In this document: in pieces, positions 1 through 41,731 of the stretch
How the letters are laid out: each line of letters begins with the position of its first letter
How positions within the stretch are numbered: position 1 is the stretch's first letter
Origin: Burkholderiales bacterium
Lineage (GTDB): Bacteria; Pseudomonadota; Gammaproteobacteria; Burkholderiales; SG8-41
Length of the DNA stretch: 41,731 nt
Direction: 5' to 3'
Assembly: GCA_037969525.1 (NCBI GenBank)
Contig: JBBKXO010000152.1
Coordinates: forward strand, 1-41,731
Position numbers and translations under genes: made by a program
The notes under the pieces: model-generated
What the model was told of the DNA's origin: nothing
Databases searched by the model: none
The model's input: only the letters and a program-made list of their open reading frames with translations

Positions 1-399
1 CAATGGCCCGGGGTTTCCCACGGGCGCAGGCAACGGTTCAAGCAATGTCTCGGGCGCGTCAGTATGTTCAGAGCCAGTCGCCACCACCTCATCTGCGACC
101 ACCGCCGGCTCCGGTCCGACAACCGGCTGGGGCTGCGGTTGAGCTGCCCGCGGCGGCGCGACCGGCCCGGCCACGGGCTCTGTTGCGGGCTTCAATTCTG
201 GGTTTGTTACAGCTGATTCGGGCATTGCGGGAGCAGCCGGTGCTGTCGCCGCCATTGCGGAATCCGGGGCCAGCGTCGCCAGCCCGTTGAATACCTGCAT
301 ACAGCGGCCGCAACGCACCTGGCCGCCGTGCGCCTGCAACTGCTCCGGCGTAATCCGGAATACGGTATGGCAATGCGCGCAACGGGTGATCAGCGACAT
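1..399 (-). CDS. Zinc-ribbon (MJ0042-type) / DUF3426-like protein, N-terminal 133 codons; 3' end lies beyond the window edge
   Basis: Absent from ORF track because there is no stop in the window. ATG at 397-399 (minus). My translation MSLITRCAHCHTVFRITPEQLQAHGGQVRCGRCMQVFNGL... has two CxxC pairs followed by a Pro/Ala-rich linker. The frame is open to position 1 and the gene starts 44 bp downstream of prmA. Confidence 0.6.
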   Translation of the reverse strand, partial: MSLITRCAHCHTVFRITPEQLQAHGGQVRCGRCMQVFNGLATLAPDSAMAATAPAAPAMPESAVTNPELKPATEPVAGPVAPPRAAQPQPQPVVGPEPAVVADEVVATGSEHTDAPETLLEPLPAPVGNPGPL

Positions 400-443
400 G
401 AGGCTACTTTACCAAGATACGGGGGTGCCGGCAGTGCTGGTGG

Positions 444-1334
444 CTATTTTCGCGTTCCCGTCAACAGGACCCAGCCTTCGTCTGTCGCCGCCTGTTGCAT
501 GTTGAAATTCACGGCGTAAGTTTCAATTACGGCCATCGCCTGCTCGACAAGAATTCCGGAAAGTGCGATACAGCCGCCAGACCGAGTCAAACGCGCCAGT
601 AGCGGCGCCAGCACGGTCAGCGGATTAGCCAGGATATTGGCAACAACAATCCGTGCCGGCGCTACCGGCGCGTCTTCAGCTCCGGCAAAAGTCACCGCCA
701 CCTTATTCTGTATCGCGTTGTAACGCGCTGCGACCAGGGCCTGCGGGTCAATATCCACACCGCAAGCACTCGCCGCGCCCAGTTTCATAGCAGCGATTGC
801 CAGTATTCCAGAGCCGCAGCCATAATCGAGTACATCCATTTGCGGCGTCACTACTGCATCCAGCCAGCGCAGGCACAACCGCGTTGTCGGATGCGCGCCG
901 GTACCGAACGCAACGCCAGGATCGAGTGCAATGTTGATTGCGTCTGCGTCGGGCGGAACGTGCCAGCTCGGCACCACCCACAGGCGTGAGGTGATTTGCA
1001 TCGGGTGGAACTGGCTCTGCGTCAGCCGCACCCAGTCGGCATCTTCTACGCGCTCAATGCTGAATGCCGCACTTGGCACCAGACCTGCCTCGCGTAATGC
1101 CTGAGGAATCATCGTATAAAGATCTGCATTAATCGCAAACAATGCGCCAACCCGGTTGCGCTGCCACCCGGTTGCAGGCACTTCTCCGGGCTCGCCAAAG
1201 ATCGGGCTCTCATCGCTGGTACCTGCAGCCGCATCCTGCACATCCACCGCCAGTGCGCCGGCAGCAAGCAACGCGTCCGACAGCGTTTCCACTGAATTCT
1301 CGTCTGTCAGGATGGTCGCGCTTAGCCAGGGCAT
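444..1334 (-). CDS. prmA: Ribosomal protein L11 methyltransferase
   Basis: 296-aa ORF with SAM-binding motif VLDYGCGSGILAI. Located directly after accB-accC, as is common in proteobacteria. Confidence 0.9.
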   Translation of the reverse strand: MPWLSATILTDENSVETLSDALLAAGALAVDVQDAAAGTSDESPIFGEPGEVPATGWQRNRVGALFAINADLYTMIPQALREAGLVPSAAFSIERVEDADWVRLTQSQFHPMQITSRLWVVPSWHVPPDADAINIALDPGVAFGTGAHPTTRLCLRWLDAVVTPQMDVLDYGCGSGILAIAAMKLGAASACGVDIDPQALVAARYNAIQNKVAVTFAGAEDAPVAPARIVVANILANPLTVLAPLLARLTRSGGCIALSGILVEQAMAVIETYAVNFNMQQAATDEGWVLLTGTRK

Positions 1335-1372
1335 TTACGGTCTGATTCGGAAAACCTGCGCACTGTACCGCG

Positions 1373-2728
1373 CTACTCGGCGCGGGTCAGCTTGGCAAGG
1401 CGCTCTTCAAGATAATGAATGCTGGTACCGCCGCGCTGGAATGCAGTGTCGCGCACCAGTTCCTGGTGCAGGGGCACGTTGGTCTTGATGCCTTCGATGA
1501 CCGTCTCCGACAGGGCGATCTGCAGGCGGGCCATGGCCTGTCTGCGGGTATCGCCGTAGGCAATGATCTTGCCGATCAGTGAGTCGTAATGGGGCGGCAC
1601 AAAATAGCCGGCGTAGGCATGGGAATCCACCCGGATGCCGGGCCCGCCCGGCATGTGCAGTGAAGTGATGCGTCCCGGCGACGGCGTGAATTTATGCGGG
1701 TCCTCGGCATTGATGCGACACTCTATCGCATGCCCCTGCAGCCTCACATCCTTCTGGCGTATGGTCAGTTTTTCCCCTGCCGCGACGCGTATCTGCAATT
1801 GCACAATGTCGAGACCGGTCACCAATTCAGTGACCGGGTGCTCGACCTGCAACCGGGTATTCATTTCGATGAAGTAGAACTCGCCGCCTTCGTAGAGGAA
1901 TTCGAACGTGCCCGCGCCCTCGTAACTGATTTTTCGGCAGGCCTCAGCGCAACGCTCGCCGATGCGCACACGCGCTTTCTCGTTAAGCAGCGGCGCCGGC
2001 GCCTCCTCGATGATCTTCTGGTGACGACGCTGCATTGAGCAATCGCGATCCCCCAGATAAAGCACGTTGCGGTGCTTGTCGGCAAGCACCTGAATCTCGA
2101 TATGGCGTGGTTTTTCGAGATACTTTTCCATGTAGACCGATGGATTGCCGAAAGCTGATTGGGCTTCAGCGCGCGTGGTGTGGACGGCATTCATCAGCGC
2201 GGCCTCGGTATGCACTACGCGCATGCCGCGCCCGCCGCCGCCGCCGGCCGCCTTGATGATCACCGGGTAGCCTATCTGGCGGGCAATCTTGACGGTTTCC
2301 TTGGCGTCTTCCGGCAGCGCGCCCTCCATGCCAGGCACCACGGGTATGCCGGCCTTCTTCATCGCATTCTTGGCGCTGACCTTGTCCCCCATCAGGCGGA
2401 TGGTTTCCGCCCTGGGACCGATGAACGTGAATCCGCTTTGCTCCACCCGCTCGGCAAAGTCAGCGTTCTCTGACAGGAATCCGTAGCCCGGATGGATAGC
2501 TTCGGCGTCCGTGACTTCCGCCGCTGCAATGATTGCCGGTACATTGAGATAACTTGCCGCCGAGGGCGCCGGACCGATGCACACCGATTCATCGGCCAGC
2601 CGCACGTACTTGGCCTCAGCATCTGCCTCGGAATGCACGACCACCGTCTTGATGCCCATTTCACGGCATGCGCGCTGGATACGCAGCGCGATCTCACCGC
2701 GATTGGCAATTAGAATTTTTTCAAACAT
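1373..2728 (-). CDS. accC: Acetyl-CoA carboxylase, biotin carboxylase subunit
   Basis: 451 aa with N-terminus [17 protein letters not shown], glycine loop GGGGRGMR and [14 protein letters not shown], all typical of biotin carboxylase. Confidence 0.97.
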
Positions 2729-2819
2729 GCGTTCTGCAGACCCTTAGCGCTGCGCAAATCTCCGGGGAGGCTACAACCATCAGCGCTTCCGGCGTGACTT
2801 GCGGCTGGCGTTGATAAAT

Positions 2820-3278
2820 TCAGCCTATGAGAAACAGCGGCTGCCCGTATTCCACTGGTTGGCCGTTTTCTACAAGTATGGCTTTGATGACGCCATCAAT
2901 ATCGGCTTCGATTTCATTGAGTAGTTTCATGGCCTCAATGATGCACACCGTTTCGCCGCTTTTTACGGCCTGCCCAATCTCGATAAAAGGTTTGGCGCCC
3001 GGTCCGGAGGAGCGGTAAAACGTGCCGACCATCGGCGATTTCAGCACGTGTCCTTCGGGTTCGGTGGGTGCCACATCCGCTTCGGCTGTTATTCCCGCCG
3101 CTTCCGTAACCGGCGCGGCGGTTACAGGTACTGCCATGCCTTGCGGCGCAGGTGCCGCCGCCCCGGGCGCGCCAAAACGGCTGATGCGCACCCTTTCCTC
3201 ACCCTCGGTGATCTCGAGTTCGGCTATGCCGGACTGCTGCACGAGGTCAATCAATGTTTTCAGTTTCCGCAGATCCAT
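2820..3278 (-). CDS. accB: Acetyl-CoA carboxylase, biotin carboxyl carrier protein
   Basis: 152 aa with an Ala/Pro-rich linker and the biotinylation motif [11 protein letters not shown]. Immediately upstream of accC. Confidence 0.95.
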
Positions 3279-3281
3279 GAC

Positions 3282-3734
3282 TCAGCCCTTGTTGGTGTGG
3301 CGCAGCGCGTAATCGAAGGCCAGTTCGTAACCGTCCGGCCCGAGTCCGCTGACAACGCCGACTGCTATATCGGAAAAATAGGACTCACGGCGAAACGCCT
3401 CCCGTGCAAATACATTGGACAAATGGATTTCCACGAAAGGAATCGCAACCGCCGCCAAGGCGTCGCGCAGGGCCACGCTGGTGTGGGTATAGGCCGCCGG
3501 ATTGATCAGTATGAAATCGACGCCATCCCGCCCCGCTTGCTGCACCCGCTCAACCAGCTCCGCCTCAGCGTTACTCTGAAAAGTCTCCAACGACACTCCT
3601 GCAGCATGGGCGCGCTCCTGCAACCGGCGCTCGATTTCTGCGAGTGTCGTCGCACCATAAATTCCCGGTTCCCGCGTGCCCAGCAGATTAAGGATGGGCC
3701 CGTTGAGTAACAGCAGATTCTTCGGAGTGGTCAT
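3282..3734 (-). CDS. aroQ: Type II 3-dehydroquinate dehydratase
   Basis: ORF-track entry 3282..3797 trimmed to the internal ATG at 3732-3734 ([23 protein letters not shown]...). This gives the normal ~150-aa AroQ. The HLSNV...RE motif is present. Confidence 0.9.
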
Positions 3735-3849
3735 GGGCTTGAATGGATACCGCTTATAATTACCGCGCTCTTGCACGGTAGCGCTGACTATACGCATGCT
3801 GCGCCAGTCACCGACAAGGTCACTTGGAGCAAGTTGGCGGATTTTGCAT

Positions 3850-3877
3850 TAAGTTATACGACAATGTCTATAACTTA
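3850..3877. promoter_or_regulatory. Perfect 9-bp inverted repeat TAAGTTATA-N10-TATAACTTA in the aroQ-accBC upstream region (candidate operator)
   Basis: Read directly: arms at 3850-3858 and 3869-3877 with spacer CGACAATGTC. It lies in the AT-richer 322-bp gap between the tlpA-like stop and the aroQ start. Confidence 0.25.
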
Positions 3878-4119
3878 CCCACATTTTAACCGAAGTCGCT
3901 AGATAGGGCTTGCTCGCGCCCACCCCGACGCCACGCCGCCAAGATTGCCCACCTGTTCACACCCAATATCCCATAAATTAGGCCTGCGGCCGCCCTCTCG
4001 ATTTAACTGGAATAAGCGTGAAATGCAGGATTTTATAGGGCTATTGCCATCAATTAACGGCAGACCCCTGGGTTCACTGTAAGCCGGAACAGCGTAAATA
4101 CAACCGCAAACACCAACGT

Positions 4120-4656
4120 CTACAGCAACGGTGCGAGCGCCTGACGCAGACGCACCTCAGATATGCCGCCAACAAGGTTGACGGCAATCTTGCCTTCACG
4201 ATTCATGATTAGGGTATAGGGCAGCACCCCTGCGGTATTGCCGGCATGGCGCGATAAATCCACGGCATCTACTCCACCGATGAGCAGCGGATAGTTAATG
4301 CCGAACTCACGCGCAAAATCGCGGACTTTATCGGCTTGATCGATGGCGATCCCTACAAACTGTACGCCCTTGTCGCCGTATTCGTCCTGCAGCCTGACAA
4401 ACAACGGGATTTCTTCGCGGCAAGGCGCACACCAGGTGGCCCAATAATTGATGATCAAAATCCGGCCGCGGAAACCGGCCAGCGTCTGCTCGCTACCGTC
4501 GAGGGTCGTCAGCCGGCTGCCAAGAATCGCTGCCGCCGCCTCATCTGTCGCTGACAATCCCAAACTGCCGATACGCCACAGGTGGGCGTAGTAACCCGCC
4601 ATGGCCGCCAATCCACCCACCCCGGCAATCAGCAGCGACCGCCGCAACGGCGTCAC
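4120..4656 (-). CDS. Periplasmic thiol:disulfide oxidoreductase, TlpA/ResA-like thioredoxin-fold protein
   Basis: 178 aa with an N-terminal hydrophobic anchor and active site WATWCAPCREE. The GTG start overlaps the dsbD stop (GTGA), which suggests translational coupling. Confidence 0.85.
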   Translation of the reverse strand: MTPLRRSLLIAGVGGLAAMAGYYAHLWRIGSLGLSATDEAAAAILGSRLTTLDGSEQTLAGFRGRILIINYWATWCAPCREEIPLFVRLQDEYGDKGVQFVGIAIDQADKVRDFAREFGINYPLLIGGVDAVDLSRHAGNTAGVLPYTLIMNREGKIAVNLVGGISEVRLRQALAPLL

Positions 4657-6482
4657 CGTGCGCCCAAGGCCTGATCCAGCACCGCCGTGAATTTATCCGC
4701 CGCCTGGAAACCGATGACTCGCAGGCCCGGAATTTCACGGCCTGCCACATCAAAAAATACGATGCCGGGCGGGCCGAACAACCTGAACCGCTGCAGCAGC
4801 GCCCGGTGCTCCGCGCTACCCGCGGTCACATCCGCCTGAATTTTTACCATCCGCGCGAGCCGCGCCTGCACGCCAGCATCGGAAAATGTGTAGCGCTCCA
4901 TTTCCTTGCAGCTAACGCACCAGTCGGCATAAAAATCGAGCATCACGATCTTGCCCTGCGCAGTACTGATCGCGGCGTCGAGTTCCGTAAGGCTGGATAC
5001 CCGCTGGAATGCAACCGCTCCCCCAGGCTTGCCCGCCTCGGTCACGGACCCGCGCAGCCCGGAAAGCGGTTGCAGCACATCGCGGCTGCCGGACAGCGCA
5101 CCGACCAGATAGGCGATACCGGCAACCAGGGCGATTACGCCGACGCCCTTGCTAAAGCGGACAAAACCGCGACTGGCAGGGGGCAGCGGATCAATCGCCC
5201 GCAGGTGGATTGCCGTCAGTATCAGCAAGGCCGCCCAGGCCAGCATCTGCACGGCTACAGGAATCACCGGTGACACCAGATAAATGGCGACCGCAAGCAG
5301 CATGACACCAAAAAATCGCTTGATCGTCTCCATCCACGGACCAGACTTAGGCAACAGGGCCCCGGCCGAAGCGCCGACGATCAGCAGCGGCACACCCATA
5401 CCCAGGGCCATAGCAAACAGCGCGATGCCGCCGAGCACAGCGTTGCCGCTTTGCGAGATATAGAGCAGGGCGCCTGCCAGCGGCGCAGCAACACAGGGGC
5501 CGACGATCAGCGCCGACAACACGCCCATCGCAAACACGCCGGTGTAATGCCCACCGTGCAGCCTGCTGCTGGCGCCGGCCAGCCGCGACTGCAGCGAGGC
5601 CGGCAATTGCAATTCATAAAAACCGAACATAGACAGCGCCAGCACGACGAATACAGCAGCGAAAGAGCCGAGTACCCATGGATTTTGCAATGCCGCCGAG
5701 AGCAGCGCCCCGGACATCCCCGCGGCCACACCGGCCAGCGCGTAGGTAATGGCCATGCCCAGCACATAGATCCCGGACAACAGCAATCCGCGCGCACGGG
5801 TCAGCTGGTGGCCGTGTCCGACGATAATGCCCGAGAGTATCGGCACCATAGGCAGCACACAGGGCGTGAATGACAACAACAGGCCGAAAGCAAAAAAACT
5901 GATGATCAGCACCCAGGCTTCGCCATGGAACAATCCGGCAATCAGGTCATCTTCGCCCTGTGCCGGCGGGGTGCTTCCGGTCGCGGCGCCTTGCGACCCG
6001 GAAAACAGGCGTGATAGCCCGCTATCACCGGATCCTGGGGCGCCGGCAGCAGAGCTGATCGAAGCCGGCCGCAATTCGGCTTGCTGTTCTACAGGGACAT
6101 AACAAACGCCGACATCGGCACAGCCCTGCGATACCGCGGTTAGTACCGCCCGCTCTGGCTGTCCGTCGCTTTGGATGGGCAGCGTGATGCGCACTTCGTT
6201 GCGGTACACCTCGGTTTCACCGAAGAATTCGTCCTTCTTCAGTTTGCCGGGCGGCAATTGCGGCTCACCCCGCGCCAGTGACGCCGGCTCTAGGGTAAAC
6301 CGGAACTTGTCGCGGTACATGTAATAGCCCGGTGCGATTACGTAGCGTACCTCTACGGTTTCCGGACCGGCGACACGCGCACTGAATGCGAATGCTTTTT
6401 CCGGCTCAAGCAGCACCGGTTCGGCTGCCTGGGTAAACCCGGAGCACGACAGTAGCAATATGGCCAGCCAGCGAATAAACAT
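4653..6482 (-). CDS. dsbD: Thiol:disulfide interchange protein DsbD
   Basis: 609 aa with a signal peptide, a central polytopic membrane domain containing a conserved Cys (FTPCVLPM) and a C-terminal thioredoxin domain (YADWCVSCKEME). Confidence 0.9.
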   Translation of the reverse strand: MFIRWLAILLLSCSGFTQAAEPVLLEPEKAFAFSARVAGPETVEVRYVIAPGYYMYRDKFRFTLEPASLARGEPQLPPGKLKKDEFFGETEVYRNEVRITLPIQSDGQPERAVLTAVSQGCADVGVCYVPVEQQAELRPASISSAAGAPGSGDSGLSRLFSGSQGAATGSTPPAQGEDDLIAGLFHGEAWVLIISFFAFGLLLSFTPCVLPMVPILSGIIVGHGHQLTRARGLLLSGIYVLGMAITYALAGVAAGMSGALLSAALQNPWVLGSFAAVFVVLALSMFGFYELQLPASLQSRLAGASSRLHGGHYTGVFAMGVLSALIVGPCVAAPLAGALLYISQSGNAVLGGIALFAMALGMGVPLLIVGASAGALLPKSGPWMETIKRFFGVMLLAVAIYLVSPVIPVAVQMLAWAALLILTAIHLRAIDPLPPASRGFVRFSKGVGVIALVAGIAYLVGALSGSRDVLQPLSGLRGSVTEAGKPGGAVAFQRVSSLTELDAAISTAQGKIVMLDFYADWCVSCKEMERYTFSDAGVQARLARMVKIQADVTAGSAEHRALLQRFRLFGPPGIVFFDVAGREIPGLRVIGFQAADKFTAVLDQALGAR

Positions 6483-6517
6483 GGTTAATGCAGGGTTGAA
6501 AATGGAGGGGTGGGGCT

Positions 6518-6847
6518 TTAGGCGGTTTCGCCGGTCACCCAGTCGAGATAATCGGGCAAACCGCGCGCCAATGGGACCGCGATGATCTCTGGAAGTTCAT
6601 AAGGGTGATGACTGCGAATAACCGATTCGAGTTCGGCGTAGCGCCGCACTGTCGTCTTGATCAGCACCGGCACCTCGGCGGCTTCCGTCAAGTCTCCGCG
6701 CCAGCGGTACACTGAATCGCAGGGTGCGAGCACGTTGACGCATGCCGCCAGCCGCGATTCAACCAGCAATTGCGCCAGTTTCCGTGCGGCAGCCCGATCC
6801 GGCAGCGTTGACAGCACCAGCAGCACCTGCTCGTCTTCAGCGGACAT
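6518..6847 (-). CDS. cutA: Divalent-cation tolerance protein CutA
   Basis: 109 aa; CutA1-like sequence (...AACVNVL...SVYRW.G...) and the classical cutA-dsbD adjacency. Confidence 0.85.
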   Translation of the reverse strand: MSAEDEQVLLVLSTLPDRAAARKLAQLLVESRLAACVNVLAPCDSVYRWRGDLTEAAEVPVLIKTTVRRYAELESVIRSHHPYELPEIIAVPLARGLPDYLDWVTGETA

Positions 6848-7727
6848 GGCGCAACTCCTGACTCACCGCGGCGTCTATGCCATCGCGCACGTTCGGATAG
6901 CGCAAACGTACGCCCAGCTCCTGCTTGACACGGTAGTTGACGAGGCGCCGCGACTCGCTCATGAACGAATACAAATTCTCAGGCAGCACGGACCGCGCCT
7001 CGGAACGCGCCACGCGCGGCGGACGCGGCAGGCTGTATCGATCCGCCACCAGGTCAAAGTAGTCGCCCATTTTCTGCGGAGCGTCATCGCTGGCGTTGTA
7101 GCTGCGATTGGCCTGGCCGTGATGCAAGGCCGCAACCACGATGCGCGCAAGGTCATCGGCATGAACATGATTCACATAGGTATCGTCTTGCGGCAGCAAC
7201 GCCGGTGTGCCGCGCTTGATACGCGTCACCGGCAATCGGTCCGCCGCATAGATTCCCGGCACCCGCAGCACGCTGACGCGTACACCGCTGCGCACGCCCC
7301 ATGCCCGCAGCCGGCGTTCGGCATCAACACGGCGGCGGGCGCGGTCGGTCTGTGGCCGCAACGGACTGGTCTCGTTAACCAACGCTCCATTGCAGTCGCC
7401 ATAGACACCGCTCGTACTGATATAGACAAAGTGCTGTGGTAAACTCCGGGCCCTGCCCAGTGCCGCAATCAGATGCGCCGTTCGCGTATCAGCAATGCCA
7501 CCGGCAGGCGGTGGAGCGAGATGAATCACGTCGTGCGCAAGTCCGGACAAACCGGCCAGCGTATCAGGCAGGTCCAGATTGCCAAACAGCGGAATCAAGC
7601 CGTGTTGACGCAGAGCAGCAAGTCGCTCGGCACTGTGGGTCAGCGCATAAATTCGATAGCGCGTACGCAGCAATAGAGCAACGCGCAAACCCACATCACC
7701 GCAACCGATGATCAGCAGGCGCCTCAT
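6837..7727 (-). CDS. NAD(P)-binding SDR / epimerase-dehydratase family oxidoreductase
   Basis: 296 aa with an N-terminal Rossmann motif LLIIGCGDVG and an extended-SDR-like body (YISTSGVYGD). Specific function not assignable. Confidence 0.7.
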   Translation of the reverse strand: MRRLLIIGCGDVGLRVALLLRTRYRIYALTHSAERLAALRQHGLIPLFGNLDLPDTLAGLSGLAHDVIHLAPPPAGGIADTRTAHLIAALGRARSLPQHFVYISTSGVYGDCNGALVNETSPLRPQTDRARRRVDAERRLRAWGVRSGVRVSVLRVPGIYAADRLPVTRIKRGTPALLPQDDTYVNHVHADDLARIVVAALHHGQANRSYNASDDAPQKMGDYFDLVADRYSLPRPPRVARSEARSVLPENLYSFMSESRRLVNYRVKQELGVRLRYPNVRDGIDAAVSQELRHVR

Positions 7728-7799
7728 GATGTAGTGTCGCGCTTCATAGAGTGTCGTATTCTAGCTTAGCCACCCCATCCCGAACTCCTAACAACCACC

Positions 7800-8810
7800 A
7801 TGTCCCGGCAAATCACCATCCAGCCCAGCGGCCATATTTTCCATGCTCTTGACGGCGAAAGCGTGCTGGAGGCAGCGCTGCGTGAAGGTTTCATGCTGCC
7901 CTACGGATGCCGTAACGGTGCCTGCGGATCTTGCAAGGGAATGGTGATCGAAGGCACGATCGACCACGGCAAATCCCAGGACTCTGCGCTGCCCGATGCC
8001 GAACGCGCGCTGGGCAAGGCGTTATTCTGTCAGGCCATGCCCGGCTCCGACCTGATCATTGAATGCCGCGAGATCGGTGCAGCCAAGGACATTCCGGTGA
8101 AAACGCTGCCATGCCGGGTGCAAACTCTGGAATTGGTGGCGCCTGATGTGATGCGCATCCGGTTGCGCCTGCCGTCTGCAGAGCGCATGCAGTTTCTCGC
8201 CGGCCAGTACATCGACATACTGCTGAAAGACGGCACGCGCCGCAGCCTGTCAATGGCAAATCCGCCGCATGATGACAGTCTGCTTGAACTGCATCTGCGT
8301 AATTACGGCGGCTCGTTTAGTGAGCATGTATTCACCCGCATGAAGGAAAAGGACATCCTGCGTTTTGAGGGCCCGCTGGGCACTTTTTATCTGCGCGAGG
8401 ACAGCGACAAGCCGCTGGTTCTGTTAGCGGGCGGAACCGGGTTCGCACCGATCAAGGCCATCATTGAACACGCCATACACAACCAGATCAGCCGGCCGAT
8501 GACGCTGTATCGAGGAGCGCGGCGAGCCGCCGATCTCTATCTGAACGAGTTACCTGAACAGTGGCAGCGCGAACACGGCGTCACATACATCCCGGTTCTG
8601 TCCGATGCCCTCCCCGACGACGGGTGGACAGGACGTCAGGGACTGGTGCACCACGCGGTCATGGAAGATCTGCACGACCTGTCGGGTTACGAGGTCTATG
8701 CCTGCGGCGCACCGGCAATGATAGACGCTGCGCTGCGCGACTTCAGCGAGCGCTGCGGCCTGCCAGATGCCGCATTTCACGCCGACGCATTCACCCCTGC
8801 CGTCAAATAA
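7800..8810 (+). CDS. 2Fe-2S ferredoxin / FAD / NAD(P)H oxidoreductase (AscD- or Fre-like reductase)
   Basis: 336 aa with a plant-type ferredoxin motif CRNGACGSCK...C, flavin-binding RSLSMAN and an NAD(P) motif LLAGGTGFAP. Confidence 0.8.
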   Translation: MSRQITIQPSGHIFHALDGESVLEAALREGFMLPYGCRNGACGSCKGMVIEGTIDHGKSQDSALPDAERALGKALFCQAMPGSDLIIECREIGAAKDIPVKTLPCRVQTLELVAPDVMRIRLRLPSAERMQFLAGQYIDILLKDGTRRSLSMANPPHDDSLLELHLRNYGGSFSEHVFTRMKEKDILRFEGPLGTFYLREDSDKPLVLLAGGTGFAPIKAIIEHAIHNQISRPMTLYRGARRAADLYLNELPEQWQREHGVTYIPVLSDALPDDGWTGRQGLVHHAVMEDLHDLSGYEVYACGAPAMIDAALRDFSERCGLPDAAFHADAFTPAVK

Positions 8811-8819
8811 TGCAGTGGA

Positions 8820-10019
8820 TCAGGGCGAATTGCGCCCGCTGGCGGCACTTTTGATCCGACCCACGGCTAGGTCCAGACTCGCACGATATTGAATGTTGGC
8901 GTCATCGACACGACCCAATCGCTCGTGCAGTTGCGCAAGCTCGTAGTGCGCGGAATAGGTGGGTTCTACGGACAGGCTGGCCTCCAGATAACTCTGCGCC
9001 TTGCCCCACAATTGCTGCTGGGCGCACAATCGTCCCAGCGTGAGCAGCAGGGTGCTGTCCTCGCGATGATCCCGCAGCCAGCGTTCGGCGCGCTCTATCT
9101 GCCGCAGTGCATCGACAGCGCCACAGTCCCCGTAAAGACTGACCAGCCCACTGTCCCATTCCTTATCCAGACTGCGCTCAATGACCGCCTGCGCCTCTTT
9201 GCACTGGCCCAGCGCGTGAAACGCTGCCGCTGCGGTGCCGGCTACCGTGGTATCCCGACGGTAGCGATCAGGCACCCGTTTCCAGTTTTCAACGAGATCG
9301 GCCGCATCGGTTTGGTGCTCGATCAGTTGCTGCCAGGCGTGGCGTCGTTCGGCATCGGCCTGTTCCGGGCTGAACACTCCGCGTTTTTCAAGTGGATCGA
9401 TCAGCGCAGGCACGAGATCCCATTGTCCGATGCGCTGACGGGCACGCAGTTCGAGACGCAACGCAGCCGTATGTTTTTTGGGCAAAACCGCCAGCGCCAC
9501 CAGCGCCTCTTCCGGTCGCCGTTCATCCAGCAGCATCTGCGCCCTGCTGATAACTAGCGCGGGGTCGGGCTTTTTCGGATTAATGTCGACCTGATCGAGA
9601 TAGCGATCGCGCCGCTCTGACGCGCGCAACTCATGCGCGGCATGTGCCGCAATCACTGCACCCAGGTCCGCGGGCTCACCCCTGGCTACTGCACGGTTCA
9701 CGGTTTTTTCCGCCCGGGCATAACGGCCGGCAAAAAACTCGCGCAGCGCTTCGACCAACGCACTGTGCGCAGATTCACGGCGTCGCGCCGCGCGGAATCG
9801 GGCGACCCGCGCCGGCAATTCGAGGGCGGTGGCAAGCAGGCGCACCAGCAGATAAAACAGCATGAACCCGAGGATCAGCAGCATCAGTGCAAAGTTCAGC
9901 GACAGTTCAACGCGCTGCCCGGGCAGCGCAAACAGCACATACCCGGTATTAAGCCGCGCCAGCAGCGTCAGTCCGGTCGCCAGCCCGCCCAATATAAATA
10001 TCCAGATTAGCCAGCGCAT
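8820..10019 (-). CDS. hemY: HemY-like TPR membrane protein
   Basis: 399 aa with two N-terminal TM segments followed by TPR-like repeats. Last gene of the hemCDXY arrangement. Confidence 0.75.
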   Translation of the reverse strand: MRWLIWIFILGGLATGLTLLARLNTGYVLFALPGQRVELSLNFALMLLILGFMLFYLLVRLLATALELPARVARFRAARRRESAHSALVEALREFFAGRYARAEKTVNRAVARGEPADLGAVIAAHAAHELRASERRDRYLDQVDINPKKPDPALVISRAQMLLDERRPEEALVALAVLPKKHTAALRLELRARQRIGQWDLVPALIDPLEKRGVFSPEQADAERRHAWQQLIEHQTDAADLVENWKRVPDRYRRDTTVAGTAAAAFHALGQCKEAQAVIERSLDKEWDSGLVSLYGDCGAVDALRQIERAERWLRDHREDSTLLLTLGRLCAQQQLWGKAQSYLEASLSVEPTYSAHYELAQLHERLGRVDDANIQYRASLDLAVGRIKSAASGRNSP

Positions 10020-10088
10020 CGCGGTCTTTTTTCAGAACTGTGAAATTGTCGCAGCATTAGCATCGCCCGCCCGAAACGGCGGCAGTGA

Positions 10089-11195
10089 TTACGCCGGTCC
10101 TTTGGCACGGGGAAGTCGCAGCTTGCGCAAGGCCTCCAGCGTTTCCGTCAGGTCCGGCACTTCGGTTTGAACTTGTGCCGACTGCAGTTTGCGTAGCGTT
10201 TCAGCAATCGCCGCTACCGCATTGTCACGCACGTCAAAATGTTGCTCCAGCGCAGCAAGCGCTGCCCGCAGGTCGCCCTGGTAACTCTTACCGTCCTTCG
10301 ACAGCAGCGCTATACGCGCCCCGAGCAGGCGCAACTTCAGATTTTCACGCAGGAAAAATACCTGCTCCGGCGCCAGCAATGCCGCATCCTGAACCCCGGA
10401 ACTCTGGACGCGCACCAGTTGCCGCAGTTCCCGCCACGCTTCTCGCAGCATGCGTTCCCATTGCGGCGCATCAACAACCACTGCCGGGGCAGCAACGTCA
10501 GGACGGGCGCGGGCATCCATCGCCAGGGGCAGTTTGTCGATTCCGGTAATCGCTTCGTCTATCCGCGCGCTGGTGCCGTATAAGTCGGCCATCGGCAATG
10601 CTTTCAGGCGTTCTATATCCCTCGACAGCGTCCGCCGCAAAGCGGCATATCGCGGCTGGTCGATGCGCTGCAGCCGGGCCTCGGCATTTTCCAACGCAAT
10701 CAGCGCGGCCCGCACGTTACCGGCGATCTGCAATTGCTGTCCGGCCATCAGCACGGACTGCTCAATATCGGCAACCGCCCACTCATCCCGGTTGCGCGAG
10801 AGATCCTGATGCAGCGCCTCCAGTGTCATTTGCTGGCTCTGCGATTCCGCAACCTTGGCCTCCAGCACCCCCAGCTTGACTTCGGCCTCGCGCAGTGCAA
10901 TGGCGGCCTGTGCCGCTCGTACGCCAGCATCTTTGTTCTGGGTTTCCATGTCGGCCAGTCGTTTAGCCAATTCATGGCGAAGCGCATCGTCCGCGCCACG
11001 GTCCTGATACCACTGGTAACCGACTCCCCCAGCGGCCCCCAGCGCCACAAGCAGCGCCAACACTGCCAATGCGGAACCACTGGACGAGGATCCAGTGGAT
11101 GCGGGGACGGTGGATGCAGGGGCGGCCGGCGCAGCGCCGATCGCTGCGCTCGACTGGGCCTCGGCCTTGCTGGTGGAATCCGCTTCTTCGCTCAT
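10089..11195 (-). CDS. hemX: HemX-like membrane protein (annotated in databases as uroporphyrin-III C-methyltransferase-like)
   Basis: 368 aa with a low-complexity Ala/Ser/Pro N-terminus, one TM segment and a coiled-coil-rich body. Sits between hemD and hemY. Confidence 0.65.
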   Translation of the reverse strand: MSEEADSTSKAEAQSSAAIGAAPAAPASTVPASTGSSSSGSALAVLALLVALGAAGGVGYQWYQDRGADDALRHELAKRLADMETQNKDAGVRAAQAAIALREAEVKLGVLEAKVAESQSQQMTLEALHQDLSRNRDEWAVADIEQSVLMAGQQLQIAGNVRAALIALENAEARLQRIDQPRYAALRRTLSRDIERLKALPMADLYGTSARIDEAITGIDKLPLAMDARARPDVAAPAVVVDAPQWERMLREAWRELRQLVRVQSSGVQDAALLAPEQVFFLRENLKLRLLGARIALLSKDGKSYQGDLRAALAALEQHFDVRDNAVAAIAETLRKLQSAQVQTEVPDLTETLEALRKLRLPRAKGPA

Positions 11196-11225
11196 GCTTT
11201 AGAGAATAACATGTGTGCGTTGCCG

Positions 11226-12026
11226 CTATGTTGGTTTGAACTGTTTTTCCAGGGCTGCGATCAGCCCGTCGTCGCCCGGCCCGGTTTCGATCACGTTGCT
11301 GCACCCGAGTTCCCGCGCAGCTTCGGCGATGCGCAAGTGCGGCACCAGCACTGGCGTACGCCGCAGCCAGGACTGGCCCAGCTTGCCCACCATCTCGAAC
11401 AGATTACGCAACCCCTCACTGCTGGTGACGGTTACGGCATGCACTTCATTGCGCGCCCATGCCTTTAAAAGCGGGGCCGCATCCGCCCGCGGCCGCGCGC
11501 GGCGGTAACATTCCACGTATTCCACCTGGGCGCCTCGAGCAGCCAGCGTGTCGCCCAGCAGTTCACGCCCACCGTCCCCCCTGAATATAATCACGCGCTG
11601 ACCGGCCACCGACTGCAAAGGCGGCAGATCCAGCAGCCGTTCACTGTCGAAACCGCGGGTAGGTGCGATCACATCGCTGATGCCAAAACGTTTGAGCTCC
11701 TTGGCGCCGCCTTTGCCGATGGTCGCCGCGCGCAGCCCGGCGGGCCAGGTGCGGCGCGCAACGATCTGACTCATTGCACGCGTTACCGCGTTGGGGCTGA
11801 TGAAAATGGCAAGACTATAGGTCTCGAGCCGGTCAATTACGGTGATCAGCGGCTGGATATCGGCGGTATCGAGTATCTCCAGCACCGGAAATATGATCGG
11901 CTTGCCACCTGCAGAACGTATCCGTTCAGCCAAATCCACCGCCTGATGCGCCGGCCGCGTGACGACTATGCCGCGACCGGCCAATTTACCAGTCTGGCCA
12001 TCGGCAGAATCTTTGATTTCGGTCAT
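11226..12026 (-). CDS. hemD: Uroporphyrinogen-III synthase
   Basis: 266 aa. A 4-nt overlap with the hemC stop places it in a hemC-hemD operon. HemD-like two-lobe sequence (GRGIVVTRP...). Confidence 0.8.
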
Positions 12027-12976
12027 GGCTCTGGTGTAAGCGCCGCAAGTATGTCGGCGGCGCCGCGTGCCTTGAGGTCGGCCGCCAGCGCATTTCCCAG
12101 CGCTTCGGCATCCGTCGCGGCGCCGGCGGTTTCGCCGCGCACCACCCGCGTTCCATCAGGCGCTCCAACCAGGCCGCGCAGCCGCATATTTCCGCCGCTG
12201 ATCTCTGCAAAACCGGCTAGCGGCACGTTACAACTTCCTGAAAGTGCCCGCGAAAACGCGCGTTCTGCAAGCGCACATAGCCGAGTCGGCTGATGCACCA
12301 GCGGTGCAAGCAGTTCGAGAAGGTCGCCCCGCTCTTCCCGGCATTCGATGCCCAGGGCCCCCTGACCCACCGCAGGCAGACTCTGCTCGGGAGTCAGCAG
12401 CGCCGTAATGCGATCCGTCAGGCCCAGCCGTTTCAGCCCTGCTGCCGCCAGTATGATCGCGCTGTACTCGCCGCCATCAAGCTTGCGCAATCGCGTCTGC
12501 ACGTTGCCACGCAATGGTTCGATCTCCAGCAGCGGAAAACCCGCGCGCAACTGACACTCGCGGCGCAGGCTGGACGTACCCACGCGGGCGCCGGGCGGAA
12601 GTTCGGCTAATCCTGCGTACGAGTTGGCGACAAACGCATCGCGCGGATCCGCGCGCTCCAGTATTGCCGCGAGTGCGTATCCGTCCGGCAGGTGCATCGG
12701 CACATCTTTCATCGAATGCACAGCGATGTCAGCACGGCCGTCGGCCAGCGCGTCTTCCAGTTCCTTGATGAACAGACCCTTGCCGCCGATTTTGGCCAGC
12801 GAACTGGCGAGGTTGCGATCACCTGCTGTCGTCATGCCGAGTATTGACACCTCCAGCCCCGGATATAATCGTTGCAGTTCGGCCTGCACATGTCGCGCCT
12901 GCCACAGCGCCAGTGCAGACTCCCGCGTGGCAATCACCACCGAGTCAGGACGCGCCCCGATTACTTTATCTATCAT
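12023..12976 (-). CDS. hemC: Hydroxymethylbilane synthase (porphobilinogen deaminase)
   Basis: 317 aa with [13 protein letters not shown] and downstream HemC motifs ([18 protein letters not shown]). An alternative in-frame GTG start lies at 12938-12940. Confidence 0.93.
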
Positions 12977-13469
12977 GTTGATTTTATTGAATATTTATAG
13001 AATATTTGGTTGCCTGATTCTAGCATGGGCGCTGTTGCTCTCTGCGCCAGTCGCGGCACAATTGTTGGCTGTAGACGACCTGGCGCGACTCGCCGCCACT
13101 GCCCGGGCACAGCGCGCACCGATACTGATCCATTTCATGCAGCATGCCTGTCCTTACTGTGCAATCGCGCGCCGTGACTATCTGATTCCGCTGCAAACCA
13201 GTCCACGCTGGAAGGGCCACGTCCTGATCCGCGAAATTGACGTCGATCTTAGTACCGCAATGCATGATTTCAGTGGTAAAGCTACGACATATCGCGCCTT
13301 TGCGCGTAGTCATGGCGTGCGCAGCGTGCCGACACTGATCGCTTTCGATGCCGAAGGGAAACGGGTGGCGCCACCCATCGTCGGCCTGCTGGCAGACGAC
13401 TTCTACCAGCTGTATATCGAACAGGCGGTGGAAGCGGGCCTGGCAAAAATGCGGGTGCGCAAGCGCTGA
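12975..13469 (+). CDS. Secreted thioredoxin-fold protein with a CPYC active site
   Basis: ORF-track entry 12624..13469 trimmed. The upstream part is antisense to hemC. The first in-frame ATG at 12975 gives a signal-peptide-like N-terminus (..[21 protein letters not shown]), then [16 protein letters not shown] alternatives exist at 12978 and 12987. Confidence 0.6.
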
Positions 13470-13478
13470 CAGCCGGCG

Positions 13479-14231
13479 CTACCTTGCCAGCTCGCGCACC
13501 ACATGCTGCTGGCGCCGGCTTACCGGTATGCGCTCCTCCAGCCCGGCCAGCACGATCTGCCACGGCCCTTCCCCCGATTCGGCGCCTGCCCGCTCGAAGC
13601 CGCGAATCGCGGCGCGGGCAACCAGGCAATTGCGATGCGCACGCACGAAACGCTCCTGAAACTCCTCCTCCAGCCGCGTCAATGACTCTTCGATCAGGTA
13701 TTCACGGGCGGCGGTGCGCACCGTGACGTATTTAAGTTCTGCACGAAGAAATAACACGTCCTCGATCGGGATCAGGTGTACTTTTCCACGCTCCGCGGCA
13801 CTCAGACAGACGCGGGGCGCCTGCTGCAGTTCGCCCAGAAACTCCATCGGCGCAACGCTTTGCGCGGCCCGTGCCAGGGCCTCCTCCAGGCGCGCCGCAC
13901 GGATCGGCTTGAGCAGGTAATCGACCGCGTGCAGCTCGAACGCGCGGATGGCATAGTCATCGTAGGCCGTCGCAAAAATCACCGCCGGTGGCCGCTCCAG
14001 CTTCTGCAGGTGCTGGGCAAGTTCGATGCCGTCCATGCCGGGCATGCGCACATCCAGCAACACGACATCGACTACCCCGGTCTCCGCCACGCGCAGTGCT
14101 TCGCGACCGTTGGCGGCTTCGCCGGCAATCGTGACCGGCAGCTTGACCCCGACGTCCGCCAACAAATCGCGCATGCGGCTGCGCGCCGGCGCCTCGTCAT
14201 CAACGATCAGCACGCGCAATGCCGCGCTCAT
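13479..14231 (-). CDS. LytTR-family response regulator (AlgR-like)
   Basis: 250 aa with a receiver domain (LIVDDE...D) and a C-terminal LytTR DNA-binding domain. Synteny with the sensor, argH and hemCDXY mirrors Pseudomonas algZ-algR. Confidence 0.85.
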   Translation of the reverse strand: MSAALRVLIVDDEAPARSRMRDLLADVGVKLPVTIAGEAANGREALRVAETGVVDVVLLDVRMPGMDGIELAQHLQKLERPPAVIFATAYDDYAIRAFELHAVDYLLKPIRAARLEEALARAAQSVAPMEFLGELQQAPRVCLSAAERGKVHLIPIEDVLFLRAELKYVTVRTAAREYLIEESLTRLEEEFQERFVRAHRNCLVARAAIRGFERAGAESGEGPWQIVLAGLEERIPVSRRQQHVVRELAR

Positions 14232-15247
14232 GACCCCTGATCCTTCACATAGGGCATGGCTATGCGCACTTCATATAAATCCCCGCTCACCTTGGCGGTC
14301 AGCTCCGCCGCCACATCAAAATGCAGCTGCAGACGTTCGCGAATGTTGGCCAGCGCCATCTTATTGCCGGCATGACGATCACCTGACGCGTGATATGGAT
14401 TCTGCAGCACGGCATACAGGCGGTCGCGCACCGCATAGATGTTGATGCTGACCATGCCGGGCTTCTCGCTCGGCTCGACACCGTGATACACGGCATTTTC
14501 CAGCAAGGGCTGCAGCGACAGCGCCGGCACCAGCGCATCCGTTGGCATGTTTTCGGTATTCCATTCCACCCGCAGCCGACTGCCCAGCCGTAATTGTTCC
14601 AGGTCCAGGTACTGGCGACAAAGCTCAATCTCGCGCGTGATCGGCGTCAGCTCCCTGTTGTCGGCCATCAGTGCGCGAAAAAGTCCCGCCAAGTCCTCGA
14701 GCGCCGCCTCGGCGCGCCGTGGCTCCTGACGCACCAGTGACAACACGGCATTGATGCTGTTGAACAGAAAATGCGGCCGGATGCGCGCCTGCAGCGCCTG
14801 CAGCCGCGCCTCGGCCAGTGCCGGCGACAGCGCACGCCCGCGCAGATCAAAATACACCAGCAGCATGGCCGTGGTCAGCGCCACCACCAACAACCAACGT
14901 GGCAAGGACTGCGCGCTGACAGAAAGCGCTTCCCGGCCGATGTAATACAGCGCGGCGGTCAGCGCCAGCTCTATAGCCAGAATGGCGAGAATTGCCGCCA
15001 GATGAGGTAGGCGGCGCAGCACGTTGCCCGTCGCCATGAGTACCAGCAGGCTCAATACCAGCAGCGGCTCGACAGCCGCGGCATTCTCGGTAAACTTCGC
15101 CGGCCAGTCGTGGATGGAAGTTGACTGCAGCAATGCTGCCAGCAGCGCAATGCTGTTCACGATCAACAGTATCCGCAGCAGAATTCCGAAATTGCGGAAG
15201 TCCGGCAGGGCACCGGTGTTGGCATTATGATTTATACTTCGCGCCAT
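14228..15247 (-). CDS. LytS-type sensor histidine kinase (AlgZ/FimS-like)
   Basis: 339 aa with N-terminal TM helices and a His_kinase (LytS-type) box RIRPHFLFNSINAV. A 4-nt overlap with the regulator gene. Confidence 0.85.
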   Translation of the reverse strand: MARSINHNANTGALPDFRNFGILLRILLIVNSIALLAALLQSTSIHDWPAKFTENAAAVEPLLVLSLLVLMATGNVLRRLPHLAAILAILAIELALTAALYYIGREALSVSAQSLPRWLLVVALTTAMLLVYFDLRGRALSPALAEARLQALQARIRPHFLFNSINAVLSLVRQEPRRAEAALEDLAGLFRALMADNRELTPITREIELCRQYLDLEQLRLGSRLRVEWNTENMPTDALVPALSLQPLLENAVYHGVEPSEKPGMVSINIYAVRDRLYAVLQNPYHASGDRHAGNKMALANIRERLQLHFDVAAELTAKVSGDLYEVRIAMPYVKDQGS

Positions 15248-15281
15248 GGCAGTTTTATTCTAGCAGGCCCCACGCAAGTCC

Positions 15282-16697
15282 ATGTCGACAAAAGACAAAA
15301 CAAGAAGCGGCGCAAAACAGGGCACCACGAAACCATGGTCGGGGCGATTCAGCGAGCCGGTTGATGATCTGGTCAAGCGCTTTACTGCGTCGGTTACCTT
15401 TGATCAGCGGCTTGCGGAATTCGACATTCAGGGCTCGGTCGCCCATGCGCACATGCTGCACGCGGTCGGCATATTGTCTGCGGCCGATCTCAATGCCATC
15501 AAGAAGGGGCTGGCCGACATCGGCGAGGAAATCAGCAACGGCACTTTCCCCTGGTCGATCGATCTGGAAGATGTACACCTCAACATCGAGCGGCGCCTCA
15601 CCGACATGGTCGGTGACGCCGGCAAACGTCTGCACACCGGGCGTTCGCGCAACGACCAGGTGGCGACCGACATCCGGCTGTACCTGCGCGCGGCCATTGA
15701 TCATGTGCAGACACTGATCAAGGGGTTGCAGCGCGCGCTGCTAGGCCTCGCTGAAAAACATACCGATACGGTAATGCCCGGCTTCACCCACCTACAGGTG
15801 GCGCAGCCAGTATCGTTTGCCCACCACCTGCTCGCCTATGTCGAAATGCTGACCCGCGACGCACAGCGCTTCGCCGACTGCCGCAAACGCGTCAACCGGC
15901 TGCCGCTGGGTGCGGCGGCGCTGGCGGGCACATCCTTCCCGATCGACCGGCAGATGGTTGCCAAAGAACTGGGTTTTGACGGTGTTTGCGAGAATTCCCT
16001 GGATGCGGTTTCTGATCGCGATTTTGCCATCGAGTTCGTCGCCGCCGGGGCGCTGACAATGACCCACCTCTCCCGTTTCAGCGAGGAACTGATCCTGTGG
16101 ATGAATCCGCGGTTCGGCTTTATCGACATCGCCGACCGCTACTGCACCGGATCGTCGATCATGCCGCAGAAGAAAAATCCCGATGTGGCGGAATTGGTGC
16201 GCGGCAAGACCGGCCGGGTCAATGGTCACCTGGTCGCGCTGCTGACCTTGATGAAAGGACAGCCGCTCGCCTATAACAAGGACAATCAGGAAGACAAGGA
16301 GCCGCTGCTCGACACTGTCGACACGCTGCTGATGAGTCTGGCTGTGTTTACCGGCATGGTCGGCGGCATTACGGTCAACGTCGATGCCATGCGCGCCGCC
16401 GCGCGCGAAGGTTATGCCACCGCAACGGATCTTGCGGATTACCTCGTAAAAAAAGGCCTGCCCTTCCGCGAAGCCCATGAAATCGTGGCCCTGGCCGTGC
16501 GTTTCGCAGAGGCGCGTGATTGCGATCTGTCCGATCTTGCATTGGACGACCTGCAGAAATTCTCGCCTCTGATCGCCAAAGATGTCTACGATGCGCTGAC
16601 CCTTGAAGGCTCGATGAACAGCCGCAGCCATATCGGCGGCACCGCGCCCGCCCGGGTCAAGGCGGCCATCGCCAAGATACGCAAGGCGCTGGCCTGA
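15282..16697 (+). CDS. argH: Argininosuccinate lyase
   Basis: 471 aa with WSGRFSEP N-terminal region and the fumarate-lyase signature [12 protein letters not shown]. Confidence 0.95.
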
Positions 16698-16717
16698 CCG
16701 GCCACGCTGATTCGCCG

Positions 16718-17749
16718 CTAGACAGCAGTTCGCGGCGCGGCGGCGCTCTCGCGTACCACGAGTTCGGTCGGCAGCTTGCAGCGCAGATCGACTGACTTGC
16801 CTGCCAGCCGCAGCAACAGGTGATTGGCGGCATAAACACCAAGATCGGTCGTGGGAAAACGCACCGTGGTCAGTGCCGGGGTCATTACTGCGGCAATCTC
16901 CATGTCGTCAAAACCGGTAATCGACACGTCACCCGGCACCGAGAGTCCCCGCACATGGCATTCCGCGATCGCGCCGATGGCCAGCACATCATTGCCGCAG
17001 ATCACCGCCGTTGGCGGTTCCCGGCCAGCCATGACTTCGCGCAGGCCTTCGCGGCCCCCGGTATGCGTATAGGATTTCTCCACCATGCGTTCGGGCGCCA
17101 ATGTCACGCCGCGCGCCACAAGGGCCGCGCGTACGCCGGCAAGACGTTCCTGGGCCCGCTCGTTGTGGGTGGTGATGCCGGAAATCATGGCGAACCGGCG
17201 ATGCCCCAGATCAAGCAGATAATTGGTGACGCGGATCGCAGCGGCACGGTTGTCGAAGCCAACACAAGGGTGATTGCCGCTCTCGTCGAACGCCCAGGTC
17301 AACACATACGGCAGGGCATGGGCTTCGATCATCCGGTAAATATCCGGATGGTGCGTGGTACCCAGCAGTACCAGCCCGTCGACGCCGCGCTCGATCAACG
17401 CACGCGTCACACGCGCCTCGATGTCCGCATCAAATTCGTGACTGGCGAGCAGCAATACATAACCGGCGGCGTCCAGCGTGCGCTGCAGCGCGTGTATGGT
17501 GTTGGCGAAAATTGCGTTGTCGAGTGTTGGCACCACTGCGGCTATGGTGTGCGTGCGCCGGGAAGCCAGTGCGCGTGCCGCACCATGCGCAACGTAACCC
17601 AGTGTGCGGGCAGCCTGCTGCACACGCTCCAGCGTCCGCGCCTTGACCTTGTGCGGCAGGGTCAGGGCGCGCGACACCGTCGCCGTCGACACTTTGGCGA
17701 GTCGCGCGACATCGGCAAGCCGCGCCGCCTTGTTGGAACTGGCTCTCAT
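16718..17749 (-). CDS. LacI-family transcriptional regulator
   Basis: 343 aa with an N-terminal HTH ARLADVARLAKVSTATVSRAL and a periplasmic-binding-protein-like effector domain. Confidence 0.85.
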   Translation of the reverse strand: MRASSNKAARLADVARLAKVSTATVSRALTLPHKVKARTLERVQQAARTLGYVAHGAARALASRRTHTIAAVVPTLDNAIFANTIHALQRTLDAAGYVLLLASHEFDADIEARVTRALIERGVDGLVLLGTTHHPDIYRMIEAHALPYVLTWAFDESGNHPCVGFDNRAAAIRVTNYLLDLGHRRFAMISGITTHNERAQERLAGVRAALVARGVTLAPERMVEKSYTHTGGREGLREVMAGREPPTAVICGNDVLAIGAIAECHVRGLSVPGDVSITGFDDMEIAAVMTPALTTVRFPTTDLGVYAANHLLLRLAGKSVDLRCKLPTELVVRESAAAPRTAV

Positions 17750-17754
17750 CGGAG

Positions 17755-17781
17755 AAAAAAGCCGGCAACCGCCGGCTTTTT
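17755..17781 (-). terminator. Rho-independent terminator downstream of xsc, abutting the lacI-family start codon
   Basis: GCCGGC (17761-17766), loop AACC, GCCGGC (17771-17776). On the plus strand it is flanked by A6 (17755-17760) and T5 (17777-17781). On the minus-strand transcript the stem is followed by U6. A second hairpin TGATCCG/CGGATCA (17784-17803) includes the xsc stop codon. Confidence 0.75.
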
Positions 17782-17800
17782 CATGATCCGTTTTCCCGGA

Positions 17801-19573
17801 TCAGCGGTATTGCTTCGCGCTGTGCTTGCGGTACTTGGCCAACAGGCGCTGCGGCTGACGGAACGCATCGCGCCGGAACGGATCACCCAGTTCCTGCGTC
17901 AGCATCATGTTGATTACCGTCGGCTTGTTGGACCGAACTGCCCCGCGCAAAGCGTCGCCCACTTCATCCACATGATCTACCGTCAACCCCTGTGCACCCA
18001 TGGCCTCGGCAACGTCCGCAAAGTTCGGATTCTGCAAATTGGTGCCGAGGAAACGGTTCTCAAAATAATCAACCTGGTTCTTTTTCTCGGCTCCCCACTG
18101 CCCGTTGTTGAACACCACGGCGATTGCCGGAATTTTTTCGCGCACACAGGTCATCACCTCGTTAAGGCTCATGCCCCAAGCGCCGTCACCAACATATGCA
18201 ATCGCCGGGCGGTCCGGCCGACCGACCTTGGCACCCATCGCCGCCGGAAAGGCGTAACCGCAGTTGCCAAAGCTCATCGCGGCCAGGAAAGACGGTGCCT
18301 GCTCGAAATGCAGATAGCTGTTTGACACCGAACAGACGTTGCCAATGTCGGTCGACACCATCGCATTCTTCGGCATCGCACGCGCCAGCGCAGCCAGCGC
18401 CTGCCGCGGACCGATCCGGGTTTTGGTATTGGGAGAAACCCATTTATCGAGTTCTTCGGCCCAGGCCTTCTTCGCCTTCTGCACTTCGACCAGTCGCGAC
18501 TTGTTGGGTGCAAGTTTGGTGATGCTCTTGACGCGTTCCAGCAGGGCAACGGCCGCCAGCCGCGCGTCACCGCAAATGCCCACCGTGGTTTTTTTGACCA
18601 GCCCAAGCATGCGCGAATCGGCGTCGACCTGGATAATCTTGGCGTTTTTCGGCCAGTAATCCAGGCCGTGCTGCGGCAGCGTGCCGAAGGGTCCCAGCCG
18701 CGAGCCCAGCGCCAGCACTACGTCGGCCTTGGCGATGAGGTTCATCGCCGCCTTCGAGCCCTGGTAGCCCAGAGGGCCGCAGGACAGCGGATGACTCGCC
18801 GGGAAAGAGTCGTTGTGCAAATAGGAGTTAACCACCGGTGCGGTCAGATACTCGGCCAGCGCGGCGCATTCCTTGATGCCGTTGGACATGATCACGCCGC
18901 CGCCCGAAAGTATCACCGGGAATTTGGCCTTGGCCAGCATGCGTGCCGCGGCTTCCAGTGACTCCGGACCACCCGCGGAACGTTCGAGCTTGTGCGGTTG
19001 CGGAATTTCGTAGTCGCCCTCGCCGTAAAAGTAATCGCGCGGGATGTTGACCTGCACCGGCCCGCGTTCAGCCATCGCGATATCAAACGCACGGCCGGTC
19101 AGCTCGGCGATGCGCAGCGGCGAATTGACGTGCACTTGCCACTTGGTGATTTTCGAGAATATCGGCATCTGCTCGGTTTCCTGGAAACCGCCCAGCCCCA
19201 TGGACAGGCTGCCCGACTCGGGGGTGATGCAAACCACCGGCGAATGCGCCCAGTAAGCGGCAGCGATACCGGTGACGAAATTGGTGATCCCGGGGCCGTT
19301 CTGCGCAATGCACACGCCGTGTTTGCCGGTCACCCGTGAATAACCATCGGCCATGTGCGCCGCATTCTGCTCGTGCGCCACTGACAGGAAGCGGATGCCG
19401 GCCAGCGGAAACAGATCATGGGCATCCATGTAGGCCGAGCCTACGATGCCGAAAGTATCCTTGACACCCTGCGCGACCAGCGTTTCGACGAAGGCTTCGG
19501 ACGGCGTCATGCGCACCTTGCCGCTGACCGCCGCCGCTTTGGCAATGCTTTTGGTATCTGCCATGGTATTCAT
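17801..19573 (-). CDS. xsc: Sulfoacetaldehyde acetyltransferase (Xsc)-family thiamine-diphosphate enzyme
   Basis: 590 aa. N-terminus ...MTPSEAFVETLVAQGVKD, ThDP motif GDGAWGMS...NN and the C-terminal ELGDPFRRDA tail that I associate with Xsc rather than acetolactate synthase. GGAGG lies 10 nt upstream of the ATG. Confidence 0.75.
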   Translation of the reverse strand: MNTMADTKSIAKAAAVSGKVRMTPSEAFVETLVAQGVKDTFGIVGSAYMDAHDLFPLAGIRFLSVAHEQNAAHMADGYSRVTGKHGVCIAQNGPGITNFVTGIAAAYWAHSPVVCITPESGSLSMGLGGFQETEQMPIFSKITKWQVHVNSPLRIAELTGRAFDIAMAERGPVQVNIPRDYFYGEGDYEIPQPHKLERSAGGPESLEAAARMLAKAKFPVILSGGGVIMSNGIKECAALAEYLTAPVVNSYLHNDSFPASHPLSCGPLGYQGSKAAMNLIAKADVVLALGSRLGPFGTLPQHGLDYWPKNAKIIQVDADSRMLGLVKKTTVGICGDARLAAVALLERVKSITKLAPNKSRLVEVQKAKKAWAEELDKWVSPNTKTRIGPRQALAALARAMPKNAMVSTDIGNVCSVSNSYLHFEQAPSFLAAMSFGNCGYAFPAAMGAKVGRPDRPAIAYVGDGAWGMSLNEVMTCVREKIPAIAVVFNNGQWGAEKKNQVDYFENRFLGTNLQNPNFADVAEAMGAQGLTVDHVDEVGDALRGAVRSNKPTVINMMLTQELGDPFRRDAFRQPQRLLAKYRKHSAKQYR

Positions 19574-19681
19574 GGAAAAGTTTCCTCCGGAGTAAGGCGT
19601 GCCGCGCAGTGACAGCGTGCACTACCGCAATGACATGGAAAATGCAGCCCCGCCGGCGGACAGTGCTGCCAGCGGCCTTGC

Positions 19682-19710
19682 ATGATACCCCCCCCGATGA
19701 TTACCTGCAA
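19682..19710 (-). promoter_or_regulatory. Candidate sigma70 promoter of xsc (-35 TTGCAG, 17-bp spacer, -10 TATCAT)
   Basis: By-eye match on the minus strand: -35 at 19705-19710 and -10 at 19682-19687. The spacer contains the G8/C8 run. Not experimentally or computationally scored. Confidence 0.3.
19688..19695. repeat. Homopolymeric C8 (G8 on the xsc strand) tract
   Basis: Counted directly and cross-checked against the frame of ORF 19609..19905 (ACC CCC CCC). Confidence 0.9.
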
Positions 19711-19719
19711 ACGCTTGCA
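19706..19719. promoter_or_regulatory. LacI/GalR-type operator TGCAAACGCTTGCA
   Basis: Matches the family consensus TGnAAnCGnTTnCA at every specified position. Located in the xsc / FAD-FeS dehydrogenase divergent region and overlapping the putative xsc -35. Confidence 0.5.
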
Positions 19720-19771
19720 CGAAGTTGTGTAACGCATTGTTTTTATTATGTTTTTTACTTATTTTTTATGA

Positions 19772-19800
19772 CAAAACAATTGCTGCAACCCATTGTTTTG
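19772..19800. promoter_or_regulatory. Perfect 9-bp inverted repeat CAAAACAAT-N11-ATTGTTTTG (candidate second operator)
   Basis: Arms at 19772-19780 and 19792-19800. A third direct copy CATTGTTTT lies at 19735-19743. The surrounding stretch is AT-rich. Confidence 0.3.
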
Positions 19801-19832
19801 ACAACGATTCTCTTGATGCGCGCAGCTCACGC

Positions 19833-19838
19833 TACAAT
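19833..19838 (+). promoter_or_regulatory. Candidate -10 box TACAAT for the FAD/Fe-S dehydrogenase-tauE operon
   Basis: Near-consensus hexamer about 50 nt upstream of the proposed TTG start. No convincing -35 at 17-bp spacing. Confidence 0.2.
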
Positions 19839-19888
19839 CGGGCCACCGCAATTTATTGCCCCCGCCCGTCGCTACTTTCGGAGTCCAA

Positions 19889-22837
19889 TTGAACGTCCCC
19901 GCTGATGGCCCTCGACCGCTGAGCGCGGCCGCCGATCCTGCCGCGCTCGCCACCCAATTAGAGCGCCGCATCAGCGGCGAAGTCCGCTTCGATACCGGCA
20001 CCCGCGCCACTTACTCCGCCGACGCCTCCAATTACCGCCAGACCCCCATCGGCGTGGTCATCCCGCGCAACGTAGAAGACATCATCGCGACGCTGGACCT
20101 CTGCCGGGAACATGGCGTGCCCATACTGCCGCGTGGCGGCGGCACCTCGCAGAACGGCCAGTGCGTGAACGTTGCCGTCGTCATCGACACCTCGAAATAC
20201 CTGAATCGCGTACTGGAAATCGATCCGGTAGCGATGACCGCACGCGTGGAACCCGGAGCGGTTTGTGATGCTCTGCGCGATGCGGCTGAACTGCACGGGC
20301 TGACCTTCGGTCCGGATCCGGCCACTCACAGCCGCTGCACGCTGGGCGGCATGATCGGTAACAACTCCTGCGGCGCTCACTCGGTGATGGCCGGCAAAAC
20401 CGTAGACAACGTCGAGACTCTGGACATCCTTACCTACGACGGTCTGCGGCTGACGGTCGGTCCGACCAGCGAAGATGAGCTGGTGCGCATCATCCGCGCC
20501 GGTGGCCGCCGCGGCGAGATTTACGGCCGCCTCCGTACACTGCGTGACAAATACGCTGACCTGATCCGCACCCGTTTTCCGAAAATCAAACGTCGCGTCT
20601 CCGGCTACAACCTTGACCAGCTGCTGCCGGAAAACGGATTCAACGTTGCCCGCGCACTGGTTGGCACCGAAGGCACTTGCGTAATCACGCTGGAAGCCAA
20701 AACCCGGCTGGTGCACAGCCCGCAGCAACGGGTGCTGCTGGTGCTGGGTTTTCCCGACATTTACGCCGCCGGCGACGCGGTGCCTGAAATACTCCCGTTT
20801 AAACCCATCGCCACCGAGGGCCTCGATGAACGCATCATCGGCGGCCTGCGCGCGCGCGGGCTGCGCGGCGCCGATATTGAGCTGCTGCCGCCGGGCAACG
20901 CCTGGATCATGATCGAATTCGGCGCTGACACGGTCGACGCGGCCAATGCACAAGCGACGGCGCTGATCGCCCACTACGCCGGGAAACCGAATACCCATCA
21001 GATGGTAAAACCATCCTCCTGGCTGATCACCGATCCGGCGCTGTGCGAACGCATCTGGACCATCCGCGAAACCGCGGCCTCAGCCACCGCACTGACCATA
21101 GACCCGGACCAGCCGGATCCTATCGTCGGCTGGGAGGACGCCGCGGTGGATCCGCTGCGTCTGGGCGACTACCTGCGTGAATTCCAGGCGCTGATTGATC
21201 GCCACGGTTATGAGACATCGCTGTACGGTCACTTCGGCGACGGCTGCATACACGCGCGCATCACTTTCGATACCCGCTCTACAGCTGGCATCCAGACCTG
21301 GCGCCGCTTCCTGCGTGCAGCGGCCGAACTGGTCGTAAAATACGGCGGCTCGCTGTCAGGCGAGCACGGCGACGGCCAGGCCAAGGCCGAGTTCCTGCCG
21401 GTGATGTACGGCGAGGAGCTGATGCAGGCCTTTCGCGAATTCAAGGCGATCTGGGATCCAGATAGCCGCATGAATCCGGGCAAGGTCATTGATCCCTACC
21501 GCGCCGACGAAAACCTCAAATACGGCCCGGACTACCGGCCGCTGCGCCCCGCCACCCGGTTTGCCTTTGCCAGCCGCGAGGGCAACGGCTTCAACCGCGC
21601 CATCGAGCGTTGCGTGGGCATGGGCAAATGCCGGGCCCACGCCGGTGGCGTGATGTGTCCCAGCTATCGTGCAACGCGCGAAGAACGCTACTCGACGCGC
21701 GGTCGCGCCCGGCTGCTGGGTGAAATGCTGCGCGGCGAAACCATACGCGACGGCTGGCAGAGCGAGGAAGTGCGCGAAGCGCTGGACCTGTGCCTCGCCT
21801 GCAAGGGCTGCAAGAGCGACTGTCCGACGCACACCGACATGGCGACTTACAAAGCCGAATTCCTGCACCACCATTACCTGGGCCGGCTGCGGCCGGTACA
21901 GGCCTACACCATGGGCCTGGTCAATCGCTGGGCGCGACTGGCCGCGCTGGCACCGCGCATGGTCAACCTGCTGACGGCGACACCGGGACTGTCCACGTTG
22001 CTGAAATACGCCGGCGGTGTGGCGCGCCAGCGCACAATCCCCAAATTTGCGCGCCGTACGTTCCGGCAGTGGTTTATGCGCCGCCGCTTCGCGCCGGCGG
22101 CTGCCGCGCAACGCGGCAGGATTATCCTGTGGGCTGACACGTTCAACAATCACTTCCAGCCGGGATCGGCCGCCGCCGCGGTCGAAGTGCTGGAGGCCCT
22201 GGGTTACACGGTCTCCGTGCCCCGGCAGCATTTATGCTGCGGCCGCCCGCTCTACGACTTTGGCATGCTCGATACCGCGCGCGCCTATTTGCAGGAAGTC
22301 ATGGACGCACTGGAACCCGACATCCGCGCCGGCGTGCCGGTCGTCGGGCTCGAACCCGCCTGCCTGTCGGTCTTCCGTGATGAGTTGCTGAATCTGTTCC
22401 CGGACCATGCACTGGCCAAGAAATTGAGCCAGCAAGTGCATCTGTTCAGCGACTTCCTGATGAACATCAGCGACTGGGATGCACCGCAGCTCGGCGGCGA
22501 TGCGCTGGTGCACGGCCATTGCCATCAAAAAGCCGTATTCGGCATGGCCAACGAAATGGCGCTGCTGAAGCGGCTGGGCATACGCGCGCGCACCGCCGAG
22601 TCCGGCTGCTGCGGCATGGCCGGCGCCTTCGGCTTCAATCCCGGGCACTACGATGTTTCGGTGAAAGTTGGCGAAGCCGCACTATTACCCGCGGTGCGCG
22701 CCGCCGATGAACTCACGATGATCATCGCCAGCGGTTACAGCTGCCGCGAACAGATCGCACAGCTGACTGAACGCAACGCCCTGCATGTCGCAGAAGTCGT
22801 CGCGCTTGCACTGACCCGCGCGCGCGCCGCAGCCTAA
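19889..22837 (+). CDS. FAD-binding (PCMH/GlcD-type) + 4Fe-4S + CCG-domain fusion dehydrogenase (YdiJ/GlcD-GlcF-like)
   Basis: ORF-track 19856..22837 trimmed to the in-frame TTG at 19889, which is preceded by GGAG. The N-terminal half resembles an FAD-linked oxidase. It has Cys clusters CVGMGKCR...MCPSY and CLACKGCKSDCP, and C-terminal CCG motifs (LCCGRP, GCCGMAG). Confidence 0.85.
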   Translation: MNVPADGPRPLSAAADPAALATQLERRISGEVRFDTGTRATYSADASNYRQTPIGVVIPRNVEDIIATLDLCREHGVPILPRGGGTSQNGQCVNVAVVIDTSKYLNRVLEIDPVAMTARVEPGAVCDALRDAAELHGLTFGPDPATHSRCTLGGMIGNNSCGAHSVMAGKTVDNVETLDILTYDGLRLTVGPTSEDELVRIIRAGGRRGEIYGRLRTLRDKYADLIRTRFPKIKRRVSGYNLDQLLPENGFNVARALVGTEGTCVITLEAKTRLVHSPQQRVLLVLGFPDIYAAGDAVPEILPFKPIATEGLDERIIGGLRARGLRGADIELLPPGNAWIMIEFGADTVDAANAQATALIAHYAGKPNTHQMVKPSSWLITDPALCERIWTIRETAASATALTIDPDQPDPIVGWEDAAVDPLRLGDYLREFQALIDRHGYETSLYGHFGDGCIHARITFDTRSTAGIQTWRRFLRAAAELVVKYGGSLSGEHGDGQAKAEFLPVMYGEELMQAFREFKAIWDPDSRMNPGKVIDPYRADENLKYGPDYRPLRPATRFAFASREGNGFNRAIERCVGMGKCRAHAGGVMCPSYRATREERYSTRGRARLLGEMLRGETIRDGWQSEEVREALDLCLACKGCKSDCPTHTDMATYKAEFLHHHYLGRLRPVQAYTMGLVNRWARLAALAPRMVNLLTATPGLSTLLKYAGGVARQRTIPKFARRTFRQWFMRRRFAPAAAAQRGRIILWADTFNNHFQPGSAAAAVEVLEALGYTVSVPRQHLCCGRPLYDFGMLDTARAYLQEVMDALEPDIRAGVPVVGLEPACLSVFRDELLNLFPDHALAKKLSQQVHLFSDFLMNISDWDAPQLGGDALVHGHCHQKAVFGMANEMALLKRLGIRARTAESGCCGMAGAFGFNPGHYDVSVKVGEAALLPAVRAADELTMIIASGYSCREQIAQLTERNALHVAEVVALALTRARAAA

Positions 22838-22847
22838 ATACACCATC

Positions 22848-23624
22848 GTGTCCGGTTTCGAAAATCTCTCGCCCTGGCTGGTCGCGTACATCGCCATCGT
22901 GATCGTCGCGGCGGGCTGGGTGCAGGGTGCGCTCGGCCTCGGCTTCCCGATGATCGCAACCCCGCTGATCGCCGCAGCCACCAACATGCAGGTTGCAGTC
23001 GTCATGGTGCTGATTCCATGCATCGCCGCGGTGCTGGTCAATATTCTGCGCAGCCCCGGATTTGTCGATGTGCTGCGGCGTTTCTGGTGGATGCCCTTTG
23101 TTGCGATGATCGGCGCGGTCATCGGCGCGCGTCTGTTCGTGCTGTATCCGGATTTTCCGTATGCCCTGCTGCTGGCCGGTGTGATCCTGTTCTACCTCAA
23201 CCTCGACCGCCTCGGCCTCACACAATGGCCGCTGATGCGCAGGCACGAGAGCGCCTTCGGGCTCACCTTCGGACTGCTCGGCGGCATCAGCGAAAGCACG
23301 GCCAACATCGCCGCGCCGCCGCTGATCATCTACTACCTCGGCATCGGCCTGTCGCCGCTGCTGCTAGTGCCGGCGATGAACATTTCGTTTCTGGTCGGCA
23401 AAGTTACACAGTTTTCAACGCTGGCTGCGAGTGGCATTGCGACACCGACGATCTGGCTGATGACCTTGCCGCTGGCGGTGCTGGCCACGATCGCGTCACT
23501 GCTCGGCACGCGCATCCGCAGCCGGATTGACGGTCCGACCTACGCGCGGTGGATGCGCCGCATGCTGTTTGCAATGGCAATGATTTTGCTGGCGCAGGTC
23601 GCCTATCGCCACCTGACGACGTAA
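22848..23624 (+). CDS. TauE/SafE-family sulfite/sulfonate exporter
   Basis: 258 aa. Polytopic membrane protein with GWVQGALGLGFPMIATPLI and a repeated second half typical of TauE/SafE. GTG start 10 bp after the dehydrogenase stop. Confidence 0.8.
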   Translation: MSGFENLSPWLVAYIAIVIVAAGWVQGALGLGFPMIATPLIAAATNMQVAVVMVLIPCIAAVLVNILRSPGFVDVLRRFWWMPFVAMIGAVIGARLFVLYPDFPYALLLAGVILFYLNLDRLGLTQWPLMRRHESAFGLTFGLLGGISESTANIAAPPLIIYYLGIGLSPLLLVPAMNISFLVGKVTQFSTLAASGIATPTIWLMTLPLAVLATIASLLGTRIRSRIDGPTYARWMRRMLFAMAMILLAQVAYRHLTT

Positions 23625-23635
23625 CTGCGAGACGT

Positions 23636-23663
23636 AAAAAAGCCGGCTGAAGCCGGCTTTTTT
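23636..23663. terminator. Bidirectional rho-independent terminator between tauE-like and grxD
   Basis: A6-AGCCGGC-TGAA-GCCGGCT-T6: a perfect 7-bp GC-rich stem with A and T runs on either side, between convergent genes. Confidence 0.85.
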
Positions 23664-23677
23664 GGGCATCCCGCAAA

Positions 23678-23986
23678 TCAGGGTTGCAGCAGTTTTTTCA
23701 GTTCACCGTTCTGGTGCATCTCCGACACGATATCCGAACCGCCGACGAATTCACCGTTGACGTAGAGCTGGGGGATCGTCGGCCAGTTGGCGTACTGCTT
23801 GATGCCCTGGCGGATTTCCGGGTCTTCCAGCACGTTGACCGTGAACATTTCATTGACCCCACAGGCACGCAATATATTGATCGCGTTCGCCGAGAAACCG
23901 CACTGCGGAAAATCGGGTGAGCCCTTCATATAGAGCACGACTTTGTGGCTGGTGACTTGATTCTTAATGGTTTCCTGCACAGACAT
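23678..23986 (-). CDS. grxD: Monothiol glutaredoxin (Grx4 family)
   Basis: 102 aa with the CGFS active site (PQCGFSANA) and [14 protein letters not shown] lies upstream of the ATG. Confidence 0.9.
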
Positions 23987-24147
23987 GGCTATAACTCCTA
24001 AACATGACGCCTAAAACTTGACCAAACTAATCGGGTATGGAGTTTAACGAGGAGGTGCAGCGGGGTCAAGAGAGCGACGCGTACTCTACGTCGCGCAATC
24101 TGGGGCGTTTTTCCCAATGTAATTGCAGGGTTTATCCACCATACCGG

Positions 24148-24783
24148 TCAGCCTTTTGCGTTCTCATTCCCTTGCAGTACGGCCAGTACCGCACCCGGCA
24201 TCAGCGCCGCGCCAAATACTTCCAGCGCAGCCGATTCCATCAATTCCGCTTCCCAGCTAAACCAGCGGGCTACGCTGTCGGGCTTGCTGTGCTCTGCATC
24301 GCATAACGCAGGATCGGTCACCACCAGCAGTTTGCGGCAGGCGTTAGGCCGGTATTCATATACCGTGCAGGCATTATCATTGCCCAGGAACCCGCAGGCC
24401 CTGTCGGCCACCGGTTGTTGCCGCCAGGTGTTTACGCTGTAACGGCTCTGCCTTACCAGTCGCGCCACATCCAGTTTCATGCCGGCGTCACGTGCAACCT
24501 CGACCAGCAGCGCCGCCTCGTGGGGCCAGATCTCGACCGCCTCACGGCAGCAATGGCTGCAGCCCTTGCCGCACTGGATGTTTTCGCTGCCCGGGATCGT
24601 TCGCAGGTCCCGTTGCAGCACATCGTCCATGGCACTGTGCGCGCTCTGCGCGACCGAGAGCGCATCCTGATCTACGGTTTCGCGAAACCGTTGAATATGG
24701 CCGTCGTAAACGGCCTGCAGGTGCGCCTCTTTCTTCTGATCGCGTGCAGCCCTGTTTGCGGCAGCTTTGGAATCGTCGGTCAT
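24148..24783 (-). CDS. YkgJ-family cysteine-cluster (CxxCxxCC, putative Zn/Fe-chelating) protein with an N-terminal extension
   Basis: CGKGCSHCC and ACGFL...ACTVYEYRPNACR motifs. ORF-track TTG start 24810 trimmed to the ATG at 24783 (MTDDSKAA...); the start is uncertain. Confidence 0.65.
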   Translation of the reverse strand: MTDDSKAAANRAARDQKKEAHLQAVYDGHIQRFRETVDQDALSVAQSAHSAMDDVLQRDLRTIPGSENIQCGKGCSHCCREAVEIWPHEAALLVEVARDAGMKLDVARLVRQSRYSVNTWRQQPVADRACGFLGNDNACTVYEYRPNACRKLLVVTDPALCDAEHSKPDSVARWFSWEAELMESAALEVFGAALMPGAVLAVLQGNENAKG

Positions 24784-24806
24784 GTCACAGCATATGCGCA
24801 AAAAAC

Positions 24807-25643
24807 TCAATCATCCAAGCGCCCGCCGCTGACGCGCGGCATGCCTGCCAGGTCAGGCGCGTTGAAAATCTCATGGAAACCCGCCCCATCGAGCAATTGC
24901 GCACACGCATCTGCCTGATCAAAACCATGTTCCAGCAACAGCCAGCTTCCTGCATGCAGATGCTGCGGCGCCTGCGCAATAATGTGGCGCAAGTCTCGCT
25001 GTCCATCGGCGCCGGCAGCCAACGCGGCGCGCGGCTCATGTCGCAGATCGCCCAGCTGCAGATGTGCATCGCCGTCCGCTACATAAGGCGGATTGGCCAC
25101 GACCATGTCGTAGCGTTTGTTATCCAGTGCGGAGTACCAGTCGCTTTGCAGCAGCGTAGTGTTAGCTGCGGCCCAGCGCGACGCATTGCCGCGGGCAACT
25201 TCCAGCGCAGCACGCGACGCGTCGATCAGCGTCACCTGCGCCTGCGGTCGCTCGGCGGCAATAGTCACACCGACGCAGCCACTACCTGCACCCAGATCAA
25301 GCACACTACATGGGGCGTCGGTGTGCACACGCTGCAACGCCATTTCCACCAGCAATTCCGTCTCGGGCCGCGGAATCAGCACCGCCGGAGTCACCTCAAA
25401 ATCACGACCGTAGAATTCGCGACGACCGGTAATGTAGGCCATGGGTACGCCGGCAACACGGCGCGCCAGCAGCGCTGCCATCAGCTGCGTCTGCACGGCT
25501 GTCAGTTCATCATCACCGTGCGCAAGCAGCCAGGCATCGTCGTGCTGCAACACTTCGCGCAGCAACACCCGCGCCTCGATGCGCCCAACCGCGGCCTGCG
25601 CCGCAGCCAGGCTGGTGGCTATGGTCATCGCTGCAGGCATCAT
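24807..25643 (-). CDS. prmC: Release-factor glutamine methyltransferase
   Basis: 278 aa with the NPPY motif (VANPPYV) and SAM motif LDLGAGSG. Follows prfA. Confidence 0.9.
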   Translation of the reverse strand: MMPAAMTIATSLAAAQAAVGRIEARVLLREVLQHDDAWLLAHGDDELTAVQTQLMAALLARRVAGVPMAYITGRREFYGRDFEVTPAVLIPRPETELLVEMALQRVHTDAPCSVLDLGAGSGCVGVTIAAERPQAQVTLIDASRAALEVARGNASRWAAANTTLLQSDWYSALDNKRYDMVVANPPYVADGDAHLQLGDLRHEPRAALAAGADGQRDLRHIIAQAPQHLHAGSWLLLEHGFDQADACAQLLDGAGFHEIFNAPDLAGMPRVSGGRLDD

Positions 25644-25676
25644 GGAGTAAGATAAAAAACCAATAAAACCAACTAT

Positions 25677-26768
25677 TTACGTAACGCCCTGCTCTTCCGC
25701 CAGCTGCGCCAGCAGTTCGGCCTGGTGCTCTGCGGCCAGCGCGTCAACGAGATCGTCGAGATCGCCATCGATGATCTGCGCAATCTTGTAGAGCGTCAGG
25801 TTGATGCGGTGATCGGTGACGCGTCCCTGCGGGAAATTGTAAGTGCGTATGCGTTCGGAACGGTCGCCGCTACCGATCAGCGATTTGCGCGTCGCCGCCG
25901 TTTTCGAATTCTGTTCGCGAATCTGCTTGTCCTTCAGCCGCGCTGCCAGCACCGACAGTGCGCGCGCCTTGTTCTTGTGCTGCGAGCGATCGTCCTGGCA
26001 TTCCACCACGAGGCCGGTCGGCAGATGGGTGATGCGGATCGCCGAATCGGTCTTGTTGACGTGCTGGCCGCCGGCCCCCGACGCGCGGAAGGTATCGATG
26101 CGCATCTCCGCCGGATTGAGCACGATTTCGCTGACTGCGTCGGCTTCCGGCATCACCGCCACGGTGCACGCCGAGGTATGGATGCGCCCCTGCGTTTCAG
26201 TGACCGGTACGCGCTGCACGCGGTGGCCGCCGGATTCAAATTTCAGCTTGGAGTAGGCGCCGTCGCCGATGATTTTCACGATGATTTCGCGGTAGCCGCC
26301 GAGGTCCGACGGACTTTCCGACATAACTTCGACCTGCCAGTGCTTGCGTTCCGCATAACGCGCATACATGCGGAAAATTTCTCCCGCGAACAACGCCGAC
26401 TCCTCGCCACCGGTGCCGGCGCGGACCTCAAGAAAAATGTTGCGTTCGTCATTGGGATCGCGCGGCAGCAGCAGCTTCTGCAAATCCACTTCCAGCGCAT
26501 CCAGCCGCGCTCGCGTTTCGGCGACCTCGATTTCCGCAAATTCCCGCGTCGCCGGATCATTCGCCATTTCCCGCGCAGTTTTCAGATCAGCCTCGTTGCC
26601 CTGGTAACGCCGGTAGAGCTCGACCACAGACCCGAGTTCGGCATGCTCGCGCGTGAGCTTGCGATAGTTGTCCATGTTCGCCGTGATGTTCTCGGCGGTG
26701 AGCAGGCGGTTGATCTCCTCCAGCCGCATCGACAGCTGGTTGAGTTTTGCAGCAATGCTGGGCTTCAT
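25677..26768 (-). CDS. prfA: Peptide chain release factor 1
   Basis: GGQ motif ([11 protein letters not shown]) and an RF1-type PxT region. ORF-track start trimmed to MKPSIAAKL (ATG 26766-26768). Confidence 0.95.
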
Positions 26769-26817
26769 GTATGCAGGCTCTGGCCGCAATACCGGCGGCG
26801 GTTGCGCGACCTCACCG

Positions 26818-28077
26818 TTACTCGGGCCGCTGTATCTGGTAGAGACGGGCGATCAGCGCCGCGAGTTGATCGCGTTCATCCTGGGCAGCGTGGTTGAGTG
26901 CATGCGACGGCGGATGCATGAACTTGTTGGTCAGCGCCCGCGACAGTTCGTCCAGGACCTGCTGCGGATCTGCGCCGCGGGCAAGACGCCGCTGCGCGCG
27001 CTCGAGCTCGTGGCGGCGTGAACGCTCCGCGGTATCGCGCAGCGCGCGGATGGTCGGCACCAGCTCGCGGTTGTCGAGCCAGTGCATGAAATCGGAAACC
27101 TGGTTCTCGATGATCACTTCAGCCTGGGCCACGGCATTTACCCGCTGATCCATGCCCTCGCGCGCAATCTGCCCGAGATCGTCCACGGTGTACAGAAAAG
27201 CGTCGTCGAGCGCAGCCACTTCCGCTTCAATATCGCGCGGCACCGCCAGATCAAACAGCAACATCGGCCGGTGCTTACGTGCCTTCAGCGCGCTTTCGAC
27301 CACGCCCTTGCCGACGATGGGCAGCGGACTCGCGGTGCAGCAGATGATGATGTCGTACAGCGCCAGTTGCGCGGCGATGTCATTCAGCGGGATGACATGG
27401 CCGAAAAAGCGGTCGGCCAGTTGTTGCGAACGCGCCTGGGTGCGGTTGGCAAAAGTCATGCGCCGTGGATGATGCGCGGCAAAATGTGTCGCGGCCAGAT
27501 CGATCATTTCCCCGGCGCCGACCAGCAAAACGCTTTGCTCCGCAACACTCGGATAGATGCGTTCGGCCAGCCGCACTGCGGCTGCCGCCATCGATACCGT
27601 GTTGGCACCTATGTCGGTTTCACTGCGCACGGATTTCGCCACCGAGAAAGTGCGCTGGAACAGTTTGTTCAGCAGCCAGCCCAGCGTGCCGGCGGCCTCA
27701 GCGGTGCGCACCGCGTCCTTGAACTGGCCGAGGATCTGCGGCTCGCCCAGCACCATCGAATCCAGTCCGCTGGCCACGCGAAAGGCATGCTTCACCGCTC
27801 GATCCTGCGGTAGCTCGTAGAGATAGGGCGCGATCTGCGCGGGCTTCAGCTGGTGATAGCCCGCCAGCCATTCCACGGCGTGCACCGGTTCGGCAGTGGA
27901 GCAATAAACCTCGGTGCGGTTGCAGGTGGAAATGATCGCCGCTTCGCTGACCGGCCGGCGGTCAACCAGGTCACGCAATGCCTGGGCCAGTTGATCGGCG
28001 CCAAAAACCACCCGTTCGCGCACATCCAGTGGCGCGGTCTGGTGATTCAGTCCAAAGGCGAAAAGCGGCATGGGCAC
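26818..28077 (-). CDS. hemA: Glutamyl-tRNA reductase
   Basis: 419 aa with [17 protein letters not shown], the catalytic STCNRTE motif and an NADPH-binding GAGEM motif. Confidence 0.93.
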
Positions 28078-28169
28078 GGCGGCGCGCGTCGAAAAAGACC
28101 TTGTATTTTAACCGCTTACCGCCACCCCCGCCACTTGCGGACGCCCTTTACCGGCGCCCATCCGGACGA

Positions 28170-28340
28170 TCAGGACGAGATGGCAATCATGTCAAAGTCG
28201 GCCTTGGTCGCCGAACAATGCGGGCAGGTCCAGTCGGCCGGCACATCTTCCCAGCGCGTACCCGGGTTGATGCCCTCATCGGGCAACCCCGCCGCCTCGT
28301 CATAGATGAAACCGCACAGGATGCACTGCCATGTTTTCAT
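28170..28340 (-). CDS. Rubredoxin (56 aa)
   Basis: Below the ORF-track length cut-off. My translation is MKTWQCILCGFIYDEAAGLPDEGINPGTRWEDVPADWTCPHCSATKADFDMIAISS, with the CxxCG...W..P..W.CP.C rubredoxin signature. AGGAG lies 6 nt upstream of the ATG. The start is 14 bp after the stop of the upstream dehydrogenase gene. Coordinates cross-checked against neighbouring ORF frames. Confidence 0.85.
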   Translation of the reverse strand: MKTWQCILCGFIYDEAAGLPDEGINPGTRWEDVPADWTCPHCSATKADFDMIAISS

Positions 28341-28354
28341 GCCGTGCTCCTGAC

Positions 28355-29347
28355 TCAGCCCTGTTCGTTCTGCATGGCCTTGCCGCGGGCATAGAGCTGC
28401 AGGTTGCCGTTAAACACCTGGGCGGCGCGGCCGTCGTTGCCGCCAGAGGCCGATGCATTGTGCGGGGACACGATCACATTGGGAATATCCCACAGCGGCG
28501 AATCGGCAGGCAGCGGCTCTTTTTCAAACACATCGAGATAGGCACCGGCAATCTGCTTGTTCTGCAACGCCGCGATCAGCGCCTTTTCATCAGCCACCGC
28601 GCCGCGCGCGACATTGATGACATACGCGTGCTTCGGCATCAGCGCCAGCGTCTTGGCGTTGACCAGTTGATGCGTTTCCTTGGTGTACGGACAGGCCAGC
28701 ACCAGCCAGTCGCAGCGCGGCAGCAATTCCGGCAGCTTGTCCAGTGTGTGCATCTCGTCCACCGGGTCGCCGTCCCGCTGCGGACTGCGCCGCAGGCCGA
28801 TTACTTTCATGTCCATGGCCTGACAGAAGCGTGCAACCGTGGCGCCGATGGTACCGAGACCGACAACGATCACCGTCTGGCCGCGCAAATCGCGCGGCGT
28901 ATCCTTGCCCCGGGCCGGATCCCAGCGCCGTTCGCGCTGGCCCGCTATCCAGCGCGGAAAACCGCGCGCCAGCATCAGCAGGCCGCAGATCGCCGTCTGC
29001 CCGACGGGTTCGCCATTGGTTCCGGCCGACGTGGTCAGCCGCACCTTGCGCTCATGCAGCGCTGGCAGGAACGGGTGCTGATCAATACCGGTGCTGGTGA
29101 AATGCACCCATTTCAAATTGGGCGCCACTTTCAGGGTGTCGCCAAAGCTGTGATAGTGGTCCGAGAAGCGGATATCGCGGGTCAGATAGGCGGCTTCGAT
29201 TTTCGCGATTTCCGATGCCGGCAGCCGCTGCTTCGCGTCGTCAGGCAGATGAATGATCTGCGCCACCACACCCGCCGCATTCGCCGCGGCTTCCAGTTCG
29301 GCACCGAACTGCGCAACAAATCCCTTCGACAGCAATATACCGGTCAT
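28355..29347 (-). CDS. D-isomer-specific 2-hydroxyacid dehydrogenase family protein
   Basis: 330 aa with an NAD motif VVGLGTIGATVA and catalytic R...E...H arrangement (NVARG..., SPHNA). Confidence 0.8.
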   Translation of the reverse strand: MTGILLSKGFVAQFGAELEAAANAAGVVAQIIHLPDDAKQRLPASEIAKIEAAYLTRDIRFSDHYHSFGDTLKVAPNLKWVHFTSTGIDQHPFLPALHERKVRLTTSAGTNGEPVGQTAICGLLMLARGFPRWIAGQRERRWDPARGKDTPRDLRGQTVIVVGLGTIGATVARFCQAMDMKVIGLRRSPQRDGDPVDEMHTLDKLPELLPRCDWLVLACPYTKETHQLVNAKTLALMPKHAYVINVARGAVADEKALIAALQNKQIAGAYLDVFEKEPLPADSPLWDIPNVIVSPHNASASGGNDGRAAQVFNGNLQLYARGKAMQNEQG

Positions 29348-29389
29348 CCCCCTGCCCTTTCCTGCAAAGTGTTACTTCGAAAGTTGAGG

Positions 29390-30298
29390 TCAGTTCTTGT
29401 CCCGCTTGAACAATGCGTCGAGCTTCTGCTCGTAGGAGTGGTAATCCAGATAATCGTAAAGATCATCACGCGATTGCATCAGATCAACCACGTTTTTCTG
29501 GTGACCATCCTTGCGGATCGCTTCATACACGCGCAGCGCGGCGGCATTGGCAGCGCGCCACGCCGACAGCGGATACAGCGCCATCGCGACATTCGCGCTG
29601 GCCAGTTCCTTGACTGAAAACAGCGGCGTCTGCCCGAATTCCGTGATATTGGCGAGTATCGGCACTTTCACGGCATCGGCAAACTGCTTGTACATCGACA
29701 GTTCGGTGATGGCTTCCGGGAAAATCATGTCGGCGCCGGCCTCCACACAGGCCACGGCACGCTCGACTGCGGCCTCCAGGCCCTCCACCGCCAGCGAATC
29801 GGTACGCGCGATGATGACGAAATTGGCATCGGTCTTGGCGTCAGCCGACGCCTTGATGCGATCGACCATTTCATCCTTGCTGACTATTTCCTTGTTCGGG
29901 CGGTGTCCGCAGCGTTTCTGCATCACCTGATCTTCAATATGCATGGCCGCGGCACCGAACTTGATCAGTGACTTCACGGTGCGTGCGATGTTGAAGGCCC
30001 CGCCAAAACCTGTATCCACATCCACCAGCAGCGGCAGGCTGCTGGCATCGGTAATTCGACGGACATCGGTCAGCACGTCGTCCAGGGTGCTGATAGCCAG
30101 ATCGGGTACCCCCAGCGAACCTGCGGCCACGCCGCCGCCCGACAGGTAAAGCGCCTTGAAGCCGCTACGCTCGGCCAGCCGGGCGTGGTAGGCATTAATG
30201 GCGCCGACAATCTGCAGTGGTTTTTCGGCAGCCATCGCCGCGCGGAAGCGGGCGCCGGCCGATTGCTGTGCTGTAGCTGCGGTGGAAAGACCAGTCAT
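29390..30298 (-). CDS. prpB: 2-Methylisocitrate lyase-like enzyme (PrpB / isocitrate lyase-PEP mutase superfamily)
   Basis: ORF-track 29390..30481 trimmed to the ATG at 30296-30298 (MTGLSTAAT...), which has AGGAG upstream. Motifs [15 protein letters not shown] and [24 protein letters not shown] match the PrpB signature. Confidence 0.7.
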
Positions 30299-30566
30299 GG
30301 AAATCACTCCTGTATCGGGTTGGGTGGCAGCCGCGTCACCGGCCGCCGGTATGGGCTGGAATCTGGGGTGCAAGCCGGGATGCAAGGGACAGTGGCCAGG
30401 GACAGGGAGTACACAGCCTACCCCGGGCCTGCTGTCCGATATCTGGACGAAATGGGTTTCCGTACAAAAAATTGCCTGCAAAAAGATAGCACAGGGCAGG
30501 CTATTCCGCTAGGACGGACACAGTGGCATAATCCCAGTTCCCCAGTATCACGATTCGGACTAAGTC

Positions 30567-31376
30567 ATGGCTATGGTAAAAAACTCTGACGACGACTCCG
30601 CGGGCCGGTTGACCGGCACTCAAAGCATAGAGCGCGCGCTGTTGCTGCTGCGCGAGATCGCCGCACACAACCGGGCCGGGTCGCGCCTGCTGGATCTCGC
30701 CACCCGTACCAACCTGCAACGACCCACGGTGCACCGCATGCTGAAATGCCTGGCTTACGAAGGCATGGTGCAGCAGGACTCCGAAACCCACCGTTATTTC
30801 CTCGGCCCGATGGCTTACGAACTCGGTCTGACCGCTGCCCCACGTTTCAATTTGCGCGAAATCTGCCACCCGGCGATGACGCGCATTGCCGATGCCACCG
30901 GCGATACGGTATTCCTCACCCAGCGCAGCGGCCTCGACGCCGTGTGCATAGACCGCCACGAAGGCACCTTCCCGATCAAGACCTTTACCCTGGAAGTCGG
31001 CATGCGCCGCCCGCTGGGCGTAGGCACCGGCAGCCTGGCAATACTGGCTGCGCTGCCCGAGGAAGAGTTTCGCGACATCATAACCAGCAACGAACCGCGG
31101 TTGCAGGAGCACGGCCTCTCGGGTCCCACGCTGATGTCGCAGGCGCGCAAGGCAAATAAACTGGGCTATGCAGTACGCGAAACCCCGTCACTGGCTGGTG
31201 TGCGTTCCATCGGCCAGGTTCTGCGCAATCAGAGCGGCATGCCGTTCGCCGCGCTGTCGATATCAGCCATTTCCAGCCGCATGGCCGATCGCCGCGTGCA
31301 GGAATTGTCGACGATGCTGCGCAACGAGTCGCGGCTGATTGAGCGCCAGATCGCCAACGGCATGGAAATCCGCTAA
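30567..31376 (+). CDS. IclR-family transcriptional regulator
   Basis: 269 aa with an N-terminal winged HTH (SIERALLLLREIA) and a C-terminal IclR effector domain. Confidence 0.85.
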   Translation: MAMVKNSDDDSAGRLTGTQSIERALLLLREIAAHNRAGSRLLDLATRTNLQRPTVHRMLKCLAYEGMVQQDSETHRYFLGPMAYELGLTAAPRFNLREICHPAMTRIADATGDTVFLTQRSGLDAVCIDRHEGTFPIKTFTLEVGMRRPLGVGTGSLAILAALPEEEFRDIITSNEPRLQEHGLSGPTLMSQARKANKLGYAVRETPSLAGVRSIGQVLRNQSGMPFAALSISAISSRMADRRVQELSTMLRNESRLIERQIANGMEIR

Positions 31377-31392
31377 GTGCATTTCGACCAGC

Positions 31393-31402
31393 ACAAATTT
31401 GT
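31393..31402. promoter_or_regulatory. Perfect 10-bp palindrome ACAAATTTGT between iclR and the first CoA-transferase (candidate operator)
   Basis: Read directly; position verified by counting from the iclR stop (31376) and the downstream ATG (31438). Confidence 0.3.
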
Positions 31403-31437
31403 CCTAAAAACCGACATCCAGCCGGATTGACGCGCCC

Positions 31438-32685
31438 ATGGGCGTGTCGCAGCGCAATTACGATACTTCGGCCCGCGGCCCCCTTGACGGCGTACGCATA
31501 GTCGATCTGTCGCGCCTAGTTGCCGGCAACATGCTGACGCAAGTGCTCGGTGATTTCGGCGCCGAAGTCATCAAGATCGAGCCGCCTGCGGGCGACACAC
31601 TGCGAGCATGGAAAGTCGAACAGGTCGATACCAACTGGAAACTGTACGCGCGCAACAAGAAAAGCCTGGGCCTCGAATTGCGCAAACCTGAAGCGCGCGA
31701 ACTGTTGCTGCAACTGGTGGCCAGGGCGGCGGTATTCGTCGAGAGCTTCCGCCCGGGCACGCTGGAATCCATGGGTCTGGGTCCTGACGCGCTGCTGGCG
31801 CGCAACCCGAAACTGGTCATCGTACGCATCTCGGGCTGGGGCCAGGACGGACCTTACAAGCGGCGCCCCGGCTTCGGCACACTGGTTGAAGGCATGTCCG
31901 GTTTCGCGGCGCTGAACGGATTCGAGGACCGGGAACCCGTATTGCCGCCGATGTATCTTGCCGACACTATCGCCGGATTGTACGGCGCGACCGGTGTCAT
32001 GATCGCGCTGCGTGAAGTCGAACAGAATCAAGGCAAGGGACAGGTCATCGACCTGCCGCTGCTTGATCCGCTGTTCGCCGTACTGGGACCCCAGGCCGCC
32101 AATTACCGGCTGACCGGCAGGATCAAGCCGCGCACCGGCAGCCGCTCGACCAACGCCGCGCCGCGCAATGCCTATAAATGCAAGGACGGCAAGTATGTCG
32201 GTCTATCGGCTTCGATCCAGAAAATGGCCGAGCGCGTATTTGAATCCATCGGCCGCCCCGATCTGATCAACAACCCGCGCTATAAAACCAATGCCGACCG
32301 GGTGAGGCATGCTGCCGAACTCGATGCCATCATCGGCGAATTCATCGCGCAGCGCACCCAGGCTGAGAATGTCGCATTCTTCGAAAAAGCCGACGTCACC
32401 ATCGGTCCAATCTACGACATTTCACAGATTGTCGAAGATCCGCATGTACTCGCACGCGAATTGATTGCTGATTACCCCGATCCGGACATGGACGCTTACC
32501 CGATGCACCATGTCGTGCCACGGCTGTCGGGCACGCCGGCGTCGATCCGCACGCCGGCACCGAAAATCGGCGAACACAACGCGGCACTGCTCTCCGAACT
32601 TGGCATTGATGCCGCGGCCTATCAAAAACTGCTGGCGGCGGGCATCGTCTGCGCCGGCGGCACGGCACCCGCCGCCGAAGAATGA
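31438..32685 (+). CDS. Family III (CaiB/BaiF) acyl-CoA transferase
   Basis: 415 aa with GPLDGVRIVDLSRLVAGN and a conserved Asp region (...LADTIAGL...) typical of family III CoA-transferases. Confidence 0.85.
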   Translation: MGVSQRNYDTSARGPLDGVRIVDLSRLVAGNMLTQVLGDFGAEVIKIEPPAGDTLRAWKVEQVDTNWKLYARNKKSLGLELRKPEARELLLQLVARAAVFVESFRPGTLESMGLGPDALLARNPKLVIVRISGWGQDGPYKRRPGFGTLVEGMSGFAALNGFEDREPVLPPMYLADTIAGLYGATGVMIALREVEQNQGKGQVIDLPLLDPLFAVLGPQAANYRLTGRIKPRTGSRSTNAAPRNAYKCKDGKYVGLSASIQKMAERVFESIGRPDLINNPRYKTNADRVRHAAELDAIIGEFIAQRTQAENVAFFEKADVTIGPIYDISQIVEDPHVLARELIADYPDPDMDAYPMHHVVPRLSGTPASIRTPAPKIGEHNAALLSELGIDAAAYQKLLAAGIVCAGGTAPAAEE

Positions 32686-32728
32686 CCGGCGGCCTGCGTT
32701 TTAACCAATCAAACTGAAGGATTACGAC

Positions 32729-33640
32729 ATGTATCGTGAATATCCGGTGTGGCGCTCATTGATGTATGTGCCGGTCAATGTTGAAAAATACGTGGACAAG
32801 GCACACACGCGCGGCGCCGACGTCATCCAGCTGGATATAGAAGACAGCGTGCCGCCGGCCCAGAAAGCCAATGCCCGCAAACTGGTCGAGAAAAATGCGG
32901 CACGCGTGCGCCGCGGCGGCGCCGACGTGGTGGTACGCATCAACCAGCCGCTGTCGATGGCGGTGCGCGATATCGAGCATTCGGTGTGCCCCGACGTCAA
33001 TGGCATCGCCGTCACCAAAGCCTCAGGCGCGGCGCACCTGCAGTTGCTTGACGAACTGGTCAGCGAGCTTGAGCAAAAGCGCGGCATGACGATCGGCCAC
33101 ACCAAATTCATAGTAATGATCGAAACGCCCGAGGCTTTTTTCCAGATTCGTGAAATTACCCAGGCCAGCAGCCGCACCATCGCCTGCAACATTGGCGGCG
33201 AGGACTTCGCGCTCAACAACAACATGCAACCAACCGGTGACGCGCTGTTTTATCCGAAGCAGCACATGGTTTTCGCGGCCAACGCCGCCGGCATCATGCC
33301 TCTGGGTTTTGTTGACAGCGTTGCCACCTTCGGCGACTGGGACAATTTCCGCAAAATGGTGCGCCGTTCCCGCGATTTCGGTTTCATGGGTGCCGGCTGC
33401 ATACACCCCGGGCAGGTCACCATTGTCAACGAGGAATACAAACCCAGTGCTGCCGAAGTCGAGTACGCGCGCAAGGTCATCGCGCTCGACAAGGAGGCTG
33501 CAGCGGCAGGTCGCGCATCCTTCGCGCTCGACGGCAAGATGGTCGATATTCCCATCATCGTGCGCGCCGAGCGCCTGCTCAAACGCTACGCAGCCATCAC
33601 AGCGCGCGAAGCAAAAACCCTGGCAGCAATGCAGGGCTGA
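32729..33640 (+). CDS. HpcH/HpaI-CitE-like acyl-CoA lyase (citramalyl-/malyl-CoA lyase-like)
   Basis: 303 aa with RSLMYVPVN..., DLEDS-like IQLDIEDSV and a CitE-like C-terminal half. The start could be the internal Met at 32762. Confidence 0.8.
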   Translation: MYREYPVWRSLMYVPVNVEKYVDKAHTRGADVIQLDIEDSVPPAQKANARKLVEKNAARVRRGGADVVVRINQPLSMAVRDIEHSVCPDVNGIAVTKASGAAHLQLLDELVSELEQKRGMTIGHTKFIVMIETPEAFFQIREITQASSRTIACNIGGEDFALNNNMQPTGDALFYPKQHMVFAANAAGIMPLGFVDSVATFGDWDNFRKMVRRSRDFGFMGAGCIHPGQVTIVNEEYKPSAAEVEYARKVIALDKEAAAAGRASFALDGKMVDIPIIVRAERLLKRYAAITAREAKTLAAMQG

Positions 33641-33746
33641 TAATTAAATCCTATAAATCAACGTGTTACGATTATCATCCGTCATCGCTTCAGCGTCCCC
33701 GCCAACATTGATTTGTTGATCGCTTTGCAATTTAATCAAACCTTCC

Positions 33747-34598
33747 ATGCGTAACGTCTCCACCACCAGCATCACCCAGGCCGTCGTGCATTCGTTCAAC
33801 GGCGCTACCGATCCGCGTTTCAAGCACTTGATCGAGCGGCTGACACATCACCTGCATGCCTTCGCCCGCGAGGTGAAGCTGACACCTGAAGAATGGAAGG
33901 CCGGCATCGATTTTCTCTACCATGCCGGCAAGATTTCGGATGAAGCGCGCAACGAATTCATTTTGACCTCCGACGTGCTTGGCCTGTCATCACTGGTCGA
34001 TCTGCTGCAAAGTGGCGCCGGCGGCACAGAGCGTAGTGCGCTGGGGCCATTTCACGCCGACGGATCACCTACCCTCGCAGTTGGCACCGACATCAAGCGT
34101 GACAATGATGGTGAACCCATGCTTGTCAGCGGTTGCGTGCTCGACGCTGATGGCCATGCAGTCGCCGGAGCGCAACTCGATTTCTGGCAGGCCGCGGTCA
34201 ATGGCCTGTACTGGCAGCAGGATCCGCAGCAGGACAAAAACAACCTGCGTTTCCGCATGATCACGGGGGCAGACGGTTACTACGCCTTTACCACGATCCG
34301 GCCCGCTTCTTATACCGTGCCTTATGACGGCCCGGTCGGAGACCTTCTCCGCGCCGGCGGCCGCCATGCATGGCGCCCCGCGCATTTCCATTTCATCGTC
34401 AGCGCCACCAACCATCAACCGCTGACTACTGAAGTATTTTTTGCCGATGATCCTTATATCGACGCCGATGCCGTATTCGGAGTACGCGAGTCACTGCTGG
34501 TCAATACACGCAGCAATACGGACAGTGCGCTGGCGCAACGCCATCGGCTGACCGTGCCCTTTCATAGCGTGGAGTTCGACTTCCGCTTGAGCCGCTAG
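33747..34598 (+). CDS. Intradiol ring-cleavage dioxygenase (hydroxyquinol/catechol 1,2-dioxygenase family)
   Basis: 283 aa with an N-terminal helical dimerisation region, candidate Tyr ligands in GLYWQQ and ASYTVPY, and a His pair in RPAHFHF. Confidence 0.85.
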   Translation: MRNVSTTSITQAVVHSFNGATDPRFKHLIERLTHHLHAFAREVKLTPEEWKAGIDFLYHAGKISDEARNEFILTSDVLGLSSLVDLLQSGAGGTERSALGPFHADGSPTLAVGTDIKRDNDGEPMLVSGCVLDADGHAVAGAQLDFWQAAVNGLYWQQDPQQDKNNLRFRMITGADGYYAFTTIRPASYTVPYDGPVGDLLRAGGRHAWRPAHFHFIVSATNHQPLTTEVFFADDPYIDADAVFGVRESLLVNTRSNTDSALAQRHRLTVPFHSVEFDFRLSR

Positions 34599-34651
34599 GG
34601 CCCGCCTTAGAATCGAGCAGATCCCACAGCAACAACCGAGGTAATTCACGC

Positions 34652-35503
34652 ATGCCTGCAGATCTTGAATCCCTGAAGCAATGGATTGGACGCACTGAAT
34701 CGGCGATCGACTATGTCACTGTACCCGCCGTAGACCGGTTGTCGGCGACGCTTGATCGTGATGACGCTTTCCCCAAAATGGGCGATCGGTTGCCCGTTGG
34801 CTGGCACGCCATACTGTTCCCGCGTATCGTGCGTCACTCGCAGATCGGTCCCGACGGCCATCCGCTGCGCGGGGATTTCCTGCCGCCGGTGCCACTGCCC
34901 CGCCGCATGTTCGCCGGCAAACGCACGACATTCATTTCTGACTTGCTCGTCGGCGATGAAGTACATCGCGAATCGGTAATCCAGAATGTCACCATCAAGG
35001 ACGGACGCAGTGGACGCATGGTCTTCGTCACCGTCAAAACCGACATCAAAAGCCCGCGCGGCATTGCAATCACCGAAGAGCAGGACATCGTCTACCGCGG
35101 CGAACCTGATAAAAACGCGCCGCCTCCTGCACCGCAACCGGCGCCGGGCAAGGCGGTGTGGTCACACCAGGTCACACCCGATCCGGTGCTGCTGTTCCGC
35201 TATTCGGCACTGACTTTCAACGGCCACCGCATTCATTACGACAAGCCCTATGTCACCGGCACCGAAGGCTATCCGGATCTGATCATGAACGGCGGGCTGA
35301 CGACGCTGCTGACTTACGAACTCGCTCGCAGCCACGGCTCCACGCCGATCAAGTACATGTCTTCGCGCAACGTGCGCGCGCTGTTCGTCAACCGCACCAT
35401 CACTTTCTGCGGCGAACCCAGCGCCGACAACAAGACGGCGAAACTGTGGGCGCAGGATGACACCGGCGCCGTGGCGCTATCTGCAGAAGCGGAGTTTGCC
35501 TAG
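34652..35503 (+). CDS. HTD2/MaoC-N-type hotdog-fold enoyl-CoA hydratase (mesaconyl-C4-CoA / itaconyl-CoA hydratase-like)
   Basis: 283 aa with a C-terminal motif FNGHRIHYDKPYVTGTEGYPDLIMNGGL that I associate with the Meh/HTD2 group. GAGG lies upstream of the ATG. Confidence 0.6.
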   Translation: MPADLESLKQWIGRTESAIDYVTVPAVDRLSATLDRDDAFPKMGDRLPVGWHAILFPRIVRHSQIGPDGHPLRGDFLPPVPLPRRMFAGKRTTFISDLLVGDEVHRESVIQNVTIKDGRSGRMVFVTVKTDIKSPRGIAITEEQDIVYRGEPDKNAPPPAPQPAPGKAVWSHQVTPDPVLLFRYSALTFNGHRIHYDKPYVTGTEGYPDLIMNGGLTTLLTYELARSHGSTPIKYMSSRNVRALFVNRTITFCGEPSADNKTAKLWAQDDTGAVALSAEAEFA

Positions 35504-35799
35504 AGCACCCGACAGGTTAAAACACGCGTGCGCTATCACGATTTTGGTTCAGGGCAAGGCGCGGCCCGCAGCAAATATCGAGAATATTCGCAAGGGGCGC
35601 AACGCGGCCTTGGACCAAAATCGTGATCGCCCTTTTTAAAGGATATGAGAAATGAATGATGCTTTTGGGGTTGCGGCCAGAACCGGCGCTGACTTTGTCG
35701 GCCGGCTTGCCCATATTCGCGATATGACCCGCGCCATCCTTCGCGTCAGCGCCGATTCTGACTCGCAACGCACACGCGTTTTATCCTGTCGGGTGCTCT
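35502..35799. repeat. 298-bp nested inverted-repeat element (outer 31-bp arms plus two internal long hairpin modules); MITE-like repeat or structured intercistronic RNA
   Basis: Outer arms 35502-35532 / 35769-35799 are complementary at 28/31 positions, with the first 15 perfect. Module A (35532-35630) has perfect 14-bp arms at 35535-35548 / 35614-35627. Module B arms 35678-35693 / 35745-35760 match at 15/16. Coordinates cross-checked against flanking ORF frames. Function unknown. Confidence 0.8.
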
Positions 35800-35800
35800 G

Positions 35801-37015
35801 ATGGCCGGCGGACCCCTGGAAGGCATCAAGATCATCGACATGACCTCGGTGGTCGTCGGCCCGCTGGCAACCCAGACTTTTGCCGACCATGGCGCAGACG
35901 TCATCAAGGTCGAAGCGCCGGGCGGCGACATCGTGCGATTTCTCGCCGGCCGTGGCCGCACTGCCGGCATGTCCGGTAAATACCTGCACCTCAACCGCAA
36001 CAAGCGCTCGCTGGTGCTGGACATGAAAAAACCCGGCGCCTACGCCGCGCTGATGAAATTGCTGGAAACTGCCGATGTGCTGATCTGGAACATGCGGCCG
36101 CCGGCAATGAAGCGGCTGAAGCTGTCCTACGAAGACGTGTGCAAGGTCAATCCCAAGATCATTTACTGCGGCATGTTCGGTTTCGGTCAGGAAGGACGTT
36201 ACCGGGATAAACCGGCCTACGATTCGATCATTCAGGGCTCCGCCGGCATTGCCGCGCTGTACCACATGGCCACCGGCGAACCGCGCTACCTGCCGATGGT
36301 GGTGGCTGACCGCACCGTGGGGCTGATCGCCGTACAGATGATCCTGATGGCGCTGCTGCACCGCGAACGCACCGGCGAAGGCCAATCGATAGAACTGCCG
36401 ATGTTCGAAAACATGGTCAAGTCGGTGCTCGAAGAGCACATGTACCTGAAAACCTTTGATCCGCCGCTGGGCCCGGTCGGTGATCCGCGACTGACCGACC
36501 CGCAGGCACGGCCGCTGCCGACCAAGGACGGCTGGGTCTGCGTCTCGGCTAACACTGACGGTCAGGCCTTCGCGGTATTCGATGCCATCGGCAAACCGGA
36601 ATTGAAAACCGATCCGCGCTTCAACACCGTCGCTGCGCGATTCAAGAACACCCCGGAATATTTCAGCATCCGTGCCGAAGGTCTGAAGAAGAAAACCACG
36701 GCAGAATGGATAGAAATCTTCGATCGCACCGATGTGCCGGCGATGCCATTCCAGACACTCGATCAGATCATGGAAGATCCGCATCTCAAGGACATCGGCT
36801 TTTTCGAGAAAATCGAGCACCCGACCGAAGGCAAAATCTGGAACATGAAACTGCCGAACAAGCTGTCGCGTGGCGCACGCAGAGATTTTCGCCATGCCCC
36901 GAAGATTGGCGAACAAAGCCTTGAGGTTTTGCGGGAGGCTGGTCTGTCGGAGGCGGATATCGCCGCGCTGCTGGCCAATGGCGCAACGCTGGATGGACGC
37001 CCGGAAAAAAAATGA
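35801..37015 (+). CDS. Family III (CaiB/BaiF) acyl-CoA transferase, second copy
   Basis: 404 aa with MAGGPLEGIKIIDMTSVVVGP and family III core motifs. Paralogous to 31438..32685. Confidence 0.85.
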   Translation: MAGGPLEGIKIIDMTSVVVGPLATQTFADHGADVIKVEAPGGDIVRFLAGRGRTAGMSGKYLHLNRNKRSLVLDMKKPGAYAALMKLLETADVLIWNMRPPAMKRLKLSYEDVCKVNPKIIYCGMFGFGQEGRYRDKPAYDSIIQGSAGIAALYHMATGEPRYLPMVVADRTVGLIAVQMILMALLHRERTGEGQSIELPMFENMVKSVLEEHMYLKTFDPPLGPVGDPRLTDPQARPLPTKDGWVCVSANTDGQAFAVFDAIGKPELKTDPRFNTVAARFKNTPEYFSIRAEGLKKKTTAEWIEIFDRTDVPAMPFQTLDQIMEDPHLKDIGFFEKIEHPTEGKIWNMKLPNKLSRGARRDFRHAPKIGEQSLEVLREAGLSEADIAALLANGATLDGRPEKK

Positions 37016-37068
37016 ACTGTGCCCGGGTTCGGGCATAATCTTTCGCCCGCACATTCTTGGAGATCCCC

Positions 37069-37896
37069 ATGTTCTCGAGTTTCCGTCACAGCCTTTTGAC
37101 AACCCTGCTGGTTACCGCTGCGCTAGCCGGATTGAATCCTGCGCAGGCGCAAACGGCGAATACCGAGTACACCCCGCAGGTGGGACAGTCCGGCAAGGAC
37201 GTGATCTGGGTGCCGACACCGAAAAGCCTGGTTGAGAAAATGCTGAAAATGGCGGACGTCAAGCCCACCGATTACGTCATTGATCTCGGTGCCGGCGATG
37301 GCGTCACGGTGATTACCGCGGCCAAGCAGTTCGGCGTCCGTGCGTTGGGCATTGAATACAATCCGGAAATGGTCGAGTTGGCCAAACGCAATGCGCAAAA
37401 TGAGGGCGTTGCCGCCCGCGCCGAATTCGTGCGCGGCGATATTTTCACCACGGATTTCAGCCAGGCCACCGTGCTGACGATGTACCTGCTGCCCTACCTG
37501 AACATGAAACTGCGGCCGACCATACTCAACATGAAACCCGGCACGCGCATCGTTTCGCACGCCTTTACGATGGAAGACTGGATGCCGGATCAAACCGACT
37601 CCACCGAGGGCCGCACGGCTTATTTGTGGATCGTTCCGGCCAAGGTCGAGGGCCGCTGGAAAATCGGTCAGAGTGAAATCGAGTTGAAACAGAAATTCCA
37701 GGCCTTCGAGGGTACGTACCGCACCAATGACACCACCTGGCGTCTGACCCATGTCAACCTGCGCGGCGACCAGATCAGTTTCACCGCCGGCACCGCGACC
37801 TACACCGGGCGCGTCACCGGCTCGATCATGCAGGGCACGATGCGTCCCCGCCCCGACGCCCAGGCTGTCGCCTGGAGCGGCGCCCTGATCAAGTAG
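37069..37896 (+). CDS. Class I SAM-dependent methyltransferase with an N-terminal Sec-type signal peptide and a beta-rich C-terminal domain
   Basis: ORF-track TTG 37057 trimmed to the ATG at 37069, with GGAG 5 nt upstream. Signal-like MFSSFRHSLLTTLLVTAALAGLNPAQA-Q. SAM motif I VIDLGAGDGVTVI. Confidence 0.75.
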   Translation: MFSSFRHSLLTTLLVTAALAGLNPAQAQTANTEYTPQVGQSGKDVIWVPTPKSLVEKMLKMADVKPTDYVIDLGAGDGVTVITAAKQFGVRALGIEYNPEMVELAKRNAQNEGVAARAEFVRGDIFTTDFSQATVLTMYLLPYLNMKLRPTILNMKPGTRIVSHAFTMEDWMPDQTDSTEGRTAYLWIVPAKVEGRWKIGQSEIELKQKFQAFEGTYRTNDTTWRLTHVNLRGDQISFTAGTATYTGRVTGSIMQGTMRPRPDAQAVAWSGALIK

Positions 37897-37908
37897 ACCG
37901 CTGCGCCG

Positions 37909-39579
37909 TCACTGCGTGACCGCGCGCGTATCCAGATCCACGGGCCGCAACACCCGGTACACAGGAACTTCGCTGCTCGCCGCCGCAGTCGGCGGCGAGC
38001 CCTTTTTGTCCACCGGGATCATGCCGAAAGACACAAAGCTGCTCGGCGACTCCGGTTCGAGGGCAACGGCAATTACATTGGCATTCGGCTGCGCCATCGG
38101 AAATACATAACTGCCTGCAGGAAAGCGGATTTTTTTCGCCACTACCTCGGTACTCACCCGGCTGGTAATGCGACCTTCGATATAGGTGCTGCTCGCCCGG
38201 CGGTCGGTCACCTGATAGCTCTCGACATCCAGTTCCACCGGCGCATTCAGCCGTCGCACTTCGATGCCCGAGCGCATCAGTCGCCCGGCCACGTCGTGAA
38301 ACACCGGGGGCAGCACATAGGCATAAGGCCGCGCCCGGGCAATCTCGGCGGCGGCATGCAGTGAATCCGACCAGTCAACCTCAACCTCCTTCAACGCGCC
38401 ACTCTGCGGATCCAGCATCATCAGTTTCTGCTTGATCACCGGATTTTTCAGCGTGACGGCCAGCAGATCCTGGTCCTGTGGATCGCGGCCGCGACGGGTG
38501 ATATCCGCCCGCGCCGCGTCCACGGTATCGATCAATTGCCGGGCATTGGCCGCTGCGGTGTTGAGCAGACTGGAAATGGCGACCACGTGCGTACGCACGC
38601 GCCGGGCAAAGCCCTCGCGGCCTATGCCCACACCGCGGCTTTCAACGAGAAATGACACTGCATTCTGCAGTCCGGCGAAGTTGCGGCCGATATCCGGCGT
38701 AGTACCGCCCATGGACACCAGCAGGTTCTTCGGGTTGTAGCTGGTTGTGTAATACCAGAAGTGCGTATAGCCGACGCGCTCCACGTCGCTGCGCAGTGCC
38801 CCCAGAAATTTCTGGTCGGCCAGCGCTGTCAGCGTGGGATGCACGTTGGGATTGGTCGCATATTGCACCATCAGGTCATAGGACTGCAGGGTGCCGAACT
38901 TCTCGATCCAGCGGTTGGCGACACTGAATTCATGCGCATCAATGAACATGTGCGGGCCGTACTCCTCTACCACACGATGCAGCGCACGAGTTTCCGGCAG
39001 ATCTACCTTGACGTGATCGCGGTTGATGTCGATGGTGCTGTACGGTGAGCGACGGAAATAATAGGCGCCGTCCGGATTGGCATGCGGCACGATGACGACC
39101 GTCAACTGGTCCAGCAAAGGCCGCAGGCTCCCGGTCGCCAGTTCGCGGGCCAGCACCAGCATGGCTTCTCCACCCGCCGGCTCGTTGCCGTGCTGCAAGC
39201 CGGCCATCACCACGACGGGGCGGCCGAGCTGACGCAATTCCGCCGGGGTCCTGGCGTCGGCACCAGTCAGCACCAGCGCAGGTATGGCGCGACCCTCCTG
39301 CGATTTGCCGATCATCCTCACCTGCACCACGCCGGCATGACGTCGCAACTCCTCGACAAACGCCAGCATTTCCTCGTGTGATGTGAAGTCCTGTCGCCCC
39401 GGCGTAAACCCCGGCGTGGCGTAGGCCACATGCGGGTCGGGGTAACGCTGGCGCACTTCCGCGCTTTGCTTATATGCACGCCCGGGGTCAAACTGGGCCT
39501 GCAGCGGCTGCGACTGAAATGCCGCAACCGCCAGCAGCGCCATCAGGGTGACCGTATATCGATGAATTCGCATCAGCAT
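37909..39579 (-). CDS. Secreted M14-family zinc carboxypeptidase
   Basis: 556 aa with a signal peptide (...LLAVAAFQSQPLQA-Q) and Zn-binding HGNEPAG (HxxE) plus a later His. Confidence 0.8.
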   Translation of the reverse strand: MLMRIHRYTVTLMALLAVAAFQSQPLQAQFDPGRAYKQSAEVRQRYPDPHVAYATPGFTPGRQDFTSHEEMLAFVEELRRHAGVVQVRMIGKSQEGRAIPALVLTGADARTPAELRQLGRPVVVMAGLQHGNEPAGGEAMLVLARELATGSLRPLLDQLTVVIVPHANPDGAYYFRRSPYSTIDINRDHVKVDLPETRALHRVVEEYGPHMFIDAHEFSVANRWIEKFGTLQSYDLMVQYATNPNVHPTLTALADQKFLGALRSDVERVGYTHFWYYTTSYNPKNLLVSMGGTTPDIGRNFAGLQNAVSFLVESRGVGIGREGFARRVRTHVVAISSLLNTAAANARQLIDTVDAARADITRRGRDPQDQDLLAVTLKNPVIKQKLMMLDPQSGALKEVEVDWSDSLHAAAEIARARPYAYVLPPVFHDVAGRLMRSGIEVRRLNAPVELDVESYQVTDRRASSTYIEGRITSRVSTEVVAKKIRFPAGSYVFPMAQPNANVIAVALEPESPSSFVSFGMIPVDKKGSPPTAAASSEVPVYRVLRPVDLDTRAVTQ

Positions 39580-39713
39580 GTCTGCTCCGTCTTTCTACAC
39601 AGCACGACCGCATTAAAGCATTCCCGCCGGCCGCCTGCATCCAGTGCCTGGGCAGCGGGCGATATAATCGCCGAACAGCCACGCACTTATTAAAAATCAT
39701 TCAAGGAAATAAT

Positions 39714-40643
39714 ATGCCCATTACAGCCCGACATGCGGTAGTTATCGGCGGCGGCATCATGGGTGGCGACATAGCCACCGTCTTCGCAGCCCATGGCTGG
39801 ACCGTGCACGTCATGAGCCCGTCCGTCAAAACGCGTGAGGCACTGCCCGGGCGCATCACCGCCGGACTTGCCAAGCTCGGTGCGCCGGCCGGCAACGCCG
39901 CCGCAGTAAAGTGCTATGCGGAGCTCAAAGCCATTCCGTGGGCCGGTGTCGGCATCGTCGTTGAAGCTGCGACCGAAGACCTGTCGCTGAAGCAGAAACT
40001 GTTCGCGGAAGTGGAGGCCCTGGCCAGCCCGCAGATTCCCCTGGTCAGCAACACTTCGAATTTTCCGATTGGCGACATCGCCAAAGGCCTCAAACATCCT
40101 GCGCGCGTCGCCGGACTGCATTTTTTCATGCCGGCACATCTGGTGCCGCTGGTGGAGGTGGTCAGCTCTCTGCTGACCGATCCCAAGATCGCCGAGGGCC
40201 TGGTACAGCTGCTGAAAGATCTCGACAAAGCGCCGATCTGGGTCAAAAAAGACGTGCCTGGCTTTGTTGGAAACCGCCTGCAGCACGCGATGATGCGTGA
40301 AGCTTTGTATCTGATTGCTGACGGTGTTACGGATGCCGAAGGCATCGATACTGCAGTCCGTTACGGCTTCGGCTTCCGCTTCATCGCCTGCGGACCGATG
40401 CTGCAGAAAGAGATGTCCGGCTGGGATACCCATGACCTGGTCGCGAGTGCGCTGTATCCGCACCTGCATGCGGAAAAAAATCCGCCGCAGTGGCTCAAAG
40501 ACCTGGTGGCCAAGGGCCGCACCGGCATGAAAGTCAAAGCCGGCCTGTGGGACTGGGACGACGAAAAAATCAAGAAGGAAAAAGCGCGCATCGAGCGCGC
40601 GCTGCAGGCCGGTTTCGACATACTACGTGCCGACAATCAATAG
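39714..40643 (+). CDS. 3-Hydroxyacyl-CoA dehydrogenase family protein
   Basis: 309 aa with a Rossmann VVIGGGIMGGDIA, a catalytic region SNTSNF...HFFMPAHLVPLVEV and a C-terminal HCDH domain. AAGGA RBS. Confidence 0.85.
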   Translation: MPITARHAVVIGGGIMGGDIATVFAAHGWTVHVMSPSVKTREALPGRITAGLAKLGAPAGNAAAVKCYAELKAIPWAGVGIVVEAATEDLSLKQKLFAEVEALASPQIPLVSNTSNFPIGDIAKGLKHPARVAGLHFFMPAHLVPLVEVVSSLLTDPKIAEGLVQLLKDLDKAPIWVKKDVPGFVGNRLQHAMMREALYLIADGVTDAEGIDTAVRYGFGFRFIACGPMLQKEMSGWDTHDLVASALYPHLHAEKNPPQWLKDLVAKGRTGMKVKAGLWDWDDEKIKKEKARIERALQAGFDILRADNQ

Positions 40644-40654
40644 GCGACCTCAAT

Positions 40655-41731
40655 TTGAATCATGCCCCGTCAAAACCCAATCTCCTGCGCAAGATAAGTG
40701 CTTCCAGGCCGTTAGTCACCGGCCTCGTCACGTTACTGATATTGCTGGTCCTCTACGCCGCCGCTGGATTTCTGCTTGCCCCCTGGTTGCTGCAAAAGTA
40801 TTTTCCGGAACTGGTGGACAGGCATCTGGGCGCCAGCGGCTCGGTATCCACGGTGCACATCAACCCATTCCGGCTGACCCTCGAGGCCACCGACCTGGTC
40901 ATTGCTGAGAAAAATGATGCTCCCGCATTACAGGTCGCTCGTGTGTACGTCGACTTCGAAGCTGCCGGCCTGCTAAGCAGGACATGGACGTTTCGCGAAA
41001 TCCGCATCGACAAGCCGATCATCAGCGCCAATCTGGACGCGAAATCTAGCCTGAACCTGTCGCGCCTGTTTGCTCCCAAACCAGCCAAAGCTGCGGTTGC
41101 CAAAACCAGCGGGGCAGCGGAACCGCTGCCCCAGCTATTGCTACAGCATCTGCTGGTGACGGGCGGTGACTTCAGTTTCAAAGACCATACCGTTGAACCG
41201 GTAGCCCGTGCCCAGTTCAACCCGGTCAACATCGAAATGCACGATGTCTCAACATTGTCCGAGCATCGCGGCGAGCACGTCCTTACTGCACGGCTGCCCG
41301 GTGGCGGCAGCCTGCAATGGCAGGGCAGATTCACGATGGCACCGATCGACTCCAGCGGATCAATCACGCTCAAGGACGCAAAGCTGACAACGTTGTGGAA
41401 GTTTGTGCAGGACCATCTGGCCATTGCCGAGCCAGCCGGGTCATACGACCTCGCATTGCGCTACCGCGTACGCAATAGCAAAGGCGGATATGACCTGCAG
41501 GCTGACGATCTGTCGTTGCGAATGAAAGATGTTGGATTTGCGCAAAAACGAGGCGGCCCGCCCCTGGGGAAACTCGCTACCATTGTTTTCGCAGGTGGCA
41601 GCGCAGATCTGCGCAAGCGCACGCTGGCGTTCCAGAACGTGACCCTGGGCGAGGGCACGATCAATATTGCAATCGACGAAAATGGCACGCCCGACTGGGC
41701 AATCCTGATAATCGACACGCCCGCCCGGACC
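40655..41731 (+). CDS. DUF748 / AsmA-like envelope protein, N-terminal 359 codons; 3' end beyond window edge
   Basis: Absent from ORF track (no stop in window). The frame is open from before 40655 to 41731. My translation has a TM segment (LVTGLVTLLILLVLYAAAGFLLAPWLL), then ...HINPFRLTLEATDLVIAEK..., which is typical of DUF748. The start is uncertain: TTG 40655 has no clear RBS, and the only nearby ATG (40662) is out of frame. Confidence 0.55.
   Translation, partial: MNHAPSKPNLLRKISASRPLVTGLVTLLILLVLYAAAGFLLAPWLLQKYFPELVDRHLGASGSVSTVHINPFRLTLEATDLVIAEKNDAPALQVARVYVDFEAAGLLSRTWTFREIRIDKPIISANLDAKSSLNLSRLFAPKPAKAAVAKTSGAAEPLPQLLLQHLLVTGGDFSFKDHTVEPVARAQFNPVNIEMHDVSTLSEHRGEHVLTARLPGGGSLQWQGRFTMAPIDSSGSITLKDAKLTTLWKFVQDHLAIAEPAGSYDLALRYRVRNSKGGYDLQADDLSLRMKDVGFAQKRGGPPLGKLATIVFAGGSADLRKRTLAFQNVTLGEGTINIAIDENGTPDWAILIIDTPART

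Follow-up and report, generated by a model that had tools for sequence, protein, structure and literature searches.

The window analyzed here is a contig stretch of 41,731 nucleotides from an uncultured soil/freshwater betaproteobacterium (Burkholderiales), in which the genes of interest occupy positions 30567–37015. All six plus-strand genes that a sequence-only reading had placed there were present at these coordinates, and Pfam assignments confirmed the protein family named for each of them: an IclR-family regulator (30567–31376; HTH_IclR and IclR_C), presumed to control the operon, a family III CoA-transferase (CoAT1, 31438–32685), a CitE-like beta-hydroxyacyl-CoA lyase (32729–33640), a hydroxyquinol-type intradiol dioxygenase (33747–34598; Dioxygenase_N and Dioxygenase_C), an Ich/Meh-type double hot-dog enoyl-CoA hydratase (34652–35503; FAS1_DH_region hot-dog), and a second family III CoA-transferase (CoAT2, 35801–37015). 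A class I SAM methyltransferase gene, syntenic in most relatives, follows on the same strand (37057–37896) and is a possible further member of the operon. The intergenic gaps between 30567 and 37896 measure, in order, 61, 43, 106, 53, 297, and 41 bp, and terminator prediction on the plus strand returned no terminator-like site ahead of position 37975; the six genes are predicted to be co-transcribed as an operon. The IclR protein is the best conserved of the cluster (89–96% identity across the genus), and it was not regarded as a BhcR equivalog because this best NCBIfam match scored 112 bits, below the cut-off of 350. On the minus strand, a divergent unit starts with a gene for a PrpB-type methylisocitrate lyase homologue (29390–30298, likely start at the Met at 30298; NCBIfam PRK11320, 531.8 bits vs. 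a cut-off of 353) that is syntenic with the cluster across families, and it also contains a D-isomer-specific 2-hydroxyacid dehydrogenase gene (28355–29347), likewise syntenic, and a gene for a 56-aa rubredoxin (28170–28340; Pfam Rubredoxin, 77.8 bits) that is syntenic within the genus. Homologues of the 2-hydroxyacid dehydrogenase (38–40% identity) were also seen ca. 4 kb upstream of relatives of the dioxygenase in Acidobacteriota.

The CoA enzymes form two pairs, CoAT1 with the lyase (module 1) and the hydratase with CoAT2 (module 2). CoAT1 matched the CoA_transf_3 profile (PF02515) over its full length (391.8 bits, positions 1–366 of 366) and CoAT2 over positions 1–365 (331.6 bits), and the two proteins are 32% identical to each other. 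Asp170 of CoAT2 aligned with an Asp of E. coli YfdW that we take to be the catalytic Asp169 (of YfdW and Frc), and Asp176 of CoAT1 aligned in turn with CoAT2 Asp170; the closest solved structure to CoAT1 was succinate-hydroxymethylglutarate CoA-transferase (9br6, 214.6 bits). The lyase covered the whole HpcH_HpaI profile (PF03328; 96.9 bits, positions 1–221 of 221), has more than 100 metagenome homologues at 78–93% identity, and falls in a subfamily without a characterised member. It has the HpcH/CitE TIM-barrel family in common with Mcl (5ugr/4l9y), CLYBL (5vxc), CitE (1sgj), and PaCcl (8khl), together with the reaction type expected of it, the cleavage of a 3-hydroxy-3-carboxy-acyl-CoA into acetyl-CoA and a 2-oxoacid, but it is about equidistant from these characterised members (79–116 bits) and stays under every NCBIfam cut-off (e.g., citE, 175.7 bits vs. 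443.4). The hydratase aligned with the P. aeruginosa itaconyl-CoA hydratase 8khg at an E-value of 4e−53 (residues 9–273 vs. 7–266 of 275), a homology that makes it clearly a true Ich/Meh-family protein, which may hydrate itaconyl- or mesaconyl-CoA. The logic of CoA-transferase, hydratase, and CitE-type lyase that had been read from the sequence thus holds.

With this match to PaIch and the needed triad of activities formally present, the locus could be taken for a plain itaconate operon, made of true Ict, Ich, and Ccl orthologues and with itaconate as the physiological substrate; we consider this very unlikely. In the canonical cluster L128 (transferase-Ich-ACAD-PrpD-lyase), which comes from the same taxonomic order, the Ich is 51% identical to the window hydratase, but the transferase and the lyase reach only 32% and 30%, respectively. 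In the hydratase tree, the window hydratase and its relatives form a clade of their own on a long branch (0.82) with 100/100 support, and at 49–54% identity to cluster-borne Ich, orthology with the canonical-cluster enzyme was rejected. The same applies to an identity as (S)-citramalyl-CoA lyase Ccl/RipC (NF038242, 116.2 bits vs. a cut-off of 375; PaCcl 8khl, 79 bits, as compared with 115.7 bits for the best structure match, malyl-CoA lyase 5ugr), to Ict of the PA0882 type (ca. 32% identity to the L128 transferase, no curated model passed), and to Frc (183.5 and 212.9 bits for the two transferases vs. a TIGR03253 cut-off of 504.2). Orthology to any of the characterised Ict, Ccl, SmtAB, or Frc proteins was accordingly not supported, as all NCBIfam cut-offs were missed and identities to canonical Ict/Ccl were 30–32%. 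An intramolecular C1-to-C4 CoA shift by an Mct-type enzyme, which had been suggested as one use for two transferases, also found no support, with CoAT1 at 71.9 and CoAT2 at 52.3 bits vs. a TIGR04253 cut-off of 725. Finally, the window contains no Mcd or methylsuccinate isomerase gene, and the claim that transporter, acyl-CoA dehydrogenase, and thiolase genes are missing from the cluster proved correct for the window.

The pseudomonadal-type itaconate/methylsuccinate cluster (P. aeruginosa PA0878-PA0883; C. necator operon1) consists of Ich, Mcd, an MmgE/PrpD isomerase, Ict, and Ccl. It shares with the window cluster a family III CoA-transferase, an Ich-type double hot-dog hydratase, and a CitE/HpcH-type lyase, and with some relatives of the window cluster an MmgE/PrpD-family gene, which lies between the dioxygenase and hydratase genes in L033, L062, and L063; the methylsuccinate isomerases of known itaconate clusters are members of this family (PMC12290011). 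The window cluster, in contrast, lacks the acyl-CoA dehydrogenase and the PrpD-family gene but includes an additional transferase; its regulator is of the IclR type, the one reported as itaconate-responsive in C. necator (ItcR1) of the LysR type. The P. aeruginosa ‘ring-cleaving dioxygenase’ PA0880 is described as a glyoxalase family protein and proposed 2-hydroxyparaconate lactonase (PMC12290011), and not an intradiol dioxygenase like the one in the window. A non-canonical composition, as initially proposed, was thus borne out.

Gene neighbourhoods were compared across the 45 species-level genomes in which an orthologue of the dioxygenase (at least 60% identity) was present. The gene order recurs in 40 of them, which is far from chance. 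Its core consists of the IclR gene and the two modules; CoAT1 is always paired with a CitE-like gene in the relatives, and CoAT2 adjoins the hydratase gene in nearly all of them. A TctC gene lies directly upstream of the dioxygenase gene in 43 of the 45 species (in mapped loci, an orthologue of the gene designated Tb), and about 40 species-level genomes of Burkholderiales retain the TctC-dioxygenase pair. In the window, the 106-bp spacer at 33641–33746 is the site from which Tb has been deleted, a junction confirmed by an independent soil-metagenome contig spanning 33415–35453. In most relatives, the cluster includes three genes for TctC-type binding proteins, and all three were deleted in the source genome and one relative, so the cluster without a transporter represents a derived loss; as the genome holds in total ca. 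110 TctC and 13 TctA genes, uptake need not be locally encoded. Comparison with relatives also showed that the structured spacer of 297 bp between the hydratase and CoAT2 genes (35504–35800) is unique to the source genome (3–98 bp at the same place elsewhere). Its right half (35667–35799) shares 80% identity with the sequence that precedes CoAT1 in L034 and L061, and an Rfam search of the spacer gave no match.

The operon is also found without the dioxygenase. In L120, a prpB-like gene is followed by IclR-CoAT1-CitE-Ich-CoAT2-HADH, and L121, L122, and L123 are further dioxygenase-free variants; since the locus exists in this form, the CoA enzymes have a job of their own. In the hydratase tree, L123 branches off at the base and L120 and L122 fall among dioxygenase carriers, a topology that fits one gain of the insert and at least two losses. 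The Tb-dioxygenase pair, for its part, stands alone in L078, with more distant forms in L086, L088, and L093. Of this old insert, which placed genes for a TctC binding protein and a hydroxyquinol-type dioxygenase between the two modules, the window retains only the dioxygenase gene.

The dioxygenase has both domains expected of its family (N-terminal PF04444, 92.4 bits; catalytic PF00775, 154.3 bits), and its best structure matches were hydroxyquinol 1,2-dioxygenases (PnpC 3n9t, 233 bits; 1tmx, 217 bits), with which, as with the chlorohydroxyquinol dioxygenase 8r2x, it has the two-domain fold family and the iron ligands (two Tyr, two His) in common. Tyr155, Tyr189, His213, and His215 are present in all 44 clade members (Arg210 in 43 of 44) and align with Tyr164, Tyr197, His221, and His223 of 1tmx, which we take to be its Fe(III) ligands. 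Most of the presumed active-site residues of 1tmx are conserved as well, and the side chains at its positions 107/108/199 (Val/Phe/Ile) are replaced by smaller ones (Ala/Leu/Val). Judged from these alignments, the enzyme is catalytically intact and most likely still opens a hydroxyquinol-like ring. Unlike in hydroxyquinol systems, its gene lies within an operon for CoA esters and is coupled in relatives to a TctC carboxylate-binding protein, and none of the hydroxyquinol-pathway companions (maleylacetate reductase, hydroxylase, 3-oxoadipate/beta-ketoadipate enzymes) was found in the window or, with the queries used and apart from the single PcaI given below, elsewhere in the genus.

An integrated aromatic route has to be weighed at this point, in which TctC would import a hydroxylated aromatic acid, the dioxygenase would open the ring, and the CoA enzymes would finish the degradation in place of the beta-ketoadipate route. 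A CoA-transferase would activate the resulting substituted muconate/maleate-type acid, the Ich-like enzyme would hydrate it, and cleavage by the CitE-like lyase would then yield acetyl-CoA plus a 2-oxoacid. In addition to the retention of all iron ligands, such a route is favored by the position of the dioxygenase gene, which 40 of 45 species, from at least two families, have kept between lyase and hydratase despite rearrangements, and by the genomic context: no other intradiol dioxygenase was found in the genome, PcaI exceeded its cut-off in only one of five genus genomes and PcaF in none, and the sole full-length Fe-ADH examined was not close to any curated model and not convincing as a maleylacetate reductase, in a query set without a dedicated model for that enzyme. 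Redox helpers (OsmC, nitroreductase) fill the same slot in other lineages, and the general association of dioxygenase relatives with proteins for carboxylate uptake (TctC, TRAP) suggests that the aromatic substrate is an anion. On chemical grounds, acids of the type R-C(COO−)=CH-COO−, such as 3-carboxymuconate, could serve as formal analogues of mesaconate. Maleylacetate, however, the product expected of a hydroxyquinol dioxygenase, would not offer the 2-carboxy-enoyl motif used by Ich/CitE-type enzymes, and the largely unchanged active site presumed from 1tmx shows no new cationic residue. Moreover, the operon does without the dioxygenase in L120–L123, the Tb-dioxygenase pair does without the CoA genes in L078, L086, L088, and L093, and our literature search found no mention of muconyl-, carboxymuconyl-, or maleylacetyl-CoA. 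We therefore treat the integrated route as tentative and rather unlikely, and regard as unlikely the related proposal that the TctC-dioxygenase insert is a feeder that passes its intradiol product to a CoA-dependent lower pathway in genome-reduced freshwater/soil Burkholderiales. A neutral passenger, on the other hand, would not be expected to persist within the operon in as many as about 40 species, as the dioxygenase has done, and this counts against a reading confined to the core.

On another view, the CoAT1-lyase pair, the dioxygenase, and the hydratase-CoAT2 pair each have a substrate unrelated to the other two, and they share the locus only because it is a hot spot for modules associated with TctC (Bug family); this appears improbable to us. 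Several observations agree with it: in relatives, every module begins with a TctC gene of its own, and the slot between lyase and hydratase accepts genes as varied as OsmC, nitroreductase, PrpD-family, GGDEF, and HMG-CoA-lyase-like ones. The genus also contains two allelic classes (ca. 92% vs. ca. 77% identity for CoAT1, ca. 93% vs. ca. 70% for CoAT2), which shows module-wise replacement, and L033 and L122 have the hydratase-CoAT2 pair but neither CoAT1 nor the lyase. In family f16 (L064, L066), the hydratase is found away from CoAT2. Against three unrelated substrates, most lineages have the lyase and hydratase modules no more than a few kb apart, and the two adjoin directly where the insert is missing (L120); one IclR gene heads the whole set, and neither a hydratase nor a lyase on its own would make a complete pathway.

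The reading we prefer, to which we assign a probability of about 0.5, is that of an IclR-controlled two-module operon that degrades, in a CoA-dependent manner, a short dicarboxylic acid of the itaconate/mesaconate/citramalate/malate type, with the dioxygenase standing outside the core. Module 2 would activate an unsaturated dicarboxylate through CoAT2, and its hydratase would convert the CoA ester into a 3-hydroxy-3-carboxy-acyl-CoA, which module 1 would then cleave to acetyl-CoA and a 2-oxoacid; module 1 could also directly activate the corresponding hydroxy acid, each module having its own family III CoA-transferase. Two different acid substrates, the other use previously suggested for the two transferases, are in line with the two-module anatomy of the relatives and with the two-gene units ict2-ich2 (operon2) and ict3-ccl2 (operon3) of C. 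necator H16, which are experimentally implicated in C5-dicarboxylate turnover (PMC13491972). [quoted passage not shown] By gene layout, these units resemble the window cluster, with one transferase accompanying a hydratase and another a lyase, but they are separate loci, while the window modules are fused under one IclR gene. The C5-dicarboxylate assignment of the sequence-only reading itself stands only in part: the homology of the hydratase agrees with it, the transferases and lyase are distant from Ict and Ccl, and the Mct shift is unsupported. Because CoAT1, CoAT2, and the lyase are only ca. 30–32% identical to canonical Ict/Ccl and reach no NCBIfam cut-off, the substrate may be no C5 acid. 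The lyase scores higher with malyl-CoA lyase and CitE than with Ccl, and in family f16 the orthologous hydratase gene adjoins an HMG-CoA-lyase-like gene and another transferase, a neighbourhood that hints at C6 substrates. Taken broadly, the operon probably breaks down an itaconate-like organic acid via CoA esters.

Branched C5-dicarboxylates, among them itaconate, mesaconate, and methylsuccinate, currently attract attention as immunometabolites, antimicrobials, and platform chemicals. In C. necator, redundant and poorly understood transferase-hydratase and transferase-lyase units share in the turnover of C5-dicarboxylates (PMC13491972), and the cluster described here, which is widespread and conserved in abundant uncultured Burkholderiales, combines such units in fused form. 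The TctC genes of the relatives, the TctC-dioxygenase insert, and the operon without the dioxygenase go beyond the sequence-only reading, and the stepwise loss of three binding-protein genes within one genus offers a neat case of operon streamlining. As the enzymes of the cluster match no characterised subfamily, assigning their substrate would fill an annotation gap that touches hundreds of metagenomic proteins, and if the dioxygenase does feed the CoA enzymes, this would be a new way to finish the degradation of aromatic rings.

All six open reading frames of the cluster were found on the + strand at exactly the coordinates that the sequence-only reading had assigned to them, and the proposed families were borne out by Pfam: an IclR regulator with HTH_IclR and IclR_C domains (30567–31376), a family III CoA-transferase matched over its full length (CoAT1, 31438–32685; 391.8 bits), an HpcH/HpaI-CitE lyase (32729–33640; 96.9 bits), an intradiol dioxygenase with N-terminal and catalytic domains (33747–34598), a hot-dog fold hydratase matching FAS1_DH_region (34652–35503), and a second family III CoA-transferase (CoAT2, 35801–37015; 331.6 bits). 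From IclR to CoAT2 the intergenic gaps measure 61, 43, 106, 53, and 297 bp, followed by 41 bp to a methyltransferase gene (37057–37896), and no terminator-like site was predicted on the + strand ahead of position 37975. A Rfam scan of 30300–37200 (E up to 1) matched nothing. Short contigs from two presumed-RNA runs of unconfirmed type (X9, X11) overlap the region in places, and one bridges the iclR-CoAT1 junction; they cannot show transcripts and were excluded from the evidence. The methyltransferase has five tandem paralogues on another contig of the same genome (G000 C414, 1781–7816), and some relatives (L122, L063, L074) have two or three tandem copies of it at the cluster locus. Upstream lies a divergent unit formed by a PrpB-type lyase (29390–30298, likely start at 30298) scoring above the NCBIfam methylisocitrate-lyase cut-off, a D-2-hydroxyacid dehydrogenase (28355–29347), and a rubredoxin (28170–28340), with hemA, prfA, and prmC past it. 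This unit keeps its place beside the cluster across families. It is separated from IclR by 268 bp (30299–30566), and a palindrome is present at 31393–31402.

Over almost its entire length, the hydratase aligns with the itaconyl-CoA hydratase of P. aeruginosa (8khg; E 4e-53) and is a clear relative of it. None of the NCBIfam cut-offs was reached by CoAT1, CoAT2, or the lyase, all three of which are distant from every characterised enzyme: the top models were succinate-glutarate CoA-transferase for CoAT1 (249 bits vs. a cut-off of 750), formyl-CoA transferase for CoAT2 (227 vs. 442), and citE for the lyase (176 vs. 443), the latter followed by RipC/Ccl (116 vs. 375). The nearest solved structure to the lyase is malyl-CoA lyase (116 bits), while the P. 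aeruginosa Ccl (PaCcl, 8khl) scored 79 bits. Both transferases keep the Asp that we take to be catalytic in family III. An identity as Frc or carnitine transferase was rejected for both on the curated-model scores, and the intramolecular C1-to-C4 CoA shift offered earlier as a role for one of them was rejected, as they reach only 72 and 52 bits with the Mct model (cut-off 725). For the dioxygenase, the best solved structures are hydroxyquinol 1,2-dioxygenases (PnpC, 233 bits; 6-chlorohydroxyquinol dioxygenase, 218; 1tmx, 217). Its Tyr155, Tyr189, His213, and His215 align with the iron ligands of 1tmx, with Arg210 nearby; the four are invariant in 44/44 clade members and Arg210 is present in 43.

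The canonical itaconate/methylsuccinate cluster used for comparison (L128), which comes from the same order of bacteria, is arranged as transferase, Ich, acyl-CoA dehydrogenase, PrpD-family, lyase, and its proteins share only 51% (hydratase), 32% (transferases), and 30% (lyase) identity with those of the window. Given these low values, the window cluster is a paralogous system rather than orthologous to Ict-Ich-Ccl. A maximum-likelihood hydratase tree sets the window-type clade apart from cluster-borne canonical Ich with 100/100 support, on a branch of 0.82. With the kinship to 8khg on one side and these distances on the other, a plain itaconate operon is very improbable, and less likely than the main alternative, in which the dioxygenase supplies the CoA enzymes. 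In gene make-up, the two-module build (CoAT1 with lyase, hydratase with CoAT2) matches a result of C. necator H16 genetics, where operon2 (ict2-ich2) and operon3 (ict3-ccl2) contribute to itaconate turnover alongside the canonical operon1; mesaconate induces operon3, and loss of the ccl units leads to accumulation of citramalate and mesaconate (PMC13491972). The "ring-cleaving dioxygenase" PA0880 of the P. aeruginosa cluster offers no precedent for the intradiol enzyme, being described as a glyoxalase family protein and proposed as a 2-hydroxyparaconate lactonase (PMC12290011). A second Ich paralogue of the genome (41–44% identity) was rejected as a canonical itaconate cluster, since it lacks a transferase or lyase; it lies beside MmgE/PrpD-family, TauD-family dioxygenase, and acyl-CoA dehydrogenase genes (G000:C25:3-608; likewise G003:C14:143998-144840 = L116 and G009:C37 = L117) and is another uncharacterised C5-type module.

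The source genome is a MAG of 3.1 Mb in 430 contigs (92.6% complete; the window is contig C152), its relatives are titled as Burkholderiales or Betaproteobacteria MAGs, and DNA near-identical to the window is present in beach-sand, soil, and sediment metagenomes. Searching the genome collection with the dioxygenase gave 80 loci, from which 45 species-level loci with a dioxygenase ≥ 60% identical were used for counting. Comparison of these neighbourhoods showed the cluster to be conserved: CoA genes lie alongside the dioxygenase in 40; of the remaining five, four sit on short contigs or at contig ends, and only L078 truly stands alone. The usual order in the genus is IclR, TctC-a, CoAT1, lyase, TctC-b, dioxygenase, hydratase, CoAT2, TctC-c, methyltransferase, where the TctC genes encode binding proteins, and a TctC-family gene directly precedes the dioxygenase in 43/45 loci. 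All three are missing in the window and in one relative (L016 = L040), two in L053, and one in L043. The absence of a transporter noted earlier thus stands for the window cluster itself, but it is derived by stepwise loss and not ancestral, as most genus members keep three TctC genes. An independent soil-metagenome contig covering 33415–35453 also has no TctC gene, so the deletion is no assembly artefact. No ligand can be assigned to TctC, since two TctC proteins of relatives, used as queries, were both equally close to Bug27 and the terephthalate-binding protein among solved structures. No specific signal of faster dioxygenase evolution after binding-protein loss was found in genus members, as in every one of them, with or without the binding protein, it is less conserved than the other enzymes (about 80–85% vs. 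89–95%).

Within one genus (L013–L032), CoAT2 falls into two classes, 93–94% or 69–70% identical to that of the window, and CoAT1 likewise (about 91–93% or 75–78%), while the flanking hydratase and lyase are 84–93% identical; this pattern suggests that alleles were replaced by recombination, module by module. The hydratase-CoAT2 spacer (35504–35800; 297 bp), with an inverted repeat, is unique to the window genome, relatives having 3–98 bp. Its right half (35667–35799) is 80% identical to non-coding DNA that immediately precedes CoAT1 in a distant relative (L034 and L061, 5948–6080). Family III CoA-transferase genes may thus share a mobile element that acts as promoter or operator.

The dioxygenase is an insert. 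In the same chromosomal neighbourhood, the dioxygenase-free locus L120 reads prmC-prfA-hemA-dehydrogenase-prpB-like, then IclR-CoAT1-lyase-hydratase-CoAT2-HADH; L121 is another such variant with the hemA/prpB-like neighbourhood, and L122 and L123 hold a hydratase orthologue with no dioxygenase nearby. On the 832-kb contig of L120, hemA is broken into two parts and the gene call for CoAT1 is cut short, which look like frameshift errors of long-read assembly rather than pseudogenes. Within the window-type clade of the hydratase tree L123 is basal and both L120 and L122 branch from within the carriers, which fits one gain of the dioxygenase and at least two losses. Away from CoA genes, TctC-b and the dioxygenase occur as a pair in L078, with more distant pairs in L086, L088, and L093. 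Dioxygenase relatives of 45–59% identity adjoin TRAP transporter, TonB-dependent receptor, FAA-hydrolase-family, or MBL-fold hydrolase genes, never CoA genes. FAA-hydrolase-family genes lie near relatives of 49–59% identity in L080 and L088, and in Acidobacteriota (L080, L109) a D-2-hydroxyacid dehydrogenase 38–40% identical to that of the window is encoded ~ 4 kb upstream; these contexts (L080, L109, L088) hint that in those lineages the ring-cleavage product is hydrolysed. The space between the lyase and hydratase genes can, in various lineages, also house OsmC, nitroreductase-family, MmgE/PrpD-family, GGDEF, or HMG-CoA-lyase-like genes. That the whole is a mosaic of unrelated modules, as such variable contents might be read, is unlikely, and less likely than the main alternative.

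According to that alternative, the insert feeds the CoA enzymes, its product being degraded by the flanking transferase, hydratase, and lyase. It has been retained within the operon in about 40 species, the cluster's own is the sole intradiol dioxygenase found in the genome, PcaIJ was not over its cut-off in 4/5 genus genomes nor PcaF in the five, and no convincing maleylacetate reductase candidate was found in the genus. An Fe-ADH of the genus was rejected for this role by its best curated model (4-hydroxybutyrate dehydrogenase, 85 bits) and by its context of CoA-ligase and biotin-carboxylase genes. Still, the operon occurs without the insert and the insert without the operon, and maleylacetate would lack the 2-carboxy-enoyl motif that Ich-/CitE-type enzymes use; a full-text literature search returned no paper on muconyl-CoA, carboxymuconyl-CoA, or maleylacetyl-CoA. 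We consider such feeding doubtful.

The reading we prefer, with a probability of roughly one half, is a CoA-dependent breakdown of a short dicarboxylate under IclR control, each step being proposed from family membership and gene linkage. CoAT2 would activate an unsaturated short dicarboxylate, the Ich-like enzyme would hydrate the resulting CoA ester, and the CitE-like lyase would split it into acetyl-CoA and a 2-oxoacid, with CoAT1 as the entry point for either the matching hydroxy acid or another acid. IclR would control the whole set, and the dioxygenase would have an accessory role, having arrived together with a binding protein of its own. C4, C5, and C6 acids are all candidate substrates. 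The cluster is a real, conserved, and uncharacterised variant of C5-dicarboxylate-type CoA catabolism, of moderate significance unless its dioxygenase turns out to work together with the CoA enzymes, in which case it would be high. Outside the cluster, the genome encodes about 110 TctC (Bug) and 13 TctA genes (e.g., on C156, C212, C129, and C114), and the genome as a whole has 12 family III CoA-transferase and 12 MmgE/PrpD-family matches; within 3.1 Mb, these counts represent an extreme outlay on carboxylate scavenging.

Follow-up and report, generated by a model that had tools for sequence, protein, structure and literature searches.

The junction between a hydratase and a CoA-transferase gene

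The window analysed here, the whole stretch of 41,731 nt from a Burkholderiales bacterium, includes a gene for a MaoC/hot-dog-type (de)hydratase (34652..35503, plus strand; Pfam FAS1_DH_region, E = 7e-9) and, downstream of it, a gene for a family III CoA-transferase (35801..37015, plus strand; Pfam CoA_transf_3, E = 8e-99). Alignment of the 5' ends places the CoA-transferase start at the same position as in related loci. Between the two genes lies a 298-bp repeat that, as described in an earlier note on this DNA, fits exactly from the hydratase stop codon (TAG, 35501-35503) to the CoA-transferase start codon (ATG, 35801). The remaining junctions of the gene row are short (41-106 nt). The inverted repeats of the element are the two strongest in the whole 41.7-kb window, and no second copy of the element is found within that window.

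The nested structure reported in the earlier note is confirmed. The outer arms (35502-35532 and 35769-35799) are complementary at 28 of 31 positions (90%), and the initial 15 nt pair perfectly. Inside them, module A (35532-35630) has perfect 14-nt arms at 35535-35548 and 35614-35627; taken as a whole, its arms are 47 nt long and 70% complementary. The arms of module B (35678-35693 and 35745-35760) are complementary at 15 of 16 positions, and the small palindrome at 35712-35726 is likewise seen in the sequence. The two halves of the element were also considered as diverged mirror copies of one another; this was rejected, as only the terminal inverted repeats (TIRs) and an apex motif, ATATCG(A/C)GAATAT, align.

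The element is predicted to fold far more stably than dinucleotide shuffles, the controls that the earlier note had proposed. The plus-strand RNA has an MFE of -152.9 kcal/mol, against -102.7 +/- 5.2 kcal/mol in the shuffles (z = -9.6), and the minus-strand RNA an MFE of -168.2 kcal/mol (z = -12.1). None of the 200 shuffles folds as well as the element.

Empty sites in related loci

We compared the junction with 80 related loci, which encode CoA-transferases with 66-96% amino acid identity. By blastn, not one of the 80 has the element. A hydratase gene directly precedes the CoA-transferase gene in 71 of them, and in 22 of these 71, including five of the nine closest, the spacer is -1 nt, the stop and start codons overlapping as TAATG or TGATG. 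In-silico removal of positions 35502-35799 yields GAGTTTGCCTGATGGCCGGCGGACC, which is the sequence of one related locus (L002) across the junction. Because no related locus has the 298-bp element and its excision recreates the L002 junction, the element is, on this comparison, an insertion.

The related junction sequences also point to a GGAG within the 3' end of the hydratase gene (35491..35494, plus strand) as the likely ancestral Shine-Dalgarno sequence of the CoA-transferase. This motif is 8-9 nt from the ATG in related loci and 306 nt from it here, counted along the linear sequence.

At the same junction, other related MAGs have highly structured palindromic spacers between the stop and the start. 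These inserts measure 218 nt (L032), 333 nt (L063), 206 nt (L017 and L021), 91 nt (L005 and L009) and 202 nt (L006). Sequence similarity between them and the window element is undetectable, and for this reason they are regarded as separate insertions of other repeat families.

A dispersed repeat family

The family to which the element belongs was reached with the translation of a spurious 83-aa ORF as a probe, which returned six ORFs, and next with a conserved 23-mer. The first six contigs hold full-length copies that are 74-77% identical across all 298 bp, with unrelated genes on either side. The 23-mer matched 13 loci in Burkholderiales/Betaproteobacteria MAGs (at most three per MAG) and, in metagenomes, 117 contigs, in every case in unrelated contexts. 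Local blast identified 72 full-length copies, 67 of them extractable with flanks and representing 61 distinct sites, besides partial matches, many of which are cut by contig ends. The copies come from uncultured Burkholderiales/Betaproteobacteria of soil, sediment and groundwater metagenomes. By these counts, the family has well over 100 copies in uncultured Burkholderiales/Betaproteobacteria.

Alignment with 61 other copies identifies 35503..35798 as a diverged member of this MITE family of approximately 300 bp. The MITE proper, GAG...CTC, is 296 bp long, its ends being set by the 3-bp target-site duplication of the family, and the family comparison assigns A35502 and T35799 to that duplication, outside the element ends. 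A GAG start and a CTC end are present in 58 of the 61 family sequences and also in the window copy. The parts of the repeat, none of which is assigned a strand, follow the family alignment. The left TIR (35503..35532) aligns with the family TIR GAGYCCCTAACAYRATGAAACGCG, and the right TIR (35769..35798) is defined by self-comparison as well as by the alignment. In module A the stems are conserved or covarying across the family and the apical loop is variable. The centre (35631..35669) is AT-richer and hypervariable, contains the T5 run (35633-35637) and several ATGs, and is missing from family variants of 266-268 bp. Module B (35670..35768) includes the most conserved core of the family, TTTGTCGGCCGGCTTGSCCATAT. 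The three-helix nested fold is the architecture of the family itself, with a TIR at each end, a hairpin module next to each TIR and a variable centre between the modules.

Other searches returned no further relatives. The window-type TIR (GAGCACCCGACAGG...) has no second copy in any collection searched; a 31-nt degenerate and a 21-nt TIR pattern had no match in genome contigs, and a 20-nt window-type TIR pattern had none in metagenome contigs. No match to the element, the family consensus or the TIR was found in plasmids by BLAST, and a search of viral contigs likewise found none. A gapped two-terminus pattern run over the genome contigs gave a single match, a palindrome of Porphyromonas somerae (L081), which matches over 14 nt at either end but nowhere in its interior and was taken as a chance match.

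The earlier note had left the choice between a MITE/REP-like insertion and a locus-specific intercistronic RNA, and had held that near-identical copies dispersed in unrelated contexts would speak for an ordinary mobile repeat. The copies are indeed dispersed in unrelated contexts, and on that ground the locus-specific RNA fails; near-identical they are not, as the window copy is 67-79% identical to the other family members. The insertion, by contrast, is borne out by the absence of the element from the related loci, by the dispersed full-length copies and by the 3-bp duplication of the family.

Open frames, RNA families and transcription signals

Two open frames overlap the element. The 83-aa frame on the minus strand (35517..35768) has no codon periodicity and is not regarded as a gene. 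The 49-aa frame on the plus strand (35652..35801) follows an AAAGGA motif, starts in the hypervariable, non-conserved centre and ends in a TGA that overlaps the ATG at 35801; it is probably fortuitous. Six database ORFs of 82-86 aa, with 41-59% identity over 92-96% of the query, could suggest that the element is a small protein-coding gene, the minus-strand 'hypothetical protein' of 83-86 aa called in several metagenomes. We give this reading practically no credence. Variation is equal among codon positions (entropy 0.284, 0.265 and 0.318; 26, 27 and 27 variable columns), open frames of 90-100 codons are found on both strands in most copies, and the supposed gene forms a nearly perfect palindrome. 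P0006, among the six ORF products, stays open through a frameshift, its middle being read in another frame, and the 83-aa ORF has no Pfam domain match.

An Rfam scan, which the earlier note had put forward as a check on the RNA, gave only noise in the window, the best hit scoring 19 bits where the gathering score is 51, and two family loci also had no Rfam match. A promoter and terminator scan of 34500-36500 called no promoter-like site, so that the AT-rich centre was rejected as a promoter, and a single terminator-like site, which falls outside the element. Module A followed by the T5 run was likewise rejected as an intrinsic terminator: it was not called, and the run begins 3 nt past the stem. 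The run lies in the hypervariable centre, a region in which the consensus of the family lacks such a run.

Target-site duplication and mobilising enzyme

A perfect 3-bp direct repeat flanks the element at 35 of the 61 sites (TTA/TTA at 20 and TAA/TAA at 15), and TAA/TTA flanks are found at only one. Left flanks are TAA (25), TTA (23) and TGA (2), and right flanks are TTA (29), TAA (16) and TCA (3). At these 61 sites no other repeat length, and no 3-bp repeat at another register, is nearly as frequent. Repeats of 2 bp occur at no more than four sites at any register and repeats of 4 bp at essentially none at any tested register. A 5-bp repeat is found at 18 sites, at the adjacent register only, and is the 3-bp repeat plus one base on each side.

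The duplication at the window copy itself is degenerate (flanks CTA and TGA), and one single-base deletion must be assumed. Under the family rule TWA-GAG...CTC-TWA, the TA at 35501..35502 would be the remnant of the left duplication, one base short, and together with the element's G35503 it forms the hydratase stop TAG. The right duplication would be the TGA at 35799..35801, whose final base is also the first base of the CoA-transferase ATG, as in the TAATG and TGATG of related junctions.

The duplication also bears on whether the element is another type of palindromic repeat: a REP/BIME mobilised by a RAYT transposase, an IS200/IS605-derived palindrome-associated element, a Tn3-derived TIME or a TA-duplicating IS630/Correia-like MITE. 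Elements of the REP and IS200/IS605 types insert without duplicating their target and have short palindromic units (20-40 nt) or only subterminal hairpins, TIMEs have a 5-bp duplication and Tn3-type repeats of ~38 bp, and Correia/IS630 types duplicate TA. The strong palindrome with its subterminal hairpins, the intergenic placement and the lack of a clean duplication at the window copy would fit such repeats. Against them stand the 3-bp TWA direct repeat of the family, the near absence of 2-bp and 4-bp repeats at the tested registers and the origin of the 5-bp signal in an extended 3-bp repeat. Further, an element of 296 bp with 30-bp TIRs is not REP-sized, and its TIR does not start with the GGGG of Tn3-type repeats. 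We therefore consider these types very improbable and return to a MITE with a 3-bp duplication.

The IS1031 group prefers 5'-TNA-3' as a target and makes a 3-bp repeat (PMC12016507; PMC2516522). Because the TNA target and the 3-bp repeat of the family match this group, an IS1031-type transposase acting in trans most likely moves the family, a link drawn from the target signature. The family termini begin with GAG, as is typical of the IS1031 group in the ISfinder group descriptions. We searched for an autonomous element with matching ends and found none in 1.3 Mb of fetched loci, plasmids and viral contigs. Two TIR pairs were rejected as candidates: one 3698 nt apart (L089) is a chance match within a long ORF, and one 1429 nt apart (L207) consists of two MITEs on either side of a DsbC-like gene. 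A relaxed TIR search of the fetched loci gave no IS-sized pairs.

Comparison with known elements

The element is short, non-coding and multi-copy, with TIRs of ~30 bp, and it shares with the IS1031-group MITEs of the IS5 family a 3-bp TTA/TAA duplication (PMC12016507). Unlike them, the family lacks a cognate IS1031-type element with matching ends in the loci searched. We know of no description of two long hairpin modules with concerted arm evolution for IS1031-derived MITEs. In eukaryotes the counterparts are the Tourist-type MITEs of PIF/Harbinger, whose insertion likewise duplicates TTA/TAA.

The Correia elements (CREE/NEMIS) of Neisseria are also MITEs, and their TIRs make a long dsRNA helix. 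They are ~100-155 bp long and duplicate TA, and thus differ from the element in size and duplication; there is no sequence similarity between the two. Correia elements are often co-transcribed with their neighbours, and their helix is cut by RNase III, altering the expression of flanking genes in Neisseria (PMC10969869). ERIC/IRU are transcribed, intergenic imperfect palindromes with conserved secondary structure, and they can influence how stable the mRNAs of their neighbours are (PMC10969869). The element resembles them, and other long proteobacterial palindromes, in being an intergenic imperfect palindrome with conserved structure, whereas ERIC/IRU differ in sequence, size, host group and duplication, and the element is without an Rfam match.

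Covariation of the arms

In the outer helix, 98.2% of cells are paired across the 61 distinct sequences, and the window copy departs from the family consensus there by seven double changes, each of them compensated. At two variable TIR sites all six combinations are found, with partners that match perfectly. Stems are conserved far better than loops, and the arms covary family-wide. The compensatory changes that the earlier note had proposed to look for are therefore present, but they are not evidence for an RNA of this operon. Because the covariation is found across the family, in unrelated contexts and in either orientation, and because both strands fold equally well, we take it to be a property of the mobile element rather than of the operon mRNA.

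Strand preference was rejected as a sign of RNA-level selection, as the mean MFE of the family is near equal on the two strands (-154.1 and -153.2 kcal/mol). Plus-strand A·C mismatches outnumber G·T pairs (146 vs 33); two or three columns account for most of this excess, which is for that reason uninformative.

Stem conservation together with arm covariation is not what would be expected if a dead transposon simply decayed neutrally. The complementarity of the arms might be actively maintained, via selection or via a correction of single-stranded DNA that uses the hairpin as its template, and the element might be a mobile intercistronic adaptor. We put this forward as an unlikely, speculative reading. 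If it held, the adaptor would be built for gene ends, with its TAA/TTA target, stop codons in the TIR and an SD-like AGGGR/GGGTG 5 nt inside the end, and downstream translation at operon junctions would require the helix to be opened by the ribosome of the upstream gene or to be cleaved by RNase III.

Possible effects in the operon mRNA

The CoA-transferase ATG had been described as having no visible Shine-Dalgarno sequence. This is not quite right: a GGGTG in the right TIR (35791..35795, plus strand), 5 nt ahead of the start codon, is able to base-pair with the anti-SD and may act as one. In the predicted free RNA this motif is fully paired (P(unpaired) = 0.00), and in constrained folding, with 35486-35516 forced single-stranded, its P(unpaired) is 0.38. 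This predicted unmasking is only partial and speaks neither for nor against the earlier suggestion that a terminating ribosome exposes the start region.

The MITE could have been exapted as an RNA device, in which the helix hides GGGUG until a ribosome at the UAG opens it, and/or in which the helix is an RNase III site. The very stable fold speaks for such a device, as do the behaviour of GGGUG in the folds with and without the left side held single-stranded, the predicted position of the unpaired AUG (35801) at the foot of the helix and the placement of the ancestral GGAG and the AUG across the helix base from each other. Moreover, approximately eight other copies end 2-3 nt ahead of the ATG of a long ORF, which leaves no space for another Shine-Dalgarno sequence, and Correia TIR helices in mRNAs provide a precedent for RNase III cutting (PMC10969869). 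We nevertheless judge the device improbable. The unmasking is incomplete, family elements lie next to flanking open frames in either orientation with strands that fold equally well, and copies with this architecture also lie between convergent genes and in other settings outside operons. Related loci function without the element, and all of the features listed can be by-products of a palindromic transposon. Returning to the element as a MITE, we infer at most that it could affect translational coupling or RNA processing; its outer helix of ~30 bp is a plausible RNase III substrate.

Probable insertion into a stop codon

The element has the size, the TIRs, the dispersed copies, the family target-site duplication and the empty sites of a MITE, and no coding signal. 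It is very probably a non-coding MITE, an ordinary kind of mobile repeat, that inserted into a stop codon. In the ancestor, the hydratase stop would have overlapped the CoA-transferase start (T[A/G]ATG). The TNA stop codon of the hydratase would have been the insertion target, which was then duplicated. The left copy of the duplication would have kept the hydratase stop, which after the loss of one base now consists of TA and the first G of the element, and the right copy would have kept TGATG for the CoA-transferase. The exact filling of the gap between stop and start would thus arise because the duplicated stop-codon target restored both codons. The insertion would have broken the direct overlap of stop and start, and co-transcribed RNA would carry the outer helix, masking the SD-like GGGUG. 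Similar placements occur elsewhere in the family, where ORFs of at least 100 codons have their stop codons on the duplication or within the opening bases of the TIR.

A concrete explanation, a TWA-targeting MITE in a stop codon, thereby takes the place of a candidate new structured RNA. The MITE family has no match in Rfam or among the plasmids and viral contigs searched, and our literature search found no description of it. It has practical consequences, as it interrupts metagenome assemblies (many copies are cut off where a contig stops) and gene callers annotate its copies as hypothetical proteins of 82-86 aa. The concerted evolution of its arms offers a clean data set on how palindromic repeats keep their complementarity. 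Finally, because the duplication restores both codons, TAATG overlaps would be natural, non-destructive targets for such elements, and insertion into them may be a simple route to long structured spacers in operons.

Organization and fold of the element

Sequence inspection and a repeat finder both recovered the nested palindrome described in the earlier note at 35502-35799, between the genes of a hot-dog-fold (de)hydratase (34652-35503) and a family III CoA-transferase (35801-37015). Its outer arms (35502-35532 and 35769-35799; 31 nt, 90% complementary) enclose a hairpin module A with 47-nt arms (35532-35578 and 35584-35630) and a module B with 16-nt arms (35678-35693 and 35745-35760). The first 22 nt of both outer arms match AGAGCACCCGACAGGWTAAAAC, which has only these two matches in the window where none is expected by chance, and the inverted repeats of the element are the two strongest in the 41.7 kb. 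The proposed comparison with shuffled controls (about -103 +/- 5 kcal/mol) showed the 298 nt to be far more stable on both the plus strand (-152.9 kcal/mol, z = -9.6) and the minus strand (-168.2 kcal/mol, z = -12.1). An Rfam search of the window, which had also been proposed, returned noise-level matches only and thus no RNA family.

The gene row (31438-37015) encodes a CoA-transferase III, an HpcH/HpaI-type (citrate-lyase-beta-like) lyase, an intradiol dioxygenase, the hot-dog hydratase and the second CoA-transferase III, and presumably this set of CoA-transferase, hydratase and acyl-CoA lyase recalls clusters for the degradation of itaconate or other C5-dicarboxylates. Its remaining junctions measure 41-106 nt. 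The element as a whole has mirror symmetry about position 35650, which makes the apical regions of modules A (35575-35594) and B (35706-35725) complementary to one another over 20 nt (85%); such pairing would also permit a loop-loop interaction in an RNA.

Insertion at a stop/start overlap

A protein-guided scan provided 80 loci encoding a related CoA-transferase (66-96% identity), all from uncultured Burkholderiales/Betaproteobacteria MAGs, and none of the 80 has any sequence similar to the element. The hydratase lies directly upstream in 71 of them. Its stop codon overlaps the CoA-transferase start codon by one base in 22 of these 71 loci, among them five of the nine closest relatives in which the hydratase is still adjacent; the overlap reads TAATG at 10 and TGATG at 2 of the 12 junctions read. 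Without 35502-35799, the window reads GAGTTTGCCTGATGGCCGGCGGACC and is identical across the junction to L002, one of the related loci. This comparison indicates that the element is an insertion.

Unrelated hairpin-rich or nested-palindrome spacers of 91-333 nt, none resembling the window element, occur at the same junction in other lineages (hydratase stop to CoA-transferase start: 91 nt in L005 and L009, 202 nt in L006, 206 nt in L017 and L021, 218 nt in L032 and 333 nt in L063). The junction has therefore been hit repeatedly, and insertions appear to recur at the stop/start overlap. Judging from the repeated motifs CAGATAAAC/GCGGATGAA, the inserts of L032 and L063 look like another family of miniature non-coding transposons (MITEs). 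Hairpins of the CCCTCACCCCCG...GGGGAGAGGGG type are common to L005, L006, L009 and L062.

A dispersed family with a 3-bp target-site duplication

As a probe, the terminal repeat of the window copy gave nothing relevant in four scans. The family was found via an 83-aa minus-strand open frame of the element, the translation of which matched six 'hypothetical proteins' of 82-86 aa in the protein database over 92-96% of the query. On each of their contigs, the element is present in full (74-77% identity across the 298 bp) beside unrelated genes (formamidase/ZnuA, convergent PNPOx/ferredoxin, Gp49, TctC). All seven copies share the 23-mer TTTGTCGGCCGGCTTGSCCATAT without change; searching with it gave 13 loci in genome MAGs (three copies in one MAG, two in another) and 117 metagenome contigs, and local BLAST gave 72 full-length copies and 89 partial matches, all lower bounds because the exact 23-mer was required. 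Many partial matches stop at contig ends, as expected of a repeat that breaks assemblies.

For 67 of the full-length copies, representing 61 distinct insertion sites, 30 nt of flanking sequence was available on both sides. In DNA of 61% G+C, the trinucleotide adjoining GAG...CTC is TAA or TTA on the left in 48 cases and on the right in 45. It is the same on both sides at 35 of the 61 sites (TTA/TTA at 20, TAA/TAA at 15), and TAA on one flank is combined with TTA on the other at only one. No other repeat length, nor a 3-bp repeat in another register, is nearly as frequent at these sites; a 5-bp repeat at the adjacent register (18 sites) is the 3-bp repeat extended one base outward on each side. 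Given the matching flanks and the near-absence of TAA/TTA mixing, the trinucleotide is a genuine duplication of the target site rather than a continuation of the inverted repeat, and the element proper runs from GAG to CTC (35503-35798 in the window).

The GAG termini fit the IS1031 group. Members of this group, within the IS5 family, duplicate 3 bp of the form TNA (PMC12016507; PMC2516522). As no autonomous partner element was found in the 1.3 Mb of loci examined, in plasmids or in viral contigs, the putative assignment to an IS1031-type (IS5 family) element rests on the insertion signature. The element shows every MITE feature that was tested, and does not fit a REP/IS200-type element, a TA-duplicating MITE, a Tn3-derived TIME, an Rfam family or an intrinsic terminator. 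Together with the related loci that lack it and the copies in unrelated contexts, this bears out the MITE/REP-like insertion that the earlier note had offered as one alternative; the other, a locus-specific structured RNA, is not supported. The family is a MITE family of a well-known kind; neither Rfam nor the plasmid and viral collections searched contain it, and we found no description of it in the literature.

In L207, two copies in opposite orientation (691-989 and 1824-2121) surround a single DsbC-like thiol:disulfide interchange gene (CxxC motif), an arrangement compatible with a MITE-bounded composite or with two independent insertions. A 290-bp inverted-repeat element of Porphyromonas somerae DSM 23386 (L081, 4820-5109), flanked by short GTCGGAC/GTCAGAC tandem repeats, has termini (GGAGCACCCGACAGGGTGCC) with 14 nt in common with the window's terminal inverted repeat (TIR) and an unrelated interior; we take it as a chance resemblance.

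Why the gap is exactly filled

The target of the insertion was the hydratase stop codon itself, overlapped by the CoA-transferase ATG. Duplication of this T[A/G]A left one copy at each end of the element, the left one still terminating the hydratase and the right one, TGA in the window (35799-35801), still supplying the A of the ATG. The left copy is one base short, TA (35501-35502) forming TAG with the element's first G; this takes one deletion if the target was TGA, as in L002, or two changes if it was TAA.

The same geometry is found elsewhere in the family. Stop codons of long ORFs are the duplication itself or lie within the first 10-18 nt of the TIR, in which TAA/TGA triplets occur, and about eight long ORFs begin 2-3 nt from the element end (e.g., CTC-TTATG and CTC-TTAATG). 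Counts of long ORFs that enter the element are similar for its two sides (22 from the left, about 23 from the right), with no orientation preference.

Open frames within the family

The 83-aa frame was rejected as a gene, its variation being flat across codon positions. Open frames of 90-100 codons occur on both strands in most copies, and one database ORF contains a frameshift through which the frame stays open. The six database proteins (P0001-P0006) are spurious entries in which gene callers annotated a non-coding repeat. A 49-codon plus-strand frame in the window (35652-35801), with AAAGGA 8 nt before its start, terminates at a TGA that overlaps the ATG at 35801; its translation, if it occurs, would re-establish stop/start coupling to the CoA-transferase. 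The frame is probably fortuitous because its start lies in the non-conserved centre.

Architecture and concerted change of the arms

An alignment of 62 sequences shows conserved TIRs and, on either side of a hypervariable centre, a hairpin module whose stems are conserved and whose apical loops (CCATAT-N5-ATATGG type) vary. The T5 run after module A lies in this centre and was ruled out as a family feature. Short variants of 266-268 bp (L092, L141, L155 and L184) lack the centre of ~36 nt and carry a GAGTGCC/GGCACTC variant of the TIR; of all members, L155 and L184 come closest to the window copy (78-79%) and have the same GGCTTGCCCATAT core. In long variants of 412-445 bp and one of 580 bp, the left arm of module B is interrupted, each time at the same position, by one or two copies of an unrelated, structured, GC-rich repeat of roughly 150 nt (...GGAGCAGGGGCCCCGCTTGCGGGGATGCGACC...; L107 992-1141, L138 4614-4763, L120 1245-1529, L089, L212 and about 12 others). 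The module A apex is replaced by a different hairpin (GCAAGGCCCGCCGCTTAGACCGACTAAGCAAGGGACTTGC) in L160 and L175, which points to modular exchange of hairpin tips.

Across the family, 96.9% of cells are paired in the three-helix-domain structure. Both sides have changed in 29 of 91 pairs, compared with 8.8 +/- 1.6 in column shuffles and 3-9 in partner-slid controls. TIR position 5 (C/T) and positions 13-16 (ACAA/ATGA/ATAA) occur in all six combinations, with 5-8 copies and an exactly complementary right arm for each; 45 of 61 copies are matched at both variable sites, 40 of them in these six common combinations. Co-inheritance from a few master copies would not easily give this pattern, which suggests that either selection or hairpin-templated correction maintains the complementarity of the arms. 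The two strands fold equally well (means of -154.1 and -153.2 kcal/mol), and there is thus no sign of one transcript as the selected object. Of all members, the window copy has diverged furthest (67-79% identity, versus about 90% among the others); it has 10 compensated double changes versus 7 pair-breaking single ones, and departs from the consensus at 17% of paired versus 36% of unpaired columns.

Possible consequences for the operon

A scan of 34500-36500 called no promoter-like site, and no terminator-like site within the element; the one terminator-like site called is outside it. In the ancestral arrangement, seen in related loci, a GGAG within the hydratase 3' end precedes the ATG by 8-9 nt. 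This GGAG is 306 nt upstream in the linear sequence of the window, and in the modelled fold would lie across from the ATG at the base of the outer helix. The right TIR provides a Shine-Dalgarno-like GGGTG 5 nt before the ATG, fully paired in the predicted free RNA, in which the AUG is unpaired; with 35486-35516 held single-stranded, as by a terminating ribosome, the unpaired probability of GGGTG rises to only 0.38. RNase III cuts transcripts of Correia elements, which form a helix of this kind (PMC10969869), and by analogy the outer helix of roughly 30 bp is a plausible RNase III-type substrate. Masking of the Shine-Dalgarno-like site, its partial unmasking and RNase III cutting may plausibly follow from the presence of a palindromic transposon in an operon.

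The residual interest of the family lies in the concerted evolution of its arms, in a possible modulation of coupling or processing by the element, and in its use of stop codons as targets, by which it enters operon junctions with no damage to ORFs.
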